A stretch of 64,000 bases of DNA from Candidatus Lustribacter sp. (GTDB taxonomy: Bacteria > Vulcanimicrobiota > Vulcanimicrobiia > Vulcanimicrobiales > Vulcanimicrobiaceae), in contig OZ255842.1 of the NCBI GenBank assembly GCA_965277805.1, positions 1,472,001-1,536,000 of the forward strand, in the 5' to 3' direction. The translations under genes and the position numbers were made by a program. Under the pieces are notes generated by a model. It searched no databases, had not been told where the DNA came from, and saw only the letters and a list, made by a program, of their open reading frames with translations. Below are positions 1-64,000 of the stretch, piece by piece (positions within the stretch are counted from its first letter, which is position 1; every line of letters begins with the position of its first letter).

Positions 1-38
1 CACGGACGCGTGCTGCCGCGCGACGAAGCCGTACACTC

Positions 39-1139
39 GTGAAGCCGGGGAAGAAGTACCAAACCAAGCGCGCCGCGCTTTTGCTCGCCGACGGGACCCG
101 TTTTGAAGGCGACGGTCTCGGCCCCGACGCGACGGCCCTGGGCGAAGCCGTGTTCTACACCGGCATGACCGGCTATGAAGAGGCGCTGACGGATCCGTCG
201 TACGCCGGCCAAATCCTCACATTCACCTATCCGCTGATCGGCAACTACGGCGTCTCGCGGTCGGTCTCGCAGCACCCGCACGCAACCACCGCCGGCTGCG
301 TCATGAAGCACCTCGCGCGCCGGCCGTCGCACTTCGAGAACGTGATCGATCTCGGCACCTGGCTCGAAGAGCAGGCCGTCCCGACGATCGTCGGCGTCGA
401 CACGCGCGCGCTGACGATCGCGCTGCGCGAACACGGCACGATCGGCGCCGCGCTCGCGGTGGGCGACAAAGCCGTCGCCGGCGTCGATGCGACGCTGGCC
501 GACTACGTGCGCACGATGACGACGTCCGGTCTCGTCGAGAGCGTGGCCGATGCGTATCGCGTGGGTGAGTCGATCGGCCACGGCAGCACGCACGTCGTGC
601 TGCTTGATTGCGGCGTCAAGCGCGCGATCATTCGCGAACTCGAGGCACTCGATGCGCGCGTCACCGTGCTGCCGTTCGGCGCGACGCGCGATGAGATCAA
701 CGTCTACAATCCCGATGCGATCGTGATCTCGCCGGGTCCCGGCGATCCGCGCGACCTGCCCGGTACCGTCGAGACGCTGCGCGGGTTCGTCGGCGAGGTG
801 CCGATGTTCGGCGTGTGTCTGGGCCACCAGTTGCTGGCGCTGGCGTGCGGGGCGCAGACGTTCAAGCTGCCCTACGGCCATCGCGGCGGCAATCAGCCGG
901 TCAAGGACGTCCTCAACGACGAGGTACTGATCACCGCGCACAACCACGGCTACTCCGTCGACGGCGCGACGCTGCCGGATCACCTCGAAGCAACGATGGT
1001 TAACCTCAACGACGGCACGAACGAGGGCTTCCGCCACCGCACGCTGCCGATCGCCGCGGTGCAGTTCCATCCCGAGGCTTCGCCGGGCCCGTTCGACGCG
1101 CGTGGACTATTCCGGGGCTGGTTGGATTCGCTGCGCTGA
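39..1139 (+). CDS. carA: Carbamoyl-phosphate synthase small subunit
   Basis: GEAVFYTGMTGYEEALTDPSYAGQI N-terminus; GATase motifs SPGPGDP, GVCLGHQ (catalytic Cys) and QFHPE. Confidence 0.97.
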   Translation: MKPGKKYQTKRAALLLADGTRFEGDGLGPDATALGEAVFYTGMTGYEEALTDPSYAGQILTFTYPLIGNYGVSRSVSQHPHATTAGCVMKHLARRPSHFENVIDLGTWLEEQAVPTIVGVDTRALTIALREHGTIGAALAVGDKAVAGVDATLADYVRTMTTSGLVESVADAYRVGESIGHGSTHVVLLDCGVKRAIIRELEALDARVTVLPFGATRDEINVYNPDAIVISPGPGDPRDLPGTVETLRGFVGEVPMFGVCLGHQLLALACGAQTFKLPYGHRGGNQPVKDVLNDEVLITAHNHGYSVDGATLPDHLEATMVNLNDGTNEGFRHRTLPIAAVQFHPEASPGPFDARGLFRGWLDSLR

Positions 1140-2019
1140 GCGCGCGGCATTCGTTTGCGCCGCGCTGCTCGCGTTTGCGCCGGCCGCGGCACAGGCCCAA
1201 AACCTGCCGGTGCTGCGCATCACCGCGCTCGGACTGCACGCCGACCAGCGCGTCGTGCGGCCCGGGCAGTCGTTTCACGTGACCGTTCACGTACACATCC
1301 GCGAGAAGCGCGACCGCCTGGACGAACTCGTGCTGCCGGCCTTGACCAACGCCGTCGATCTCGGTGACGAGCGCCGGCGCGTCCCGGCCCATGACGGCAC
1401 CGACTTCTACGAAACGCTGACGGTCGCGGCGCAAACGGTCGGCACGGCGTCGTTCACGCCGGCGTACATCGATGCGATCGATCCGGCGACCGGCCGCGGC
1501 ATGCGCTACTCCTCGCAACCGCTGAGCGTGCGCGTCGCGTTGGGAACGACCGTCTCGGATGCCGACTCCGGCGCGCTTATGGCGCTCTTGCGCAAGGCCG
1601 CGCTCACGGTGGCCGCCATCGCAGTCATGCTCGCGGTCGTCATCGTGGGGCTCGTGCGCCTCGCACGCCGTCCGAAGCGCGTGGTCTACGCGACTCCGCC
1701 CGTGCCGCCGCCGGCGCCGCGCAAGTCCGGACCGCCGCCCGATCCGTTGCGTGAAGCGCTGCGCGTCTATCGCGCGCGCGCCGATGACGAATCGCTCGAT
1801 GCGTTGCGTAACATACTGTTCACGCGCGCCGGCGCGGGTCCCGGCGCGACCTTCGCCGATGCGTTGCGTGCGCTCGGGACGCGCGATCCCGAACTCGGCC
1901 GCGTGATGGCGGTGGCGGAGCGCGCGCGCTTCGGTCCGGTCCACGAACGCGCGCCCGCTGCCCGCGACTTGCTCACGCTGATGGACGCGTACCTCGCCGC
2001 GCGCCAGCCCGTCGCGTGA
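1102..2019 (+). CDS. BatD-like exported/membrane protein of the MoxR-VWA module (start uncertain)
   Basis: Signal-peptide-like N-terminus (AAAQA), beta-rich domain ending YSSQPLSVRV, one TM helix, Pro-rich linker; GTGA overlap with moxR. Confidence 0.55.
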   Translation: MDYSGAGWIRCAERAAFVCAALLAFAPAAAQAQNLPVLRITALGLHADQRVVRPGQSFHVTVHVHIREKRDRLDELVLPALTNAVDLGDERRRVPAHDGTDFYETLTVAAQTVGTASFTPAYIDAIDPATGRGMRYSSQPLSVRVALGTTVSDADSGALMALLRKAALTVAAIAVMLAVVIVGLVRLARRPKRVVYATPPVPPPAPRKSGPPPDPLREALRVYRARADDESLDALRNILFTRAGAGPGATFADALRALGTRDPELGRVMAVAERARFGPVHERAPAARDLLTLMDAYLAARQPVA

Positions 2020-2933
2020 GCACGCCGCACGAGGTCCGCGATGCGCTCGCGCGCACGATCGTCGGACAGCGCGAAGTGGTCGATGCGCTCGTGATGGGAC
2101 TGCTCGCCGACGGCCACGTGCTGCTCGAGGGCATGCCCGGTGTGGCGAAGACCTTAGCCTGCCGCGCGCTCGCGGCCGCCGTCGGGGGAATCTTCAAGCG
2201 CGTGCAGTTCACGCCCGACTTGCTGCCCAGCGACATCATCGGCACGCGAGTGTTCGATCAGCGCAGCGGCGAGTTCGTCACCGTGCGCGGTCCGCTCTTC
2301 GCGAACATCGTGCTGGCGGACGAAATCAACCGGGCGCCGGCGAAGGTGCAATCGGCGCTGCTCGAAGGGATGCAGGAGCGGCGCGCGACGATCGGGCCCG
2401 ATACGCTGCCGCTGCCGCGTCCGTTTGCCGTGCTCGCCACGATGAACCCGTTCGATGCCGACGGCACGTACGCGCTGCCGCTGGCGCAGCTCGACCGGTT
2501 CTTGCTCAACGTGCGCGTCGGCTATCCCTCGCGCGAAGACGAGCGCACGATCGTCGACCGTTTCTCGGCCGAGACGGCGGAACCGGAACGCGATATCGCG
2601 ACGCTCGCCGACGTCGAGCGCTGGCAAGTGGAAGTACGCGCGGTGCATCTCAACGATCGCGTGCGCGACTATGCCGTGGATCTCGTGCGCGCCACGCGCG
2701 GCGCGCGCTACGTCGCCTCGGGCGCATCGCCGCGTGCAGCGCTCGCGCTGGCGATCCTGGCGCGTGCGCGGGCGTACTTGGACGGCCGATCGTTCGCCGT
2801 CCCCGATGACGTGCGCGAGCTCGCGCCGGGTGTATTGCGGCATCGCGTTGCGTTCGACTACCGGCTCGCCATTGACGGCGGAGACGGCGACACCGTGCTC
2901 GCGGAGATCGTCGCGAGCGTGCCGGCGCCGTGA
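2016..2933 (+). CDS. moxR: MoxR-family AAA+ ATPase
   Basis: GHVLLEGMPGVAKT Walker A, RVQFTPDLLPSDIIG, LADEINRAPAKVQSALLE Walker B, GTYALPLAQLDRF. Confidence 0.93.
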   Translation: MSTPHEVRDALARTIVGQREVVDALVMGLLADGHVLLEGMPGVAKTLACRALAAAVGGIFKRVQFTPDLLPSDIIGTRVFDQRSGEFVTVRGPLFANIVLADEINRAPAKVQSALLEGMQERRATIGPDTLPLPRPFAVLATMNPFDADGTYALPLAQLDRFLLNVRVGYPSREDERTIVDRFSAETAEPERDIATLADVERWQVEVRAVHLNDRVRDYAVDLVRATRGARYVASGASPRAALALAILARARAYLDGRSFAVPDDVRELAPGVLRHRVAFDYRLAIDGGDGDTVLAEIVASVPAP

Positions 2934-3724
2934 ACCCGCTGCGGGCGGCGATCGTACGCGGCGCGCGCCACGTCTACGCCGGCGGCACGGTCGCGCGCGG
3001 CGCCCGGCCGGGCGACGGGTACGTGTTCGACCGCTTGCGCGGTTACGCCGAAGGCGACGACCCGCGTCGCATCGACTGGTCGGCGACCGCGCGCATCGGT
3101 TCGCTGCAGACGCGCGTCTATCTCGAAGAGACCGTGCTGGTGCTGGGCGCGCTGGTCGATGAGTCGCCCTCGATGCGGCTCGGACGCAAGCGCGCGCTGA
3201 GCACGGCGGCCGAAGAAGCGGTGCGCGCGTGGTTCGGCGCGGCCGAAAATACGGACCGGGCGGGCCGCATCGTGGACGAACGCCTGATCGGCGATCGCCG
3301 CGCGACCGTCGACGTGCGTGCAAACGGGCCGTTCGATTTGCGCCGTTCGCTCGAACTGGCCGTGCGCGCGCTGCCGCAGGGCAGCTCGTTCTTGCTGATC
3401 ACCGACGGGCTCGACATCGCCGGCGAAACGTTCGCCGACGTGCTGCTGCGCAGCGCGCGGCGATTCGACGCAACCGTACTGCTGGCGCGCGATCCGTGGA
3501 TCGACGGCTTGCCGTTGCGCGGATTCGTGCGCATCCGCGATGCCGAGAGCGGCCGTTCGCGACGCGTGTTCGTCGGGCCGCGCACGCGCGAACGCTATCG
3601 GAAGGCGAGCGCCGAACGCGACGCGGCGATTCGCGCAGCCTTCGAGCGCGCGCGCTGGCGCATCGGAACGCTCGATGAAGCCGACGGTGCGAGCTCGCTC
3701 GAGCGTGCGTTCGGCCTGCGATGA
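2930..3724 (+). CDS. DUF58 domain protein
   Basis: LRGYAEGDDPRRIDWSATAR motif, DESPSM, ITDG; canonical position after moxR. Confidence 0.88.
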   Translation: MNPLRAAIVRGARHVYAGGTVARGARPGDGYVFDRLRGYAEGDDPRRIDWSATARIGSLQTRVYLEETVLVLGALVDESPSMRLGRKRALSTAAEEAVRAWFGAAENTDRAGRIVDERLIGDRRATVDVRANGPFDLRRSLELAVRALPQGSSFLLITDGLDIAGETFADVLLRSARRFDATVLLARDPWIDGLPLRGFVRIRDAESGRSRRVFVGPRTRERYRKASAERDAAIRAAFERARWRIGTLDEADGASSLERAFGLR

Positions 3725-4644
3725 CGTTCGCCCACCCGCTCTTTCTCGTGCTGGCGGTCGTCGTCGCCGCGGCGTTCGCCGCGATCGTCGCAGCCGGCGC
3801 GCGACGCTCGCGCGGCGTGGCGCTCGCGTACTCCGATCTGGCGTTTCTCGAGAGCACGATCGGGCGCGCGCCACCGTGGACCGCGATCTTCGCCGGCGTC
3901 TGGGTGCTCGCGCTCCTGTGCGCGGGGATTGCGGTCGCGCGTCCCGCCGTCGTCGCGACCGTGCCGGTGCACGACGCGGCGATCGTGCTCTGCATCGATA
4001 CCTCCGGTTCGATGGCCTCGACCGACGTCGCGCCGACGCGTTCGCAAGCCTCGCGCGATGCCGCGCTCACCTTCATCAACGGCGTCCCGGACGGGACGCG
4101 CATCGGCCTCGTCGCCTTCGCCGCGCAAGCCTTTCCGCTCGGCCCGTTGAGCGACGACCGCGCTGCGGTGCGCGATGCACTGGGCCGCTTGCCCGAACCC
4201 AACGGTGGTACCGCGATCGGCGATGCGCTGGCCGAAGCCGCGCGCTTGTTGCCGCCGGGCGGGCGGAGGGCGATCGTGCTCGTTACCGACGGCGTGAACA
4301 ACGCCGGCAGCGATCCGCTCGCGGTCGCGTCCGAGATCGGTGCGCGAGGCGTCACGATCTTCACGATCGGGATCGGCACCAACGGCAGCGGGCTCGAGAT
4401 TCCCGGCACCGGCGACGAAGCGGAGTTGGATGAAGATGCACTGCGTTCGATTGCCGCCTCCGGAAACGGCACCTACTCGCGCGTGAGCGATGCGGATGCG
4501 CTGACGCGCCGCCTCGGCAGCCTGGCGCGCGCCACGATCGACGAACGCCGCCGCATCGATCTGACCGAGCAATTCGCGCTGGCCGCCGGCGTGCTGGCGT
4601 TCGGGGCCACGCTCGGCGCGCTCGCCCTCGGCCGGTTTCCATGA
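3721..4644 (+). CDS. BatA-like VWA domain membrane protein
   Basis: MTFAHP N-terminus with TM helices, VARP, MIDAS DTSGSM / GGTAIGDA / VTDG, C-terminal TM. Confidence 0.9.
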
Positions 4645-5297
4645 AAAAGGGTTCAATGAGCGATCCGTTTATCGACACGCGGCATAGCTACGATCGCGAC
4701 ACGCTCGATGAGTCGCGCGCGGCGGACGAGCCGTTCGCGCAGTTCCGTAGCTGGATCGGCGACGCGCTCGCGGCCGAGGTGATCGAGCCCAACGCGATGA
4801 CGCTGGCAACCGTAAACGCCGATGGAAATCCTGCCGCGCGCATCGTTTTGTTGCGCGGGTGGGACGAGCGCGGCTTCGTGTTCTTTACGAATTACGAATC
4901 GAGCAAAGGCCGCGAGATCGCCGCCAACCCGTCCGCGGCACTGGTGCTCTTTTGGGCGAAGCTCGAGCGGCAAGTGCGTATCAACGGCCGGGTGGAGATC
5001 TTGCGCGCCGAAGAGTCGGATGCGTACTTCGCCAAGCGCCCGCGCGGCAGCCGCGTGAGCGCATGGGCGTCACCGCAAAGCCAAGTCATTCCCGGGCGTG
5101 ACGTGCTCGAACGCAGGATGGACGAGATCGAGGCGCGCTTTGCGGGCGGCGACGTACCGCGGCCGCCGTTTTGGGGCGGCTACCGCGTCGTTCCCGAGCG
5201 CATCGAGTTTTGGCAGGGCCGGCCGAACCGCGCGCACGACCGGATCTGCTACAGCACGAGCGCCGGCGGCTGGACGCGCGAGCGCCTAGCGCCGTGA
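4641..5297 (+). CDS. pdxH: Pyridoxine/pyridoxamine 5'-phosphate oxidase
   Basis: [60 protein letters not shown]. Confidence 0.96.
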
Positions 5298-5983
5298 GCG
5301 CGGTCTTCATCGCCGGGGCCACCGGCGTGATCGGCGCGCGCCTCACGCCGCTGTTGCTGGCGGCCGGCTACGACGTGCACGCACTCACGCGCGATCCCGA
5401 AAAGGCGCGCAACCTGGAAACGCGCGGCGTGCACGCGACGGTCGGCGACATCTTCGACGCCGGCGCGGTGCGCGACGCCTTGGCGCGCGCGCAGCCCGAA
5501 CTCGTCATTCACCAGCTCACCGACTTGCCGCATGCACGCCACGAGCGCGGCGATCCGGCCGCGCTGGCGCGCAACGCCCGCATTCGTATCGAAGGCACGC
5601 AGCATCTCGTCGATGCGGCGCTTGCGGGTGGGGCGCAGCGCATGCTGGCCCAGAGCATCGCCTTTGCGTATGCCGACGGTCGCGAGCCGCACGTGGAGAG
5701 CGACCCGCTCGATCCGGCGACGCGCGGCTCGGTGATCGCGCTCGAGCGCCTGGTGCTGGAGTCGCCGCCGCTGATCGGTACCGTGCTGCGCTACGGCTCG
5801 CTCTACGGCCCCGGCACCTGGTTCGACACGGCGACCGGTAACGTTCCGGTTCAGATCGACGCGGCGGTCCGGGCGACGATGCTTGCAATCGAGCGTGGCG
5901 CGACCGGCGTGTTCAACATCGCCGAGGAGCGCGGCTGCGTCGACGCGGGCCGCGCAAGAAACCTGCTCGGATGGCGGCCCTAG
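5294..5983 (+). CDS. NAD-dependent epimerase/dehydratase (atypical SDR)
   Basis: GTG start overlapping pdx[14 protein letters not shown] Rossmann motif, [18 protein letters not shown]. Confidence 0.85.
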
Positions 5984-6057
5984 GCGCAGGGCAATTGCGG
6001 GCGTCACCCAAGAGTACCGACGCCCGTTGAGCGGGCTCATTAAAGAGAGGGTTGCCC

Positions 6058-7224
6058 ATGCTCGTGCGCCGTCTAACTATCATCGGCATCGCCATGGCGA
6101 TGTGTCTCGTTCCCGCGTTGCGCGCGTTCGCCGCGGATCCGTACGACATCGACGTCGTGCTGCCGATCACCGGGACGTTTGCCTTCGTCGGCACGACGCA
6201 CCAAAAAGAGCTGCAAGTGCTCGAGGGCGTCGTCAACAAACAGGGCGGCATCAAGGGCCGCCCGGTGCATTTCGTCTTTCACGACGACACGAGCAACCCC
6301 GAGACATCGCTGCAGATCCACCAGGCGATCCTAGCCAAACATCCGGCCGTCGTACTGGGTTCCTCGCTCGGGGCGCTCTGCCAGGCCACCACCCCGCTCT
6401 ATCTCACGAACGGGCCGGTGAACTATTGCTTCTCGCCGGTGATTCCGACGACGAAGGGCAGCTACGTGTTCTCGGCGAGCGTTAGCGGCCGCGACCTCAT
6501 CTACGCCACGATCCGTTACTTCCACGGTAAGGGCTACAAGAAGATCGCGACGTTGAACACGACCGACGCGTCGGGCCAGATCGGGGATCGCGACATCGCG
6601 TCCGTCATGCAAGAGCCCGAATTCAAAGACATGACGCTGCTGACCGCCGAGCACTTCAGCGCCGCGGATACGAGCGTGACGGCGCAAGTCTCGAAGATCA
6701 AAGCGCTCGGGCCGCAGGCGATCATCATCTGGGCACCGGGAACGGCGTTCGGCACGGCGCTGCACGCGGTCACGGACATCGGGCTCAACGTTCCCGTCGC
6801 CACGACGAGCGCTAATATGATCATCGCGCAGATGAAATCGTACGCCTCGTTCGTTCCGAGGGACGTGCTCTTCCAAGGCGTGCCGTACGTCGCCGGGGCC
6901 GCACATAAGGACTCGCCGGCGATGGCCGCCTACGCCGCCGCGATGAAGGACAACAACATGCCGCAAGATTTCCAGACCGGCATGGCCTGGGATCCGGCGA
7001 TGGTCGTCATCGACGCGCTGCGCAAGATCGGACCCGACGCGACCGCCGCGCAACTGCACACCTATCTCGAAGGCTTGCACGACTACACCGGCATCACCGG
7101 GACCTACGACTTCCGCGACGGCAGCCAGCGCGGCCTCGGCGTCGACTCGACGCTGATCATGCGCTGGGATCCCGACAAGAACGACTTCGTGAGCGTCAGT
7201 AAGGCCGGCGGAGCACCGATGTAA
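6058..7224 (+). CDS. LivJ-type (Peripla_BP_6) ABC substrate-binding protein
   Basis: GAGAGG RBS 7 nt before ATG; signal peptide; VNKQGGIKGRP, DDTSNP, GITGTYDF motifs. Confidence 0.88.
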   Translation: MLVRRLTIIGIAMAMCLVPALRAFAADPYDIDVVLPITGTFAFVGTTHQKELQVLEGVVNKQGGIKGRPVHFVFHDDTSNPETSLQIHQAILAKHPAVVLGSSLGALCQATTPLYLTNGPVNYCFSPVIPTTKGSYVFSASVSGRDLIYATIRYFHGKGYKKIATLNTTDASGQIGDRDIASVMQEPEFKDMTLLTAEHFSAADTSVTAQVSKIKALGPQAIIIWAPGTAFGTALHAVTDIGLNVPVATTSANMIIAQMKSYASFVPRDVLFQGVPYVAGAAHKDSPAMAAYAAAMKDNNMPQDFQTGMAWDPAMVVIDALRKIGPDATAAQLHTYLEGLHDYTGITGTYDFRDGSQRGLGVDSTLIMRWDPDKNDFVSVSKAGGAPM

Positions 7225-7248
7225 TCGTTTCGGCACTGTTTTTACGCA

Positions 7249-8394
7249 ATGCTGGTAAAGCACCGTTCTTCCCATGACCGCATGGCGATGTACAACCGCA
7301 ACAAGCTCAAGCTGGGCTTGTTCGGTGCGAATTGCTCGTCCGGGCGGGCTGCGACGCGGGTTCCGGAGCGGTGGTCGGGCTCGTGGGAAGACAACCTGCG
7401 GATGGCACAACTCGCGGATGCGGCCGGCATCGACTTTTTGCTGCCGATCGGGCGCTGGCGAGGCTACGGGGGCGAAACGAACTTCGAGGGCTCGACGTAC
7501 GAGACGATCACCTGGGCGTGCGGGCTGCTCGCGGCAACCGAACGAATCCACGTGTTCGGGACCGTTCACGCGCCGCTGCTTCACCCGGTGTTTGCCGCGA
7601 AGCAAATGGTGACGGCCGACCACATGGGCCGCGGCCGCTTCGGCCTCAACATCGTCTGCGGCTGGAACGTGGACGAGTTTGCCATGTTCGGGGTCGATCC
7701 CAAGGCGCACGACGCGCGTTACCAGCACGGTGAAGAATGGATTCGTGCCATCTACGAGATGTGGGATTCGCCCGAAGCGTTCGATTTCGAAGGCGAATAT
7801 TTCTCACTCAAGCGCGTCGTATCGGATCCGAAGCCCTACGGCGGGACTCGGCCGATCGTCATGAATGCCGCTTTCTCGCCGGCCGGACGCGAGTTCGCCT
7901 ATCGCAACTGCGACTTCTTGTTCACGCTGCTGCGCGATCACGCGCAGGGCGCCGACGCGGTTGCACAAACGCGGGCTGGCGCGCAAGCATACGGACGCGA
8001 CGTCGGGGTCTTCACCCCAGGGTACATCGTCTGCCGTCCGACGCGTAAAGAGGCCGAAGATTACCATCGCTATTATGCCGAGGAGAACGGCGACTGGGAA
8101 GCGGTGGAAGGATTGGTCGGAACCCAGGCGCGCAGCAATTCAAGCGCGCACGACCCCGAGGTGTTCCGGCAATTGAGAATCCGTTACGCGGGCGGACACG
8201 GCGGCTTTCCGCTCATCGGTTCACCCGACGACGTTGCAGCCGAGCTCGCGCAGATCTCGGCCGACGGCTTCGACGGCTACGCATTCTCATTCGTCAACTA
8301 CGTCACCGAATTGCCCTTTTTTGCAGCCGAAGTGCTGCCGCGGCTCGAGCGGCTCGGCGTTCGAGCACCCATGACGTCGGGAGATCCGCATTGA
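7249..8394 (+). CDS. Luciferase-like (LLM class) flavin-dependent monooxygenase (start may be 7282)
   Basis: KLGLFGANCSSG, FLLPIGRWRGYGG, GRFGLNIVCGWN, NAAFSPAGREFA, LIGSPDDVA. Confidence 0.9.
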   Translation: MLVKHRSSHDRMAMYNRNKLKLGLFGANCSSGRAATRVPERWSGSWEDNLRMAQLADAAGIDFLLPIGRWRGYGGETNFEGSTYETITWACGLLAATERIHVFGTVHAPLLHPVFAAKQMVTADHMGRGRFGLNIVCGWNVDEFAMFGVDPKAHDARYQHGEEWIRAIYEMWDSPEAFDFEGEYFSLKRVVSDPKPYGGTRPIVMNAAFSPAGREFAYRNCDFLFTLLRDHAQGADAVAQTRAGAQAYGRDVGVFTPGYIVCRPTRKEAEDYHRYYAEENGDWEAVEGLVGTQARSNSSAHDPEVFRQLRIRYAGGHGGFPLIGSPDDVAAELAQISADGFDGYAFSFVNYVTELPFFAAEVLPRLERLGVRAPMTSGDPH

Positions 8395-9563
8395 ACTTCA
8401 AACGTGCGAGCACCCAGCTGCTGCTGGCGCTCTTCTTGCTCGCGGCGCTCCCCGCACGTGCGGCCGACGAACCCTACGATTTCTACGCGATCCTTTCACT
8501 GACCGGGGCGGCGGCGTTTCTCGGGCACGGCGAACAGGTATCGCTCACGGCCGTCGAGCGCTACGTCAACGCCACCGGCGGGATCAAAGGACGGCCGATC
8601 CACTTCGTGACCGTGGACGATCAATCGAATCCCGCGGTTGCCGTCCAGCTCGCGAATCAAATGTTCGCGCAACACATACCGGCGTTCATCGGGCCGTCGT
8701 TCGGGGCAACGTGCACGGCGCTGCTGCCGCTGGTGAACGACGGGCCGGTCATGTATTGCCTCGCGAACGTCATCCACCCGCCGAACGGCAGCTACGCGTT
8801 TTCGGCCAATCCCTCGACCAAGGATTTCACGGCGGCGGCGTTCCGCTACCTCAAGGCCAAAGGCGTGCGCAAAATCGCGCTGCTGACGTCGACCGACGCG
8901 TCCGGCCAGGACGGTGAGCAAGTCGCGCTTGAAGACCTGCGCAGCCCTGAATTCCGCGACCTGCAACTCGTTGCGAACGAGCATTTCGCGGTGGGCGACC
9001 TCACGGTGAGCGCGCAGGTGGCGCGCATCAAAGCAGCCGGCGCACAGGCGGTCGATGCCTGGACAACCGGCACGCCCTTCGGCACCGTCCTGCGGGGCGT
9101 ACAAGCGGGCGCGTGGGACGGCATCGTGATGACGAACGGCGGAAACATCAACACATCGCAGATGCAGCAGTACGCACAATTCATCCCGCGCGACATGATC
9201 TTCACAGCACCCCCGTACATGTCGCTCGGTATTACTTCGCCCAAGGTGCGGCAAGCGAAGACGACTTATCTCGAACAGATGCACGCGATCGGCGTCGCGG
9301 TCCCGGATCAGACGAACCTCATTGCTTGGGATCCGATGATGATCATGGTGGACGCGCTACGCCACATCGGTCCGTCCGCGACCGCGCTTCAAATGCGCAA
9401 TTACATGCTTACGCTCCACGACTTTGCGGGCATCAACGGCGTCTACGATTTCCGCCGCGGCGATCAGCGCGGCGTCGATCCGCTCTCGAGTCCGATCGTG
9501 AAGTGGGATCCTGCGTCGAGCGAGTTTGTGACCATTAGCAAACCCGGAGGCCTGCCGCTTTAG
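8391..9563 (+). CDS. LivJ-type ABC substrate-binding protein
   Basis: Signal peptide; SLTGAAAFLG, VNATGGIKGRP, DDQSNP, GINGVYDF; paralog of 6058. Confidence 0.88.
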   Translation: MNFKRASTQLLLALFLLAALPARAADEPYDFYAILSLTGAAAFLGHGEQVSLTAVERYVNATGGIKGRPIHFVTVDDQSNPAVAVQLANQMFAQHIPAFIGPSFGATCTALLPLVNDGPVMYCLANVIHPPNGSYAFSANPSTKDFTAAAFRYLKAKGVRKIALLTSTDASGQDGEQVALEDLRSPEFRDLQLVANEHFAVGDLTVSAQVARIKAAGAQAVDAWTTGTPFGTVLRGVQAGAWDGIVMTNGGNINTSQMQQYAQFIPRDMIFTAPPYMSLGITSPKVRQAKTTYLEQMHAIGVAVPDQTNLIAWDPMMIMVDALRHIGPSATALQMRNYMLTLHDFAGINGVYDFRRGDQRGVDPLSSPIVKWDPASSEFVTISKPGGLPL

Positions 9564-9593
9564 GGCAGCCGGAACTCGATCACGAGGTAGACC

Positions 9594-10793
9594 ATGCTCA
9601 ATCAATCCATGCGCCGAGCCGGCGCCGTGCTCGGCGCGTTGCTGCTGACGGCCGCGCTCTGGGGCCCGCCGGCCCGCGCTGCCGACGCACCAAGCGTCGA
9701 CGTCCCGGTCGTCGTGCCGCTCACCGGCGGCGCTGCCTTTCTCGGTCAGACGATGCAGGCCGGGCTGCGTCTCCTCGAGCAACGCGTCAACGCGTCGGGC
9801 GGCATCCGCAACCGGCCGCTGCGCTTCGTGTTCCTCGACGATCAGGGCCAGCCCCAGCTGGCCGTTCAAGTGATGAATCAGCTGCTCGCCCAGCACCCGC
9901 CGGTCATTCTCGCCGGCGCACTCGGCGCGACGTGCAAGAGCGTGATGCCGCTCGTCGAGCAGAACGGGCCGGTCCTCTACTGCTTAACGCCGGCGGTCGT
10001 CCCGGCTTCGGGCAGCTACGTCTTCTCCGCCGGCGTGTATCCGGGCGATGAGGTGCGGGCCGCGTTTCGCTTTTTCCGCGATCGCGGCTGGACGCGGATC
10101 GCGTTTCTCACCTCGACCGACGCGTCCGGCGAAGAAGCCGACGGCAACATGGTGCGGGATTCGCAAGCGCCGGAAAATCGTGCGCTGCAAGTGGTCGCGC
10201 ACGAACGGTTTAATCCGAACGACATTAATGCCGCCGCTCAAGTCGCGCGCATCAAAGCTGCGGGCGCGCAAGCCATGATCCTCTGGGCCAGCCCCGGCGT
10301 GCTGGCAGCGGCGTTTCACTCGATCAACGACGATGGGCTCGACATCCCGGTGCTCGTCAGCGACTCGATCATGAGCTACTCGATCATGGACCAATTCGCT
10401 ACGTTTTTGCCCAAGCAGCTCTACTTCGCGTCGAGCTCGTGGGCCGGCGCCTCGATTCTCGCGCCCGGTCCGCAGCGAACGAATAACCAAGCCGTGTACG
10501 CGGCCTTTCGCGCTGCGAACGTGCCCACCGATACGGGTCCGACGCAACCGTGGGATGCCGCCGCGATCGTCATCGACGCGCTGCGGAAAGCCGGTCCCGA
10601 CGCGGGCGCGCGGGCCGTACGCGACGCGATCGAGAGCCTGCACGGCTACGCCGGCATCATGGGAACGTATGATTTCCGGACCGCCGACCAACGCGGCCTC
10701 ACCGTCAAGGACGTGATGATCTACCAGTGGCTGAAGGACCAGCGCGTCTGGCAGCCGGCGAGCCTCGGCGGCGGCGCGCTGCTACGGCGCTAA
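9594..10793 (+). CDS. LivJ-type ABC substrate-binding protein
   Basis: Signal peptide; PLTGGAAFLG, VNASGGIRNRP, GIMGTYDF; paralog of the two upstream SBPs. Confidence 0.88.
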   Translation: MLNQSMRRAGAVLGALLLTAALWGPPARAADAPSVDVPVVVPLTGGAAFLGQTMQAGLRLLEQRVNASGGIRNRPLRFVFLDDQGQPQLAVQVMNQLLAQHPPVILAGALGATCKSVMPLVEQNGPVLYCLTPAVVPASGSYVFSAGVYPGDEVRAAFRFFRDRGWTRIAFLTSTDASGEEADGNMVRDSQAPENRALQVVAHERFNPNDINAAAQVARIKAAGAQAMILWASPGVLAAAFHSINDDGLDIPVLVSDSIMSYSIMDQFATFLPKQLYFASSSWAGASILAPGPQRTNNQAVYAAFRAANVPTDTGPTQPWDAAAIVIDALRKAGPDAGARAVRDAIESLHGYAGIMGTYDFRTADQRGLTVKDVMIYQWLKDQRVWQPASLGGGALLRR

Positions 10794-11957
10794 GCGCGGC
10801 AGCCGCCACAACAGCGCTGCGCCGAGCGCAAACTCGACGACGACGAGCAACAGCGCGACGCGCGGACCGAGGCCCGCGCTGCGCGCATCGAGTGCGGTGA
10901 CCAGCGGCGCCGTGATCGCGGGCGCGACGATCTGCGGAATCGCCGCTGCGAGGTTCCACACGCCCATCGCCGACGCCATCGCGTCGCGCGGCAGCACCGC
11001 ATAAGCGATGGCCCAATCGGCAGTGAAAAACGCGCCCCACGCGCAGCCCGACGCGATTGCGGCGGCGAACGCGACGAGCGGGTTGAGGGCGAGCGCAAAG
11101 GCGCCGACGGCAATTGCGATCGCGACGGCCGCGACGCTCACCACGATGCGCTTGTCGATGCGGTCGGCTGCGGGTCCCGCGAGTGCGGCTCCCGCAACGC
11201 CCGCGATCGTAAACGCCACAAACAGCAGCCCCGTCGTCGTGCGCGCGTCGGCGACGTGCAGTGACTCGCGCACGAAGAAGAACAAGAAGCCGAAGAGCGT
11301 GTAAAATCCGACGTTAATCGCCGCGCGCGAGAATAGTACCGTCAACAGCGGCGCGGTCATGCGGAGCGCGCCCGGCCGCACGTTCGCGGCCGGCAGCGTG
11401 CGCAAATGCGCGAGCGCGACGGCCGTTCCGGCAACGAGTGCGACCACGAGCACGGCCGCAGCGATGAGTCCTTGCAGCGCGGCGGCGACGAGCAAGCCGG
11501 TGACGCTGCCGGCAAGCGACGAAACGCTCATCCAAGCCGATGCGCGGCCGCGCCGCTCGTCGCCGATCGCATCGGAAATCGCGGCCTGGTAGGGGCCGCC
11601 GGCGAGATTCATTCCGATTTGCAGCGCGGCGAACGCGGCCGCGAGCAGCCCGAGCGACGGCGCAGCGAAAAATGCGATGAGCGCAAGCGCGGCGATCGCC
11701 ACGCCCGCGACATAGAATTCGCGCCGGTGGCCGGCGATCGCGATGCGCCGGTCCGACGCAAAGCCGGCCGCCAGCTGCACCGCGGCGGCGATCAGCGCTC
11801 CACCCGATGCGATCCACGCATACGCGACGACGCCGCCGGCCGGCGCGAGCGCTTGGATGCGGCTCTGCAAAAACACGCCGAGGATCGCACTCCAGACGGC
11901 CTGGTTCCCGAACCACAGGGCGCTGATGCGCGCCGGACTCGCCGTCACCGGCTGCAT
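10782..11957 (-). CDS. MFS transporter
   Basis: ATG at 11957; about 12 hydrophobic segments; GFASDR..GHRR and GPAADRIDKR MFS loop motifs; PYQAAISD. Confidence 0.85.
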   Translation of the reverse strand: MQPVTASPARISALWFGNQAVWSAILGVFLQSRIQALAPAGGVVAYAWIASGGALIAAAVQLAAGFASDRRIAIAGHRREFYVAGVAIAALALIAFFAAPSLGLLAAAFAALQIGMNLAGGPYQAAISDAIGDERRGRASAWMSVSSLAGSVTGLLVAAALQGLIAAAVLVVALVAGTAVALAHLRTLPAANVRPGALRMTAPLLTVLFSRAAINVGFYTLFGFLFFFVRESLHVADARTTTGLLFVAFTIAGVAGAALAGPAADRIDKRIVVSVAAVAIAIAVGAFALALNPLVAFAAAIASGCAWGAFFTADWAIAYAVLPRDAMASAMGVWNLAAAIPQIVAPAITAPLVTALDARSAGLGPRVALLLVVVEFALGAALLWRLPRLAP

Positions 11958-12670
11958 GCGTAGCGGTAGTCTTCCAGCGTGTCGATGTCGTAGCACAGGC
12001 CGGGCGCCGCGTCGCGTATCGCGGCCGCGCGTGCGCCGAGCACCGCCTCCGCCCGGCGTTCGATGTCGTCGATCCGCAAACGGCGTATGATGTAGCGCAC
12101 GAGCAGTGCGGGCCCGAGCAAACGCGCCATCCCCACGGCGCTCTTGCGCGCCTGGAAGAAGCGGCCCGCCACGGTTCGCACCGCTGCGCGCGCACTGCTG
12201 CGAATGAAGAAGACGCTGCCGTTGGCCACCCGCTCGCCGCCCAGCTCCGTGACGTGCGGCGGCGCGCCGGGATAGGCCGCCTCGTAGGCGGCGGCGCCGG
12301 CGAGCGGCAGCGTCAGATCGTAGGCGGCGCCGGCGCCGAGGTACGCGGCGAGGCCGGCCGCGGTGATGAAGGGCAGATCGCTCGTGGCAAAGAGCAGGTC
12401 GTCCTCCTGGGGCCACGCGTCGAGCGCGCGGGCGACGTTGGCCGCCCCGCCGGCCGCGGCGGGGATCAGGCGGGCCGTGCCGCGGTGGGGCTCGATCTCC
12501 GCGCTGCCGACGATCGCGACGTCACCGATGCCGGCGCCGGTGATCGCCCTCAGCACCGCGTCGAGCAAGACCCCGTTGCCGAAGGGAGCAAGCGCCTTCA
12601 CCGGCGTGCCGATGGCGGCGGCGAACGCCTCGTCGACGCGGCCCCCGGCCGTCACCACCGCGCGTAACAT
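11945..12670 (-). CDS. MobA-like NTP-transferase (GT-A fold) family protein
   Basis: MLRAVVTAGG, KAL, FATSDLPF and C-terminal DIDT motifs. Confidence 0.75.
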   Translation of the reverse strand: MLRAVVTAGGRVDEAFAAAIGTPVKALAPFGNGVLLDAVLRAITGAGIGDVAIVGSAEIEPHRGTARLIPAAAGGAANVARALDAWPQEDDLLFATSDLPFITAAGLAAYLGAGAAYDLTLPLAGAAAYEAAYPGAPPHVTELGGERVANGSVFFIRSSARAAVRTVAGRFFQARKSAVGMARLLGPALLVRYIIRRLRIDDIERRAEAVLGARAAAIRDAAPGLCYDIDTLEDYRYACSR

Positions 12671-12762
12671 TGGATTCACGTTCCGTGAATCTCCAGCGTT
12701 CGGCCTTCGGCCGAGCCGCCGCGGGCGGGGAACGGTGATTCGGCCGCCCAATCTACACCGGA

Positions 12763-15700
12763 ATGTCCCGGCGTTCAATCCTCGTCATCGGCTCTGGTCC
12801 GATCGTCATCGGTCAAGCCGCCGAGTTCGACTACGCCGGTGTTCAGGCGTGCCGTGCCCTGCGCGACGAAGGCCACCGCGTCGTACTCGTCAACTCGAAT
12901 CCGGCCACGATCATGACCGATCCCGAGATCGCGGACGCCGTCTACCTCGAGCCGTTGACGGTGAAGTCGATCGAGGCTATCATCGCCCGCGAACGCCCCG
13001 ATGCGCTCTTGCCGACGCTGGGCGGCCAGACCGGCCTGAACATGGCCGTCGAACTGTCTGCGGCCGGCGTGCTCGCGCGCTACGATGTCGAACTGCTCGG
13101 CACGCCGCTCGATACGATCCAGCTGGCCGAAGACCGCGAACGCTTCAAGACCAAGATGATCGAGATCGGCGAGCCGGTGCCGCCGAGCATCGTCGTCACC
13201 GACGTCGAGTCCGCGATCGAGTTCGCAGCGGAGCACGATTACCCGCTGATCGTCCGGCCGGCCTACACGCTCGGCGGCACCGGCGGCGGCCTCGTGCACA
13301 ACGAAGCCGAGCTGCGGGCCACGCTTGCGACCGGCCTCGCGGCGTCGATCATCAATCAGGCGCTGGTCGAGACGTCGCTGTTAGGCTGGAAAGAGCTGGA
13401 GTACGAAGTGCTCCGCGACAAAGCCAACAATTGCATCGTCGTCTGCAACATGGAGAACATCGATCCGGTCGGCGTGCACACCGGCGATTCGATCGTCGTC
13501 GCGCCCTCGCAGACGCTCAGCGACCTCGACTACCAGATGCTGCGCACGGCCAGCATCAACGTCATCCGCGCGCTCAACGTGCAGGGCGGCTGCAACATCC
13601 AGTTCGCGCTGCATCCCGACCGTCGCGAGTATCAGATCATCGAGGTCAACCCGCGCGTGTCGCGTTCGTCGGCGCTGGCGTCCAAAGCGACGGGTTATCC
13701 GATCGCGAAGATCTCGACGCTGATCGCGCTCGGCAAGACGCTCGACGAAATTCCCAACCCCGTCACCGGCATCACCAAGGCCGCCTACGAACCGACGCTC
13801 GATTACTGCGTGGTGAAGTTTCCGCGCTGGCCGTTCGACAAGTTTCCGCTGGCCGATTTTCGCCTCGGCACGCAGATGAAATCGACCGGCGAGGCGATGG
13901 GCATCGGCCGCACGTTTGCCGCCGCGTTGATGAAGGCGATTCGCGGGCTCGACCTCAAGTTCGAAACGCTGACCGGCGGCGCGTTTGCCGAATGGAGCGA
14001 TGAAGAACTCTGGCGCGCCGTCGAGGAGCCGACGCACGACCGGCTCTTCGCGGTCTGCGAACTGTTGCGCCGCGAGCGCAGCATCGAGGACATCCGCGCG
14101 CGCTCGTCGATCGATCGCTTTTGGCTGTGGGAACTCGAAGAGCTGGTGGAGCTCGAGGACGAACTGCGCAAGTTCAAGAGCAAACCCGGCCAGCCGATGA
14201 TGTATCCGCCGCCGGCACTGATCAAGCTCGCGATCGAAGCGGGCTACTCGACGCGCGGCATCAACTCGCTCTTCGGCGGCGAGTTCAAGAGCGTCAACGA
14301 TCGCGGCCAGTTCCGCATGGTCGACACGGCCGCTGCCGAGTTTCCCGCGCGCTCGCCGTACTATTATCTCTCGCGCTTCGAAGCCGACGAGATGCGCAAG
14401 CCGCCGAATCCGGCCGTCGTCGTCGTAGGGAGCGGTCCGATCCGCATCGGTCAGGGCATCGAATTCGACTACTCGTGCGTCCACGCGGCGTGGGCCTTGC
14501 GCGATGCCGGGCGGTCGGCCGTGGTGGTCAACAACAACCCGGAAACGGTGTCGACCGACTTCGACATCTCCGACGTGCTGGTGTTCGAACCGCCGGGTCC
14601 GGACGAAGTCGAACTTGCGTATCGCGCCACCGGCGCCGAGGGCGTAATGCTCGCGTTCGGCGGACAGACGGCGATCAATCTGGCCGACGAACTCGCGCGC
14701 CGCGGCGTGAAGATCATCGGCAGCGATCAGCGTTCGCTCGATCTCGCGGAAGATCGCGAAAAGTTCGAAGCGGTGCTCGAGCGGCTCGGCGTCGCGCGCC
14801 CGCAGGGCCGCGCCGCGAAGACGTTCCGCGAAGCGCGCATCACCGCGCGCGAACTCGGTTTCCCCGTCATCGTACGGCCCTCGTACGTGCTCGGCGGCCG
14901 CGGCATGGAGATCGTGCACAACGAAGCGCAGCTCGCGTCCTACGTCGAGAGCGCGCCGCCGATCACGCCCGGTGCGCCGCTGCTCGTCGACAAGTACCTG
15001 CGCGGCCTGGAAGTCGAGGTCGACGCGGCCTTCGACGGCGAGGACATCCTTATCCCCGGCATCTTCGAGCACGTCGAACGCGCCGGCGTTCACTCCGGCG
15101 ACTCGATCTCGGTGTTCCCGACGCAAACCGTCAGCCCCGAGATGGAAACGCGCATCTGCAGCGTGACGGAAGCCGTAGCGCGCGAACTCGGCATCCGCGG
15201 GCTGATCAACATCCAGTTCGTGATCCACGCGAACGATCTCTACATTCTCGAGGCCAACCCGCGCGCCAGCCGCACGGTGCCGATCATCTCGAAAGCGACC
15301 GGCATCAACCTCGTCGCGGCGGCCACGCGGATCGCGCTCGGCGAGAAGCTGCGCGGCATGCCGTGGGGGACGGGGCTGCGCCCGCGTCCGGCCTACACGG
15401 TCGTCAAAGTGCCGGTGTTCTCGTTTGCGAAGATGCGCGGCGTCGAAACGATCCTCGGACCCGAGATGAAGTCGACCGGCGAAGTGCTCGGCATCGATGA
15501 GACCTACGCCGGCGCGCTGCTCAAGGGCTTTCTCGGCGCCGGCATCCGTTTGCCGAAAGAAGGCGGCCGCGTGCTGGTCTCGATCTCGGATGAAGAGAAG
15601 CCCGAGTCGGTCGCGATCCTGCGCCGCTTCGTCGATCTCGGCTTCACCCTCGTCGCCACGCGCGGCACGCACGATCTGCTGGAAAAACACGGCATCCCGC

Positions 15701-15978
15701 ACGAGACGATCAACGCGATCGCCGACGGTTCGCCCAACGTGCTCGATGCGATCAGCAAACGCACCGTCGATCTCGTGATCAACAATGCCGGCGGCGCGCG
15801 CCGCGATTCGACCGACAACTTTCGCATCCGGCGCGCCGCGGTCGAAGCGTCGATCGCGTGCCTCACCAGCCTCGACACGGCCGCCGCGCTGGCAACGGCG
15901 CTGGCCTCGGATCCCGGTCCGCCGCGTTCGCTGCAAGAATACCAAGCGTTGCATCGCGAGACGATCGGAGCGATTTAG
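12763..15978 (+). CDS. carB: Carbamoyl-phosphate synthase large subunit
   Basis: GSGPIVIGQAAEFDY, duplicated ATP-grasp halves (GSGPIRIGQGIEFDY), EVNPRVSRSS, C-terminal MGS domain; 1071 aa. Confidence 0.98.
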   Translation: MSRRSILVIGSGPIVIGQAAEFDYAGVQACRALRDEGHRVVLVNSNPATIMTDPEIADAVYLEPLTVKSIEAIIARERPDALLPTLGGQTGLNMAVELSAAGVLARYDVELLGTPLDTIQLAEDRERFKTKMIEIGEPVPPSIVVTDVESAIEFAAEHDYPLIVRPAYTLGGTGGGLVHNEAELRATLATGLAASIINQALVETSLLGWKELEYEVLRDKANNCIVVCNMENIDPVGVHTGDSIVVAPSQTLSDLDYQMLRTASINVIRALNVQGGCNIQFALHPDRREYQIIEVNPRVSRSSALASKATGYPIAKISTLIALGKTLDEIPNPVTGITKAAYEPTLDYCVVKFPRWPFDKFPLADFRLGTQMKSTGEAMGIGRTFAAALMKAIRGLDLKFETLTGGAFAEWSDEELWRAVEEPTHDRLFAVCELLRRERSIEDIRARSSIDRFWLWELEELVELEDELRKFKSKPGQPMMYPPPALIKLAIEAGYSTRGINSLFGGEFKSVNDRGQFRMVDTAAAEFPARSPYYYLSRFEADEMRKPPNPAVVVVGSGPIRIGQGIEFDYSCVHAAWALRDAGRSAVVVNNNPETVSTDFDISDVLVFEPPGPDEVELAYRATGAEGVMLAFGGQTAINLADELARRGVKIIGSDQRSLDLAEDREKFEAVLERLGVARPQGRAAKTFREARITARELGFPVIVRPSYVLGGRGMEIVHNEAQLASYVESAPPITPGAPLLVDKYLRGLEVEVDAAFDGEDILIPGIFEHVERAGVHSGDSISVFPTQTVSPEMETRICSVTEAVARELGIRGLINIQFVIHANDLYILEANPRASRTVPIISKATGINLVAAATRIALGEKLRGMPWGTGLRPRPAYTVVKVPVFSFAKMRGVETILGPEMKSTGEVLGIDETYAGALLKGFLGAGIRLPKEGGRVLVSISDEEKPESVAILRRFVDLGFTLVATRGTHDLLEKHGIPHETINAIADGSPNVLDAISKRTVDLVINNAGGARRDSTDNFRIRRAAVEASIACLTSLDTAAALATALASDPGPPRSLQEYQALHRETIGAI

Positions 15979-16727
15979 TGGAACCAGCGGATGACGCGGC
16001 CGAACCCTACGCGTTCGTGTTGGGCGGCAACGCCAACACGCTGGCGTTCACCTCGAGCCTCGTTCCGGAAAACCGTCAGATCGCGGCCTGGCTCGTACCC
16101 CTGGCGTGGACGCCGATCGGCGTCGTGCTCGGCGAGAACTGGCAGCGCGTCAACGTCGCGGCCGACAACCTTGCAGCGTGGGGCGATACGACCTTCGCGC
16201 CCGACGACGAGCGCGCGTTCGTCTCATCGGCGCGCGATCTCGAGATGCTGGCGCGCATCGGCTGGAGCGCGCCCGTGCCGGCCGAGCTGAACGAAGGGAC
16301 GCTCGTCAATCCCGACGATCTGCCCGAAGATCTGCTGGAAGCGTTCGCGCATCCGGCCGAAACGCTCGTGCAGTGCGCGATCTGCCGGCGTTCGTGCGTG
16401 CGCGATGACTTCGTGTGGAACGAACGGCGTTTGTGCGCGTGGGATTTCCACGCCACCGTATTCGGCAAGCGCGGGCCGTGGCACGCCGAGCCCTACGAAG
16501 AGCGGCATTTCGCGACGCTGCCGTCGTGCAAGTACGTCGCGCATCCGCTGCTCGAAGATATCGGCGTCGATGCGATCATGGCGCTCGACGGCATCGACGG
16601 CGAGCTCGCGCACCGCATCATCAACGAGGTGATCGCTGCCGATCCGACGCGCGCGCACCTTGCCGTGCAGACCTTGGGTGGCTTCACGCTCCTGCGCGAA
16701 CGCAACACCACGGGGGTCGAATCCTGA
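15978..16727 (+). CDS. Hypothetical protein with Cys cluster (CAICRRSC...CAWD)
   Basis: GTG overlapping carB TAG; host-like codon usage; 3' end overlaps the PBP gene. Confidence 0.7.
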   Translation: MEPADDAAEPYAFVLGGNANTLAFTSSLVPENRQIAAWLVPLAWTPIGVVLGENWQRVNVAADNLAAWGDTTFAPDDERAFVSSARDLEMLARIGWSAPVPAELNEGTLVNPDDLPEDLLEAFAHPAETLVQCAICRRSCVRDDFVWNERRLCAWDFHATVFGKRGPWHAEPYEERHFATLPSCKYVAHPLLEDIGVDAIMALDGIDGELAHRIINEVIAADPTRAHLAVQTLGGFTLLRERNTTGVES

Positions 16728-18118
16728 CGGATCGCGCCATCGGCCGCATGCGAACGCTGTTCCTCGTGCTGTTCGCATTGCTGGCGCTGCGCCAATTGCA
16801 AATCGCCCTGGTCGACGCGCCGAAGCTCGACGCCGACGCACGTAACCCGCGCCGCGCCGACATCGCCGCCGGGCGCGGCAGCATCGTCGCCAGCGACGGA
16901 ACGCCGCTCGCGCTCACGCGCAACGGCCGGCGCGTCTATCCGCTCGGCACCATCACCGCGCATGTTGTCGGGTACGCATCGCCGCGCTACGGAACGGCGG
17001 GACTCGAAGACGCATTCGATCGCGTGCTCACAGCGCCGGCCCCGGCCGACGGCGTGTGGACCGAACTGCAAAGTTTGCTGAGCGGCGGGAACGGCGCGCC
17101 GCACGGCGCCGAGGTCGTGACGACGCTCGATCTGGGCGTGCAGCGCGTGCTCGCGGCGGCGCTCGGGCAGCGCGCGCGCGCGGCCGGCATCGTAATGGAT
17201 CCGCGCACCGGCGCGGTCATCGCGCTCGCCGCGACGCCGACGTTCGATCCCAACACCCTGGACCGCAAGTGGCCCGCGCTCGTGAAAGACACGGCCTCGC
17301 CGTTGCTCGACCGCGGCACGTCGGGCCTCTATCCGCCCGGCTCGACGTTCAAGATCGTCACGGCCGCCGATGCGCTCGACGCCGGTCTGGTCACGCCGGC
17401 GACCGTGTTCAACGACACCGGCGGCCTCCAAGTCGGCAACTTCACCGTGCGCAACGATCAGAACGAAGTCACCGGCCGCCAGACGCTGACCGGCGCGTTC
17501 GCGCTTTCGAGCAACGTCGACTTCGCCCAGATCGCACTGAAGATCGGTCCCGACCTGTGGCTCCAGGATGCGGGCAAGTGGGGCCTCGGGCAGACGATGA
17601 ACTTCGATCTGCCGGTGGCGCGCGATCGAGTGCCGGCCCGCGACGAATTGATCCCCTCCGTGCTCGCCCAATTGGGCTTCGGCCAAGCGTCGCTGCTCGT
17701 CACGCCGATCCGTATGGCCCTGGTCGCGGCGACGATCGCGGACGGCGGGCGCACGCCCCGGCCGTACTTGGTGCGCAGCATCGCCGGCAGCGAAACGAGC
17801 CTCGCGACGGCACGCGAACAGCTCGCGGCGCCGGTCAGCACCGACACCGCAAACCAGGTCCGGGACTTGATGATCGCGGTGGTGCAGCACGGCACCGGAA
17901 CCGCGGCGGCCCTGCCCGGCGTCACGGTCGCGGGCAAGACCGGCACGGCCACCAACCCGCACGGTCCGGCGCACTCGTGGTTTGTGGCCTTCGCCCCGGC
18001 GCTCGCGCCGCGCGTCGTTGTCGCCGTGATCGTCGAGAACGGCGGGTACGGCGCGGCCGTTGCGGCGCCCATCGTGCGCGACGTCCTACGGGTCGCGCTT
18101 GCTCGAAAGCGAACGTAA
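16724..18118 (+). CDS. Class B penicillin-binding protein (PbpA-like transpeptidase); start CTG 16724 or ATG 16748
   Basis: N-terminal TM; RGSIVASDG, RVYPLG; SxxK (PGSTFK), SxN (SSN), KTG (GKTGTA). Confidence 0.9.
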   Translation: MTDRAIGRMRTLFLVLFALLALRQLQIALVDAPKLDADARNPRRADIAAGRGSIVASDGTPLALTRNGRRVYPLGTITAHVVGYASPRYGTAGLEDAFDRVLTAPAPADGVWTELQSLLSGGNGAPHGAEVVTTLDLGVQRVLAAALGQRARAAGIVMDPRTGAVIALAATPTFDPNTLDRKWPALVKDTASPLLDRGTSGLYPPGSTFKIVTAADALDAGLVTPATVFNDTGGLQVGNFTVRNDQNEVTGRQTLTGAFALSSNVDFAQIALKIGPDLWLQDAGKWGLGQTMNFDLPVARDRVPARDELIPSVLAQLGFGQASLLVTPIRMALVAATIADGGRTPRPYLVRSIAGSETSLATAREQLAAPVSTDTANQVRDLMIAVVQHGTGTAAALPGVTVAGKTGTATNPHGPAHSWFVAFAPALAPRVVVAVIVENGGYGAAVAAPIVRDVLRVALARKRT

Positions 18119-18124
18119 CGTACG

Positions 18125-20203
18125 TTGGAACTCGAACACGTCTTCAACGGCCGCTATCGCGTCGACACCCGTTTGGGTACCGGCGGGATGGCGATCGTGT
18201 ACTGCGGGACCGATCTGTTGCTGCGCCGCCGCGTGGCGATCAAGGTACTGCGCGACCAGTTCTCGGCCGACGACGACTTCATCAAGCGCTTTTCGTATGA
18301 AGCGCAAGCAGCCGCACGGCTCTCGCATCCCAACGTCGTCAACGTCTACGACTTCGGACACGAAGGCGATGCCTATTTCATCGTGATGGAACTGGTCGAG
18401 GGCGAGACCCTGGCGGCGATGCTGCGCGGCGAGCGCCGCGTGCCCGAATCCGTCGCCATCGATTATGCCACGCAGATCGCCGCCGGACTCGCGTTCGCGC
18501 ACCGTCAAGGCCTCTTGCACCGCGACGTCAAGCCGGCCAACATCCTCGTCACCGGCGACGACGTCGTCAAACTCGGCGACTTCGGCATCGCGCGCGCGGT
18601 GGCCGAGAACGCGATCGGCGTAACGCAGCCCGGCATGGTGATGGGCAGCGTCGCTTACGTGTCGCCCGAACAAGCGCAGGGCCGCGAACTCGATGCGCGC
18701 TCCGATCTGTATTCGCTCGGCGTCGTGCTCTACCAAATGGTTACCGGCCGCTTACCGTTCAACGGTGAAACGCCGGTCGCCGTGGCGCTCAAGCACGTCT
18801 CCGAACCCGCACCGGTGCTCGATCCGGTGCGCGACGGCGTGAGCCCGGCACTGGCATCGATCGTCGCCACGCTGCTGCAGAAGAACCCCGAAGAACGCTT
18901 CGCCTCGGCGACCGAACTCGGCCGCGCGCTGCGCGAAGCGCGCGAGCAGCCGGCGATGAGCATCGGTGCGGCAGCGCGTGCGGCCGGCGACGCGCCGACG
19001 TCGCACTTCCGCACCGTCACAGCGCCCACGCCGCCGCCGCGCGCGTCGGCTGCGCCCGACTACCCGCCGGCCAACGGCGTCGCCGCCGTCGATGACCCGA
19101 TGCCGCCGGCGTTCGACCGGCGCTGGATTCCGTTCTTTGCGCTGATGCTGGTCGTCGCCGGCGTCGTCGGCTATCTCGGCGCGCGCGCCATCGGGCCGCG
19201 CAAAGACATCGCGATCGCCGACTTCGTCAACCGGAGTTCGATGCAGGCGCAGCAGTCGCTGGTCGCCGCCGGATTGCGTTCCGACGTGCGCCCTGAAGCG
19301 AGCGAGACCGTGCCGATCGATCGCGTCATCCGTCAGGATCCGCCCCCCGGCACGATGACGTCGCGCGGCGCGACCGTGACGCTGTTCGTGTCCAACGGTG
19401 CACCGCTGGTGGCGATACCCGACGTCAAGGGCTTCACCAGCTCCGATGCGCAGCACATGCTCGCGGGCGCGAAATTCAAGACGAAGATCGCCGGCCGTTT
19501 CGATGCGAGCGCACCGAAAGACACCGTGCTCGACGTGAGTCCGGCCGTCGGCACGAATGCGAGCGAAGGCAGCACGATCACGCTGACGGTCTCGCAGGGC
19601 CGCCAGCCGGTGCGCGTTCCGCAGCTCGTCGGCGTCACGGTCGATGCGGCGCGCGCGCAATTGGCAAAACTCGGCTTGACGCTCAACGTCGATCAGCAGG
19701 TCTCGAACGATCTCATTCCCAGCGGCACGATCACCTCGCAAGCGCAGGCCGGCGGCACGACCGTTGACCCCGCCTCGACGGTCGGTGTGACGGTGAGCAC
19801 CGGTCCGCCGCTGACGACGGTGCCGGATGTCGGCGGCAAGGCGCCGGCCGATGCGGTCACGGCGTTACAGACGGCCGGCTTTACGCCGCGCATTCAGTAC
19901 ATCGTTGATGCTACCAATGCCGGAGGCAACGTTTCGGCGCAAAATCCGCCCGCGAACGCGACCGCGCCGCGCCGTTCCGACGTCACGATCAGCGTATCGG
20001 TTCCCGGCACGGTTCCCGACGTCACCAACATGGCGCTCGACGATGCCAAAGCCGCGATCGTCGCGAGCGGCTATACGATCGGCAACGTCGCGGTCACGCA
20101 GGACGGGCCGACCGGCAAGGTCGCGCGCACAGAACCCGAAGCCAACGCCGCGCTGCGGCCGGGTGAAGCGGTGACGATCTACTATCACGGCGTGACGCCG
20201 TAA
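18125..20203 (+). CDS. pknB: PASTA-domain Ser/Thr protein kinase
   Basis: GTGGMA, VAIK, HRDVKPAN, DFGIARA, YVSPEQ; TM; four PASTA-like repeats (IADFVN, IPDVKG, VPQLVG, VPDVGG) plus a terminal VPDV unit. Confidence 0.93.
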   Translation: MELEHVFNGRYRVDTRLGTGGMAIVYCGTDLLLRRRVAIKVLRDQFSADDDFIKRFSYEAQAAARLSHPNVVNVYDFGHEGDAYFIVMELVEGETLAAMLRGERRVPESVAIDYATQIAAGLAFAHRQGLLHRDVKPANILVTGDDVVKLGDFGIARAVAENAIGVTQPGMVMGSVAYVSPEQAQGRELDARSDLYSLGVVLYQMVTGRLPFNGETPVAVALKHVSEPAPVLDPVRDGVSPALASIVATLLQKNPEERFASATELGRALREAREQPAMSIGAAARAAGDAPTSHFRTVTAPTPPPRASAAPDYPPANGVAAVDDPMPPAFDRRWIPFFALMLVVAGVVGYLGARAIGPRKDIAIADFVNRSSMQAQQSLVAAGLRSDVRPEASETVPIDRVIRQDPPPGTMTSRGATVTLFVSNGAPLVAIPDVKGFTSSDAQHMLAGAKFKTKIAGRFDASAPKDTVLDVSPAVGTNASEGSTITLTVSQGRQPVRVPQLVGVTVDAARAQLAKLGLTLNVDQQVSNDLIPSGTITSQAQAGGTTVDPASTVGVTVSTGPPLTTVPDVGGKAPADAVTALQTAGFTPRIQYIVDATNAGGNVSAQNPPANATAPRRSDVTISVSVPGTVPDVTNMALDDAKAAIVASGYTIGNVAVTQDGPTGKVARTEPEANAALRPGEAVTIYYHGVTP

Positions 20204-20712
20204 TGCGCGTGCTCGGCGTCGATCCCGGGTTGCGCACCACCGGTTATGGCGTGCTCGACGCCGTCGGCGGGACGTATCGTCTGATCGAGGGCGGCGTGCT
20301 GCGGCCGAAAACGACGCTCTCGCTCGAAGCGCGGCTCGAGCAGCTGCACACGGCGATGCTCGAAGTCGTGCGCGCGACGCGGCCGGATTGCATGGTGGTC
20401 GAGGAGTTGTGGTCGGCGCCGAAGCATCCGCCGACGGCCGTGCTGATGGGCCACGCGCGCGGCGTGATCGCGCTCGCCGCCGGTTTGTGCGAGGTCGCGT
20501 TCGAAGAGCTCTCACACGTGACGGTCAAGCGCGCGCTCACCGGCAACGGCGCGGCGCGCAAAGAACAGGTCAAATCGATGGTGTGCGTCCACCTCGGCCT
20601 CACCGTCGCACCGCAGCCCGACGACGTCTCCGACGCGCTCGCGCTTGCGCTCGTCTTCGCGATGCGCGGGCGCGACGTGGTGGCGATAGCGCGCGCTGCG
20701 GCGGCACGGTAG
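20203..20712 (+). CDS. ruvC: Holliday junction resolvase
   Basis: LGVDPG, VVEE, ARG, VKRALTGNG, DDVSDALA. Confidence 0.95.
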   Translation: MRVLGVDPGLRTTGYGVLDAVGGTYRLIEGGVLRPKTTLSLEARLEQLHTAMLEVVRATRPDCMVVEELWSAPKHPPTAVLMGHARGVIALAAGLCEVAFEELSHVTVKRALTGNGAARKEQVKSMVCVHLGLTVAPQPDDVSDALALALVFAMRGRDVVAIARAAAAR

Positions 20713-20715
20713 CCC

Positions 20716-21348
20716 ATGTTCTCGCGGATTGCCGGCACGTTGCTCGAACGCGACGGCGAAGCCGTTCGCCTCGAAACGGGCGGGCTCACGTACGACATCG
20801 TGCTGCCGCCGAGCGTGGCCGGCAAGATCGACGTTGCGGCCGGCGCACCCTTGGCGCTCGAGGTCTACGCGCAGCTGCAGATCGACGGCAACTCCGGGCG
20901 TTACGTCTTTTTCGGTTTCACGAACACGGTCGAGCGCGAATTCTTCGAAGCGTTGATCTCGGTCGCCGGCGTCGGTCCGAAGGCTGCTTCGCGCGCGTTC
21001 TCGGCGCCGATGGGCCGGATCGCGCGTGCGATCGATGCCGGCGACCACGTCTTTCTCAAGACGTTGCCGGGGATCGGCCAGCAGAAGGCGCGCGACATCG
21101 TGGCGAAACTCCAGGGTAAAGTGGGACGCTTCTTGCTGATCCAAGATGCACCGCCGCGCCCCGAAGCCGCGGCGATGCCCGATTTTGCGGCCGAAGCGCT
21201 GGCGGTGCTGCTGCAACTCGCCTATCGCCGCCCCGAAGCCGAGGCGATGATCACCGAAACGCTCGCCGCCGCACCGCAGGTCCGCGACGCCGAAACGCTG
21301 CTGGCCGAAATCTACCGCCAGCGCAATCGCGAAGGCGCACCCAAGTGA
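20716..21348 (+). CDS. ruvA: Holliday junction branch migration protein A
   Basis: FFGF, LISVAGVGPK, LPGIG HhH motifs; between ruvC and ruvB. Confidence 0.93.
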   Translation: MFSRIAGTLLERDGEAVRLETGGLTYDIVLPPSVAGKIDVAAGAPLALEVYAQLQIDGNSGRYVFFGFTNTVEREFFEALISVAGVGPKAASRAFSAPMGRIARAIDAGDHVFLKTLPGIGQQKARDIVAKLQGKVGRFLLIQDAPPRPEAAAMPDFAAEALAVLLQLAYRRPEAEAMITETLAAAPQVRDAETLLAEIYRQRNREGAPK

Positions 21349-22415
21349 GCAGCGGCGACGTGCGCAAGAAGATCATCGGTCCGGGCGATGCCGAACCGCG
21401 CGCGATCGACGGCGATGCATCGCTCGAAGATGCGGTGTACGGTGCGACCTTGCGGCCGCGCACGTTCGAAGACTACGTCGGACAGCGGCAGATCGTCGAG
21501 AACCTGCGCATCGCGATCGATGCCTCGAAGCGGCGCGGCGAACCGCTCGAACACGTGCTGTTCTCGGGACCGCCCGGGCTCGGCAAGACGACGCTCGCAA
21601 ATCTGATCGCGAAAGAGCTCGGCGGTACGCTGCACGGATCGTCGGGACCGACGCTCGAGAAGCCGAAGGACCTGGTCGGCATCCTGACCGCGCTCGAGGC
21701 CGGCGACGTGCTCTTCATCGATGAGATCCACCGGCTCGGTGCGGTCGTCGAAGAATACTTGTACCCGGCGATGGAAGATTTCCAGATCGACTTCGTGGTC
21801 GATCGCGGCGCCTACGCCAAGACGCTCAAGCTGCCGCTCAAGCGGTTCACGCTGGTCGGCGCGACGACGCGTGCGGGCATGCTCTCGGCGCCGCTGCGCG
21901 ATCGCTTCGGGCTGATGTACCACCTCGATTACTACGAACCGGCTGAGCTGCAGCACATCGTCGAGCGCAGCGCGCGCGTGCTCGAAGTGCGCATCGAAAC
22001 CGACGGCGCCGCGACGATCGCACAGCGCAGCCGGGGCACGCCGCGCATTGCCAACCGTTTGTTGCGGCGCGTGCGCGACTTCGCCGAAGTGCGTGCCGAC
22101 GGCATCGTGACGCGCGAGGTCGCCGACGAGGCGCTGCGGCGCGAGGGCGTCGACGAGCGCGGCCTCGACCGGCTCGATCGCGCCTACCTGAAGACAATAG
22201 CGGAAGGCTACGGCGGGGGGCCGGTAGGCATCAACGCGATCGCCGCGACGCTCACTGAAGATCTCGAGACGCTCGAGGACGTCGTCGAGCCGTATCTGCT
22301 CAAGATCGGTTTCGTGCAGCGCACCGCTAACGGCCGCAAGACGACGGCCGCGGCCTTCGCGCACTTGGGCTTGACCGCGCCGGCCGGCATCGACCAGCCG
22401 GGGCTGTTCACGTGA
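21345..22415 (+). CDS. ruvB: Holliday junction branch migration helicase B
   Basis: LRPRTFEDYVGQ, GPPGLGKTT, FIDEIHRL, GATTRAG, RGTPRIANRLL. Confidence 0.98.
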   Translation: MSSGDVRKKIIGPGDAEPRAIDGDASLEDAVYGATLRPRTFEDYVGQRQIVENLRIAIDASKRRGEPLEHVLFSGPPGLGKTTLANLIAKELGGTLHGSSGPTLEKPKDLVGILTALEAGDVLFIDEIHRLGAVVEEYLYPAMEDFQIDFVVDRGAYAKTLKLPLKRFTLVGATTRAGMLSAPLRDRFGLMYHLDYYEPAELQHIVERSARVLEVRIETDGAATIAQRSRGTPRIANRLLRRVRDFAEVRADGIVTREVADEALRREGVDERGLDRLDRAYLKTIAEGYGGGPVGINAIAATLTEDLETLEDVVEPYLLKIGFVQRTANGRKTTAAAFAHLGLTAPAGIDQPGLFT

Positions 22416-23368
22416 TCGGCCGGGCGCTGTTCCTCAAGAGCCTGATCGTGGCAACGGGCGGCTTGGATATTTGGGATCCGCCGGGTCCGGACTTTCCGGC
22501 GACCCCGCCGACCCCGGCGCCCGTTCCGCTGCCGCCGGGCGCGCAGAGCCCCTTAGGATCGGTGATCCGGGTCCAACTCGCCAACGGTACGATCGAGACG
22601 CTCGACGTCGAGAAGTATCTCTATGGCGTCGTGCCGCTGGAGTCGCCGCCGAGCTGGCCGCCGGCCGCCCTGCAAGCACAGGCGATCGTGGCCCGGACCT
22701 ATGCGTTGCAGAAGCGTACGCTCTCGCGCGCCTTCGACGTCGTCGCGACGGACGCCGATCAGCGCTACGGCGGCGTGACCGCCGAACATCCTGCCAGCAG
22801 CGCCGCCGTCGATGCGACGCGCGGGCAAACGCTCGGCTTTCTCGGAGGACCAGCAAGTGTGTTCTATAGCGCGTGCTGCGGCGGCCACACCGCCGATGCC
22901 AACGAGCTGTGGGGGCATGCCGGGCTGTCGTATCTGCGCGGCGTCGACGATCCGTACTGCACGGCCGCACCGGATTATCGCTGGCAGCGGACGCTGCCGC
23001 TCGATCGCGCCCGGGCTGCGCTGGCCGATAAGCTCGCCGGCAGCCCGCAAGCGGCCGAGCTCGACGATCCCGACGATTCGGGGCGCCCGCGGACGGTGAC
23101 TTTTCGCGGAGACGGGGGAAGCGTGCTTGCGCTCAGCGTGAGCGACGTGCGCAGCCGCTTCGGGCCCGATACGGTGCGCAGCCTCTGGCTTCGTGAGATC
23201 GACTTCGATCGTACGCAGGCCGTACCGCTCGTCGTCATCGAAGGCTCGGGCCGTGGGCACGGTGTTGGTCTCTGTCAGTGGGGTGCGCGCGGCATGGCTC
23301 TTAATGGAGCCGGCGCGGCGGCTATTCTTGCCCACTATTTCCCGGGCACTGCGGTGACCGGTGGCTGA
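22412..23368 (+). CDS. SpoIID/LytB domain protein (lytic transglycosylase-like)
   Basis: EKYLYGVVPLE, ALQAQAIVARTYA, DQRY, YSACCGGHT, GHGVGLCQWGA, ILAHYFPG. Confidence 0.92.
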   Translation: MIGRALFLKSLIVATGGLDIWDPPGPDFPATPPTPAPVPLPPGAQSPLGSVIRVQLANGTIETLDVEKYLYGVVPLESPPSWPPAALQAQAIVARTYALQKRTLSRAFDVVATDADQRYGGVTAEHPASSAAVDATRGQTLGFLGGPASVFYSACCGGHTADANELWGHAGLSYLRGVDDPYCTAAPDYRWQRTLPLDRARAALADKLAGSPQAAELDDPDDSGRPRTVTFRGDGGSVLALSVSDVRSRFGPDTVRSLWLREIDFDRTQAVPLVVIEGSGRGHGVGLCQWGARGMALNGAGAAAILAHYFPGTAVTGG

Positions 23369-23729
23369 TCAGGAAAAACGCAAGGCAGCCGGGGCCCTTC
23401 GTCTACGTAAATACATCCCCGTCAGCGTTGAGGAAAAGCTGACCTTCACGCTGTTCCGGGCCTCGATTGCCGACATTTCGGCGACCGGCGCGCGCTTGAT
23501 CACGAGCGAATTCCTTTCCAAGGGAACGCGCTGGGTCATCACGATGAAAGAGACGCCGCACCTGACGCTCGCAGCGGAGGTGCGCTGGGTGAAGATGGAT
23601 CAGAATCCGCGGCCGGGTGCCAACCCGCAATTCCAAGTCGGCATGCAATTTCTCCAGGTGAACGCGGAAGACGCGAAGCGCATCACGGCCTACTTGGAAT
23701 TCGAAAAAGCACGCTCAGAGAAAATCTAA
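23361..23729 (+). CDS. PilZ domain protein (putative c-di-GMP receptor)
   Basis: EKR...R N-terminus, DISATG (D/NxSxxG), AEVRW, VGMQF. Confidence 0.8.
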   Translation: MADQEKRKAAGALRLRKYIPVSVEEKLTFTLFRASIADISATGARLITSEFLSKGTRWVITMKETPHLTLAAEVRWVKMDQNPRPGANPQFQVGMQFLQVNAEDAKRITAYLEFEKARSEKI

Positions 23730-24818
23730 ATCAGCGATCGCCTCGACGACGCGTCGGCGTACGCGTACGATTTGCCTGAAGAGCGCATCGCGCGGACGCC
23801 GGCGGAACGGCGCGAAGATGCAAAGCTGCTCGTCCTCGGACCGCACGGCGAATTGCACGACCGCACGTTCGCTGCGTTCCCCGAACAGCTGCGCCGCGGC
23901 GACGTGCTCGTGCTCAACGAAACGCGGGTCATCCCGGCCCGGCTGCGCTTCGCTCGTCCCGGCGGCGGCGCGGGTGAATTGCTTCTGCTGCGCCCGGCCG
24001 ACCGCGATGCCTTCGCGTTCGACGCGCGGAGGTGGTATGCGCTGGTGCGTCCGGCGAAACGGCTGCCGGCCGGAACGCGCCTGACGGCCGGCGGCGCGGG
24101 CCTCGCGATCGAAGCGGTCGCGAGCGACGGGCGGCGGATCGTGCGCTTCGATGACGGCGTCGACATCGCGGAATTGCTCGAGCGCGCGGGCGAACTGCCG
24201 CTGCCCCCCTACGTCGGACCCGGCGACGACGCGCGTGCGGCCCGCTACCAGACGGTCTTCGCGCGGGTCCCGGGCAGCGTCGCCGCGCCGACCGCCTCGC
24301 TCCACTTCACCGAAACCGTGCTCGCCGCGATCGCCGCCCGCGGGGTCGAAATCGTGCGGCTGACGCTCGATGTCGGGATCGGAACGTTCCGGCCGATGCG
24401 CGAGGGTCCCATCGCCGCGCACAAGATGCACGGCGAGCGCTACGGCATCTCCACGGAGACGGCTGCCGCCGTCAACCGCGCGAAGGCCGAGGGCCGGCGC
24501 GTGATCGCGGCCGGCACGACTGTGGTTCGGGCGCTCGAGGGCGCCGCCTTGGCGGATGGTACCGTTCACTCCGGCTCCGCCGAAACGGACCTTTTTATCA
24601 CCCCGGGGTTCCGGTTCCGGGTCGTGGACGCGCTGCTGACGAACTTCCACCTGCCCCAGTCGACGCTGCTGGTGCTGGTGAGCGCGTTTGCCGGTTACGA
24701 GCGGACGCGCGCCGCCTATGCGGCAGCCATCGCCCGGGATTACCGATTCTTTTCGTTCGGCGACGCGATGTTCGCAGAACGCACCGACCCGAAGCCGAAG
24801 GAAAGCCGTCATGGGTGA
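23730..24818 (+). CDS. queA: S-adenosylmethionine:tRNA ribosyltransferase-isomerase (start uncertain: ATC 23730 or TTG 23772)
   Basis: YDLPEERIA, LVLNETRVIPARL, GELPLPPY, YQTVFA, GSVAAPTASLHF, GTFRP, GTTVVRALE, TNFHLPQS, YRFFSFGDAM. Confidence 0.96.
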   Translation: MSDRLDDASAYAYDLPEERIARTPAERREDAKLLVLGPHGELHDRTFAAFPEQLRRGDVLVLNETRVIPARLRFARPGGGAGELLLLRPADRDAFAFDARRWYALVRPAKRLPAGTRLTAGGAGLAIEAVASDGRRIVRFDDGVDIAELLERAGELPLPPYVGPGDDARAARYQTVFARVPGSVAAPTASLHFTETVLAAIAARGVEIVRLTLDVGIGTFRPMREGPIAAHKMHGERYGISTETAAAVNRAKAEGRRVIAAGTTVVRALEGAALADGTVHSGSAETDLFITPGFRFRVVDALLTNFHLPQSTLLVLVSAFAGYERTRAAYAAAIARDYRFFSFGDAMFAERTDPKPKESRHG

Positions 24819-25164
24819 CACCCCGATCCTGGAAATCTCGCGTCTCGAGGAGATCTTCGAAGACGACTCGGCGGGGATCGCCGATCTGCTCGAAGCGGCG
24901 ATGGGAACCGGGGCCACCAATCAGGCCACGCTGCGCGATGCGCTCGCGCGGCACGCGCTCGATGACGTCATGCGGGCGGCCCACGCGATCAAGGGTAGCA
25001 CCGCCAACATCGGCGGCAACGAGGTCGCGGCGGTCGCCGCCCGGATCGAGGATGCCGCACGGGCGCAAACGTGGGACGGGATCGAGCCCGCGGCAATCGA
25101 ACTCGACGAAGCCTACGAGCGCTTGCGCGAGGCCGTTCGCGCATATCGAGCGGGAATTACGTGA
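24811..25164 (+). CDS. Stand-alone Hpt (histidine phosphotransfer) protein
   Basis: AAHAIKGSTANIGG motif; all-helical; 117 aa. Confidence 0.9.
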   Translation: MGDTPILEISRLEEIFEDDSAGIADLLEAAMGTGATNQATLRDALARHALDDVMRAAHAIKGSTANIGGNEVAAVAARIEDAARAQTWDGIEPAAIELDEAYERLREAVRAYRAGIT

Positions 25165-26231
25165 ACAGCAACGCCAACAGCACGCCGAACAAAGTCCTCG
25201 TCGTGGACGATGTCGAGACCAACCTCACGGTCTTCGCCAAGGTCGTTGCGCAAATTCCCGAGACCGAGGCCGTGTGCTTCACCTCCGCGGTCAAGGCGCT
25301 CGAATGGGCGAGTCAAAACGAGTGCGTGCTCATCATCGTCGATCAGAGCATGCCCGAACTGAGCGGCATCGAGTTCATCTCGCAAGTCCGCGCGCGCGGC
25401 AACAGCTACACGCCGATCGTGATGATCACCGGGCACAGCGAGAAAGAACTGCAGCGCGAAGCACTCAAGCTGGGAGCCTCGGCGTTCTTGGGCAAGCCGG
25501 TCGATCCGGTGGCGTTCGTCAGCCTGGCACGCAATCTGATCCAGCTGCGCGGCGCGCGCCTGGAAACGATGGCGAAGGCCGGCGCGGCCCACGCCGATCA
25601 GCAATCGGCAACCGAAGCGCTCTTCGCACAAGAGCGCGCCACGCTCGAAGCACTGGTGAAGATCATCGATCTGCGCGACCCGCGCACCGGCGACCACTGC
25701 CGGCGCGTCGCGCTCTTCAGCGAAGCGATTGCGAGCAAGCTGGGCCTCTCAATGATCGAGGTAACGCAGCTGGCGCAAGCCGCGCGCATCCACGACATCG
25801 GCAAACTATCGATGCCCGATCGCGTGCTCTACAAGACATCGCGACTGCTCGGTGAGGAGCGCGATGCGGCGAAGAAGCACGTGATCGACGGAACCGCGAT
25901 GCTGGCCGGTCTCAATACGCCGATCCTGCATGCCGCAGCCGAGATCGTGCACTCGCATCACGAACGCTTCGATGGCTCCGGCTACCCGGCAAAACTGGCC
26001 GGACCCGCCATACCGCTTTTCGCGCGCATCGTCGCAGTGGCCGACACGTTCTCGGCGCTCACCTCGCGTCGCCCGTGGCGCGAGGCCGCTTCGGTAAGCA
26101 TCGCCGTCGAACAGATCGAGAAAGAATCGGGCTTCGGGTTCGAGCCGAAGATCGTCGGCGCGTTCCGGGACGTGATGCCGGAGTTGCTCGACATCCGGGC
26201 CGAAGTTCCGGATCTCGTCGCCGCGAAGTGA
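25161..26231 (+). CDS. REC + HD-GYP response regulator (RpfG-like c-di-GMP phosphodiesterase)
   Basis: VLVVDD, IIVDQSMP, TG, KP receiver; TGDHCRRV, HDIGK, HHERFDGSGYP, ARIVAVADTF. Confidence 0.92.
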   Translation: MNSNANSTPNKVLVVDDVETNLTVFAKVVAQIPETEAVCFTSAVKALEWASQNECVLIIVDQSMPELSGIEFISQVRARGNSYTPIVMITGHSEKELQREALKLGASAFLGKPVDPVAFVSLARNLIQLRGARLETMAKAGAAHADQQSATEALFAQERATLEALVKIIDLRDPRTGDHCRRVALFSEAIASKLGLSMIEVTQLAQAARIHDIGKLSMPDRVLYKTSRLLGEERDAAKKHVIDGTAMLAGLNTPILHAAAEIVHSHHERFDGSGYPAKLAGPAIPLFARIVAVADTFSALTSRRPWREAASVSIAVEQIEKESGFGFEPKIVGAFRDVMPELLDIRAEVPDLVAAK

Positions 26232-26335
26232 GTTAAGCGAGCGCTCAACGCCGTTGTCGCCTCGTGCGACTCGCGGACCGAAATAACCGTGCCTTAACGC
26301 TTGGCCGGTGCCTAAAGTGACCATGTTGTGGTACG

Positions 26336-27919
26336 ATGGGGTACAATGGAATTGCCAGGCATGCGCTGAGCACGCGTCTTGTCATTGCCACTCGGGTGTG
26401 GCGTGACGTCTCTGGACGCGGTAAAGGCGTTCCGGAATTATCGCGTGCCAACGCCGAACTGACGCGCAAAATTTCCGAACTCGAGCAGAAGTTGGCGGAG
26501 CGTACGACCGCACGCGACGACGTTGCTCGCGAACAGGCGCTCACCGAACTCGCGCGCACTAACGCTGAACTCAAGCAGCGCTTGGCCGAACGGACGATCG
26601 AACGCGACGACGTCGCACGCGAAGAAGCCCTCGCCGAGCTGGCGCGCACGAACGCCGAACTCAAGCAGCGCCTGGCCGAGCGCACGATCGAACGCGACGA
26701 CGTCGCACGCGAAGAAGCCCTCGCCGAGCTGGCGCGCACCAACGCCGAACTCAAGCAGCGGCTGGCCGAACGCACGATCGAACGCGATGACGTCGCCCGT
26801 GAAGAAGCCGTCGCGGAGCTGTTGCGCACCAACGCCGAGTTGAAGCAACGCCTCGCCAAACGCACGATCGAACGCGACGACGCGGCGCGTGAGGAAGCCC
26901 TGACGCAGCTCTCGCGCACGAACGCCGAGCTGAAACAGCAGTTGGCCGCGCGGACGATCGAGCGCGACGACGCGGCGCGCGAGGAAGCGGTCACGGAGCT
27001 CTTACGCACCAACGCCGAACTCAAGCAGCGGCTGGCCGAGCGGACGATCGAGCGCGACGATGTCGCTCGCGAGGAAGCGGTCACGGAGCTCTTGCGCACC
27101 AACGCCGAACTCAAGCAGCGGCTGGCCGAACGGACGATCGAACGCGACGATGTCGCCCGCGAAGAAGCCGTCACGGAGCTGTTGCGCACGGACACGGCGG
27201 AAGAACAGTCGCGCGTGCACGCAGCCGAACTCGAAGTGCTCAACGACGAGCTGGAAAGTTTCAGCTATACCGTCTCGCACGATCTGCGCTCACCGCTGCG
27301 CGCCGTGCTGGCCTATACCAGCGCACTCGAGGAAGATTACAGTTCGCTGCTCGACGAGGAGGGACGGCGGCTCTTGAACGTCGTGCACGCCGAGGCCGGC
27401 CGCATGGGCGATTTGATCGACGATCTCTTGGCCTTCTCGCAACTCGGCCGGAAGCATATCGTGAGCGTGCCGATCGACATGGACAGCCTCGTTCGCGAAG
27501 TCGTCAAAGCCCAAACGCAAATGGGCGGCGAGGGCGCCGTCTTCGACATCGGCCCGCTGCCGAGCGTGCGCGGCGACCGGTCGCTGCTGCGTCAGGTCTG
27601 GACGAACCTTATTTCAAACGGCCTCAAATATTCGAGCAAGAAGGATCATCCGAACGTGCACATCTGGGCCGTCACCGAAGAGAACCGCGTCGTCTACAAC
27701 GTGCAAGACGACGGCGTCGGCTTCGACATGGCGTACGCCGACAAGCTCTTCGGCGTCTTTCAACGGCTGCACCGCAGCGAAGAATTTGCCGGCACCGGCG
27801 TGGGCCTCGCGATCGCGCAGCGCGTCGTGGAGCGCCACGGCGGCACCATCTGGGCCGACGCCAAACTCGGCGAGGGTGCCACCTTTTCATTTGCACTTCC
27901 TAGTGGAGAAAATGCATGA
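26336..27919 (+). CDS. Cph1/BphP-type histidine kinase with N-terminal tandem 30-aa coiled-coil repeats and no sensor domain (start uncertain)
   Basis: ELESFSYTVSHDLRSPL H-box, WTNLISNGLKY N-box, DDGVGF, LFGVFQRLH, GTGVGL; no TM or PAS/GAF seen upstream. Confidence 0.92.
   Translation: MGYNGIARHALSTRLVIATRVWRDVSGRGKGVPELSRANAELTRKISELEQKLAERTTARDDVAREQALTELARTNAELKQRLAERTIERDDVAREEALAELARTNAELKQRLAERTIERDDVAREEALAELARTNAELKQRLAERTIERDDVAREEAVAELLRTNAELKQRLAKRTIERDDAAREEALTQLSRTNAELKQQLAARTIERDDAAREEAVTELLRTNAELKQRLAERTIERDDVAREEAVTELLRTNAELKQRLAERTIERDDVAREEAVTELLRTDTAEEQSRVHAAELEVLNDELESFSYTVSHDLRSPLRAVLAYTSALEEDYSSLLDEEGRRLLNVVHAEAGRMGDLIDDLLAFSQLGRKHIVSVPIDMDSLVREVVKAQTQMGGEGAVFDIGPLPSVRGDRSLLRQVWTNLISNGLKYSSKKDHPNVHIWAVTEENRVVYNVQDDGVGFDMAYADKLFGVFQRLHRSEEFAGTGVGLAIAQRVVERHGGTIWADAKLGEGATFSFALPSGENA
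26450..27190 (+). repeat. Intragenic tandem repeat: seven 90-bp units preceded by one diverged 111-bp unit
   Basis: AACGCYGAR unit starts at 26561, 26651, 26741, 26831, 26921, 27011, 27101; consensus NAELKQRLAERTIERDDVAREEA(L/V)(A/T)EL(A/L)RT. Confidence 0.97.
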
Positions 27920-28359
27920 GCGAGTTCGACGACGTCGAGATCCTCTTAGTCGAGGATAATCGGCAAGACGCCGAGATGACGATTCGCGCGTTGAAGAAGT
28001 GCAGCATTCTCAACAAACTCTTCTGGGCGAAGGACGGGGTCGAGGCGCTGGATTTCGTTCGCTGTCAAGGAGCTTACGAAGGCCGCGACCCGAGTCAAGT
28101 TCCGAAACTGATCCTGCTCGACCTCAAGATGCCGCGCCTCGACGGGCTCGACGTGCTGCGCGCCCTGAAGTCCGACCAGAAAACGCGCCAGATTCCGATC
28201 GTCGCGATGACCTCCTCGAACCAGGAACGCGACGTTACCGAGAGCTACCGGCTCGGGGTCAACGGCTACGTCACGAAACCCGTGCAGTTTGCGGCATTCA
28301 TGGAGGCCGTTGCCAACGTCGGCATGTACTGGCTGTTCGTCAATCAGACCCGGACGTGA
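27916..28359 (+). CDS. Single-domain response regulator, Rcp1-like
   Basis: ILLVEDN, DGVEALDF, ILLDLKMP, TSS, YVTKP, GMYWL. Confidence 0.93.
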   Translation: MSEFDDVEILLVEDNRQDAEMTIRALKKCSILNKLFWAKDGVEALDFVRCQGAYEGRDPSQVPKLILLDLKMPRLDGLDVLRALKSDQKTRQIPIVAMTSSNQERDVTESYRLGVNGYVTKPVQFAAFMEAVANVGMYWLFVNQTRT

Positions 28360-29093
28360 CCGCCGTAAGCGACGAGCAGCAGCGCGCCGCAATCGAAGCG
28401 CTCGAGACCGAACTGGAGAGCATCTGCTACTCGGTCTCGCACGATCTCCGCGCCCCCGTGCGTGCCGTGATCGGATTCGCGCGGGCCCTGGAAGATGAGT
28501 ACGCCGCACGACTCGACGTCGAGGGCCGGCGCTTGCTGCAGGTGGTGGTTAGCGAGGCCGGACGCGTCAATAGCTTGATCGAGCAACTGGTGGCGTTCTC
28601 GCGGTTGGGACGTCAGGCGATGGAATCCATGCCCATCGACATGTCGCTGCTCGCCCGCAGCGTCGCAGCCGAACTTTTCGAGTCGGGCGGCCCGGACCAC
28701 GCAATCCTCGAAATCGACGACTTGCCGGCCGTTAGCGGCGATCGCGCTTTGCTGCGCAGCGTGTGGGAGCACCTGATCGCGAATGCCGCGAAGTTCGCAG
28801 GCCGGCAACCGATTCCGCGGTTGCACATTCACGGGACGGCCGAGCCTGGCCGGGTCATCTATCACGTGCGCGATAACGGGGTCGGCTTCGACATGGCCTA
28901 CGCCGATAAGCTCTTCGGTCTCTTTCAACGCATGCAGAACGATGCGGCCTATCCCGGTACGGGCGTCGGCCTCGCCATGGTGCAGCGGATCGTGCATCGC
29001 CACGGAGGCACCGTTTGGGCCGATGCCAAGCTCGGCGGTGGCGCGACGTTTTCATTCGCGCTGCCGGCCGCATCGCCGCCCGGCGCACGCTGA
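28356..29093 (+). CDS. Sensor-less Cph1-type histidine kinase (HisKA + HATPase only)
   Basis: GTG overlapping upstream TGA; ELESICYSVSHDLRAP near the N-terminus; LIANAAKF, DNGVGF, LFGLFQR, GTGVGL. Confidence 0.88.
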   Translation: MTAVSDEQQRAAIEALETELESICYSVSHDLRAPVRAVIGFARALEDEYAARLDVEGRRLLQVVVSEAGRVNSLIEQLVAFSRLGRQAMESMPIDMSLLARSVAAELFESGGPDHAILEIDDLPAVSGDRALLRSVWEHLIANAAKFAGRQPIPRLHIHGTAEPGRVIYHVRDNGVGFDMAYADKLFGLFQRMQNDAAYPGTGVGLAMVQRIVHRHGGTVWADAKLGGGATFSFALPAASPPGAR

Positions 29094-29533
29094 TGGATGA
29101 GTTTACCGGTATCGAGGTCCTGCTCGTCGAGGACAACGAGCACGATGCGGAACTGACCATGCGCGCCTTCAAGAAATGCAACCTGCTACAAAAGCTCTAT
29201 TGGGTCAAGGATGGAGTGGAGGCGCTTGATTTCATCGCCGGTGCGGGCGCATTCGCGGCGCGCGATGCACAGGAGCTCCCGCGCTTGATCCTGCTCGACT
29301 TGAAAATGCCGCGCTTGAACGGCATCGACGTGTTACGTTCGCTGAAGTCGAACGAGCGTACGCACGCGATCCCCATCGTTGTCATGACATCTTCGAGCGA
29401 ACCGCGTGACCTCGATGAATGTTACAACTTAGGGGTCAACGGCTACGTGGCCAAACCGATCGAGTACACCGGACTCACGGAAGCGGTGGCGCGGATCGGC
29501 ATGTTCTGGCTGCTGGTCAACCGCGTTCCGTGA
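29093..29533 (+). CDS. Single-domain response regulator, Rcp1-like
   Basis: TGATG overlap; VLLVEDN, ILLDLKMP, TSS, AKP, GMFWL. Confidence 0.93.
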   Translation: MDEFTGIEVLLVEDNEHDAELTMRAFKKCNLLQKLYWVKDGVEALDFIAGAGAFAARDAQELPRLILLDLKMPRLNGIDVLRSLKSNERTHAIPIVVMTSSSEPRDLDECYNLGVNGYVAKPIEYTGLTEAVARIGMFWLLVNRVP

Positions 29534-32328
29534 ACCAGGCTAGGCGAGAATCCGCGGCTGCCGGCGCGCCGAAGCAGATCGCGGTTCTCATCATCGACGA
29601 CAACCCGCTCGATTCCGAGCTCGCGTGCATGGAGCTCAGGCGCGCCGGCGTCACCACCGAGTTCGTCGTTGCAGCCGACCAGCAGCAATTGCGCGAGGCG
29701 CTGAAGCTCATCGTTCCGGACGTGGTTCTGTGCGATTTCTCCTTTCCGGACTTCGACGGCTACGCCGCGCAGAAGGTCGTCCACGAATCCTTTCCCGATG
29801 TGCCGCTGATCTTCGTCACCGGAACGATCAGCGAAGCGCGCGCGGTCACTGCCGTTCAAGCCGGCGCCGTCGACTTCGTGCTTAAGTCGAACCTCACGCG
29901 TTTACCGAGCGTAGTAGAACGCGCCGTGCGCGAGGCTCGCGAGCGCAAACGGCTCGTCGTTTCGCTCGAGAGTGCGGAAGAGCGCTCGCGCCGGCAAGCG
30001 CAGCGGCTGGAATCGCTCTGGCGCATCCTCAACGATCCGCGCTTGCAAGGGCCGGCCCTGATCACCGCACTGCTACGGCAAGCAGCGGCTGCGCTGCGCT
30101 CGGAGCAACACTTTCGCGGCACGCTCTCGCGAGTTGAAAGCGAGATCGTCGAGACGATTGCGATCGGAATCAGCTCCACCGACCAAGACCGGCGCATGAC
30201 CGGACCGGAGGTCGGCCATCGCCGCAAGCTCTCCGGGACGATCATTCCCAGCGTTTCCCGTTCGGCGGCCTGGGATGATCTGTGCGCGATGCCGACGCTC
30301 CCGGATGACTTGGCGAAACGCGGCTGGCGTTCGGCGATCTGCACGCGCTTCGATGCGGCCGGTTTACGCTACGCGCTGACCTTTGCGTCGCCCGATGTCA
30401 CCCAGATCGCGTTCGGTTCCGAAGATATTGCCTACGTCGAAGTGCTCGGCGCCTCGATCGCGCGCCTGATGGAAGTCAACGAACTCACGGATACGCTGCG
30501 CGAGGCCGAAGAACGCTCGCGCCAGCATGCCGCGCGCCTCGAAGCCCTCTGGGGACTCGTCAACGACCCGAGTTTGCGCGACGAAGAGCTGTGGCCCGCG
30601 ATGCTCGCGCAAGCCGGAAGCGAATTGCAGCCGGGTCAGAACTACCGCGGGACGCTGTGGCAGATCCAGAATGACGAGATGGTTGTCGTCGCGTTCTACG
30701 CGGCCCCGGGCGAGTCCGACGAAAGCATTACCGGCGGTATCGGGTTCACGCGTCCCTTGCAGACGACGCTCGTCGGCGAAATGCTGGCGCAGGGCGGCGG
30801 GACGCGATCGTGGGACGATACGCGTGAAACGAAGCGCGGGCACGCGTTCGCGGGCATGGGCCAATCGCGCGCGCTCGTCGCAACGACGTTCAGTGCCGGC
30901 GGCACGCAGTGGGCGCTAACATTTACTTCGATCAGTCCGGCGAAGAGACGCCTGCGGGCCGAAGAGAACGCGTATATCGAAATTCTCGCGTCCTTTTTTG
31001 CCAACCGGGTCCAACAGCGCTGGCAATTCGAACGCATCCAATTCCAGCAATCGCACGACGTGCTGACGGGTCTTCTAAGCCGCTCGCAGTTTCGGGCGCA
31101 GGCCCGCTCGGCATCCCGGACCGGGGCGCGCTATGCCGTCATCGTGGTCGACATCAACGCCTTCCGCGAGATCAACGAGTCCTACGGTCACATGATCGGC
31201 GACGCGATCCTGGTCGAAGTCGGCAGCGCGCTGTTGAAGCGCGCATCGGGAGCCGAGATCGTCGGGCGCGTCGGCGGCGACGTCTTCGCGATCTATATTG
31301 CCAACCCGGTGTCGCGTGACTTCGTGCTGAGCCGGGCAGCCCACTTCGCCGGCGCGTTTGGCGAAGGGTTCTCCACCGGCGATGCTCACGGAACCGAGTT
31401 CGTTTCGCGGACGGCGAACCTGGGCATCGCCCTCGCGCCGGAAGACGGAACGGAGTTCGACGTCATTCTTTCGCGCGCCGAGGCGGCGCTGCTCAGCGCC
31501 AAGCAGCGCGGTCACGCGACGACCGTCTTCTTCGAACTCGGAATGGAAGGCGATGCGCATCGCCGCGCAACGTTGCGCAACGAACTCGCGGATGCGATTT
31601 CCAACGATCAGTTCACGCTGTACTACCAACCTCACGTCGAGCTCAGCACCGGCGCCGTTACGGGCTGCGAGGCCCTGATTCGCTGGAATCATCCGGAGCG
31701 CGGGCTGGTGCTGCCCGGCAACTTCATCCCGTTTGCCGAGCAGTCGGGAATGATCACGGCGATCGACGACTGGGTGTTACGCAATGCTTGCGAAGCTTCG
31801 AAAGAGCTCGGATCGATGCGGCCGGGATTCCGGCTGTTCTTCAATCTTTCGGGGCGGCAGGCCGGCGACCCGAAGCTGATCCGCGCGCTGTCCGCAGCGG
31901 CCCGCAAGGGCGTTGCGCTGGAGAACCTCGGCGTCGAGATCACCGAGAGCGACGCGATGCGCGACGTCGAGGCCACGCGCCGCGTGTGCCGGGCGCTGCG
32001 CAAACTCAACGTCCGCGTCGCAATCGACGATTTCGGGACGGGGTACTCCTCGTTGTCGTTTCTCAAGCGCCTGCCGGTCGATATTGTCAAGATCGATCGC
32101 AGCTTTATCTCCGGCGTGCTCAGCGATCCGCACGACGAAACGATCGCCGAGACGATCATCGCCATTTCCGAGCGCTTCGGCTTCCAGTCCTTAGCCGAAG
32201 GCGCCGAACAAGATGCGGAAATCGAATGGCTGCGGCAGCGCGCGTGTCACTACGTCCAAGGTTATGCAATTTGCCACCCGCTCCCGATGCAGGAGTTCAA
32301 GTCATGGCTGAACGCGCGCCCGACATAG
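29530..32328 (+). CDS. REC-GAF-GAF-GGDEF(degenerate GGDVF)-EAL protein, probable c-di-GMP phosphodiesterase
   Basis: IIDD / LCD receiver; two similar ~177-aa GAF-like modules; HDVLTGL, INESYGHMIGD, RVGGDVF; YQP, EALIRW, EITES, DDFGTGYSS, KIDRSF, AEG, QGY. Confidence 0.92.
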   Translation: MNQARRESAAAGAPKQIAVLIIDDNPLDSELACMELRRAGVTTEFVVAADQQQLREALKLIVPDVVLCDFSFPDFDGYAAQKVVHESFPDVPLIFVTGTISEARAVTAVQAGAVDFVLKSNLTRLPSVVERAVREARERKRLVVSLESAEERSRRQAQRLESLWRILNDPRLQGPALITALLRQAAAALRSEQHFRGTLSRVESEIVETIAIGISSTDQDRRMTGPEVGHRRKLSGTIIPSVSRSAAWDDLCAMPTLPDDLAKRGWRSAICTRFDAAGLRYALTFASPDVTQIAFGSEDIAYVEVLGASIARLMEVNELTDTLREAEERSRQHAARLEALWGLVNDPSLRDEELWPAMLAQAGSELQPGQNYRGTLWQIQNDEMVVVAFYAAPGESDESITGGIGFTRPLQTTLVGEMLAQGGGTRSWDDTRETKRGHAFAGMGQSRALVATTFSAGGTQWALTFTSISPAKRRLRAEENAYIEILASFFANRVQQRWQFERIQFQQSHDVLTGLLSRSQFRAQARSASRTGARYAVIVVDINAFREINESYGHMIGDAILVEVGSALLKRASGAEIVGRVGGDVFAIYIANPVSRDFVLSRAAHFAGAFGEGFSTGDAHGTEFVSRTANLGIALAPEDGTEFDVILSRAEAALLSAKQRGHATTVFFELGMEGDAHRRATLRNELADAISNDQFTLYYQPHVELSTGAVTGCEALIRWNHPERGLVLPGNFIPFAEQSGMITAIDDWVLRNACEASKELGSMRPGFRLFFNLSGRQAGDPKLIRALSAAARKGVALENLGVEITESDAMRDVEATRRVCRALRKLNVRVAIDDFGTGYSSLSFLKRLPVDIVKIDRSFISGVLSDPHDETIAETIIAISERFGFQSLAEGAEQDAEIEWLRQRACHYVQGYAICHPLPMQEFKSWLNARPT

Positions 32329-32768
32329 CGAACGCCTTCGAAGGCGTGGAGGTCTTGCTCGTTGAGGACAACGAGCAGGATGCGGACCTCATCTTGCTCG
32401 CGTTCAAAAAGGGCAAGCTCGTTAATAAGCTGTTCTGGGTGAAGGACGGCGTTGAAGCGCTGGACTTCGTCGGCGCGACCGGAGCCTACGAAAGCCGCGA
32501 TGTGTGGGATGTGCCGCGCTTGATCCTGCTCGACATGAGCATGCCGCGGATGGGTGGGCTCGACGTGTTGCGGGCGCTGAAGGCCGACCCAAAAACGCGC
32601 GCCATTCCGGTTGTCGTCATGACCGTATCCAACCAAGAACGCGATCTGAGCGATTGCTATGCGCTCGGCGCCAACGGCTTCGTGACCAAACCGATCGGCC
32701 TCAAAGAACTCACCGACGCGGTTGCCAAGATCGGGATGTACTGGCTGCTCGTCAACCGCCAAGCGTAG
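32304..32768 (+). CDS. Single-domain response regulator, Rcp1-like
   Basis: AGGAG RBS at 32291; VLLVEDN, ILLDMSMP, TKP, GMYWL. Confidence 0.92.
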   Translation: MAERAPDIANAFEGVEVLLVEDNEQDADLILLAFKKGKLVNKLFWVKDGVEALDFVGATGAYESRDVWDVPRLILLDMSMPRMGGLDVLRALKADPKTRAIPVVVMTVSNQERDLSDCYALGANGFVTKPIGLKELTDAVAKIGMYWLLVNRQA

Positions 32769-34377
32769 CCGGCACGGCGTCCGGCCGGCCGACGCGCGAG
32801 CGGGCGTTGGTGTACCACACCATGCCGGGCGCGGCATCACGCTGTTTGCGCACGTACTTGCGCTCGGTGAAGTCGATCTCGACGCGCGGCGCATTGCGCG
32901 CGCGGCTGTGCAGCGCGGCGTAGTCCGCAGCGCAATCGAGATCGCTGGCATCGGGTTCCGCGCCGGGCGGCGCCTGCAGCACGACGTGCGAACCGGGAAT
33001 GCCGCGCGCGTGAAACCAGAGATCGTCCGGCCGCGCGATGCGGAACGTGACCTCGACGTTTTCGCGCGGCGAACGCCCGACGAAGATCCGCGCACCGGAC
33101 GGCCGCTCGACGCGCAGCGGTGCGCGCGCGGTGCGTTTTCCGCCCGGCGCGGGTGCGGCCGTCTTACGGCCTTCGATGCGGTCGAGTTCCGCGCCGATTT
33201 CGGCCAAGGTCGTTGCGTCGCCGCGGTCCGTCTCGAACGCCAGGTCTTCGAGCGCCGCGCGCTTCGCTTCGAGCAAAGCGAGGCGGCGTTCGAGATGCGG
33301 TAATGCATCGGCAGCCTTGCGGTAGCGCACGAAATAGCTCGCGGCATTCGCTTTCGCGTCGAGGTCCGGATCGAGCACGATGTCGATCGCATCCTCGCCC
33401 GGCGTGCGGAAATGCGTGGCGCCGGCCGGGATGTCGTGACCGTAGGTGTGCAGCGCGTCACCGGCCGCCCGCAGCGCTTCGCGCCCGGCCGCGTCGTTGC
33501 GGCGCGCGGTGACTTGGGCGACTTCGGCCGCCGTATCGCGCATGCGTTTCGCGATCCGGTTGCGCAATGCCGTGCGCCGCCGTTCGCCGGCGTCGCTCGC
33601 GCGGCGGCCGGCACTGGTCGCGCGCGACTCGGCGAAGAGCGGCAGCAGCGCCGTCACGGTGCTGCGTTCGAGCGCTGCATATTGCGCCAGCGGCACGACG
33701 TGCGCCGCCACGAGCTTGCCGGCCTCACGGTAGACATACACCGGCGCATCGGGTGAAGCCGCGGCATCGTTGGCCGCCGCTTCGAGGGCAGCGCGGCGTT
33801 GCGGACCGGCATCGCCGGTCGCGGCCAGCGACTCGGCGAGCTGCTTCGGGAGCCGCGGCGGACCCTCGGGCAGGGGCGGCGGCCGGTAGGGTCCCCCAAC
33901 CCCCACGCTGCGCGCCTCATTTTCAGCCGGCGAGAATTGCTTCGCGGCCGCGATGATCGCGCCGTCGCGCAGGAGCAGCAGGTTCCCGAAGCGCGGCACC
34001 AACTCGGCCACGAGTTTGGCCCCGGACGTCACCCCGAACCGTGAAGTCGTTCCGAAGTCTAGCACGAGCACCCGGTCGCCCGGCCGGCTACGCACTTCAC
34101 CCAGCCGCAAGCCCCGCAAGGCGGCGGCGATCGGCTTCGACCAGCCCGGGTCACCCGCGATTGAAAGCTCCAGGGTCTCGAGCGAGACGAGCGGCGGCGA
34201 GCCGAAAATGTCGATCGCGAGAACGTCACCGGCCTGGAGGCCGCCCTTGCGCCGGCCGCCGAGGCGAATGCCGAAGCGCCCGTCGTCGAGCAGCCCGGCG
34301 TCGGTCACCCGGGCTCCGCGCAACTCGCGTTCGAGCTCCGCCGCCGCCCGTCGGATGAGGATCCAGTCCGTGACCAC
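32752..34377 (-). CDS. rqcH: NFACT family protein (RqcH/FbpA, ribosome quality control)
   Basis: DRVLVLDF, LVAELVPRFGNLLL, LDPDLDAKANAASYFVRYRK, VGRSPREN, DLWFHARGIPGSHVV, PGMVWY. Confidence 0.9.
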   Translation of the reverse strand: MVTDWILIRRAAAELERELRGARVTDAGLLDDGRFGIRLGGRRKGGLQAGDVLAIDIFGSPPLVSLETLELSIAGDPGWSKPIAAALRGLRLGEVRSRPGDRVLVLDFGTTSRFGVTSGAKLVAELVPRFGNLLLLRDGAIIAAAKQFSPAENEARSVGVGGPYRPPPLPEGPPRLPKQLAESLAATGDAGPQRRAALEAAANDAAASPDAPVYVYREAGKLVAAHVVPLAQYAALERSTVTALLPLFAESRATSAGRRASDAGERRRTALRNRIAKRMRDTAAEVAQVTARRNDAAGREALRAAGDALHTYGHDIPAGATHFRTPGEDAIDIVLDPDLDAKANAASYFVRYRKAADALPHLERRLALLEAKRAALEDLAFETDRGDATTLAEIGAELDRIEGRKTAAPAPGGKRTARAPLRVERPSGARIFVGRSPRENVEVTFRIARPDDLWFHARGIPGSHVVLQAPPGAEPDASDLDCAADYAALHSRARNAPRVEIDFTERKYVRKQRDAAPGMVWYTNARSRVGRPDAVPATLGG

Positions 34378-34431
34378 AGCCGGTTCGGGTTCACAGAGGG
34401 CTTCAAACGTTCCCCTTTGAAACCAAGTTAG

Positions 34432-35100
34432 TTGCCTGCGAGCCTGGCTCGTAGGCGCCGTCGTCTTAGGAGGAGTAGCGTTCTAACCGGGCCAGGTCTG
34501 TTGTTCGTCGTGTCGGGGCCCTCGGGGGCCGGAAAAGACACGCTGGTCGACGGGCTGCGATCGCGCCACGGACGCCTCAAATATTCGGTGTCCGCCACCA
34601 CCCGCGCACCTCGGCCGGGCGAGCGGGAAGGCATCGACTACTTCTTCGTAACGCGTGAAGCGTTCGAGCAGAAGCTCGCCGACAACGGCTTTATCGAACA
34701 CCGGCTCTACAACGACAATCTCTACGGTACGCCCCGGTCGTTCATCAACGAAGCGTTGCTGGACGGCTACGACGTGATCATGAAACCCGAAGTCAACGGT
34801 GCGATCGCGATCAAGGAACGGTTCCCCGAGGCCGTCTTAATCTTCATCGTTCCCGACCGCTTCTCGCTCTTGCAAACCCGGCTGGAAGCGCGGCGCACGG
34901 AAACCAACGACGTCATCGCCCAGCGCCTGGCCATCGCCCACGAAGAACTGCGCTACGTCCGCTTGTTCGACTACCTGCTCGTCAACCAAGAAGCCCACCC
35001 GGAAGTCGCCGTCGAGGACCTCGAAGCGATCGTCCGGGCCGAACGCATGCGCATCTACCGCTACCCGGACACCCGGATCAAGGAAATCGAAGAAAACTAA
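34432..35100 (+). CDS. gmk: Guanylate kinase (true start probably near 34480-34483)
   Basis: SGPSGAGKDT, SVSATTRAPRPGEREGIDYFF, YGTP; followed by rpoZ. Confidence 0.96.
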   Translation: MPASLARRRRRLRRSSVLTGPGLLFVVSGPSGAGKDTLVDGLRSRHGRLKYSVSATTRAPRPGEREGIDYFFVTREAFEQKLADNGFIEHRLYNDNLYGTPRSFINEALLDGYDVIMKPEVNGAIAIKERFPEAVLIFIVPDRFSLLQTRLEARRTETNDVIAQRLAIAHEELRYVRLFDYLLVNQEAHPEVAVEDLEAIVRAERMRIYRYPDTRIKEIEEN

Positions 35101-35318
35101 TGAGTAACTCCGTATTCGGCGACCTCGACGGCCTGCTCGCGCACGTCGACTCCAAGTTTTCGCTCGTCAACGTCGTGACGAAGCGGGCCAAACAGCTCAA
35201 CAACGGCGCCCCGCCGCTGACCGACTCGGTCAATCCGAACAAGCCGGTCTCGACCGCCTTCAGCGAAGTCCGGGAAGGCCGGATCCCCTACCACCGCACC
35301 AAAGAGGGCATCAAGTAA
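35100..35318 (+). CDS. rpoZ: RNA polymerase omega subunit
   Basis: SKFSLVNVVTKRAKQL, KPVSTAFSE; conserved gmk-rpoZ synteny. Confidence 0.93.
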   Translation: MSNSVFGDLDGLLAHVDSKFSLVNVVTKRAKQLNNGAPPLTDSVNPNKPVSTAFSEVREGRIPYHRTKEGIK

Positions 35319-35349
35319 CCCCTTTCGGATTCGGCGCCTTCTAACCACT

Positions 35350-37188
35350 ATGTGCGGCATCGTAGGGTACATCGGCGAACGTGACAGCGTCCCGGTGATC
35401 ATGGATTCACTCGGCCGTCTCGAGTACCGCGGCTACGATTCGGCCGGGATCGCGGTGATCGACGACGCCGGCACGCTGATCGGTTCGAAGGCCGAAGGCA
35501 AGCTGGCGCGGCTGGCCGAGCGGCTGGCCAACGGCGAGGCGCTGCACGGCCACGTCGGCGTAGGACACACGCGCTGGGCCACGCACGGCCGCCCCTCGGA
35601 CGAGAATGCGCATCCGCATCTCGACTGCTCGAAGAAATTCGCGGTCGTCCACAACGGGATCATCGAAAACTACGCGGCGCTGCGGACCGAGCTGATCGGT
35701 GAGGGCCACACCTTCACGAGCGAGACCGATACCGAAGTCCTCGCGCACTTGCTGGAACGCCACTATACCGGCGATCTGGTCACCGCGGTACGCCATACGC
35801 TGGCCGAGGTGCGCGGCGCGTTCGCGCTGGGCGTGATCTCCTCCGACACGCCCGACCGGTTGATCTTCGCGCGCAACGGCGCCTCGCCGCTGGTCGTGGG
35901 CTTGGGCGACGGCGAGATGTTCGTCGCCTCCGATATCCCGGCGATCTTGCAATACACGCGCAAGGTGATCGTCCTCGAAGAGGGCGAGGTCGTGGAAGTG
36001 CGCCGCGACGGCTACGCGCTCACCGCCTTCAGCGGCAAAGCGATCGAACGCGAAGTGCGTCAGATCGCTTGGGAAGCCTCGTCGGCCGAGAAGAGCGGCT
36101 TCAAGCATTTTATGCTCAAGGAGATCTTCGAGCAGCCCAACGTGATCAAGGAAACGCTGGCCGGGCGCATCGACGAATCGTGCGACGTGCAGCTCGGCTC
36201 CGAGCTGCAGATCGAAGAGATCGTGCTGCGCGCGATGACCAAGATCTCGATCACCGGCTGCGGCACGGCCTACCATGCCGGTATGGTCGGAATGTATCTG
36301 ATGCGCGCGCTGTGCAAGATTCCCGTCGAAATGGAACTCGCGTCGGAATTTCGTTACGGTGACCGCGCGATGGACCCGCGCACGCTGACGATCGCGATGT
36401 CGCAGTCCGGCGAGACCGCCGACACGATCGAAGCGGTGAAGATCGCGCGCGAAGCCGGTGCTCCGGTGATCGGCATCTGCAACGTCGTCGGCTCGCATCT
36501 CACCCGCCTGGCCGACGGCACGCTGCACACCCGCGGCGGCCCGGAAATCTCCGTCGCGGCCACAAAAACCTATGTGTCGCAAGCGATTGCGGCGACGCTG
36601 CTCGCGCTCTATTTGGCGCGCGTTCGCAAGTCGGCGCCGCTCGAACGCTTGCGAGAGATCGCCGAGGGTACGCGCCTTCTGCCGGCCGCCATCGACGTCG
36701 CATTGAACGCGAGCGATGCGGTGAAGAAGGTTGCGCGGAAGATCCGGCGCGCGCGCTCGGTGCTCTTTCTCGGCCGCTACGTCAACTTTCCGACGGCGCT
36801 CGAAGGCGCGCTCAAGCTCAAGGAGATTTCATACATTCACGCTGAGGGGTACGCCGCGGGCGAGATGAAGCACGGGCCGATCGCGCTGCTCGATCCGCGC
36901 ACGCCGGTGGTCGGCATCGTGACCGACGGCCGCGTGCGGGAGAAGATGCTCTCCAATCTCTCCGAAGCGAAGGCGCGCGAAGCCCCGCTGATCATTGTCG
37001 CCAACCACGGCGACGACGAGGCCGCGGCCATCGCCGACCACGTGCTGTGGGTGCCGAAGGTCGACGAGCTGCTCTCGCCGATCGTCAACGTGATCCCGCT
37101 GCAATTGCTCGCCTACCACATCGCCGACATCGAAGGCAAAGACGTCGATCAGCCGCGCAATCTGGCTAAGACGGTTACGGTCGAATAA
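35350..37188 (+). CDS. glmS: Glutamine-fructose-6-phosphate transaminase (isomerizing)
   Basis: [52 protein letters not shown]. Confidence 0.98.
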
Positions 37189-37190
37189 GG

Positions 37191-37913
37191 GTGCGTCCCG
37201 ACGGAAGAGCGCCCGACGCGTTGCGCCCGGTGACGATTGCGACCGGCTTCATGCCCAATGCCGAAGGCAGCGTACTGATCAGCGTCGGCGAGACGCGCGT
37301 CATCTGCGCGGCCTCGTACGAAGAACGCGTCCCGCCCTGGATGCGCGGCCGCGGCACCGGCTGGGTGACCGCCGAGTACAGCATGCTGCCGCGCGCGACG
37401 GTCGAGCGTACGCAGCGTGAAGCGAACAAAGGCAAAATCGGCGGCCGCACGCACGAGATCCAGCGCTTGATCGGGCGCGCGCTGCGGGCCACCGTCGACA
37501 TGGCGAAGCTCGGCGAACGCATGATCACGATCGACTGCGACGTGATCGGTGCCGACGGCGGGACGCGCACGGCGTCGATCACCGGCGCCTGGGTTGCGCT
37601 CTCGCTCGCCCTGCGCAAACACTTCGATCCCAAAGATGCCAAGACGTGGCCGCTCACGGGTCAAATTGCGGCGATCTCTGTCGGCATCGTCAACGGCACC
37701 CCCGTGCTCGACCTGCCCTACGTTGAGGACAGCACGGCCGAAGTCGACATGAACGTGGCCATGACGGCGGCCGGCGGTTTCGTCGAATTGCAAGGTACGG
37801 CGGAGGGCAAACCCTTCGACCGAGCGCAGCTCGATACGCTGTTGGCGCTCGCCGACGGCGGTATTCGCACGCTCTTCGAAGCGCAGGCCGCGGCCCTCGC
37901 CACCCGTGTCTGA
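37191..37913 (+). CDS. rph: Ribonuclease PH
   Basis: [55 protein letters not shown]. Confidence 0.97.
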
Positions 37914-38238
37914 CGCGCCGCTGCGCGCCTTAGCCGAACGCGTCGCCGCGTTCCACATCACCGATCGAGCGATGCTGCGCGCGCAGAATACTTTCACTGC
38001 GGCCCTGCGCGCGGGAGAACCATCACCGGCTGAGAGCGCCGCGTATCTGCGCGCCGTCCGCACCTATTTCAGCGGCTTCGAACGGGACGCGCAGGCCCAA
38101 CTGGCAAGCGTCGACCGCGAACTGGACCTGCTCTATCAGCGCCAGTACAATCTCGCCGCAGAGCGTGGCGTAGCGCACAAACGCCTCGAGGCCGTGCAGG
38201 GCGTTCTTGCATCGGTTGCTGAACTCGGCTCTCCATGA
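37906..38238 (+). CDS. Hypothetical helical protein
   Basis: Overlaps rph stop and mlaE start (ATGA); coiled-coil-like C-terminal half. Confidence 0.65.
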
Positions 38239-39008
38239 ATGTGCTCGAAGATCTCGGGCGTGAAACGACCGGGTTCTTCTCGTACGCGGGCGGCGCGGCC
38301 ATGCTGCTTGCCGATAGCGCGTCGTTCGTGGGCAAGCTGCGGGTCCGCGTCGGCGAGACCATGGAACAGGCGTTCCGCCTCGGCGTGCAATCGTGGGGCA
38401 TCGTTATCCTCACGTCGCTTTGCACCGGCATGGTGTTTGCGCTCGAGTCGGCCAATCAGGCCGTAGCCTACGGCGTGGGCAACCTCGTCGGCGGCGCGGT
38501 CGCGTTCACGATGGCACGCGAACTCGGGCCGATGCTCTCGGCTGTGGTCGTCGCCGGGCGGTCCGGAGCGGCGATTTCCGCCGAACTCGGATCGATGGTC
38601 GTGACCGAGCAGATCGAAGCCCTGCAGTCGCTGGGCCTCTCGCCCACGCGTATGCTGGTCGTGCCGCGACTGGTCGCGCTCGTCATCATGCTGCCGCTGC
38701 TCACGGTCTTCGCCGACATCGTCAGCATCGCTGGCGGCGCCTACATCGCAAGCATCTTCGCGCACGTCAGCTACGAGTCGTTCATCAATTCGGCCCGCGC
38801 ATCGGTGCCGTTCATCGACGTCTGTAAGGGACTGCTGAAGTCGGTCGTGTTCGGGATCATCATCGCGATCATCGGCTCGTATAGCGGCCTGCAGACCCGC
38901 GGCGGGGCGGCCGGCGTCGGCCGCGCGACGACCTCGGCGGTCGTCATCGCCATCATCCTGATCTTTATATTCAACTTCGCGCTCTCGTACGTGCTGTTTC
39001 CGCAATGA
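38235..39008 (+). CDS. mlaE: MlaE-family ABC permease
   Basis: RELGPML, AGRSGAAISAELGSMVVTEQIEAL, VPRL, GGAAGVGRATT. Confidence 0.95.
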   Translation: MNVLEDLGRETTGFFSYAGGAAMLLADSASFVGKLRVRVGETMEQAFRLGVQSWGIVILTSLCTGMVFALESANQAVAYGVGNLVGGAVAFTMARELGPMLSAVVVAGRSGAAISAELGSMVVTEQIEALQSLGLSPTRMLVVPRLVALVIMLPLLTVFADIVSIAGGAYIASIFAHVSYESFINSARASVPFIDVCKGLLKSVVFGIIIAIIGSYSGLQTRGGAAGVGRATTSAVVIAIILIFIFNFALSYVLFPQ

Positions 39009-39778
39009 CCGCGACGGCGAGCGATCCGAAGATCTACGCGCGGCTCGACGACATCGGCGTGCGCTACGGCCCGAAGGTCGTGATGCAGCACCTCTCGCTC
39101 GACATCGTCGAGGGCGCGATCACGTGCATCATCGGGCTCTCCGGGGCGGGCAAATCGACGATTCTGCGCCTGATCAACGGCTTGCGCCGGCCCGACGAGG
39201 GCCGCGTGCTTATCGGCAACCGCGATATCTCGGGGCTGCCCGAACGCGATCTGATCGCGATCCGCGAGACGATCGGCTTTTCGTTCCAGTTCGCGGCGCT
39301 CTTCGATTCGCTCTCGATTTTCGACAACGTGGCGCTCCCGCTGCGCGAGCGCACGAAGATGCCCGAGGACAAGATCCGCTCGCTGGTCGAGGAAACGCTC
39401 GAGAGCGTGGGCCTCGCCAACGTGATCGACCGTTTTCCGGCCGAGCTCTCGGGCGGGATGGTCAAGCGCGCCGGCTTCGCCCGGGCCGTGATCTCGAACC
39501 CGCACTGCGTGCTCTACGACGAGCCGACCACCGGCCTCGATCCCATCATCACGCACGTGCTGACCGATCTCATCATCCGCTTGCGCCAGCGGCTGAACGG
39601 AACCGCGGTCGTGGTCTCGCACGACCTCGAGAGCATCTTCCAGATGGCCGACTACGTGGCCATGCTCTTCGAAGGTGCGATCATCGCTTACGGCACACGC
39701 GAGGAGATTCAGGCCTCGCACAACCCCATCGTGCAGCAGTTTTTGCAAGGGAGCGAAGTGGGACCGATACCGATATGA
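39005..39778 (+). CDS. mlaF: MlaF-family ABC ATPase
   Basis: GLSGAGKST, FQFAALFDS, LSGGMVKR, LYDEPTTGLDP, VSHD. Confidence 0.93.
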   Translation: MTATASDPKIYARLDDIGVRYGPKVVMQHLSLDIVEGAITCIIGLSGAGKSTILRLINGLRRPDEGRVLIGNRDISGLPERDLIAIRETIGFSFQFAALFDSLSIFDNVALPLRERTKMPEDKIRSLVEETLESVGLANVIDRFPAELSGGMVKRAGFARAVISNPHCVLYDEPTTGLDPIITHVLTDLIIRLRQRLNGTAVVVSHDLESIFQMADYVAMLFEGAIIAYGTREEIQASHNPIVQQFLQGSEVGPIPI

Positions 39779-41412
39779 ACAAACAAGCGATCGTCGGCCT
39801 CTTCACGATCCTCGGCCTGCTGGCGCTTTTCGCGGTGTTCCTGGTCATCGCCAACGTCGGCACCGGCGGGCGTTACGAAACCGCCGTGCACTTCAAATCC
39901 GCCGCCGGTCTGCACAAGGGCGCGCTGGTCTACGAAAGCGGCGTCATCGTCGGCGTCGTCGATCAGACCAGATTGCTGCCCGAGGATTTCACCGTCGACG
40001 TGGTCATGGGAATCAACAACAGCGTCGATGTGCCGCGCGATTCCCGCTTCCTGATCGCCGCGCCGCTGACCGGCGACGCGACGGTCGAGATCGTGCCGCC
40101 GCTGCCGGCGCCGCGTCCGGCCGGCCTCGTCGGTCCGACGCCCGTGCCCCAGCAAGTCGCGCTCCTGCCGCGTCAAGTGCTGCCGCTCGAACAGCAGCCG
40201 CAGGGAACGAACCCGGCCACGCTCGGCGATTTACTCGAAGAAGGCCAGGGCGAAGTGCACCGTCTCGACCGCATGCTGGGCCAGCTCGAAGACAGCGAAC
40301 CGCACCTGTTGGCCTCGCTGCAGTCAGCGCTCAACAACGCCAACGACCTCACCACGCAGGGCAGCAAACGCCTCTACCGTTTGGCCGACAAACTCGATGC
40401 GATGACGACCACGCTGCAAGTCGCGCTGGATGCCGGGAGCAAAAACCTCGTCGACATCACGGGCACGCTCGACACGACCTTGCACCACAACACCGCGAAC
40501 GTCGATCAGATGTTTTCGATGTTGAGCAAGACCTCGGTCGCGCTCAACCAGACCGTCGACCAAGTGCGCGATCTCGCCTCGAACCCGCAGGTGCATCAGA
40601 ACCTGCTCGACGTGACCAAAGGGCTCGCCCAAACGGCCACCAACATCGGCGGGATGACGCAAGACCTGCGCAGCGTTACCGGCAATCCGCAAACGCAAGC
40701 GCAGCTGCGCGATACGATCGCGAACACCGACGCCGCAACGCAGAAACTCAACTCGCTGTTGCGCAGTTTCGGCGGCACCAGCAGCGTGTACGGCGTCGAT
40801 TCCGGGGCCACGCCGGCTCCGGGAGCCACAGGCGGCCCCCGCGCGGCTGCACCGCCTCCGGGCGGCGGCGTTCCCGGCGGTACGATCGCGGGCGTTCCGA
40901 ACGCGGCCGGCAGTCCGACGGCGGGAACGCTGCCGCAAAACTTCAAGAGCCGCATCGGCGCCGTCGCGAAGAGCCTTCTGGCGATTCAAATCCGCTTGAG
41001 CGAGCTCGACGCGTATCAGCCGAACACGATCGGCCAGCGGCTGCTGCAAACGAGCCAGCGCGGACCGCAGACCGACGTCAACGCGTTCATCCTGCCCAAC
41101 GGCAAGACGTCGCTCTTCGTCGGCGCAAACGACATCGGCACGCCGCAGACCAGCTGGAACGTTGCCGTCAAGGAGAACGTCGCGCCGCACATGTATCTCG
41201 GCGGCGGCGTGCTCTACAACAACCTCGGCGCGATCGCGCAGTACAACCCGGGCGTGATCGGCTTCGAAGCCCGCCTCTACGATCCGCAATTTCCCACGCT
41301 CGACGCGTACGCGAATATCAATCTGTCGCGCGGCATCCAGCTCTTCGGCGGCGAGCGCGACATCACACACAGCGGCCGGCGTACCGTGTTCGGGCTTCAG
41401 CTGCAGTTTTGA
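39775..41412 (+). CDS. mlaD: MlaD/MCE protein with long helical region and C-terminal beta-rich domain
   Basis: ATGA overlap; TM (IVGLF), MCE motif AAGLHKGALVYESGVIVGVV; helical middle; alternating-hydrophobic C-terminus ending FGLQLQF. Confidence 0.88.
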   Translation: MNKQAIVGLFTILGLLALFAVFLVIANVGTGGRYETAVHFKSAAGLHKGALVYESGVIVGVVDQTRLLPEDFTVDVVMGINNSVDVPRDSRFLIAAPLTGDATVEIVPPLPAPRPAGLVGPTPVPQQVALLPRQVLPLEQQPQGTNPATLGDLLEEGQGEVHRLDRMLGQLEDSEPHLLASLQSALNNANDLTTQGSKRLYRLADKLDAMTTTLQVALDAGSKNLVDITGTLDTTLHHNTANVDQMFSMLSKTSVALNQTVDQVRDLASNPQVHQNLLDVTKGLAQTATNIGGMTQDLRSVTGNPQTQAQLRDTIANTDAATQKLNSLLRSFGGTSSVYGVDSGATPAPGATGGPRAAAPPPGGGVPGGTIAGVPNAAGSPTAGTLPQNFKSRIGAVAKSLLAIQIRLSELDAYQPNTIGQRLLQTSQRGPQTDVNAFILPNGKTSLFVGANDIGTPQTSWNVAVKENVAPHMYLGGGVLYNNLGAIAQYNPGVIGFEARLYDPQFPTLDAYANINLSRGIQLFGGERDITHSGRRTVFGLQLQF

Positions 41413-42113
41413 TCCCCATCGGTGACGGCCGGCGCTTGCCGGGCTTCCCCTTTGTGGTCTACCTGCTCATCGCGTGCAACGTGTACGTGTTCATCCAGGA
41501 GCTCGGCGCGCCGGATATCGACCGGTTCATCAATCTCTACGCCACGATTCCGTTCGACATCACGCACGGCATCGTGCTGCCGCCGCCGAGTCCGCCGTTC
41601 CCGGCCCTGACGATTCTCACGGCGATGTTCTTGCACGCGAGCATCCTGCACATCGGCTTCAACATGCTCTTTCTGTTCGTGTTCGGGCCCGAGATCGAGT
41701 ACGTGTGCGGGCACGTCGGATTCGCCGTGCTCTACGTCCTGTGCGGCGTGGCGGGCGGCGTGCTGCAAATCGCCATTTCGCCCGGCAGCCACGTGCCCGA
41801 ACTCGGTGCGTCCGGCGCAATCGCCGGCATCCTCGGCGCGTTCATCGTGACCGATCCCACCGCGCGCATCAACACGATCGTCCCGATCGGCTGCTTTCCG
41901 TTGTTCTTGCGCATCCCGGCGGTGATCGTGATCGGCATTTGGGCCGCGATTCAATTCGTCAGCGGTTTCGGCTCGCTCTCCGAGCGGCTGGCGACGGAAA
42001 CCAGCGGGACGGCATATTTCGTCCACATCGGCGGTTTCGCGTGCGGCGTCTTCGCGATCGGTCTCTTCCGGCGCCACAGCGCGGGAACACGCGGCCGGCC
42101 CGGAATAAGCTGA
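41409..42113 (+). CDS. Rhomboid intramembrane serine protease
   Basis: TTG start (MIPIGD) overlapping mlaD TGA; MFLHASILHIGFNML, GASGAIAG (Ser), AYFVHIGGF (His). Confidence 0.92.
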   Translation: MIPIGDGRRLPGFPFVVYLLIACNVYVFIQELGAPDIDRFINLYATIPFDITHGIVLPPPSPPFPALTILTAMFLHASILHIGFNMLFLFVFGPEIEYVCGHVGFAVLYVLCGVAGGVLQIAISPGSHVPELGASGAIAGILGAFIVTDPTARINTIVPIGCFPLFLRIPAVIVIGIWAAIQFVSGFGSLSERLATETSGTAYFVHIGGFACGVFAIGLFRRHSAGTRGRPGIS

Positions 42114-42116
42114 AGC

Positions 42117-43034
42117 ATGCGGATCGGCATCATCGGCGCCGGGGCACTCGGGACGCTGTTCGGATACCGTCTCGCGCGCGACAACGACGTCTCGATGCTG
42201 GAAGTCCGGCCCGAAGTGGTCGCCGCAATCCGGGACCAGGGCCTCGTGGCGGAAGCGGGTGCGGCCCGCCGGCCGGTGAGTATTTCCACGAGCGCGCGCG
42301 ACTTATTTTCCGCCCAGGTGCTGTTCATTTTCGTCCGCGCGACCGATACGATGCGTGCGCTGCGGCCGTTCGTCAACGAACTGGATCCGTCGTGCGTGAT
42401 CGTTTCGCTGCAGAGCGGCATCCAAAACGAAGACGCGGTGAAGGCCACGCTCGGCAGCAACGTTGCGCTCGTGATCGGCGCCACCACCGAATCGGCGTTG
42501 ACGCTCGCGCCGGGCAGCGCCGAACCGCTCGGCGCGGGCACCACGATCGTTGGTCCGGGCGGCGCGTCGCCCGAGGTGTGCACGCGCGTTGCACGCCTGT
42601 TGTCGGACGCGGGAATGACGGCTTCCGTCGCCTACGACATCCGTCCGCACTTGTGGGGAAAGCTGATCGCCAGCGCCGCGATCAATCCCGTCGCGGCCTT
42701 GCTCGATCGCCCGAACGGCATCATCCTTGCCGATCCGGACGCGGGCGAACTGGCACGCTCGCTTGCGCGGGAGGCGGCGGCGGTGGCGAGCGCGTTGCGC
42801 ATCGCGCTGCCGTTCAACGATCCCTGGAGCTACGTGCGCTCGATCGCGGAGCAGACGGCGGGCCTGCAAAATTCGATGCTCGCCGATTTGGCCCAGGGAA
42901 CGAAAACGGAGAACGACCACATAAATGGGGCGGTCGCGGCGGCCGGACGGCGCGCGGCGGTGCCGACGCCCTATAACGACACGATGTTCCGGCTCATCCG
43001 GGCGCGCGAAGCCGTTGCGGTTATTGAAAAATAA
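42117..43034 (+). CDS. panE: 2-dehydropantoate 2-reductase (ketopantoate reductase family)
   Basis: IIGAGALG, LQSG, LWGKL, INP, SMLAD, KTENDHING. Confidence 0.85.
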   Translation: MRIGIIGAGALGTLFGYRLARDNDVSMLEVRPEVVAAIRDQGLVAEAGAARRPVSISTSARDLFSAQVLFIFVRATDTMRALRPFVNELDPSCVIVSLQSGIQNEDAVKATLGSNVALVIGATTESALTLAPGSAEPLGAGTTIVGPGGASPEVCTRVARLLSDAGMTASVAYDIRPHLWGKLIASAAINPVAALLDRPNGIILADPDAGELARSLAREAAAVASALRIALPFNDPWSYVRSIAEQTAGLQNSMLADLAQGTKTENDHINGAVAAAGRRAAVPTPYNDTMFRLIRAREAVAVIEK

Positions 43035-43102
43035 CTTGAAATTTAAGAGGCCGTAGCCGTGTGTTTTCGCGAAAAGCCTCTATACTTCGGTGGTTTTTTG
43101 CG

Positions 43103-43108
43103 TATAAT
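43103..43108 (+). promoter_or_regulatory. Candidate sigma70 -10 element of hup
   Basis: Perfect TATAAT in an AT-rich intergenic region 48 nt upstream of ATG; second candidate TATACT at 43081. Confidence 0.55.
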
Positions 43109-43155
43109 TGCCGCGATACGGCTAAGCTAGCCGATTCGCTCAGCGAAAGGAATCC

Positions 43156-43566
43156 ATGACGAAATCGGAACTGGTGAGAGTACTCGCCGAAGACTTCGAG
43201 CTGCCGCGGCGGCAGGTAAATGACTTGGTCGAGGGCCTCCTCGACAAGATTACCGAAGTCCTCAAATCCGGCGATAAAGTTGCACTCACGCCCTTCGGGC
43301 AGTTCAGAATCCGCGATCGCGCAGCGCGTATCGCGCGCAATCCGCAAACCGGTGAACCGGTCAATGTCCCGGCCAAGCGCGTGCTGAAATTCACGGCCGG
43401 CCGGACGCTCAAAGAAGCCGTCGGCGCCCCCAAGCGCGGCGGAGCGAAAAAGTCTGCAGCCAAAAAGTCGACGGCCAAGAAATCCGTTGCCAAGAAGGCG
43501 CCCGCAGCAAAGAAAGCGGTAGCCAAAAAGGCCCCGGCCAAAAAGAAAACCGCCAAAAAGCGCTAG
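43156..43566 (+). CDS. hup: HU family DNA-binding protein with Lys/Ala-rich C-terminal tail
   Basis: MTKSEL, FGQF, RAARIARNPQTGE, KFTAG; AAAGGA RBS; tail of (A/V)AKK repeats. Confidence 0.93.
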   Translation: MTKSELVRVLAEDFELPRRQVNDLVEGLLDKITEVLKSGDKVALTPFGQFRIRDRAARIARNPQTGEPVNVPAKRVLKFTAGRTLKEAVGAPKRGGAKKSAAKKSTAKKSVAKKAPAAKKAVAKKAPAKKKTAKKR

Positions 43567-43582
43567 AACGCGCTCGTAGCTC

Positions 43583-43626
43583 TTATCAACGGTTCTACGC
43601 GCGGGCGGCGTAGAACCGTTCGATAA
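43583..43626. terminator. Probable bidirectional terminator hairpin between convergent hup and esterase genes
   Basis: Perfect 13-bp inverted repeat AACGGTTCTACGC (43588-43600) / GCGTAGAACCGTT (43608-43620), extendable by TTATC/GATAA. Confidence 0.6.
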
Positions 43627-45058
43627 AGTCCAGCGACTCCGTCCGCCAGCCCGATCCTTCGGTCATGTCTCCGCCGAAGGTGAGATAGTTATCACGGCCG
43701 GCATCGTATGGAGCCCACGCCGGTACTCCCGGCCCATTTGGATTACCCGTGGCGGCAAACTGAACCCACGCGGCCATCATCGCATCCGACACCCGTTTGT
43801 CCGCGGCGTCGAACGTGCCGTTTCCGAATACGTAGATCACGTCATCGCTATGAACGGGCGGATTCGACGTGTGCGCGCCGGCATGGGTGAACAAGTAGCG
43901 GAACGTCTTGGGCTGGCGCTTGCTGATCTCTTTCGCCAGGCTGCGGGCGCCGTAACTGAACTGAGCATCGCCGAACGCATCGCCCACCGCCCGCTCCACG
44001 GCGTCGTCGGTCGTGGCGCCATAGTGCGTCCACGCTTCATCCACCATGTCGCCGTAGTTGTCGGCCACGTACGCGCGCAGCTTCTCAGTGGTGCGCACCG
44101 GAATGTTGGCGGTGAACCACCCGCCTTCATACGCGTTGCTGCCGACGATCGCCGGTACGTGCGCAAACGTACCCGAGCGAAAGGCGTCGACCTCATCGCG
44201 ATCGATCGACCAGCCGTCGATAATCGTGCGCAGCGGCCGCGGAATCGTGAGCCCGCGAATCGCCGGGTTGATCTTCGCGTTCAGGGGCAACAGCTCGGCC
44301 GGCGTCATCGCGCGCATCGCCACGAGATCGCCGCCGGCGACGAGGCCGGCTTTTTCCGCATCGGCCAGCGGCGAGAGCGGACGAAATGAACCGGGACTCT
44401 GCAAGATGACTTGGTCGAAGGTCGTGCGGGCTAGCGGCGAGATCAGCAGTGCCGCGACGACCGCGCCGCCGGCCGATTCGCCGAATGCCGTGATGCGTGT
44501 CGGATCGCCGCCGAAGGCCGAGATGTTATCGCGCACCCATTGCAGCGCAGCGATCGCATCGAGAAAGCCGTAGTTGCCGGAGGCGTGCTGCGGTGACTCC
44601 GCCGTGAGCGCCGGATGGGCCAGAAAGCCGAAGACGCCGACGCGGTAGTTCACCGTCACGAGGACGGCGCCGAGCTGCGCGAAGCGCGTGCCGTCGGTGC
44701 GGATCTTCGCGCCGGAATCGGCGGTGAAGCCGCCGCCGTCGAACCACACCAGCACCGGCGCACCGCCGGCAGGCGGGTTCGCCGGAGCCCACACGTTGAG
44801 CGTCAGGCAATCTTCCGACATGCCGGGCGCTTGCGACCCGCGGTCCGCCGGTTCGTTGAGCTGGATCGGATCGAAGCCGAATTTCGAGCCGTCGCGCACG
44901 CCGGTCCACGCGCCGGCCGGCTGCGGCGGGCGCCAGCGAAGCGGCCCCACCGGCGGCGCCGCATACGGAATCCCGCGAAACGCGCGCACGCCGGACTCGC
45001 TGACGGTACCGGAGATGTCGCCCGAGGCGGTGTGAACAATTGATTGCGCAGACGTCAT
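43595..45058 (-). CDS. Type B carboxylesterase/lipase
   Basis: FRGIPYAAPPVGPLRW, SEDCLTLNVW, GGGF oxyanion hole, GESAG nucleophile, HSDD. Confidence 0.94.
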   Translation of the reverse strand: MTSAQSIVHTASGDISGTVSESGVRAFRGIPYAAPPVGPLRWRPPQPAGAWTGVRDGSKFGFDPIQLNEPADRGSQAPGMSEDCLTLNVWAPANPPAGGAPVLVWFDGGGFTADSGAKIRTDGTRFAQLGAVLVTVNYRVGVFGFLAHPALTAESPQHASGNYGFLDAIAALQWVRDNISAFGGDPTRITAFGESAGGAVVAALLISPLARTTFDQVILQSPGSFRPLSPLADAEKAGLVAGGDLVAMRAMTPAELLPLNAKINPAIRGLTIPRPLRTIIDGWSIDRDEVDAFRSGTFAHVPAIVGSNAYEGGWFTANIPVRTTEKLRAYVADNYGDMVDEAWTHYGATTDDAVERAVGDAFGDAQFSYGARSLAKEISKRQPKTFRYLFTHAGAHTSNPPVHSDDVIYVFGNGTFDAADKRVSDAMMAAWVQFAATGNPNGPGVPAWAPYDAGRDNYLTFGGDMTEGSGWRTESLDFIERFYAARA

Positions 45059-45077
45059 AGGCGGCTTTCCTTCGCCC

Positions 45078-45106
45078 TTGACAGCGCGGACGCTTCAACC
45101 GACAAT
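45078..45106 (+). promoter_or_regulatory. Sigma70-type promoter of the RidA gene
   Basis: TTGACA (45078-83), exactly 17 nt, GACAAT (45101-06); ATG 10 nt further on, so the leader is very short. Confidence 0.65.
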
Positions 45107-45116
45107 CGGCCCCGTC

Positions 45117-45518
45117 ATGAGTTTGCTCAAACGGATCACCAGCCGCGAGGTCGCGGAGCCGCCGCCGCAGTCGTTCTCGCAGTGCCTGCGAGCGGGCGAT
45201 ACGATCTACGTCTCCGGGCAGCTCGCCCGCTTGGAAGACGGCAGCATCGCCGGTGACGGCTCGATGCTCTCCCAGGCGACGATCGCGCTCGGCCGCATCA
45301 AAGCGCTGCTCGAAGCCGCCGACGCGACGATGGACGACGTCGCCAAGCTGACGATCTATTGCACGGACATCAGCAAGCGCCCCGAGATCAGCGAGGCGCG
45401 GCAGAAGTTCTTCACCGGCGACTTCCCGACGTCGACGCTGGTCGAAATCAGCGCGCTCGCCGCACCCGGCCTACTCGTCGAAATCGAGGCCGTCGCGTTC
45501 CATCCGCGAGCTAGCTAG
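45117..45518 (+). CDS. RidA/YjgF family protein
   Basis: FSQ, IYVSGQ, DVAKLTIY, PTSTLVEISALAAPGLLVEIEAVA (no catalytic Arg at the PxR position). Confidence 0.88.
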   Translation: MSLLKRITSREVAEPPPQSFSQCLRAGDTIYVSGQLARLEDGSIAGDGSMLSQATIALGRIKALLEAADATMDDVAKLTIYCTDISKRPEISEARQKFFTGDFPTSTLVEISALAAPGLLVEIEAVAFHPRAS

Positions 45519-46056
45519 GCAGCAGCGGGGCGCCGTCGGCGTTGATCAGGACGAAGGCGATCTTGCACATCGCGCTGCTGCGATTGACCCAGGCGTGGTT
45601 CGTGCCTTGCTGGATCAGGAAGTCGCCGGCTTTCAGATGGACTTCGGTATCGTCGAGGAGCATGTCGATCTCGCCCTCGAGCACGATCGCGTAGTCGACG
45701 CTTTCGGTCGCGTGCATGTGCGGGTGCCGCGCGGCCTTGCGTCCGCGCGAATCCGGCGCGATGCCCATCTCTTTCAAAACGGCTGCGTTGTCGGCGTGAT
45801 ACCCGGGCGGCTCGGGCGGAAATTCGACCACGCGTAAGATCGTGCTGCCCGGCAGGGGGCCGGTTGGAATCTTCATGTCGGCGCGATCGTCGTTGGCGTA
45901 CGTCGCGGGCATCGATGACGTGGTCCACAGCAGCGTGGAACGCGTCCCCGAGCTGCGGGAACCGACGTTGGGTGCGATGCCGTCGATCAGGACAACGGCC
46001 TTACCGTCCGCATCGTGCGTCGTAACGACACGGCGGAGATTGGAGCTTTCGGTCAT
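45511..46056 (-). CDS. Cupin domain protein
   Basis: RRVVTTHDADGKA, MHATESVDYAIVLEGEI, LKAGDFLIQQGTNHAWVN. Confidence 0.9.
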   Translation of the reverse strand: MTESSNLRRVVTTHDADGKAVVLIDGIAPNVGSRSSGTRSTLLWTTSSMPATYANDDRADMKIPTGPLPGSTILRVVEFPPEPPGYHADNAAVLKEMGIAPDSRGRKAARHPHMHATESVDYAIVLEGEIDMLLDDTEVHLKAGDFLIQQGTNHAWVNRSSAMCKIAFVLINADGAPLLPS

Positions 46057-46060
46057 ACGT

Positions 46061-47050
46061 TCAGCTGCCGGCTTTCTCGCGTTCCACGAATTGGCGTAAC
46101 GCTTGGCGGAGGGCGGGATCGACGCCCATGTAGGCGCGCGGATCGGTACCTTCATGGACGACGCGGCGGGGCACCTCGTCGGTCATCTTCTGGGGCGGGG
46201 GTGAGCGCTGGATCAGGTAGCGCCCGTTCTGGAAGAAGATGTCGAACCGCATTTGTGTCAGCGGCAGCACGTCGGCCGAGTACTCGAGCACCCAAATCCG
46301 GTCGAGCTGGTCGCGGAACATCAGATACCGCAGCGTGCCGAAGCGCAGTTCGCGCTCGTGCAGGCAGTGCAGTCCCAGCACCTCGCCGTCGAGGTAGCGG
46401 TAGTTGTCCTGCGCGAGGGTCCGGTCGCGGCGCTCCTCATCGCTGACCGTTCCGGCCGCGAGGCGCGTCGTGTAGTCATTCCGCTCCGCATCGATCGCGG
46501 CGCACTGCTTGGCCAATATTTCGAGCCGCGGGTCGGCGTCGAGCTCGGCGCGGCCCTCGGGGGTCTTGTAGTGCTTGCGGACGTCGAGTTCGCGTACGAC
46601 CAGGGCGGTGCCGATCTTGTCCATGTGGCGCTGAAGCTCGCGCGAGGTCGTGCGGACCTTAATCTGCGCTTCGCGCTTGGCATTGGCAGCTTCGAGCGCT
46701 TGTTTGTAATATTTCTCGGCCGCGCCCATCGAGATGATGTTGTCGAAGAAGAGGGTCGGCGGACGGACGATGCCGCTGGCAGTGCGCTGCTTGGGCACGA
46801 TGCGGGCGTATTTCGAGCGCGTCTGGTGGGCGTGCCGTTCGAGGGCTGCGAGGACGGCCTCTGCCGCGCGCTTGTTGGCTTCAAAGCGGAGGCGCTGGAA
46901 TTCGTGCTCTTCGCGCATCTTGCGCAACGCGTCGGCGATCGCCGCGATGAGCAGCGTCTTGGAGACGGCCTGATACTGCGTGCGGATCTCATTGTCCGCG
47001 ACAAAGTCGGGGACGACATACGGTGCCTCGTCACGCGAATTAAGGCTCAC
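46061..47050 (-). CDS. Hypothetical protein, largely coiled-coil with beta-rich C-terminal part
   Basis: 329-aa ORF with protein-like composition, 4 nt upstream of the cupin start. Confidence 0.7.
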   Translation of the reverse strand: MSLNSRDEAPYVVPDFVADNEIRTQYQAVSKTLLIAAIADALRKMREEHEFQRLRFEANKRAAEAVLAALERHAHQTRSKYARIVPKQRTASGIVRPPTLFFDNIISMGAAEKYYKQALEAANAKREAQIKVRTTSRELQRHMDKIGTALVVRELDVRKHYKTPEGRAELDADPRLEILAKQCAAIDAERNDYTTRLAAGTVSDEERRDRTLAQDNYRYLDGEVLGLHCLHERELRFGTLRYLMFRDQLDRIWVLEYSADVLPLTQMRFDIFFQNGRYLIQRSPPPQKMTDEVPRRVVHEGTDPRAYMGVDPALRQALRQFVEREKAGS

Positions 47051-47121
47051 TCGTCAGTCCTTGTCGACGGAGCGGCGCACAGGTTCCTCCTCGGCATCCC
47101 AATCGCCGATAAGACAGAGAG

Positions 47122-47355
47122 ATGTCCGTCGACGGTAACCGGGACGACGCTGCGGTCATATTCGAGATCGCGGCCGAGATTCACCGCTTTATTCAGACGT
47201 TTCCCAACAGCTACGCCTCCCGGGCGCTGGCGGCGCTGATCAATCGTGAGGCCGCCGGGGAAGCGATCGAGGACGACGAGCGGGAACTCGTGCTCATGAC
47301 CCTCGTCCGCGAAGCCAAAGCCCATGCCCGTCAGCGGCGTTTCGGCCGCGAGTGA
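47122..47355 (+). CDS. Small hypothetical helical protein
   Basis: 77 aa; GTGA overlap with psuK start. Confidence 0.55.
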   Translation: MSVDGNRDDAAVIFEIAAEIHRFIQTFPNSYASRALAALINREAAGEAIEDDERELVLMTLVREAKAHARQRRFGRE

Positions 47356-48272
47356 AGCCTCGCGACCGCGTCGTTTGCGTCGGTAATGCGGCGCTCGACC
47401 GCACCTATGCCCTGAAGGGGCCCGTTCACCTCGCGACCTCGAACCCGGCCGTTCTGAGATCGAGCTTCGGCGGCGTGGCACGCAACGTGGCCGAGAACCT
47501 CGGCCGGCTTGGGGTGCCGGTGGCCCTCGTCACGCAGGTCGGCGACGACGCCGGCGGCCGCGCCTTGCGCGACGACTGCGCCAAGCACGGGGTCGATGTC
47601 TCAGGTGTGATCGTTTCGGGCGCGCACCCCACCGCCGAGTACGTGGCGATCGTCGACGCCGGCGGCGAGCTCGTGATCGGCGCCTCGGCGACTGCCGCGA
47701 TCGATGCCCTGAGCATCGCCTCGCTCGGCGCTGCGTTCGACGAGGACGCCCGCACGGCGTGGACGTTCGCCGACTGCACGCTGCCGGCACCCGTGCTGGC
47801 CGCATTCATCGAGGACCGGCGGGCGGGCGGGCCGCCGCTCGCAATCGACGCGGTCTCGATTGCCAAAATCGAACGCCTGCCGCACGATCTGCGCGGGCTC
47901 GATCTGCTCTTCCTCAACGAAGACGAAGCACGCGCGCTGCTCGGTACGTCCGCGCCGGGCGATGCCGCGGAACTTGCCCGCGCGGTACGCAAGCGTGGCC
48001 CGACTGCGGTCGTCCTCACCTGCGGCGCACGCGGCGCCGTCGTTGCGGAAGGCAACGCCACGACGGAAATAGCGGTGATTCCGGCCGCCGTCGTCGACGT
48101 GACCGGGGCCGGCGACGCTCTGATCGCGGGCACGCTCTTCGGGCTCTTACGCGGCGATGAGTTGCCCGGCGCCGTGCGCACGGGCGTCCTGGCGGCGAAG
48201 CTTACGATCGAGTCGCCGGTCTCGGTAGCGCGCAGCCTGACGCGCGCCGCGCTCGAAGCGGCCCGCGTGTGA
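47352..48272 (+). CDS. psuK: PfkB-family kinase, probable pseudouridine kinase
   Basis: TSNP, GGVARNVAENLGRLG, VGDDAGG, DVTGAGDA; adjacent to psuG. Confidence 0.8.
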   Translation: MKPRDRVVCVGNAALDRTYALKGPVHLATSNPAVLRSSFGGVARNVAENLGRLGVPVALVTQVGDDAGGRALRDDCAKHGVDVSGVIVSGAHPTAEYVAIVDAGGELVIGASATAAIDALSIASLGAAFDEDARTAWTFADCTLPAPVLAAFIEDRRAGGPPLAIDAVSIAKIERLPHDLRGLDLLFLNEDEARALLGTSAPGDAAELARAVRKRGPTAVVLTCGARGAVVAEGNATTEIAVIPAAVVDVTGAGDALIAGTLFGLLRGDELPGAVRTGVLAAKLTIESPVSVARSLTRAALEAARV

Positions 48273-49228
48273 GGCCGCAACTCGCGGGGCTGGTCGAGAT
48301 CGCGCCGCGCGTCGCGGCGGTGCTGGAGCGCGGCGGTGCGGTGGTGGCGCTGGAAACGACGATCGTCACCCACGGCATGCCGTACCCGCAGAACGTCGAG
48401 ACGGCCCTCGACGTCGAAGCGATCGTCCGCGCAAGCGGTGCCGAACCGGCCACGATCGCGATCGTCGACGGACGCATCCGCATCGGGCTCGAGCCCGCTG
48501 AGATTCGCGCGCTGGCCGGCATGACGTCGGTGCGCAAGGTCAGCCGCGCCGATCTCCCCTTTACGGTGGCGACCGGTGCGCCCGGCGCGACCACGGTCGC
48601 GGCGACGATGATTGCCGCGGCGCTGGCGGGGATCGCGGTATTCGCCACCGGCGGGATCGGCGGCGTCCATCGCGGCGCCGGGGAAACGTTCGACGTCTCG
48701 GCCGATCTCGACGAACTCGCGCGAACCCCGGTCGCCGTCGTCTGCGCCGGGGCGAAGGCGCTCTTGGATTTGCCCAAGACGCTCGAGGTGCTCGAAACGC
48801 GCGGCGTGCCCGTCATCTGTTACGGCAGCGATTTCTTCCCGGCATTCTGGAGCCGCAGCAGCGGTTTGCGCGCGCCGCTGCGATTGGATTCGCCGGCGGC
48901 GATCACGGGCGCGATACGCGCGCAGCATGCCCTCGGCTATACGAGCGGTACGCTCGTGGCGAACCCGGTTGCAGCGGCCGACGAGATTCCGGCGGGCGAA
49001 ATCAGCGCGCACATCGAGGCTGCCGTCGAGGCTGCGCGTGCGACCGGCATCAGCGGGAAAGACGTCACGCCGTTTCTGTTGGACCGCCTGCTCGAACTCA
49101 CCGGCGGCCGCAGTCTTAAGACGAATATCGCTTTGATTAAGAGCAACGCACGGCTCGCCGCCGAGGTCGCGGCCGAGCTCGCAGCGGGGGGAGGCTTCAG
49201 CCCGTTCCAACGAAACCCGGCTTCCTGA
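48269..49228 (+). CDS. psuG: Pseudouridine-5'-phosphate glycosidase
   Basis: [58 protein letters not shown]. Confidence 0.95.
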
Positions 49229-50859
49229 TGGACGCGCCCGACAATCACGCCGCGTGGGCTGCGCTAGAAGCGCACTACGCCAAAATCCGCCTAACCCACT
49301 TACGTGACCTCTTCGCCGGCGACCCGGATCGCGGTGAACGTCTCAACGCCGAAGGCGCCGGCGTCTTTCTCGACTACTCGAAGAACCGCATCACCAACGA
49401 AACACTCGAACTGCTGCTGAACCTCGCCGAACAGTCGAACCTGCGCGCGCGCATCGACGCCATGTTCCGCGGCGACAAGATCAATGTTTCGGAGAACCGC
49501 GCCGTATTGCACGTGGCCCTGCGCGCGCCGCTCGGCAGCGAGATCATGGTCGACGGGAAGAACGTCGTGCCGGAAGTGCACGAGACGCTCGATAAGATGA
49601 CCGCGTTCTCGGAACGCGTTCGCAGCGGCGAGTGGCGCGGCCATACGGGCAAACGAATTCGCAACGTCGTCAACATCGGGATCGGCGGCTCGGATCTCGG
49701 TCCCGTGATGGCCTACGAAGCCCTCCGCGCATACAGCGATCGCGACATGACGTTCCGCTTCATCTCGAACATCGACGGCACGGACTTCGCTGAAGCGGTG
49801 ATCGATCTCGATGCATCCGAGACGATGTTCATCATCTCATCGAAAACATTCACCACGCTCGAGACGATGACCAACGCCCACACCGCGCGATCGTGGTTGC
49901 TGGGCAAGCTGCACAGCGACGACACCGCGATTGCCAAGCACTTCGTCGCCGTGTCGACCAACGCCGAGGGCGTAGCCCAGTTCGGCATCGACACCGACAA
50001 CATGTTCGGCTTCTGGGATTGGGTCGGCGGCCGCTACTCGATGGATTCGGCCATCGGGCTCTCGACGATGATCGCGATCGGGCCCATGCACTTCAAGCAG
50101 ATGCTGCTCGGCTTCCACGAGATGGACGAACATTTCCGTACCACGCCCTTCGCGCAGAACGTGCCGGTGCTGATGGCGCTCTTAGGATTGTGGTATAACG
50201 ATTTCTTCGGGGCGCAGACGGTAGCCGTGCTGCCCTACGAACAGTATCTCAAGCGCTTTCCGGCCTATTTGCAGCAGCTCACGATGGAAAGCAACGGCAA
50301 GAGCGTACAGCTCAACGGCGCACCCGTCGAACACATCACGGGCCCGATCTACTGGGGCGAACCGGGCACCAACGGCCAGCACTCGTTCTACCAGCTGATC
50401 CATCAGGGCACGCGGCTGATCCCGATCGACTTCATCGCGTTCATCAAGTCGCACAACCCGCTCGGCATGCATCACGACATCCTGATTGCCAACGTATTCG
50501 CGCAAGGCGAAGCGCTGGCGTTCGGCAAGACGCCCGAACAAGTGAAGGCCGAGGGCACGCCCGACTGGCTCGTTCCGCACCGCGTGTTCAAGGGCAACCG
50601 GCCGACGAACACGCTGCTGCTCGATGAATTGACGCCGGCCGCGCTCGGCAAGCTCGTCGCGCTCTACGAGCACGCCGTCTTCGTACAGGGCGTTATCTGG
50701 AACATCGATTCGTTCGATCAATGGGGGGTCGAACTCGGCAAGGTTCTGGCCCAGCGCATCATCCCCGAACTCGACGGTACGCAAGCCGAAATGGGCGCGC
50801 CGCTCGCACACGATAGTTCCACCAACGCCCTGATCCGGCGCTACCGCACGCAAAAGTAA
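49228..50859 (+). CDS. pgi: Glucose-6-phosphate isomerase
   Basis: [62 protein letters not shown]. Confidence 0.98.
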
Positions 50860-50868
50860 GGAGAACGA

Positions 50869-51891
50869 ATGCAACTCGGGATGATCGGCCTCGGCCGCAT
50901 GGGCGCCAACATGGTGCGGCGCTTGATGCGCGGCGGACATACCTGCGTCGTCTACGACCGCAGCGCCGACGCGGTTGCGGGACTCGGTAAGGAAGGCGCC
51001 ACCGGCGCTACCGCGCTGAAAGATTTCGTTGCCAAACTCGACAAACCGCGTTCGATCTGGCTGATGGTTCCGGCCGGCGTCACCGATGCGAGCATCAACG
51101 ACCTCGTGCCGCTGCTCGAGAAGGGCGACTGCATCATCGACGGCGGCAACTCGTACTACATCGACGACATCCGCCACGCCAAAGAACTGAGTGCCAAAGG
51201 CATCGATTACGTCGACGTCGGCACGTCGGGCGGCGTGTGGGGCCTCGAACGCGGCTACTGCATGATGATCGGCGGGCCCGATAATGCGGTTAAGCGGCTC
51301 GATCCGATCTTCAACACGCTCGCGCCCGGCATGGGCGACGTCGCGCGCACGCCGGGCCGCCCGGAGAACAAGGGCACGGCCGAACGTGGGTACCTGCACT
51401 GCGGTCCGAGCGGCGCGGGTCATTTCGTGAAGATGGTGCACAACGGCATCGAATACGGCATGATGGCTGCCTACGCTGAGGGGCTCGGCGTGCTGAAGTC
51501 GGCGAACATCGGCAAGACCGCCGGAGCGGAGCACGACGCGGAAACGACGCCGTTGCGCGACCCCGAAGACTATCAGTACGATCTGGACCTGGGGGAGATC
51601 ACCGAAGTGTGGCGGCGCGGCAGCGTGGTTGCATCGTGGCTGCTCGATCTTACCGCGCAGGCCTTCGTCACCGACGAGAATCTCTCGAAGTTCGCCGGCC
51701 GCGTTTCCGACTCGGGTGAAGGCCGCTGGACGATCAAGGCGGCGATCGATGAAGCGGTGCCGGCGCCGGTGCTTACGGCAGCGCTCTACGCGCGGTTCAG
51801 TTCGCGCGGCGAAGCCGACTTCCAGAACAAAGTGCTCTCGGCGATGCGGTTCGGCTTCGGCGGACACTTGGAGACGCCCAAGCCCTCATGA
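50869..51891 (+). CDS. gnd: 6-phosphogluconate dehydrogenase (decarboxylating, short type)
   Basis: [57 protein letters not shown]. Confidence 0.95.
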
Positions 51892-52478
51892 ACGGGCCGG
51901 TTCGCGGCGTCCACCATCTGGCGCTCAATACGGAAGACATGAAGAAGACCGTCGACTTCTACACCGACGTGTTGGGCATGCCGCTGATTCACGCGATGCG
52001 CGTGCCGCCCGGACTCGGCACCGGCGCCGGGAACCGCGGCAACCCGCCATTCGAAAACCTGCGCCACTATTTCTTCGATATGGGCAACGACAGCACGCTC
52101 GCGTTCTTCGAGATTCCCAAAGGCGCGAAACCGCACGGCGATCGCGACGGCATCGGCGCGATGCAGCATCTCGCCGTCGCCACGAGCGCCAAAGGCGCCG
52201 TTGAACTCCTCGCGCGGCTGGCGAAACACGACATCGAGAATACCGGCCCGATCGAATCGTTTCCGGGCGTGATGTCGGTGTATTTCTACGATCCCAATGG
52301 AATTCGCCTAGAGTTCGCGTGGCAAGTGGTGGAAGAGGGTCCCGATATCCACGTGATTGACAGCGTGCCGCAGTCGGCCGGCGATGCATTGGCCGAACTT
52401 CGCACCCTCACCGACGACCCCGCCTGGCTCGACCGCGCGACGGCCTACTGGCGGCAACCGGCGGTCACGAACCGTTAA
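51888..52478 (+). CDS. VOC (glyoxalase/extradiol dioxygenase) family protein
   Basis: [34 protein letters not shown]. Confidence 0.88.
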
Positions 52479-53426
52479 CTACCAGTAGGGTTTCGATTCG
52501 GCGACGAGCGTTCGCATGTCGGTCGATTGTTTGAGTATGCCGAATTTGAACGCCGCGTCGATGGCCGGCTGAAGAAGAGCCGGATCGAGCGCATCGGCAT
52601 ACGTGTTTCGCGTTACCGAATTGAACGTCGCGGCGTCGACGTTGGCGAGCGGCGCGAGTATCGCCGCCGTCTCGGCGTGGTGCGCGTTCGCCCAGCGCGC
52701 GGTCTGCATCATGATGCGAACGAAACGTTTGGCTGCCTCGGGATGGCTTGCGACCCACGGTTTCGACGCAACGAAGACGCTGTTGATGAACAGCGGAGAG
52801 ATGGCACCGAGCGCGTCACCGAGTTCTTCGACGTCGGAGCGTGCTTCGGCGAGATACGGTTCGGCCATCATCGCCGCATCGATGCGGCCCGTTTTGAGAA
52901 CGGCACCCATCGAGGAGGACGGAACTTCGACGAAATGAACCGTTTTCGGATCGCCGCCCGACTTCGCGATCCATAACGCTGCGCCAAGTTGCAGTTCGCC
53001 GTCCAGCGTGGGAACGCCGACGATCTTGCCGGCGAGATCGCCTCCGCTTTTCAACGGCGAGCCTTTGGCCTTGACGAGTAGAATGTCGGGCGCCTTGCTC
53101 GTAAATAGGACGGCCGGCGTGAGGATCATGACCGGAAGACCGTGTTGAATTGCGGCGACCGCTGAAACGACGTTGGAAAACGCTACTTCGGCGGAGCCGC
53201 CGGCCACGGCCGCCAGCATCGCACCGCCGCCGCCGGTGCCGGTCATCGTTACGTCGAGCCCTTCACGCTTGAACGCGCCGAGCGCGATCGCGTAGGTCGG
53301 CACCGCCGGATTGTCGCCGCCGACGCCGCCCAGCACGCGGATGGGCACGAGCGCGCGCGTCTGGGCGGCACTGCCTAAGGGCGAGAACGTCAGAACGAGC
53401 GCGATAATGCTTGCGAAGGCCCGCAT
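52479..53426 (-). CDS. SsuA/NMT1-type ABC substrate-binding protein
   Basis: Signal peptide; GAFKREGLDV, DLAGKIVGV, GRIDAA, EP, WANAH. Confidence 0.85.
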   Translation of the reverse strand: MRAFASIIALVLTFSPLGSAAQTRALVPIRVLGGVGGDNPAVPTYAIALGAFKREGLDVTMTGTGGGGAMLAAVAGGSAEVAFSNVVSAVAAIQHGLPVMILTPAVLFTSKAPDILLVKAKGSPLKSGGDLAGKIVGVPTLDGELQLGAALWIAKSGGDPKTVHFVEVPSSSMGAVLKTGRIDAAMMAEPYLAEARSDVEELGDALGAISPLFINSVFVASKPWVASHPEAAKRFVRIMMQTARWANAHHAETAAILAPLANVDAATFNSVTRNTYADALDPALLQPAIDAAFKFGILKQSTDMRTLVAESKPYW

Positions 53427-53439
53427 TAGCGCGACCCGG

Positions 53440-54381
53440 TCAAACGAGCTGCGCCTCACGGGGCTTGGTATCGGGGATCGTGTACCCGTGCGCCTGTTCG
53501 TTCGCGATGTCGGCGAGCATCGGGAGCTCGATGATGAAGAAGGTGCCGCCCGTTGCTGAACCGATTTCTCCGACCTCGGCGCCGGCTTGAATCCACATGT
53601 ACGTGCCGACGTCTTCGGTCTCGCCACCCTGCCACGTCTTGCCGTCGTAGGTGATCGAGCCGTCGATGAGATAGCGAATCTCCGCATCCTCCTCGATGCG
53701 CGCGGGAATCTTGGCGCCCGCATTGATGCGCATGTACCGTGCACCCGAGCGGCGCGCGCCGAACTGCCCGAGGTACTTGTGTTCGACGCCCGGCAGCTTG
53801 CGATCGAGACTCCACTTGGCGGCGGCGGCCTTCATCACGATCGGCGTTGCAAATGCCGCCTTCGGAAACGCAATCTTCTCGCCGGTGAGATACTCGAAGC
53901 AGGCGGCGTGCCCGTCTTTCGTGATCTTGCGGCCGTCGGGCATCTCGCGCGTGTAGATGCCTTTTTCGAACCGCCCGCCTTCGGCTTCCAGCGCTTTCTG
54001 CGCCCGCATCAAATCATCGTGACGAAGGTATGGAATGCCCGCCGCACCCTGAAACTGCAGGCCGAGTCCGGTGCTGGCTTCGGTTTGCATCTGAGGTCCG
54101 TACGGAACGCCTTCCGGATAGAATCCGCAATCGCCGGGCCGCAGATAGCCGTCTTTGATTTCGCGGTCGCCTTGCAGCGCAAAACGAAACTGATCGAAGG
54201 TGTGCTTGTGGCGCGGCGTGCCGTAGCCTTTGGAGTAGGCGTTCCACGAAAACTCCATATCGACACCGGGCACGCCCGTTTCGAGCGGGAACTGTTTGAC
54301 CGCCATGCTGCCTTCGCGGCCGATTCCGGCCCCCATGAGCTTGACGTCGGCGATCGACATGATGGTGACGGAAGGTTTCAC
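53440..54381 (-). CDS. Uncharacterised cupin-like protein (PRHxHxFDQ motif)
   Basis: TPRHKHTFDQFRF, GFYPEGVPYGPQ; second degenerate beta-barrel-like half. Confidence 0.65.
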   Translation of the reverse strand: MKPSVTIMSIADVKLMGAGIGREGSMAVKQFPLETGVPGVDMEFSWNAYSKGYGTPRHKHTFDQFRFALQGDREIKDGYLRPGDCGFYPEGVPYGPQMQTEASTGLGLQFQGAAGIPYLRHDDLMRAQKALEAEGGRFEKGIYTREMPDGRKITKDGHAACFEYLTGEKIAFPKAAFATPIVMKAAAAKWSLDRKLPGVEHKYLGQFGARRSGARYMRINAGAKIPARIEEDAEIRYLIDGSITYDGKTWQGGETEDVGTYMWIQAGAEVGEIGSATGGTFFIIELPMLADIANEQAHGYTIPDTKPREAQLV

Positions 54382-54393
54382 TGCAACACTCGC

Positions 54394-55338
54394 TTACGGA
54401 TGGGCGATCAGATCGCTTGCGACGATCGGACCAGGGATGAGGTGGTACTGGGCTGCGCTGTCGAGAACCGGCTGGACGAGCGCCGGATCGAGCGTGAGCG
54501 CATACGGATTGATCTTGTCGGGATCGATCGGAACGCTGAAGTACTTCGCCAAAATCGCGGCATACTGGACTTTGTTTTTCGGATCGTTGCTCCACACCGC
54601 GGCATCGTGAATCACGCGGGCAAACGTTTTGAGCGTCTGCGGGTTCTGCGCGATCCAATCGTTGCCGGCAAACCAGCCCGTGACGATCAGCCGGCGCCCG
54701 ATCGCGTCAAACGGGTTGCCGATGACGCGAATTTGCGAACGCACGCTTGAGAGCCCGGGATCGATCATCGCCGCGGCGGCGATCGTCCCGCGCTGCAACG
54801 CAGCGAATTGTTCCGCGGGCGGCACTTCGATAACCTTGACTTGGCTCGAGTCGCCGCCGTTCTTATCGATCCAGGAATCCATCGCTAGCCGGAAGATGCC
54901 GGCGACGGAGACGCCGGCCACCGTTTGACCGTTGAGATCCTTGGCCGTATGAACGCTGCTCTGCGGCATGACGACGAACTGCGCGTTCGGGGCCGAGCTC
55001 AAATACATCGAGCCCGGAGCGACGAAGGTGAACGGCAGATTTTTCGCGTGCGCCTGCGCGATCGTCACGACGTTGCTCGTTCCCACGTCGACCGTATGTC
55101 CGGCGACGGCCGCGGCGATCGCCGCTCCGGTGCCGATGATTTGGATCGATGCGTCGAGGCCCGCACGTTTGAACATGCCGAGATCCTGCGCGATGTAGGC
55201 CGTATAGCCGTCGGTGCTCGTGACGGCGATCCGCACTTGCGGCGTCTCTGCGGGAATCGCTGCGGCGGAAACAAGAGCGAACAAAACGACGGCTGCGAGA
55301 CCGCCGGCAAACGATCGGGACGTAAGGCGTGACCGCAT
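54394..55338 (-). CDS. SsuA/NMT1-type ABC substrate-binding protein
   Basis: GGGAGG RBS; signal peptide; AQDLGMFKRAGLD, GAAIAAAV, KDLNGQTVA. Confidence 0.86.
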   Translation of the reverse strand: MRSRLTSRSFAGGLAAVVLFALVSAAAIPAETPQVRIAVTSTDGYTAYIAQDLGMFKRAGLDASIQIIGTGAAIAAAVAGHTVDVGTSNVVTIAQAHAKNLPFTFVAPGSMYLSSAPNAQFVVMPQSSVHTAKDLNGQTVAGVSVAGIFRLAMDSWIDKNGGDSSQVKVIEVPPAEQFAALQRGTIAAAAMIDPGLSSVRSQIRVIGNPFDAIGRRLIVTGWFAGNDWIAQNPQTLKTFARVIHDAAVWSNDPKNKVQYAAILAKYFSVPIDPDKINPYALTLDPALVQPVLDSAAQYHLIPGPIVASDLIAHP

Positions 55339-55451
55339 CGTATGCCTCCCGATGAAGGAGTTGCCGGAGTTTTGATAATCGTTACGCCGTATAGAAAGCT
55401 ACACCTCCGGAAAGGGCCTCGCAATGCAGGTCTCGGGTCCAAACGTAACGA

Positions 55452-55470
55452 GCCCTCGCTTCGAGAGGGC
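55452..55470 (-). terminator. Possible terminator hairpin downstream of the recombinase gene
   Basis: GCCCTC-N7-GAGGGC stem followed on the minus strand by TCGTTACGTTT. Confidence 0.35.
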
Positions 55471-55510
55471 CACGACGCCCATCACCGATCCCGGCATCAC
55501 CAGGCAGTGC

Positions 55511-56518
55511 TCACGAGTCCTTGGCCGCATCGATCGCGTCTTCGAATTCGTCTTTGTCGCGCGGGTGGGCGGCGTCGAACGCTTTCTTGAGATGCGCGAT
55601 CGACTGGTCGATGTAGATCTGCGTCGTTGCGATGTTCGCGTGGCCAAGTAGTCGCTGTAACGACGACACGTCGCCGCCGCCGTCGATGAAGTGGGTGGCG
55701 AACGAATGGCGCATCGCGTGGGTCGTTGCGCGATCGACGCCGCTCTTGGCCGCATAATCCTTGACGATCTTCCAGACCTGGCGCAGTCCGAGCCGCGCGT
55801 TGCGATTGCTCAGGAAGAAGGCCCGGTCGGTCGATGCCGGACGCTCGTGCAGGTACGACTGCATTGCGAACACCGACGCTTCGGTGAGCGGCACCATGCG
55901 GCGTTTGTTGCCCTTACCCGTGACCTGCGCGACGCGCTGACCGAAATCGACGTCATCGAGGTTCAAGTCGGCGAGTTCCGCGCGGCGGATCCCGCTGCCG
56001 TAGAGCAGTTCAATGATCGCGCGGTCGCGCGCGGCGAGACTCTTGCCGCCCGGCCGGTCGACGCGCGTCTTGATCATCGAGGCGACCTCGGGCATCCGCA
56101 AGACCTTCGGCTTGCGCTGTTCGGCCTTGGGCAGCTCGACGTCGAGCGCCGGCTGATCCGTGCGCAGCCCCTCGCGGCGCAAGTAGGTGTAAAACGTCCG
56201 CAGCGCGCTGAGATTGCGGCGCACCGCGACAACCTTGTAGCGCCGTTCCATCATCAAGAAGAGCACGTACTTGCGGATATCGCTGGCGGAGGCATCCCGC
56301 AGCTTCGGATAGATGCGCGGGGGGCGGCCGGGGCCGTCCTCAACGCGCGGCTTCTTGTCGCCCGCGAGAAAACGGCCGAAGTGTTCGAGGTCGCGCGTGT
56401 ACGCTTCCATCGTCCGGGCCGAGCGGTTCTTGCGGAGCAGATCCGATACGAAATCCGAGATGAGGGGGTCTTCGGGCAAGAAGAAGCGCTCGCCGGATGT
56501 CGCCCGCGGCGTACTCAT
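55511..56518 (-). CDS. XerC/XerD-like tyrosine recombinase
   Basis: N-terminal SAM-like domain (SARTMEAYTRDL); LYGSGIRRAE, GKGNK, HAMRHSFATH, LLGHANIATTQIY catalytic set. Confidence 0.93.
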   Translation of the reverse strand: MSTPRATSGERFFLPEDPLISDFVSDLLRKNRSARTMEAYTRDLEHFGRFLAGDKKPRVEDGPGRPPRIYPKLRDASASDIRKYVLFLMMERRYKVVAVRRNLSALRTFYTYLRREGLRTDQPALDVELPKAEQRKPKVLRMPEVASMIKTRVDRPGGKSLAARDRAIIELLYGSGIRRAELADLNLDDVDFGQRVAQVTGKGNKRRMVPLTEASVFAMQSYLHERPASTDRAFFLSNRNARLGLRQVWKIVKDYAAKSGVDRATTHAMRHSFATHFIDGGGDVSSLQRLLGHANIATTQIYIDQSIAHLKKAFDAAHPRDKDEFEDAIDAAKDS

Positions 56519-56525
56519 TGCCCCG

Positions 56526-56534
56526 AGTATACCA
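56526..56534 (-). promoter_or_regulatory. Extended -10 promoter (TGgTATACT) giving a probable leaderless xer mRNA
   Basis: Minus strand TGGTATACT-cggggca-ATG; 7 nt between -10 and start codon. Confidence 0.6.
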
Positions 56535-56545
56535 CTATTTCATGA

Positions 56546-57478
56546 TTATTTGGTCCAGGTGAGTTCGGCCGCCGTCACCGGGCGCGGGAAGCTGCCGTAT
56601 TTTGCGGCGTTGTCGATGACCGGCTGCAGTAAGGCCGGGTCGAGCGCGGTGCCGTAGGTTGCGCGCTGCATGCGGGCCACGACGTCGGCCGTCATCTTCG
56701 TGTATTTGAGCAGAATGGCGGCCGATTCGGCGTGGTGTCCGTTGGCCCAGTCCGCGGTTTGCTTCATCACCGCGGCGAACTTCTGCGCGACATCGGCGTG
56801 GGCGGCAAGCCACGAGTCGCTCGCGATCCAACCGGTGGCAAGGAAACGCTTCGCGACGTAATCGTCGATCGGGGCGATCGAGACCGTGTCGTCGAGTGCG
56901 CTCGAGATGAACGGTTCGATTAAGATGCCCGCATCGATACGATGCTCTTTGAGTGCCGGCAGCATCTCAGGCTCCGGCAGCTCGATGAACTTCATGTTGC
57001 TGGGATTGCCGCCGGTCGCCTCGACCCACTGCTTGGTCGCGTAGAACGTGAGATCGGCGAGGCCCGTTACCGCGATCGTCTTGCCGGCCAGATCGGGTCC
57101 GGTATGATACGCCGTGCCTTTGAGCCCGACGAGCCGCGCTGTCGGCGCCGTTGACGAATAAAGTCCGGCCGCCGCGAAGAACTTCACCGGAATGCCGCGC
57201 GAGCGCGCCGCGACGACCGATCCCACGACCGAATTCCCGACGTCGACGGCGCCGGATGCGACCGCCGAGATGATCGGCGGGCTCGCCGCCATCGGCGTGA
57301 GCGTTACGTTGAGACCGGCGGCTTTGAAGTAGCCGAGATCCTGGGCGTAATAGGCTTGCGCCGCCGACTCCGAGGGGATCAATGCGATCGAGACGTTGAT
57401 GGGATCGGCCGCGCTCGCGGGCGGGGCGCACACGGCGGCAACGGCAACGATAGCAAGCGCACGAATCATAACGTTCAT
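56546..57478 (-). CDS. SsuA/NMT1-type ABC substrate-binding protein
   Basis: Signal peptide; YAQDLGYFKAAGLNV, DLAGKTIAV, IDAG..IEP, WANGH. Confidence 0.86.
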   Translation of the reverse strand: MNVMIRALAIVAVAAVCAPPASAADPINVSIALIPSESAAQAYYAQDLGYFKAAGLNVTLTPMAASPPIISAVASGAVDVGNSVVGSVVAARSRGIPVKFFAAAGLYSSTAPTARLVGLKGTAYHTGPDLAGKTIAVTGLADLTFYATKQWVEATGGNPSNMKFIELPEPEMLPALKEHRIDAGILIEPFISSALDDTVSIAPIDDYVAKRFLATGWIASDSWLAAHADVAQKFAAVMKQTADWANGHHAESAAILLKYTKMTADVVARMQRATYGTALDPALLQPVIDNAAKYGSFPRPVTAAELTWTK

Positions 57479-57549
57479 ACGACTTTGTTGGCAGCGGCGT
57501 CCCGCTGTTCCCGCAGTTTCGTACAACGCGACTGTCGAAGGGATACCGG

Positions 57550-59241
57550 ATGGAACCAGATACCCGCACGCTCGACGGATTCGCAGCGCTTGGTCTCGAT
57601 GAGCGCTTGATCGCCGCGCTGACATCGCTCGGATACGAAGAACCGACCGCGATCCAACGCGAAGCGATTCCGCCGTTGCTCGCCGGTAAGGACGTCTTGG
57701 GACAGGCCGCAACCGGCACCGGTAAAACGGCCGCATTTGCGCTCCCGCTCTTGCAGCGGCTGGGTGAGCCGACGGACACCGCGCGCGCGGTGCGCGGCCT
57801 CATTCTCGTGCCGACGCGTGAGCTCGCGATGCAGGTTGCCGAAGCCGTGCACAAATACAGCCGCGGCTCCGCCGTGCGCGTCGTGCCGATTTACGGCGGT
57901 CAATCGATCGTGCAGCAACTGCGCGCGCTGGAACGCGGCGTCGACGTCGTCGTCGCAACGCCGGGCCGCGCGCTCGATCATCTGCGCCGCGGTTCGCTGC
58001 GCTTGGATGCGGTGCAGACGCTAATTCTCGATGAAGCCGACGAGATGCTCGACATGGGCTTCGCCGAGGAACTCGAGGCGATTCTCGAGCACACGCCGGC
58101 CGAACGCCAAACCGCGCTGTTCTCGGCGACGGTACCCAAGCGCATCCTGGAAATTGCCAAGCGGCATTTGCGTGCGCCGGTACAAGTGAAGATCCAGCCC
58201 GAGAAACTCGCTGCCGGCGAGCGGGCGCGCGTGCGCGAGATCGCCTACATCGTGCAGCGCCGCAACAAACCGGCGGCGCTCGCCCGCGTGCTCGACATGG
58301 AAGGCCCAACGTCGACGATCGTGTTCTGCCGCACGCGCATCGAAGTCGACGAGCTTACCGAAACGCTCGGCAGCCGCGGGTATTCGGCGGAAGCGCTGCA
58401 CGGCGGTCTCTCGCAAGAACAGCGCGATCGCGTATTGCGCCGCTTCCGCGACGGCGCGAGCGAGATTCTCGTCGCGACCGACGTCGCCGCTCGCGGGCTC
58501 GACATCGACCACGTCTCGCACGTCGTAAACTTCGATGTGCCCTCGTCGCCGGATGCCTACCTGCACCGCATCGGCCGTACCGGACGCGCCGGACGTGACG
58601 GCGTTGCGGTCACCCTCGCGGAAGCGCGCGAAAGCCGGCTGCTGCGCAACATCGAGCAGTTCACAAAGCACAAGATCACGATCGAGTCGGTCCCGACCGC
58701 GCACGATCTGCGCGCGCGGCGGCTCGAGTTGATGCACACCGCGCTGGAAGAAACACTCGCGAGCGGCAACCTCGATGCGTACCGGCGCGTGATCGAATCG
58801 CTGGCCGTCGAACACGACGTACTCGACATCGCCGCCGCTGCCGCGAAGCTCGCCGACGAAGCGCGCGACGGCAGCGCCGACGACGAGGCGGATATCCCGA
58901 AGGACGTGGCGTTCGTTCAGCCGTTCGCCGAGCGGCCACGCTTCACGAAAGCCCATCCCGATGCGGCGAAGCGCATGGCGTCGGCCGACATGACGCGCAT
59001 CTACATCGATCTCGGGCGCAGCGCCGGGATCCGGCCGGCCGACCTCGTCGGCGCGATCACGAACGAAGCGAAGGTCGACGCGCGTCAGATCGGCGCGATC
59101 GATATCGCCGACGGCTTTTCGCTCGTCGAAGTGTCGAACGCGTCGGTCGACAGCATCATTGCCGCGTTGCGCGGCACGAAGCTGCGCGGCAAGCCGGTAA
59201 CGGCCCGCCGCGATCGCAAGGTCAAGGGCGTCCGGCCGTAA
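57550..59241 (+). CDS. DEAD-box RNA helicase with C-terminal DbpA-type RNA-binding domain (DeaD/CsdA-like)
   Basis: Q motif PTAIQ, ATGTGKT, PTRELA, TPGR, DEAD, SAT, ARGLD, HRIGRTGR; GIRPADLVGAI. Confidence 0.96.
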   Translation: MEPDTRTLDGFAALGLDERLIAALTSLGYEEPTAIQREAIPPLLAGKDVLGQAATGTGKTAAFALPLLQRLGEPTDTARAVRGLILVPTRELAMQVAEAVHKYSRGSAVRVVPIYGGQSIVQQLRALERGVDVVVATPGRALDHLRRGSLRLDAVQTLILDEADEMLDMGFAEELEAILEHTPAERQTALFSATVPKRILEIAKRHLRAPVQVKIQPEKLAAGERARVREIAYIVQRRNKPAALARVLDMEGPTSTIVFCRTRIEVDELTETLGSRGYSAEALHGGLSQEQRDRVLRRFRDGASEILVATDVAARGLDIDHVSHVVNFDVPSSPDAYLHRIGRTGRAGRDGVAVTLAEARESRLLRNIEQFTKHKITIESVPTAHDLRARRLELMHTALEETLASGNLDAYRRVIESLAVEHDVLDIAAAAAKLADEARDGSADDEADIPKDVAFVQPFAERPRFTKAHPDAAKRMASADMTRIYIDLGRSAGIRPADLVGAITNEAKVDARQIGAIDIADGFSLVEVSNASVDSIIAALRGTKLRGKPVTARRDRKVKGVRP

Positions 59242-59288
59242 ACAGGATCAACAGCTGCGTTGTGACGTTCGTAAAGGGGTAGCTTGTC

Positions 59289-60167
59289 GTGCCTTATAGC
59301 TTCGCTCGCTTTCTCGCTGAAACGGGACGATCGATACCGATGCCTGAGTTCGATCCGCCCTCACTTGTGCCGTTGCGCAAGCCGGTGGCGGAATCAACGG
59401 TCGGGATGTTCGTGAGTTGTGGCGTCCAGCTTCCCGAAGATCCGCCACTCCTAGAGACGGAAGACATCACGTTTCGGCTGCTACCGCGCGATGTTCCGAC
59501 CGATCGGCTCGTCGTTTCGCACCAAACGCTCGTGCGTAAGTGGGCCTTGGAAGACCTGAACGTGGCCTACCCGATCGACCGTATGAAAGAGCTGGAACGC
59601 GAGGGGACGTTCAAGCGGCTCGCCCACACGAACGTCTCCATGGTCGGCTCCATCGAGCGCTACACCGAATTGATGGAACAGACGGTGCCGCGGATAAAGG
59701 CGGTCTTCGATGCGCAGGGTGTCGACCTTGTGTTGTTGCTCCCATTCTGCCCCGCATGTCATCGGGCGACCGGCCTCATCGCTCGTGCTTTGGAGGCTCG
59801 CGGGTTGCCGACGATCAGCACGAGCGTGCTATGGGAAATGAGCGCTGCCGTAAAGCCTCCGCGCACCTGCTTCTTGGATTTTCCATTGGGTTGTCCGGCC
59901 GGCAAACCGCACGAAGCGGCACAGCAGCGCGACATTCTGCGTCGAACGCTCCAGCTCGCGCCGGAGTTCGATCCCCAAGAATGGTCGATGAAGTCGCTCC
60001 CGTTTCAATGGGACGCCGACGGAAATCGCGACTGGGAAACCGTCACGGAAGAACTCTACCGGAGCGGTGGCATCAAGATCACTGACCGGCATATGGCGGC
60101 GCACGCGAGCGTCGGCGAGTCGTTGCTCGGCAACGAGCGCGCATTCGCCGTCAAATGTAACTGCTAG
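59289..60167 (+). CDS. GrdB/PrdB-like (glycine/betaine/proline reductase selenoprotein B family) Cys-containing homolog
   Basis: LRKP, DLNVAYPIDR, VDLVLLLPFCPACH, ARALEARGLPT, PPR..F.DFPLG.PAG.P. Confidence 0.75.
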   Translation: MPYSFARFLAETGRSIPMPEFDPPSLVPLRKPVAESTVGMFVSCGVQLPEDPPLLETEDITFRLLPRDVPTDRLVVSHQTLVRKWALEDLNVAYPIDRMKELEREGTFKRLAHTNVSMVGSIERYTELMEQTVPRIKAVFDAQGVDLVLLLPFCPACHRATGLIARALEARGLPTISTSVLWEMSAAVKPPRTCFLDFPLGCPAGKPHEAAQQRDILRRTLQLAPEFDPQEWSMKSLPFQWDADGNRDWETVTEELYRSGGIKITDRHMAAHASVGESLLGNERAFAVKCNC

Positions 60168-60170
60168 GGC

Positions 60171-61817
60171 CTAAACGGGAATCGTGGCGCCCGCCCCGAT
60201 CGCGCGCGACAAAACAGCGGCGGGGTCGCCGAAACCGTCGCCGCGCCACGCGATGTGATGATCGGGGCGGACCAGCACCACATCGGCGGCGTAGAGTTCG
60301 CGTGCGACGGGATCGTCGAAGTGCACGACCGTCAGCGGAACGCGCAAGGCCGCCGCGGCCCGTTCCCACCGTTGCGCGTCGACCGGCCCGAGCACGAGCA
60401 GCGTGAAGTCGAGGCCGAACAGATCGAGCAAGGACCCCGTGCCGGCGGGACGGTGCGGTGCGCGCGCGCCCGGATACCCCGTGGGTATGTAGCGGCCCGG
60501 TTCGTCGGGCGGCGGCGGCGTGTCTTCGGCGGCAACGATCGCGCTCGTATACCGCACGCCGAGCTGCACGCCGGGAATGTTGAATTCGCTTGCGACGTGG
60601 GCGGCGAGCGCGCGCCCGAGGCGTTCGCGGGCCGCGTCGCCTTCGCTGCCGTCTTGCTCGACGAGCGGCGTGACGGGCACACGGCCGATGCTATCGGCCA
60701 TGCTGCCGGCGAACGCGGTGTTGCGTTGCGCGATCGGATGCCGTTCGGCTTCGTAGGTGTCGAGCAGCGCTTCCGGTGCCCAGCCTTGCAGGACGGCCGC
60801 GAGTTTCCAGCCCAGATTCACGACGTCGTCGACGCTCGTGTTGTATCCCATTCCGCCGGTCGGCGTAAAGAGATGCGCGGCATCGCCCGCGATCATGAGG
60901 TTGCCTTTGCGGAACACGTCGGCCACGAGCGCAAAGCCGGCGCGCCACGGCACTTTCGCGATCATCTCGTGCGCGAAAGCGGCCCCGACCGATTGCGTGA
61001 GCACCGTCTGCGCATCGATGTCGTCGGCTGTCTGACCCTCGCGTAACTGAATCATCAGCACGAACGTATTGATGCCGTCGACCGAGCACAGCAACGCGCG
61101 CTGTTGCGGGTTCACGGCCCAGTACTGCCAGGCTTGGTCTTTGCCGAGCACGCCGTAGAGTTCGTTCGAGCGGAAGTAGAGCGAGAGCATGTCGCCGCCC
61201 ATGAAGTCGCGTTTGGCCGCACCGTTGCCGCTGTAGTGGACGCCCATCGTCTGACGCACGACGCTGCGCGGGCCGTCGCAGCCGACGGCGTAGCGAGCCT
61301 CGAGCGCGGTCTTCTCGCCGCTGCGCACGTCCACGGCTTCGACGCGCACGGAGTTGCCGAGATCGGTCACGCCGGTCACGCGTTCGCCGAACCGCATGTG
61401 CACGCTCGGATAGCGCTCACCCTGCGTCTTGAGGATCGGTTCGATGTACATCTGCTGCACGCGGTGCGGCAGTTCGGGCGTCGGCCACGCCTCTTCGCTG
61501 TAATCGCCGAATGCTTGGCGCGATGCCGCTTGGCTAGCGGACGGAATGCGGAAGCGCGTGAGTTCGTGCGCGGCAAGGCGGGTGGTGTAAACGATGTCCT
61601 GCGGATACTCCCACGGCAATCCGAGCGCCCGCACCTGATCGGCGAATCCGCGCCGCCGGTAGTGCTCCATCGTGCGCGCCGAAGTTGCGTTCGCCTTGGG
61701 CAGATGCGGCGGCGTCGTGTTCTCGTCAAACACGGTGCACTCGATGCCGCGCACCCCTAATTCGATCGCCAGCATGAGGCCTGCGGGCCCGCCGCCGACG
61801 ATCGCTACGCCGGTCAA
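60171..61817 (-). CDS. FAD-dependent aromatic-ring monooxygenase (PheA/TfdB-like)
   Basis: IVGGGPAG, PKAN...RTME, GCDGPRS, AGDAAH.FTPTGGMGYN, NLGWKL, thioredoxin-like LVRPDHHIAWR tail; TTG start at 61817 inferred. Confidence 0.9.
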   Translation of the reverse strand: MTGVAIVGGGPAGLMLAIELGVRGIECTVFDENTTPPHLPKANATSARTMEHYRRRGFADQVRALGLPWEYPQDIVYTTRLAAHELTRFRIPSASQAASRQAFGDYSEEAWPTPELPHRVQQMYIEPILKTQGERYPSVHMRFGERVTGVTDLGNSVRVEAVDVRSGEKTALEARYAVGCDGPRSVVRQTMGVHYSGNGAAKRDFMGGDMLSLYFRSNELYGVLGKDQAWQYWAVNPQQRALLCSVDGINTFVLMIQLREGQTADDIDAQTVLTQSVGAAFAHEMIAKVPWRAGFALVADVFRKGNLMIAGDAAHLFTPTGGMGYNTSVDDVVNLGWKLAAVLQGWAPEALLDTYEAERHPIAQRNTAFAGSMADSIGRVPVTPLVEQDGSEGDAARERLGRALAAHVASEFNIPGVQLGVRYTSAIVAAEDTPPPPDEPGRYIPTGYPGARAPHRPAGTGSLLDLFGLDFTLLVLGPVDAQRWERAAAALRVPLTVVHFDDPVARELYAADVVLVRPDHHIAWRGDGFGDPAAVLSRAIGAGATIPV

Positions 61818-61821
61818 ATCG

Positions 61822-62427
61822 TTACTTCGCCGGCTCGGGCGCGGCAAAGGGCGTCATCCGTTGGCCGACCTTTGCGCGCCAATCGCCGTAGGGCGTGTAG
61901 CCGGGGCTCGATTCGCACATGTCTTTCGTCAGCTGGGCCAGCTCGGCGTCGGACTTCGAGAGATCGAGCGGAATGAGGAACGGCTGCGTGATGTACCACT
62001 CGGTGTCGACGAAGAACTCGAGGTTGTTGCCCTCGGGATCGTGCGCATAGATGCTCCACGCGATCCCGTGATTGGCCGGAAACAAGTCGCTGCCGCCTTC
62101 GGCCAGCAGCCGCTCGTGAATGTCGCGCAAGTCGGCGAGCGATCCCATCCGGAACGAGATCTGGTTGATGCTCGGTCCGAACTGAGCGTTGGCCGTGTTC
62201 TGCGGTAGCTTCTCCGGACGTCCGGTCGCCAGCACGATCTGATGGTGATCGTACGGATCGCGCGAGAGGAAGACGATTTGCATGCCGGCCGCTTCACCGC
62301 GATCGGTGACGGTGAAGCCCAGCGCGCGCGTGTAGAACTTTTCCATCATAGCGATATCGGTCACGCTGATGCCCATGTGGCTGAACATCAGGTTGGGAGC
62401 GGTCGTCTTTTCAGCGGTCGTGGACAT
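61822..62427 (-). CDS. VOC family protein (extradiol dioxygenase-like)
   Basis: GGAGA RBS; FSHMGI, FYTRALGF, DHHQ, NHG..WSIYAHDPEGNNLE. Confidence 0.88.
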   Translation of the reverse strand: MSTTAEKTTAPNLMFSHMGISVTDIAMMEKFYTRALGFTVTDRGEAAGMQIVFLSRDPYDHHQIVLATGRPEKLPQNTANAQFGPSINQISFRMGSLADLRDIHERLLAEGGSDLFPANHGIAWSIYAHDPEGNNLEFFVDTEWYITQPFLIPLDLSKSDAELAQLTKDMCESSPGYTPYGDWRAKVGQRMTPFAAPEPAK

Positions 62428-62437
62428 AACGGTCTCC

Positions 62438-64000
62438 TTAGACGGGTGCGGAGATGGGTGCGGTGAGTCGAGCGGGCTCGTGCCCGATCACGAGGTCGAA
62501 GATGCGATCGGGATCGCCGGCATCGCCGCGCCAAGCGATGTGCTGATCGGGACGGACCAGCAGATACGCGGTTCCGGCGAGCGCCTGCAGTTCCGCCGCC
62601 CCCGGAAGATGCAGCAGTTTGAGCGGAATTCCGCGCGCATTCGCCGCGTGCATCCATGGCGCGGCGCCGTCGACGTTGCCGAAGGCGATCAGCGTGAATT
62701 CTTGGCCGAGCCGATCGTAGAGCGCGGTGCCGTCCGAGAGCCAGACGTGCGGAAGCCGGCTGCCCGGAACCGCGTTGGGCACGTACTCGATCGGTGAATC
62801 TGGCGGTGCCGGTGCGCCGTCCGCGGCGACGATGGGCGAGCCGTAGTAGCTTACGCCGAGCTGGATGCCCGGCGTGTCGTACTCCCAGCGCGCGAATTGC
62901 ATCAAGTGCGCGCTCGCCGCTGCGCGCGCTGCGTCGCCGGCTGCGGTGTTCGCTTCAATATCGGCACTCACCGGTGCCGCACCGTTGCGGCGCGCTAAGG
63001 TCAACGCGTACGCGGTGTTGCGCTCGGCGATTGGTTTGCGTTCCGACTCGTAACTCTCCAGCAGCGCGAACGGCGCCCAACCCGCTTCGACGGCCGCGAT
63101 TTTCCAGGCCAAGTTGACGGCGTCTTCGATGCCGGTGTTCAAGCCGAAGCCGCCGGTCGGGGTAAAGAGATGGGCGGCATCGCCGGCGAGAAAGCAGCGG
63201 CCGCGGCGGAAGCGATTGGCGACTAGGCTCACGCCAGCGCGCCATTCGGCGGCGGAGATGACCTCGCACGGCGTCGGTGCGCCGACCACTTCGGCCAGTA
63301 CGTCCGCGAACGGCTTCGCGTCGTTCGGATCGGCCGGGAATTGATAGTGCATCAGGTAGAGATCGCGCTCGGCATCGAGCGCCAGCAGCAACGCGCGCAG
63401 GTGCGGAAGAAGGATCCAATTCTGCCACGCGTGCGGGTGGCGCAGGCGGCGCTGCAAACCGGGCGCGCGGAAGTAGGTCGCTTCCATGCGGCCGCCCATA
63501 AACGTGAGGTCGACCCCGCCTTCGCCCTGCAGGCGTTCGCCGATTGCGTTGCGGACGAAACTGCGCCCGCCGTCGCAACCGATGGCGTAGAGCGCGCGCT
63601 CGGTCTCGCGTTCGCCCTGCGCCGTTTCGGCCTCGAGCGTCACGCCGTGGCCGTCGTCTGCCAGCGCCGTCACGCGCCGTCCGAACCGCACGTCGACGCT
63701 CGGAAATTGGCGCGCGCGTTCGAGCAGTACGGGTTCCAAGATCAGCTGGCTCGTGCGAAACTGCGGTTCGGGCGTCGGCCAGCGCGTATGCGGGCGGCGC
63801 GTCTCCTCGACCGCGCCGGCCGGCGTCGGGAGCGAAACGCGATGCAGTTCGTGGCCGAGTAAGCGCGTGTAATAAGCGACGTCCGTTCGCTGCTCTTTCG
63901 AGAGCCCGCGCGCGCGGAGCGCCCCGCTGATTCCGTGGCGCCGGTAGATCTCCATCGAGCGCGCGGTGTGGGTATTCGCCTTCGGATGCGTCGACGTCGT
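62438..64000 (-). CDS. FAD-dependent aromatic-ring monooxygenase (5' end beyond the window)
   Basis: Frame stays open to the window edge (HPKANTHTARSME); GCDGGRS, AGDAAH.FTPTGGFGLNTG, LVRPDQHIAWR; paralog of 60171. Confidence 0.9.
   Translation of the reverse strand, partial: TTSTHPKANTHTARSMEIYRRHGISGALRARGLSKEQRTDVAYYTRLLGHELHRVSLPTPAGAVEETRRPHTRWPTPEPQFRTSQLILEPVLLERARQFPSVDVRFGRRVTALADDGHGVTLEAETAQGERETERALYAIGCDGGRSFVRNAIGERLQGEGGVDLTFMGGRMEATYFRAPGLQRRLRHPHAWQNWILLPHLRALLLALDAERDLYLMHYQFPADPNDAKPFADVLAEVVGAPTPCEVISAAEWRAGVSLVANRFRRGRCFLAGDAAHLFTPTGGFGLNTGIEDAVNLAWKIAAVEAGWAPFALLESYESERKPIAERNTAYALTLARRNGAAPVSADIEANTAAGDAARAAASAHLMQFARWEYDTPGIQLGVSYYGSPIVAADGAPAPPDSPIEYVPNAVPGSRLPHVWLSDGTALYDRLGQEFTLIAFGNVDGAAPWMHAANARGIPLKLLHLPGAAELQALAGTAYLLVRPDQHIAWRGDAGDPDRIFDLVIGHEPARLTAPISAPV

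Follow-up and report, generated by a model that had tools for sequence, protein, structure and literature searches.

The window, a stretch of 64,000 nucleotides, contains a group of signaling genes on the forward strand that is centered on the histidine kinase P0001, whose N-terminal region is a tandem array of 30-residue units (Table 1). Upstream of the kinase lie an Hpt phosphotransfer protein, whose ATG ('MGDTPIL') overlaps the stop codon of queA, and a response regulator with an HD-GYP-type domain; the true start of the latter is probably ~90 nt downstream of 25071, and its ortholog in genome G002 has 356 aa. Downstream follow two single-domain response regulators (REC1 and REC2), a second kinase (HK2) between them, and a protein in which a receiver is joined with GGDEF and EAL domains, the orthologs of which have 932–970 aa. 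Start and stop codons overlap among the operon genes of the window. HK2, a paralog that is 56% identical with the core of the array kinase, has no input region; kinases of this locus can therefore do without one, and basic activity may not require the array. The order array kinase, REC, (bare kinase), REC, and REC-x-GGDEF-EAL is kept in G002, G003, and G370; in G030 and G209, one or both of the small REC genes are absent from the filtered set of open reading frames.

Table 1. Genes and features of the array-kinase locus (positions are those of the window)
Feature	Position	Strand	Remarks
Hpt phosphotransfer protein	24811..25164	+	Pfam Hpt E 6.5e-13; start approximate, ORF listed from 24688
Response regulator with HD-GYP-type (HD_5) c-di-GMP phosphodiesterase domain	25071..26231	+	Response_reg 2.7e-20, HD_5 1.8e-35
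Array-bearing histidine kinase P0001	26336..27919	+	527 aa; ORF, translation, Pfam
Leader, 33 aa, domain-free	26336..26434	+	holds 'VWRDVSGRGKGV'
Unit 1	26435..26545	+	aa 34-70; 37 aa = 30 + one heptad
Units 2-8	26546..27175	+	aa 71-280; seven exact 30-aa (90-bp) S-helix-like units
Partial ninth unit ('ELLRTD', from aa 281; 6 aa) and class-specific helical linker into DHp	27176..27253	+	
HisKA (DHp)	27254..27448	+	aa 307-371; Pfam 1.6e-14
Phospho-acceptor His315	codon 27278-27280	+	in 'SHDLRSPL'
HATPase_c catalytic domain	27572..27904	+	aa 413-523; Pfam 1.6e-24
REC1, single-domain response regulator	27916..28359	+	Response_reg 2.9e-19; start overlaps P0001 stop
HK2, bare DHp-CA kinase, no input region	28356..29093	+	245 aa; GTG start overlaps REC1 stop
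REC2, single-domain response regulator	29015..29533	+	Response_reg 1.2e-17; true start probably ~29093
REC - ~380 aa (unassigned) - GGDEF - EAL protein	29419..32328	+	Pfam; true start probably ~29527

P0001 is a class I histidine kinase: HisKA (54.1 bits; cut-off 26.9) and HATPase_c (86.9 bits; cut-off 26.4) are its only domains above the Pfam gathering score, and the H-box histidine is present. It is a soluble kinase, the whole N-terminal region of which is made up by the repeat array in place of a sensor domain. Neither Pfam nor hydropathy indicates a TM, PAS, or GAF element ahead of the array, and the maximum 19-residue hydropathy of the full protein is 0.69. The Tandem Repeats Finder describes the array at 26475–27189 as a 90-bp period with 7.9 copies, 85% matches, 0% indels, and a score of 828, and the landmark 'NAEL' recurs along the protein at spacings of 37, 30, 30, 30, 30, 30, and 30. 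A sequence-only reading of this DNA had described seven 90-bp units in exact register, a first unit that is one heptad (7 aa) longer, and the lack of TM, PAS, and GAF upstream, all of which is confirmed herein; its placement at 26561–27190 refers to the same array but in a frame that is 15 nt off the unit boundaries.

The seven exact units differ pairwise at 6–22 positions per 90 nt. Their variable columns are distributed over the three codon positions as 7/4/23, and the 30 codon columns fall into 16 with synonymous changes only, seven with a change of residue, and seven that are invariant. Pooled Nei–Gojobori values are 0.475 for pS and 0.064 for pN (pN/pS 0.135). Purifying selection on the array units is thus evident, and the earlier argument from their mostly synonymous differences holds for units 2–8.

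The S-helix has been described as a segment of ~40 residues (five heptads, all with hydrophobic a/d positions) that occurs in single copy and 'almost always between two signaling domains', with N10 (a position), E14, R16 (g position), E19-R20-T21 (c, d, and e positions of the central heptad), and E23 (g position) as conserved residues (Anantharaman, Balaji, Aravind 2006; PMC1592074). In that article, conserved polar residues are a defining trait of single S-helices, the downstream outputs include histidine kinase, PP2C, and GGDEF, and the ERT signature is associated with the switching on and off of Sln1 and of guanylyl cyclases (PMC1592074). The array unit carries N6, R12, E15-R16-T17, and E19 at exactly the spacing of N10, R16, E19-R20-T21, and E23, and the resemblance that had been proposed on inspection is hence borne out. 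Among 470 distinct units, which were gathered with a profile made from P0001 and from the best 120 of 192 matches only, so that all conservation figures are inflated, these residues are found at 86% (N6), 84% (R12), 82% (E15), 98% (R16), 97% (T17), and 100% (E19), position 10 as the equivalent of E14 is Lys in 56% and Glu in 27%, further conserved positions are R4 (92%), E8 (88%), A14 (95%), D21 (99%), and R25 (93%), and 20 of the 30 positions are conserved at 82% or more. This near-total conservation of the surface goes beyond the requirements of a coiled-coil stalk and would suit a binding surface no less.

Array unit and S-helix thus share an Asn at a core position that is followed at the same spacing by L, R, L, E-R-T, and E, the same set of downstream outputs, and an abundance of conserved polar residues in a segment that is, for the array, predicted to be all-helical. 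They differ in length and number—30 aa in 2–14 copies as opposed to ~40 residues once—and in register, as the array unit drops the heptad in its second half. The downstream placement before HisKA matches that of an S-helix, whereas the array of P0001 is preceded by a leader only. A heptad a/d assignment fits positions 2, 6, 9, 13, and (16); beyond these, the a-position 20 is Arg (99%) and position 27 is Glu. In the spectrum of conservation over the 30 columns, the top Fourier term has a period of 3.75 residues (power 2.97 versus 1.47 for the next; permutation p 0.002), and the stripe 2, 6, 9, 13, 17, 21, 24, and 28 holds a mean information of 3.93 bits compared with 3.12 elsewhere. A period that is not a heptad multiple and equals 2x15, as had been pointed out before, is therefore supported. 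In the hydropathy spectrum of the array, the leading period is 5.0 and 3.75 comes second; given the large influence of Ala on the scale, we rate this spectrum below that of conservation. Coiled coils that exceed ~3.6 residues per turn are described as winding right-handed (PMC6798134).

The array has no match in Pfam and NCBIfam, and a phmmer search of the PDB with it returned 0 matches at E ≤ 1. A profile of the 30-aa unit, which is too short and too specific to recover other S-helices, found no other linker at E < 0.5 among the organism's own six-frame open reading frames (best foreign match 0.52). These profile searches lend no support to a homology with S-helices. The best matches in the ESM Atlas (0.90, with 157 shared features, in Bacteroidota clusters) are within the range of chance.

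Between aa 34 and 306, there is not a single Gly or Pro. The AF2 monomer model, calculated with no alignment, is all-helical, with helices of 85–113 residues that run across several units and an unbroken stretch over residues 248–335 through the His box; its pLDDT is low (mean of 57), and the helix folds back at 117–123 and 237–247. Two copies of aa 31–527 reached a score of 0.39 in ESMFold2 (best of three controls 0.00), with at least 23% contact agreement and a partner pLDDT of at least 60 in the dimer runs; among proteins of solved structure, 21 of 30 homodimers and 0 of 23 single chains attain the dimer mark. Confident contacts are restricted to 295–368, i.e., the DHp bundle, with none in the array, and the pass probably reflects the likeness to solved kinase dimers. 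With a poor monomer model and a dimer model that is devoid of confident array contacts, the coil, its handedness, and its oligomeric state are putative. Single α-helix (ER/K) domains have a very high content of E, R, and K and no hydrophobic seam. The array, with 45% charged residues (95/210), 13% Leu, and an invariant L9/L13 seam, was rejected as a member of this class.

The array is shared by other proteins. All of the best 120 of 192 homologs contain 2–14 in-phase units, and they comprise 64 kinases, 16 hybrid kinases, 35 PP2C phosphatases, and one GGDEF-EAL protein; a PAS domain upstream of the array is found in one of these 120 (P0058). Among the homologs listed, the end of the array is constant ('ELxRTN'), the unit number has no preferred value within 2–14, and the junctions to the outputs are fixed: the distance to the catalytic landmark is 64 aa (from the start of the last unit to the phospho-His) in 65 of 68 kinases of the P0001 type, 57 aa in all but one of the 16 hybrid kinases, and 48 aa (to 'EHRAS') in 33 of 35 PP2C proteins. 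Identical units ('ELARTNAELKQRLAERTIERDDVARDEALT') are common to all three classes. The PP2C class is characterized by an N-terminal TM helix and a juxtamembrane motif directly before the array; the motif is present in 21 of 35, five of which have a full hydrophobic 19-mer, as do P0039 and P0059. Of this PP2C-class membrane anchor, the leader of P0001 keeps a degenerate relic of the motif ('VWRDVSGRGKGV'); the leader is conserved in G002, G003, and P0064. In addition, the kinase's own pre-DHp segment (aa 287–306) contains no ERT motif. The proposal that the linker of P0001 had been amplified in place is, in that form, not supported by these observations, together with the occurrence of a 2–14-unit array at the head of three output types. 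Rather, because it is shared N-terminally on the three main output types and because of the anchor-motif relic in the leader, the array appears to be an inherited, portable module and not a private expansion of P0001.

The module is rare, with 44 matches among 1.84 billion representatives, and of 401 Eremiobacterota genomes that were sampled across this phylum, 14 carry it; a search of genome contigs, the patterns of which were too specific, gave four loci only. A kinase tuned by its repeat number had been suggested, to be checked in orthologs: the copy number is constant among close ones (8, 8, and 8) and differs only in more distant ones (~10–11), and this stability argues against fast tuning by unit number. 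Full-text phrase searches outside subscription journals found nothing on tandem or repeated S-helices, nor was literature found on coiled-coil tandem repeats in kinases; judged by titles and abstract openings, none of the articles on Eremiobacterota histidine kinases concerns the array. The array has the look of a portable module, for input or as a stalk, that has not been described before.

S-helices and coiled-coil linkers are regarded as switches between sensor and enzyme that look passive yet are decisive, and the working of which is still debated. The coiled-coil linkers of the LOV kinase YF1 (PMC6798134) and of BvgS (PMC4810494) resemble the element proposed here in that their helix is continuous with DHp helix 1 at a fixed phase to the His, and the activity of the engineered LOV kinase varies with linker length in heptad periodicity (PMC6798134); as characterized in these sources, they are short, heptad-periodic, and driven by a sensor, whereas in P0001 a linker-like element is the entire input. 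In RsbK of Bacillus cereus, a methyl-accepting S-helix is likewise a regulated kinase element (PMC4574943). A methyl-accepting helix of the MCP or RsbK type was rejected for P0001, as no CheR-, CheB-, or RsbM-type gene is among the 22 proteins scanned (window positions 12.7–39.8 kb); of the five related loci, one has a methyltransferase nearby, but this is a generic class-I enzyme. By eye, the unit also has no match to the MCP methylation consensus, a comparison to which we give no weight. The core of P0001 scores best with the LvrA-type family NF047465 (E 6e-70, far below the family cut-off), some homologs are labeled 'light-regulated ... (bacteriophytochrome)' by JGI, and the adjacent receiver genes are putatively Rcp1-like. 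Compared with Cph1/bacteriophytochrome- and LvrA-type kinases, P0001 has neither PAS-GAF-PHY nor a REC on the kinase; as no Pfam match to this photosensory module is found at E ≤ 0.01, a photoreceptor kinase was discarded.

Our main reading, to which we assign a probability of roughly 45%, is that of a sensorless kinase in which the lineage-specific array forms a dimeric, non-heptad coiled-coil helix into the DHp domain and sets the kinase output to c-di-GMP receivers. It is built upon the repeat and the selection on it, the S-helix signature, a conservation profile that recurs every 3.75 residues, the reuse of the module with fixed junctions on different outputs, and the conserved neighborhood. 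Each unit would be a shortened signaling helix (N...L..RL.ERT.E), and we infer that the array as a whole may be one uninterrupted helix of ~270 residues, roughly 40 nm long, that runs on into DHp helix 1. The two chains of the kinase dimer would align their arrays in parallel as a two-stranded coiled coil with a core that follows a 15-residue pattern (3.75 residues per turn) and not a heptad; in each unit, a hydrophobic half (L2, N6, L9, and L13) would take turns with one of polar or small residues (T17, D21, A24, and A28). The tightness or the register of zipping of this polar-cored rod may then set the balance of kinase and phosphatase activity of DHp-CA, a role that single S-helices and coiled-coil linkers play downstream of PAS, GAF, or REC domains. 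The input could be of a physical or ionic nature or could come from a partner bound to the repeated surface; no stimulus is indicated by any of the results. Phosphoryl groups would be passed on, perhaps by way of the Hpt protein, to the translationally coupled receiver proteins REC1, REC2, REC-GGDEF-EAL, and, upstream, REC-HD-GYP, and the proposed output is therefore c-di-GMP turnover.

A bolder and rather unlikely extension takes the array for a new kind of self-contained input that is interchangeable across Eremiobacterota outputs, with the unit number setting the sensitivity; it would act either as a 'rod sensor', in the form of a right-handed coiled coil that is polar-cored and cooperative, or as a docking rail with many binding sites. 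If it were true, signaling proteins could answer to temperature, ionic strength, hydration, or a common partner without a globular sensor. In any case, the switch element is found isolated here, with the sensor gone, in 2–14 copies, and with fixed junctions to at least three enzyme types. Its natural length variants provide a test bed for the role of a lone S-helix, for a physically responsive polar ERT core, and for the 30-residue period. Moreover, an unannotated module of a poorly known soil phylum is flagged; searches of Pfam, NCBIfam, and the PDB gave no match to it.

Among the alternatives, the array may be a helical rod whose repeated, invariant charged surface docks several copies of one partner (another protein or, for example, a nucleotide ligand) and thereby recruits it to the output domain that follows or regulates this domain, a reading that we regard as rather unlikely. 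The conservation of the would-be solvent-exposed positions R4, E8, A14, D21, and R25 (88–99%, with the inflation mentioned) is in its favor, and units that are identical across kinases, hybrid kinases, and PP2C proteins are expected with one common partner. However, the five kinase loci compared show no common gene besides receiver proteins, which go with any kinase, and conserved polar residues also define single S-helices in the description cited above (PMC1592074). By eye, the unit matches neither of two c-di-GMP-binding helix motifs (BldD type and RsiG type), a comparison that carries no weight.

Unlikely, too, is a passive stalk or dimerization handle that merely joins two chains or, in the anchored phosphatases, keeps the output at a distance from the membrane, and that would be an inherited leftover in P0001 with regulation left to the receivers. 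The PP2C class with its TM helix and juxtamembrane motif (21/35) before the array suggests such a function, as do the degenerate anchor relic that is all P0001 retains, a unit number without preferred value among the homologs listed, and the bare kinase HK2 in the same operon. In a mere spacer, however, one would expect neither conservation of at least 82% at 20 of 30 positions nor a pN/pS of 0.135 at a pS of 0.47, and the S-helix article connects the ERT signature with the on/off switch of Sln1 and of guanylyl cyclases (PMC1592074).

It is very improbable that the array is no coiled coil and forms a solenoid of helical hairpins (HEAT-like or PBS-lyase-like), i.e., a superhelix that binds ligands or proteins. 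Such repeats consist of two antiparallel helices per ~31–33 aa unit with turns of Gly, Pro, or Asp. The exhaustive search with the array also drew long proteins with helical repeats of ~30 aa that share 'L.R.AER..DD..VR..A' (P0125, E 3e-28; P0129, 4e-17; P0143, 6e-8), but tandem repetition inflates these E-values, their periods are 33, 33, and 32/36 aa as opposed to 30, and the combined Gly and Pro content is higher in two of them (0.087 and 0.149 versus 0.000 in the array). With no turn-forming residue and with AF2 helices that cross several units, the array was not assigned to this repeat family.

That the array is an assembly echo or a product of recent neutral slippage, and functionless, is hardly credible: although none of the reads and contigs examined crosses the full array and unknown bases lie inside the array region of G006 (locus L008), all seven exact units mutually differ at 6–22 nt and are thus not echoes, exact unitigs tile the array, the same eight units are present in two further genomes, and selection on the units is evident. 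Seven overlapping short-read unitigs of run X5, possibly the source sample, tile 26000–27700 with 0 differences, and one of 292 nt crosses more than three units, none of the pieces spanning the whole array. Runs X1–X4 contribute small shares only, with the X4 pieces being short and partly unlike. The orthologs in G003 (98% identical) and G002 (83% identical) have eight units each. In a comparison of G000 with G002, from which the last unit is missing, unit identities show no clear diagonal (mean of 0.82–0.86 within arrays and 0.74–0.84 between genomes), which gives a weak hint that units may have turned over between the two arrays.

The histidine kinase P0001 contains a single repeat array with a period of 90 bp (26475–27189; 7.9 copies, 85% matches, no indels, score 828 by Tandem Repeats Finder), and the landmark 'NAEL' recurs in the protein at spacings of 37, 30, 30, 30, 30, 30, and 30 residues. 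The sequence-only reading had stated that no TM, PAS, or GAF domain stands ahead of the array. This agrees with Pfam, which assigns zero domains above cut-off upstream of HisKA, and with the hydropathy, which never exceeds 0.69 in any 19-residue window of the whole protein. Between residues 34 and 306, the chain contains neither Gly nor Pro. At the start of the gene, a 10-bp direct repeat (consensus GGTACAATGG, 2 copies, 90% match; 26330–26349) straddles the annotated ATG; a Shine–Dalgarno sequence is not obvious upstream of this ATG, and the candidate starts are residue 1 or a later GTG.

Features of P0001 and of the neighboring genes HK2 and REC-x-GGDEF-EAL
Feature	Position	Strand	Description
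P0001 ORF	26336–27919	+	527 aa
Array unit 1	aa 34–70 of P0001		37 aa; exceeds the other units by one heptad
Array units 2–8	aa 71–280 of P0001		exact register
Partial ninth unit	start at aa 281 of P0001		'ELLRTD'
HisKA	aa 307–371 of P0001		Pfam
HATPase_c	aa 413–523 of P0001		Pfam
HK2	28356–29093	+	245 aa, HisKA domain (DHp) and catalytic domain (CA) only; 56% identical to P0001 core
REC-x-GGDEF-EAL	29419–32328	+	about aa 160–540 (roughly 380 residues) without Pfam match

One unit reads E1 L2 A3 R4 T5 N6 A7 E8 L9 K10 Q11 R12 L13 A14 E15 in its first half and R16 T17 I18 E19 R20 D21 D22 V23 A24 R25 E26 E27 A28 L29 A/T30 in its second, position 10 being K in 56% and E in 27% of the units from the best 120 of 192 homologs. 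Four features define the signalling helix (S-helix) in PMC1592074: residue 10, in a core 'a' position, is Asn; E14 and R16 are present; the 'ERT' signature occupies c, d, and e of the central heptad (residues 19–21); and E23 follows. N6, R12, E15-R16-T17, and E19 of the unit reproduce the spacing given there exactly; hence, the proposed resemblance is real and specific at the motif level. Zero matches to the array were obtained from Pfam and NCBIfam or from a PDB sequence search, and the unit profile retrieves no other linkers from the own genome (best foreign match E 0.52). The P0001 array appears to work like S-helices and coiled-coil linkers, and it bears the S-helix signature. However, its unit departs from the published 5-heptad length, and the array does not sit between two signalling domains as the published S-helix does. 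No description of tandem S-helices was found by a full-text search of the literature outside subscription journals.

A word-seeded search with residues 30–300 of P0001 gave 192 homologous proteins, and all of the best 120 (120/120) carry an array of 2–14 units in strict 30-residue phase. Their output classes were assigned from precomputed Pfam domains; the unit counts are lower bounds, since many homologs are metagenome fragments.

Output classes of array carriers among the best 120 of 192 homologs
Class	Proteins	Units
HisKA/HATPase_c kinases	64	2–10, median 5
Hybrid kinases, REC with or without Hpt	16	3–5
SpoIIE/PP2C phosphatases, mostly with RsbW-like HATPase_c_2	35	3–14
HisKA-only fragments	3	4–6
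GGDEF-EAL protein	1	4
No-domain protein	1	6

Within these best 120 of 192 homologs, the array terminates after 'ELxRTN' in every class, and some unit sequences are identical in kinases, hybrid kinases, and phosphatases. The start of the last unit lies 64 residues from the phospho-His in 65 of 68 P0001-type kinases (63, 63, and 61 in the others), 57 residues from 'SHE[IL]RTP' in 15 of 16 hybrid kinases, and 48 residues from 'EHRAS' in 33 of 35 phosphatases. The motif '...AY.WRD[VL]..R.RAI.EL' directly precedes the array in 21 of the 35 phosphatases; ahead of it stands a full hydrophobic 19-mer in 5 of these 21 and in the proteins P0039 and P0059, and most of the others begin inside the hydrophobic segment. 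The P0001 leader keeps 'VWRDVSGRGKGVPEL' and lacks the hydrophobic segment; in the other kinases the leader is mostly short and Pro/Lys-rich, and a PAS domain upstream of the array occurs only in the homolog P0058. So the array is a module that normally opens the protein, in some cases preceded by a membrane anchor, and P0001 most likely inherited or acquired it. The notion of a linker amplified within P0001 is not supported: the array is portable across kinases, hybrids, and phosphatases, and the kinase's own linker is not amplified. One sensor-less ERT array with a 30-residue period serves kinases, phosphatases, and a cyclase/phosphodiesterase.

From the same best 120 of 192 homologs, 605 in-register units were gathered, 470 of them distinct. 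Conservation reaches 100% at L13 and E19, 99% at R20 and D21, 98% at R16 and A24, 97% at T17 and A28, 96% at L9, and 95% at A14, values that are overstated because the units were collected with a P0001-derived profile and from only the best 120 of 192 homologs. In a Fourier analysis of the 30-column information content, the top term is 30/8 = 3.75 residues (power 2.97; next 1.47). This power is reached by 41 of 20,000 permutations, the k = 8 term having been chosen as the α-helical one after the spectrum was seen. The stripe 2, 6, 9, 13, 17, 21, 24, 28 averages 3.93 bits versus 3.12 at the remaining positions, and a continued heptad a/d series averages 3.43 bits. The non-heptad period noted earlier is thereby upheld, with 30 no multiple of seven and a conservation period of 3.75. 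The pattern is compatible with a single uninterrupted helix that has one conserved face and a 15-residue (4-turn) repeat, in which the first half of the unit (L, N, L, L) would be a normal zipper and the second (T, D, A, A) polar or small. According to PMC6798134, a coil winds right-handed once it exceeds about 3.6 residues per turn.

Units 2–8 differ pairwise at 6–22 of 90 nt, and the variable columns fall at codon positions one, two, and three in the proportion 7/4/23. Sixteen codon columns vary synonymously only, 7 are residue-changing, and 7 are invariant. Because the differences are dominated by synonymous changes (pooled Nei–Gojobori pS 0.475, pN 0.064, ratio 0.135), the copies are old as DNA and constant as protein, in line with the protein-level selection that had been proposed.

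The AF2 monomer of P0001 is all helix and folds back on itself at low confidence (mean pLDDT 57), with one helix spanning residues 248–335, through the His box. Two copies of residues 31–527 scored 0.39 in ESMFold2 (best of 3 controls 0.00); the mark applied is reached by 21 of 30 same-chain pair structures and 0 of 23 single-chain structures. Runs share at least 23% of contacts, and partner pLDDT is at least 60. All confident contacts are confined to residues 295–368, the DHp bundle, and the pass may reflect likeness to such kinase dimers, which are already solved. The packing of the array is not informed by this run.

We tentatively favor, at a probability of about 0.45, a reading in which the array would extend DHp helix 1 as one long, unbroken helix. 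In the dimer, two arrays would form a parallel, non-heptad, polar-cored coiled coil, and its zipping or register would determine the kinase/phosphatase balance; the input would come from the rod as such or from a surface-bound partner. This is suggested by the ERT switch signature in the units, the fixed phase of the array to each output, the selection on nearly every unit residue, and the match of the array outputs to those of the S-helix elsewhere (PMC1592074). Conserved exposed residues fit docking as well as a coiled coil, and the array could be a docking surface for a partner, which we consider doubtful. A passive stalk, which the existence of the bare paralog HK2 and the membrane-stalk role of the array in phosphatases would allow, is unlikely. 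That the array folds as a hairpin solenoid is very improbable.

An artefact is hardly credible. Seven overlapping exact X5 unitigs (short-read run) tile 26000–27700 with no differences, which is consistency and not independent proof, as no piece spans the whole array (one of 292 nt covers >3 units) and X5 is possibly the genome's own sample. Eight units, including the heptad-longer unit 1, also occur in the orthologs of the related genomes G003 (98% identity) and G002 (83%), and about 10–11 in those of G030, G209, and G370. Copy number in orthologs, which the sequence-only reading had singled out for checking, hence shifts at genus and not strain scale. In the G030 array, units two apart (i,i+2) are more alike (identity 0.90) than neighbors (0.84), a super-repeat of two units (60 aa). 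In G030 (L004/L018, contig C9), which belongs to a different family of the class, the array kinase is 76% identical and has the same neighbors and 10–11 units; the operon may have arrived there by lateral transfer. In a same-genus genome (L008, G006:C73), a PP2C-class carrier is split over two frames with unknown bases within the array. This case shows that short reads assemble such arrays with difficulty and that unit counts from draft genomes are unreliable.

Among 49,694 stop-to-stop ORFs of the own genome, only the P0001 gene has the array. An even phylum sample (six candidates scored per genome) gave matches at E ≤ 1e-10 in 14 of 401 genomes, among them 12 of 296 from the same taxonomic family as the P0001 genome and 1 of 30 from another family. 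Exhaustive HMMER over 1.84 billion cluster representatives gave 44 matches at E ≤ 1e-3 and 21 at ≤ 1e-10. Array carriers are labelled Candidatus Eremiobacteraeota/Vulcanimicrobiota; the unpublished genomes G015 and G036 gave kinase-core matches only and bear no weight in the claims made here. The weak tail of the HMMER search consists of other helical repeats (P0125, P0129, P0143, and P0137, with periods of 33, 33, 32/36, and 28 aa). P0137, an unrelated 486-aa protein with no visible signalling output domain, has a C-terminal 28-aa-period repeat 'ELKQQLEQRTQERDE...' with the core 'L..QL..RT.ERD' similar to the array; it may be analogous or distantly related, in canonical heptad register.

The P0001 signalling cluster is tightly packed and runs Hpt, REC-HD-GYP, a 104-nt gap, P0001, REC1, HK2, REC2, and REC-x-GGDEF-EAL. 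It is flanked by housekeeping genes, with queA on the upstream side and an NFACT-family gene on the downstream side. The P0001 stop is overlapped by the start of REC1, and the REC1 stop by the GTG start of HK2. The order array-kinase, REC, (HK2), REC, REC-x-GGDEF-EAL is kept in G002, G003, and G370; one or both small REC genes are missing from the filtered ORF set in G030 and G209. The HD-GYP neighbor is found in G002 and G003, and the Hpt neighbor in G003. Judged from gene order alone, the cluster output is likely c-di-GMP turnover via receiver phosphorylation.

In HK2, about 26 residues precede the H-box, and the gene is translationally coupled to REC1; its G003 ortholog consists of two pieces (query 287–444 and 447–525), either broken or an assembly error. 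The queA and Hpt genes overlap in different frames (23772–25164), and one 436-aa ORF of G003 (L021:5939-7246) bears both Queuosine_synth and Hpt domains; either the fusion is genuine or one of the two assemblies contains a frameshift. The middle of REC-x-GGDEF-EAL shows by eye two similar halves, each starting 'EERSR..A.RLE.LW...NDP', and may be a duplicated sensor domain. P0064, the single GGDEF-EAL carrier, has the P0001 leader and four units ending in the P0001 unit-5/6 junction ('...EEALTQLS'), beyond which the sequence closely follows the central and C-terminal portion of the REC-x-GGDEF-EAL protein. It resembles a deletion fusion of the P0001 operon; a naturally occurring deletion would explain it, and so would a chimeric metagenome contig.
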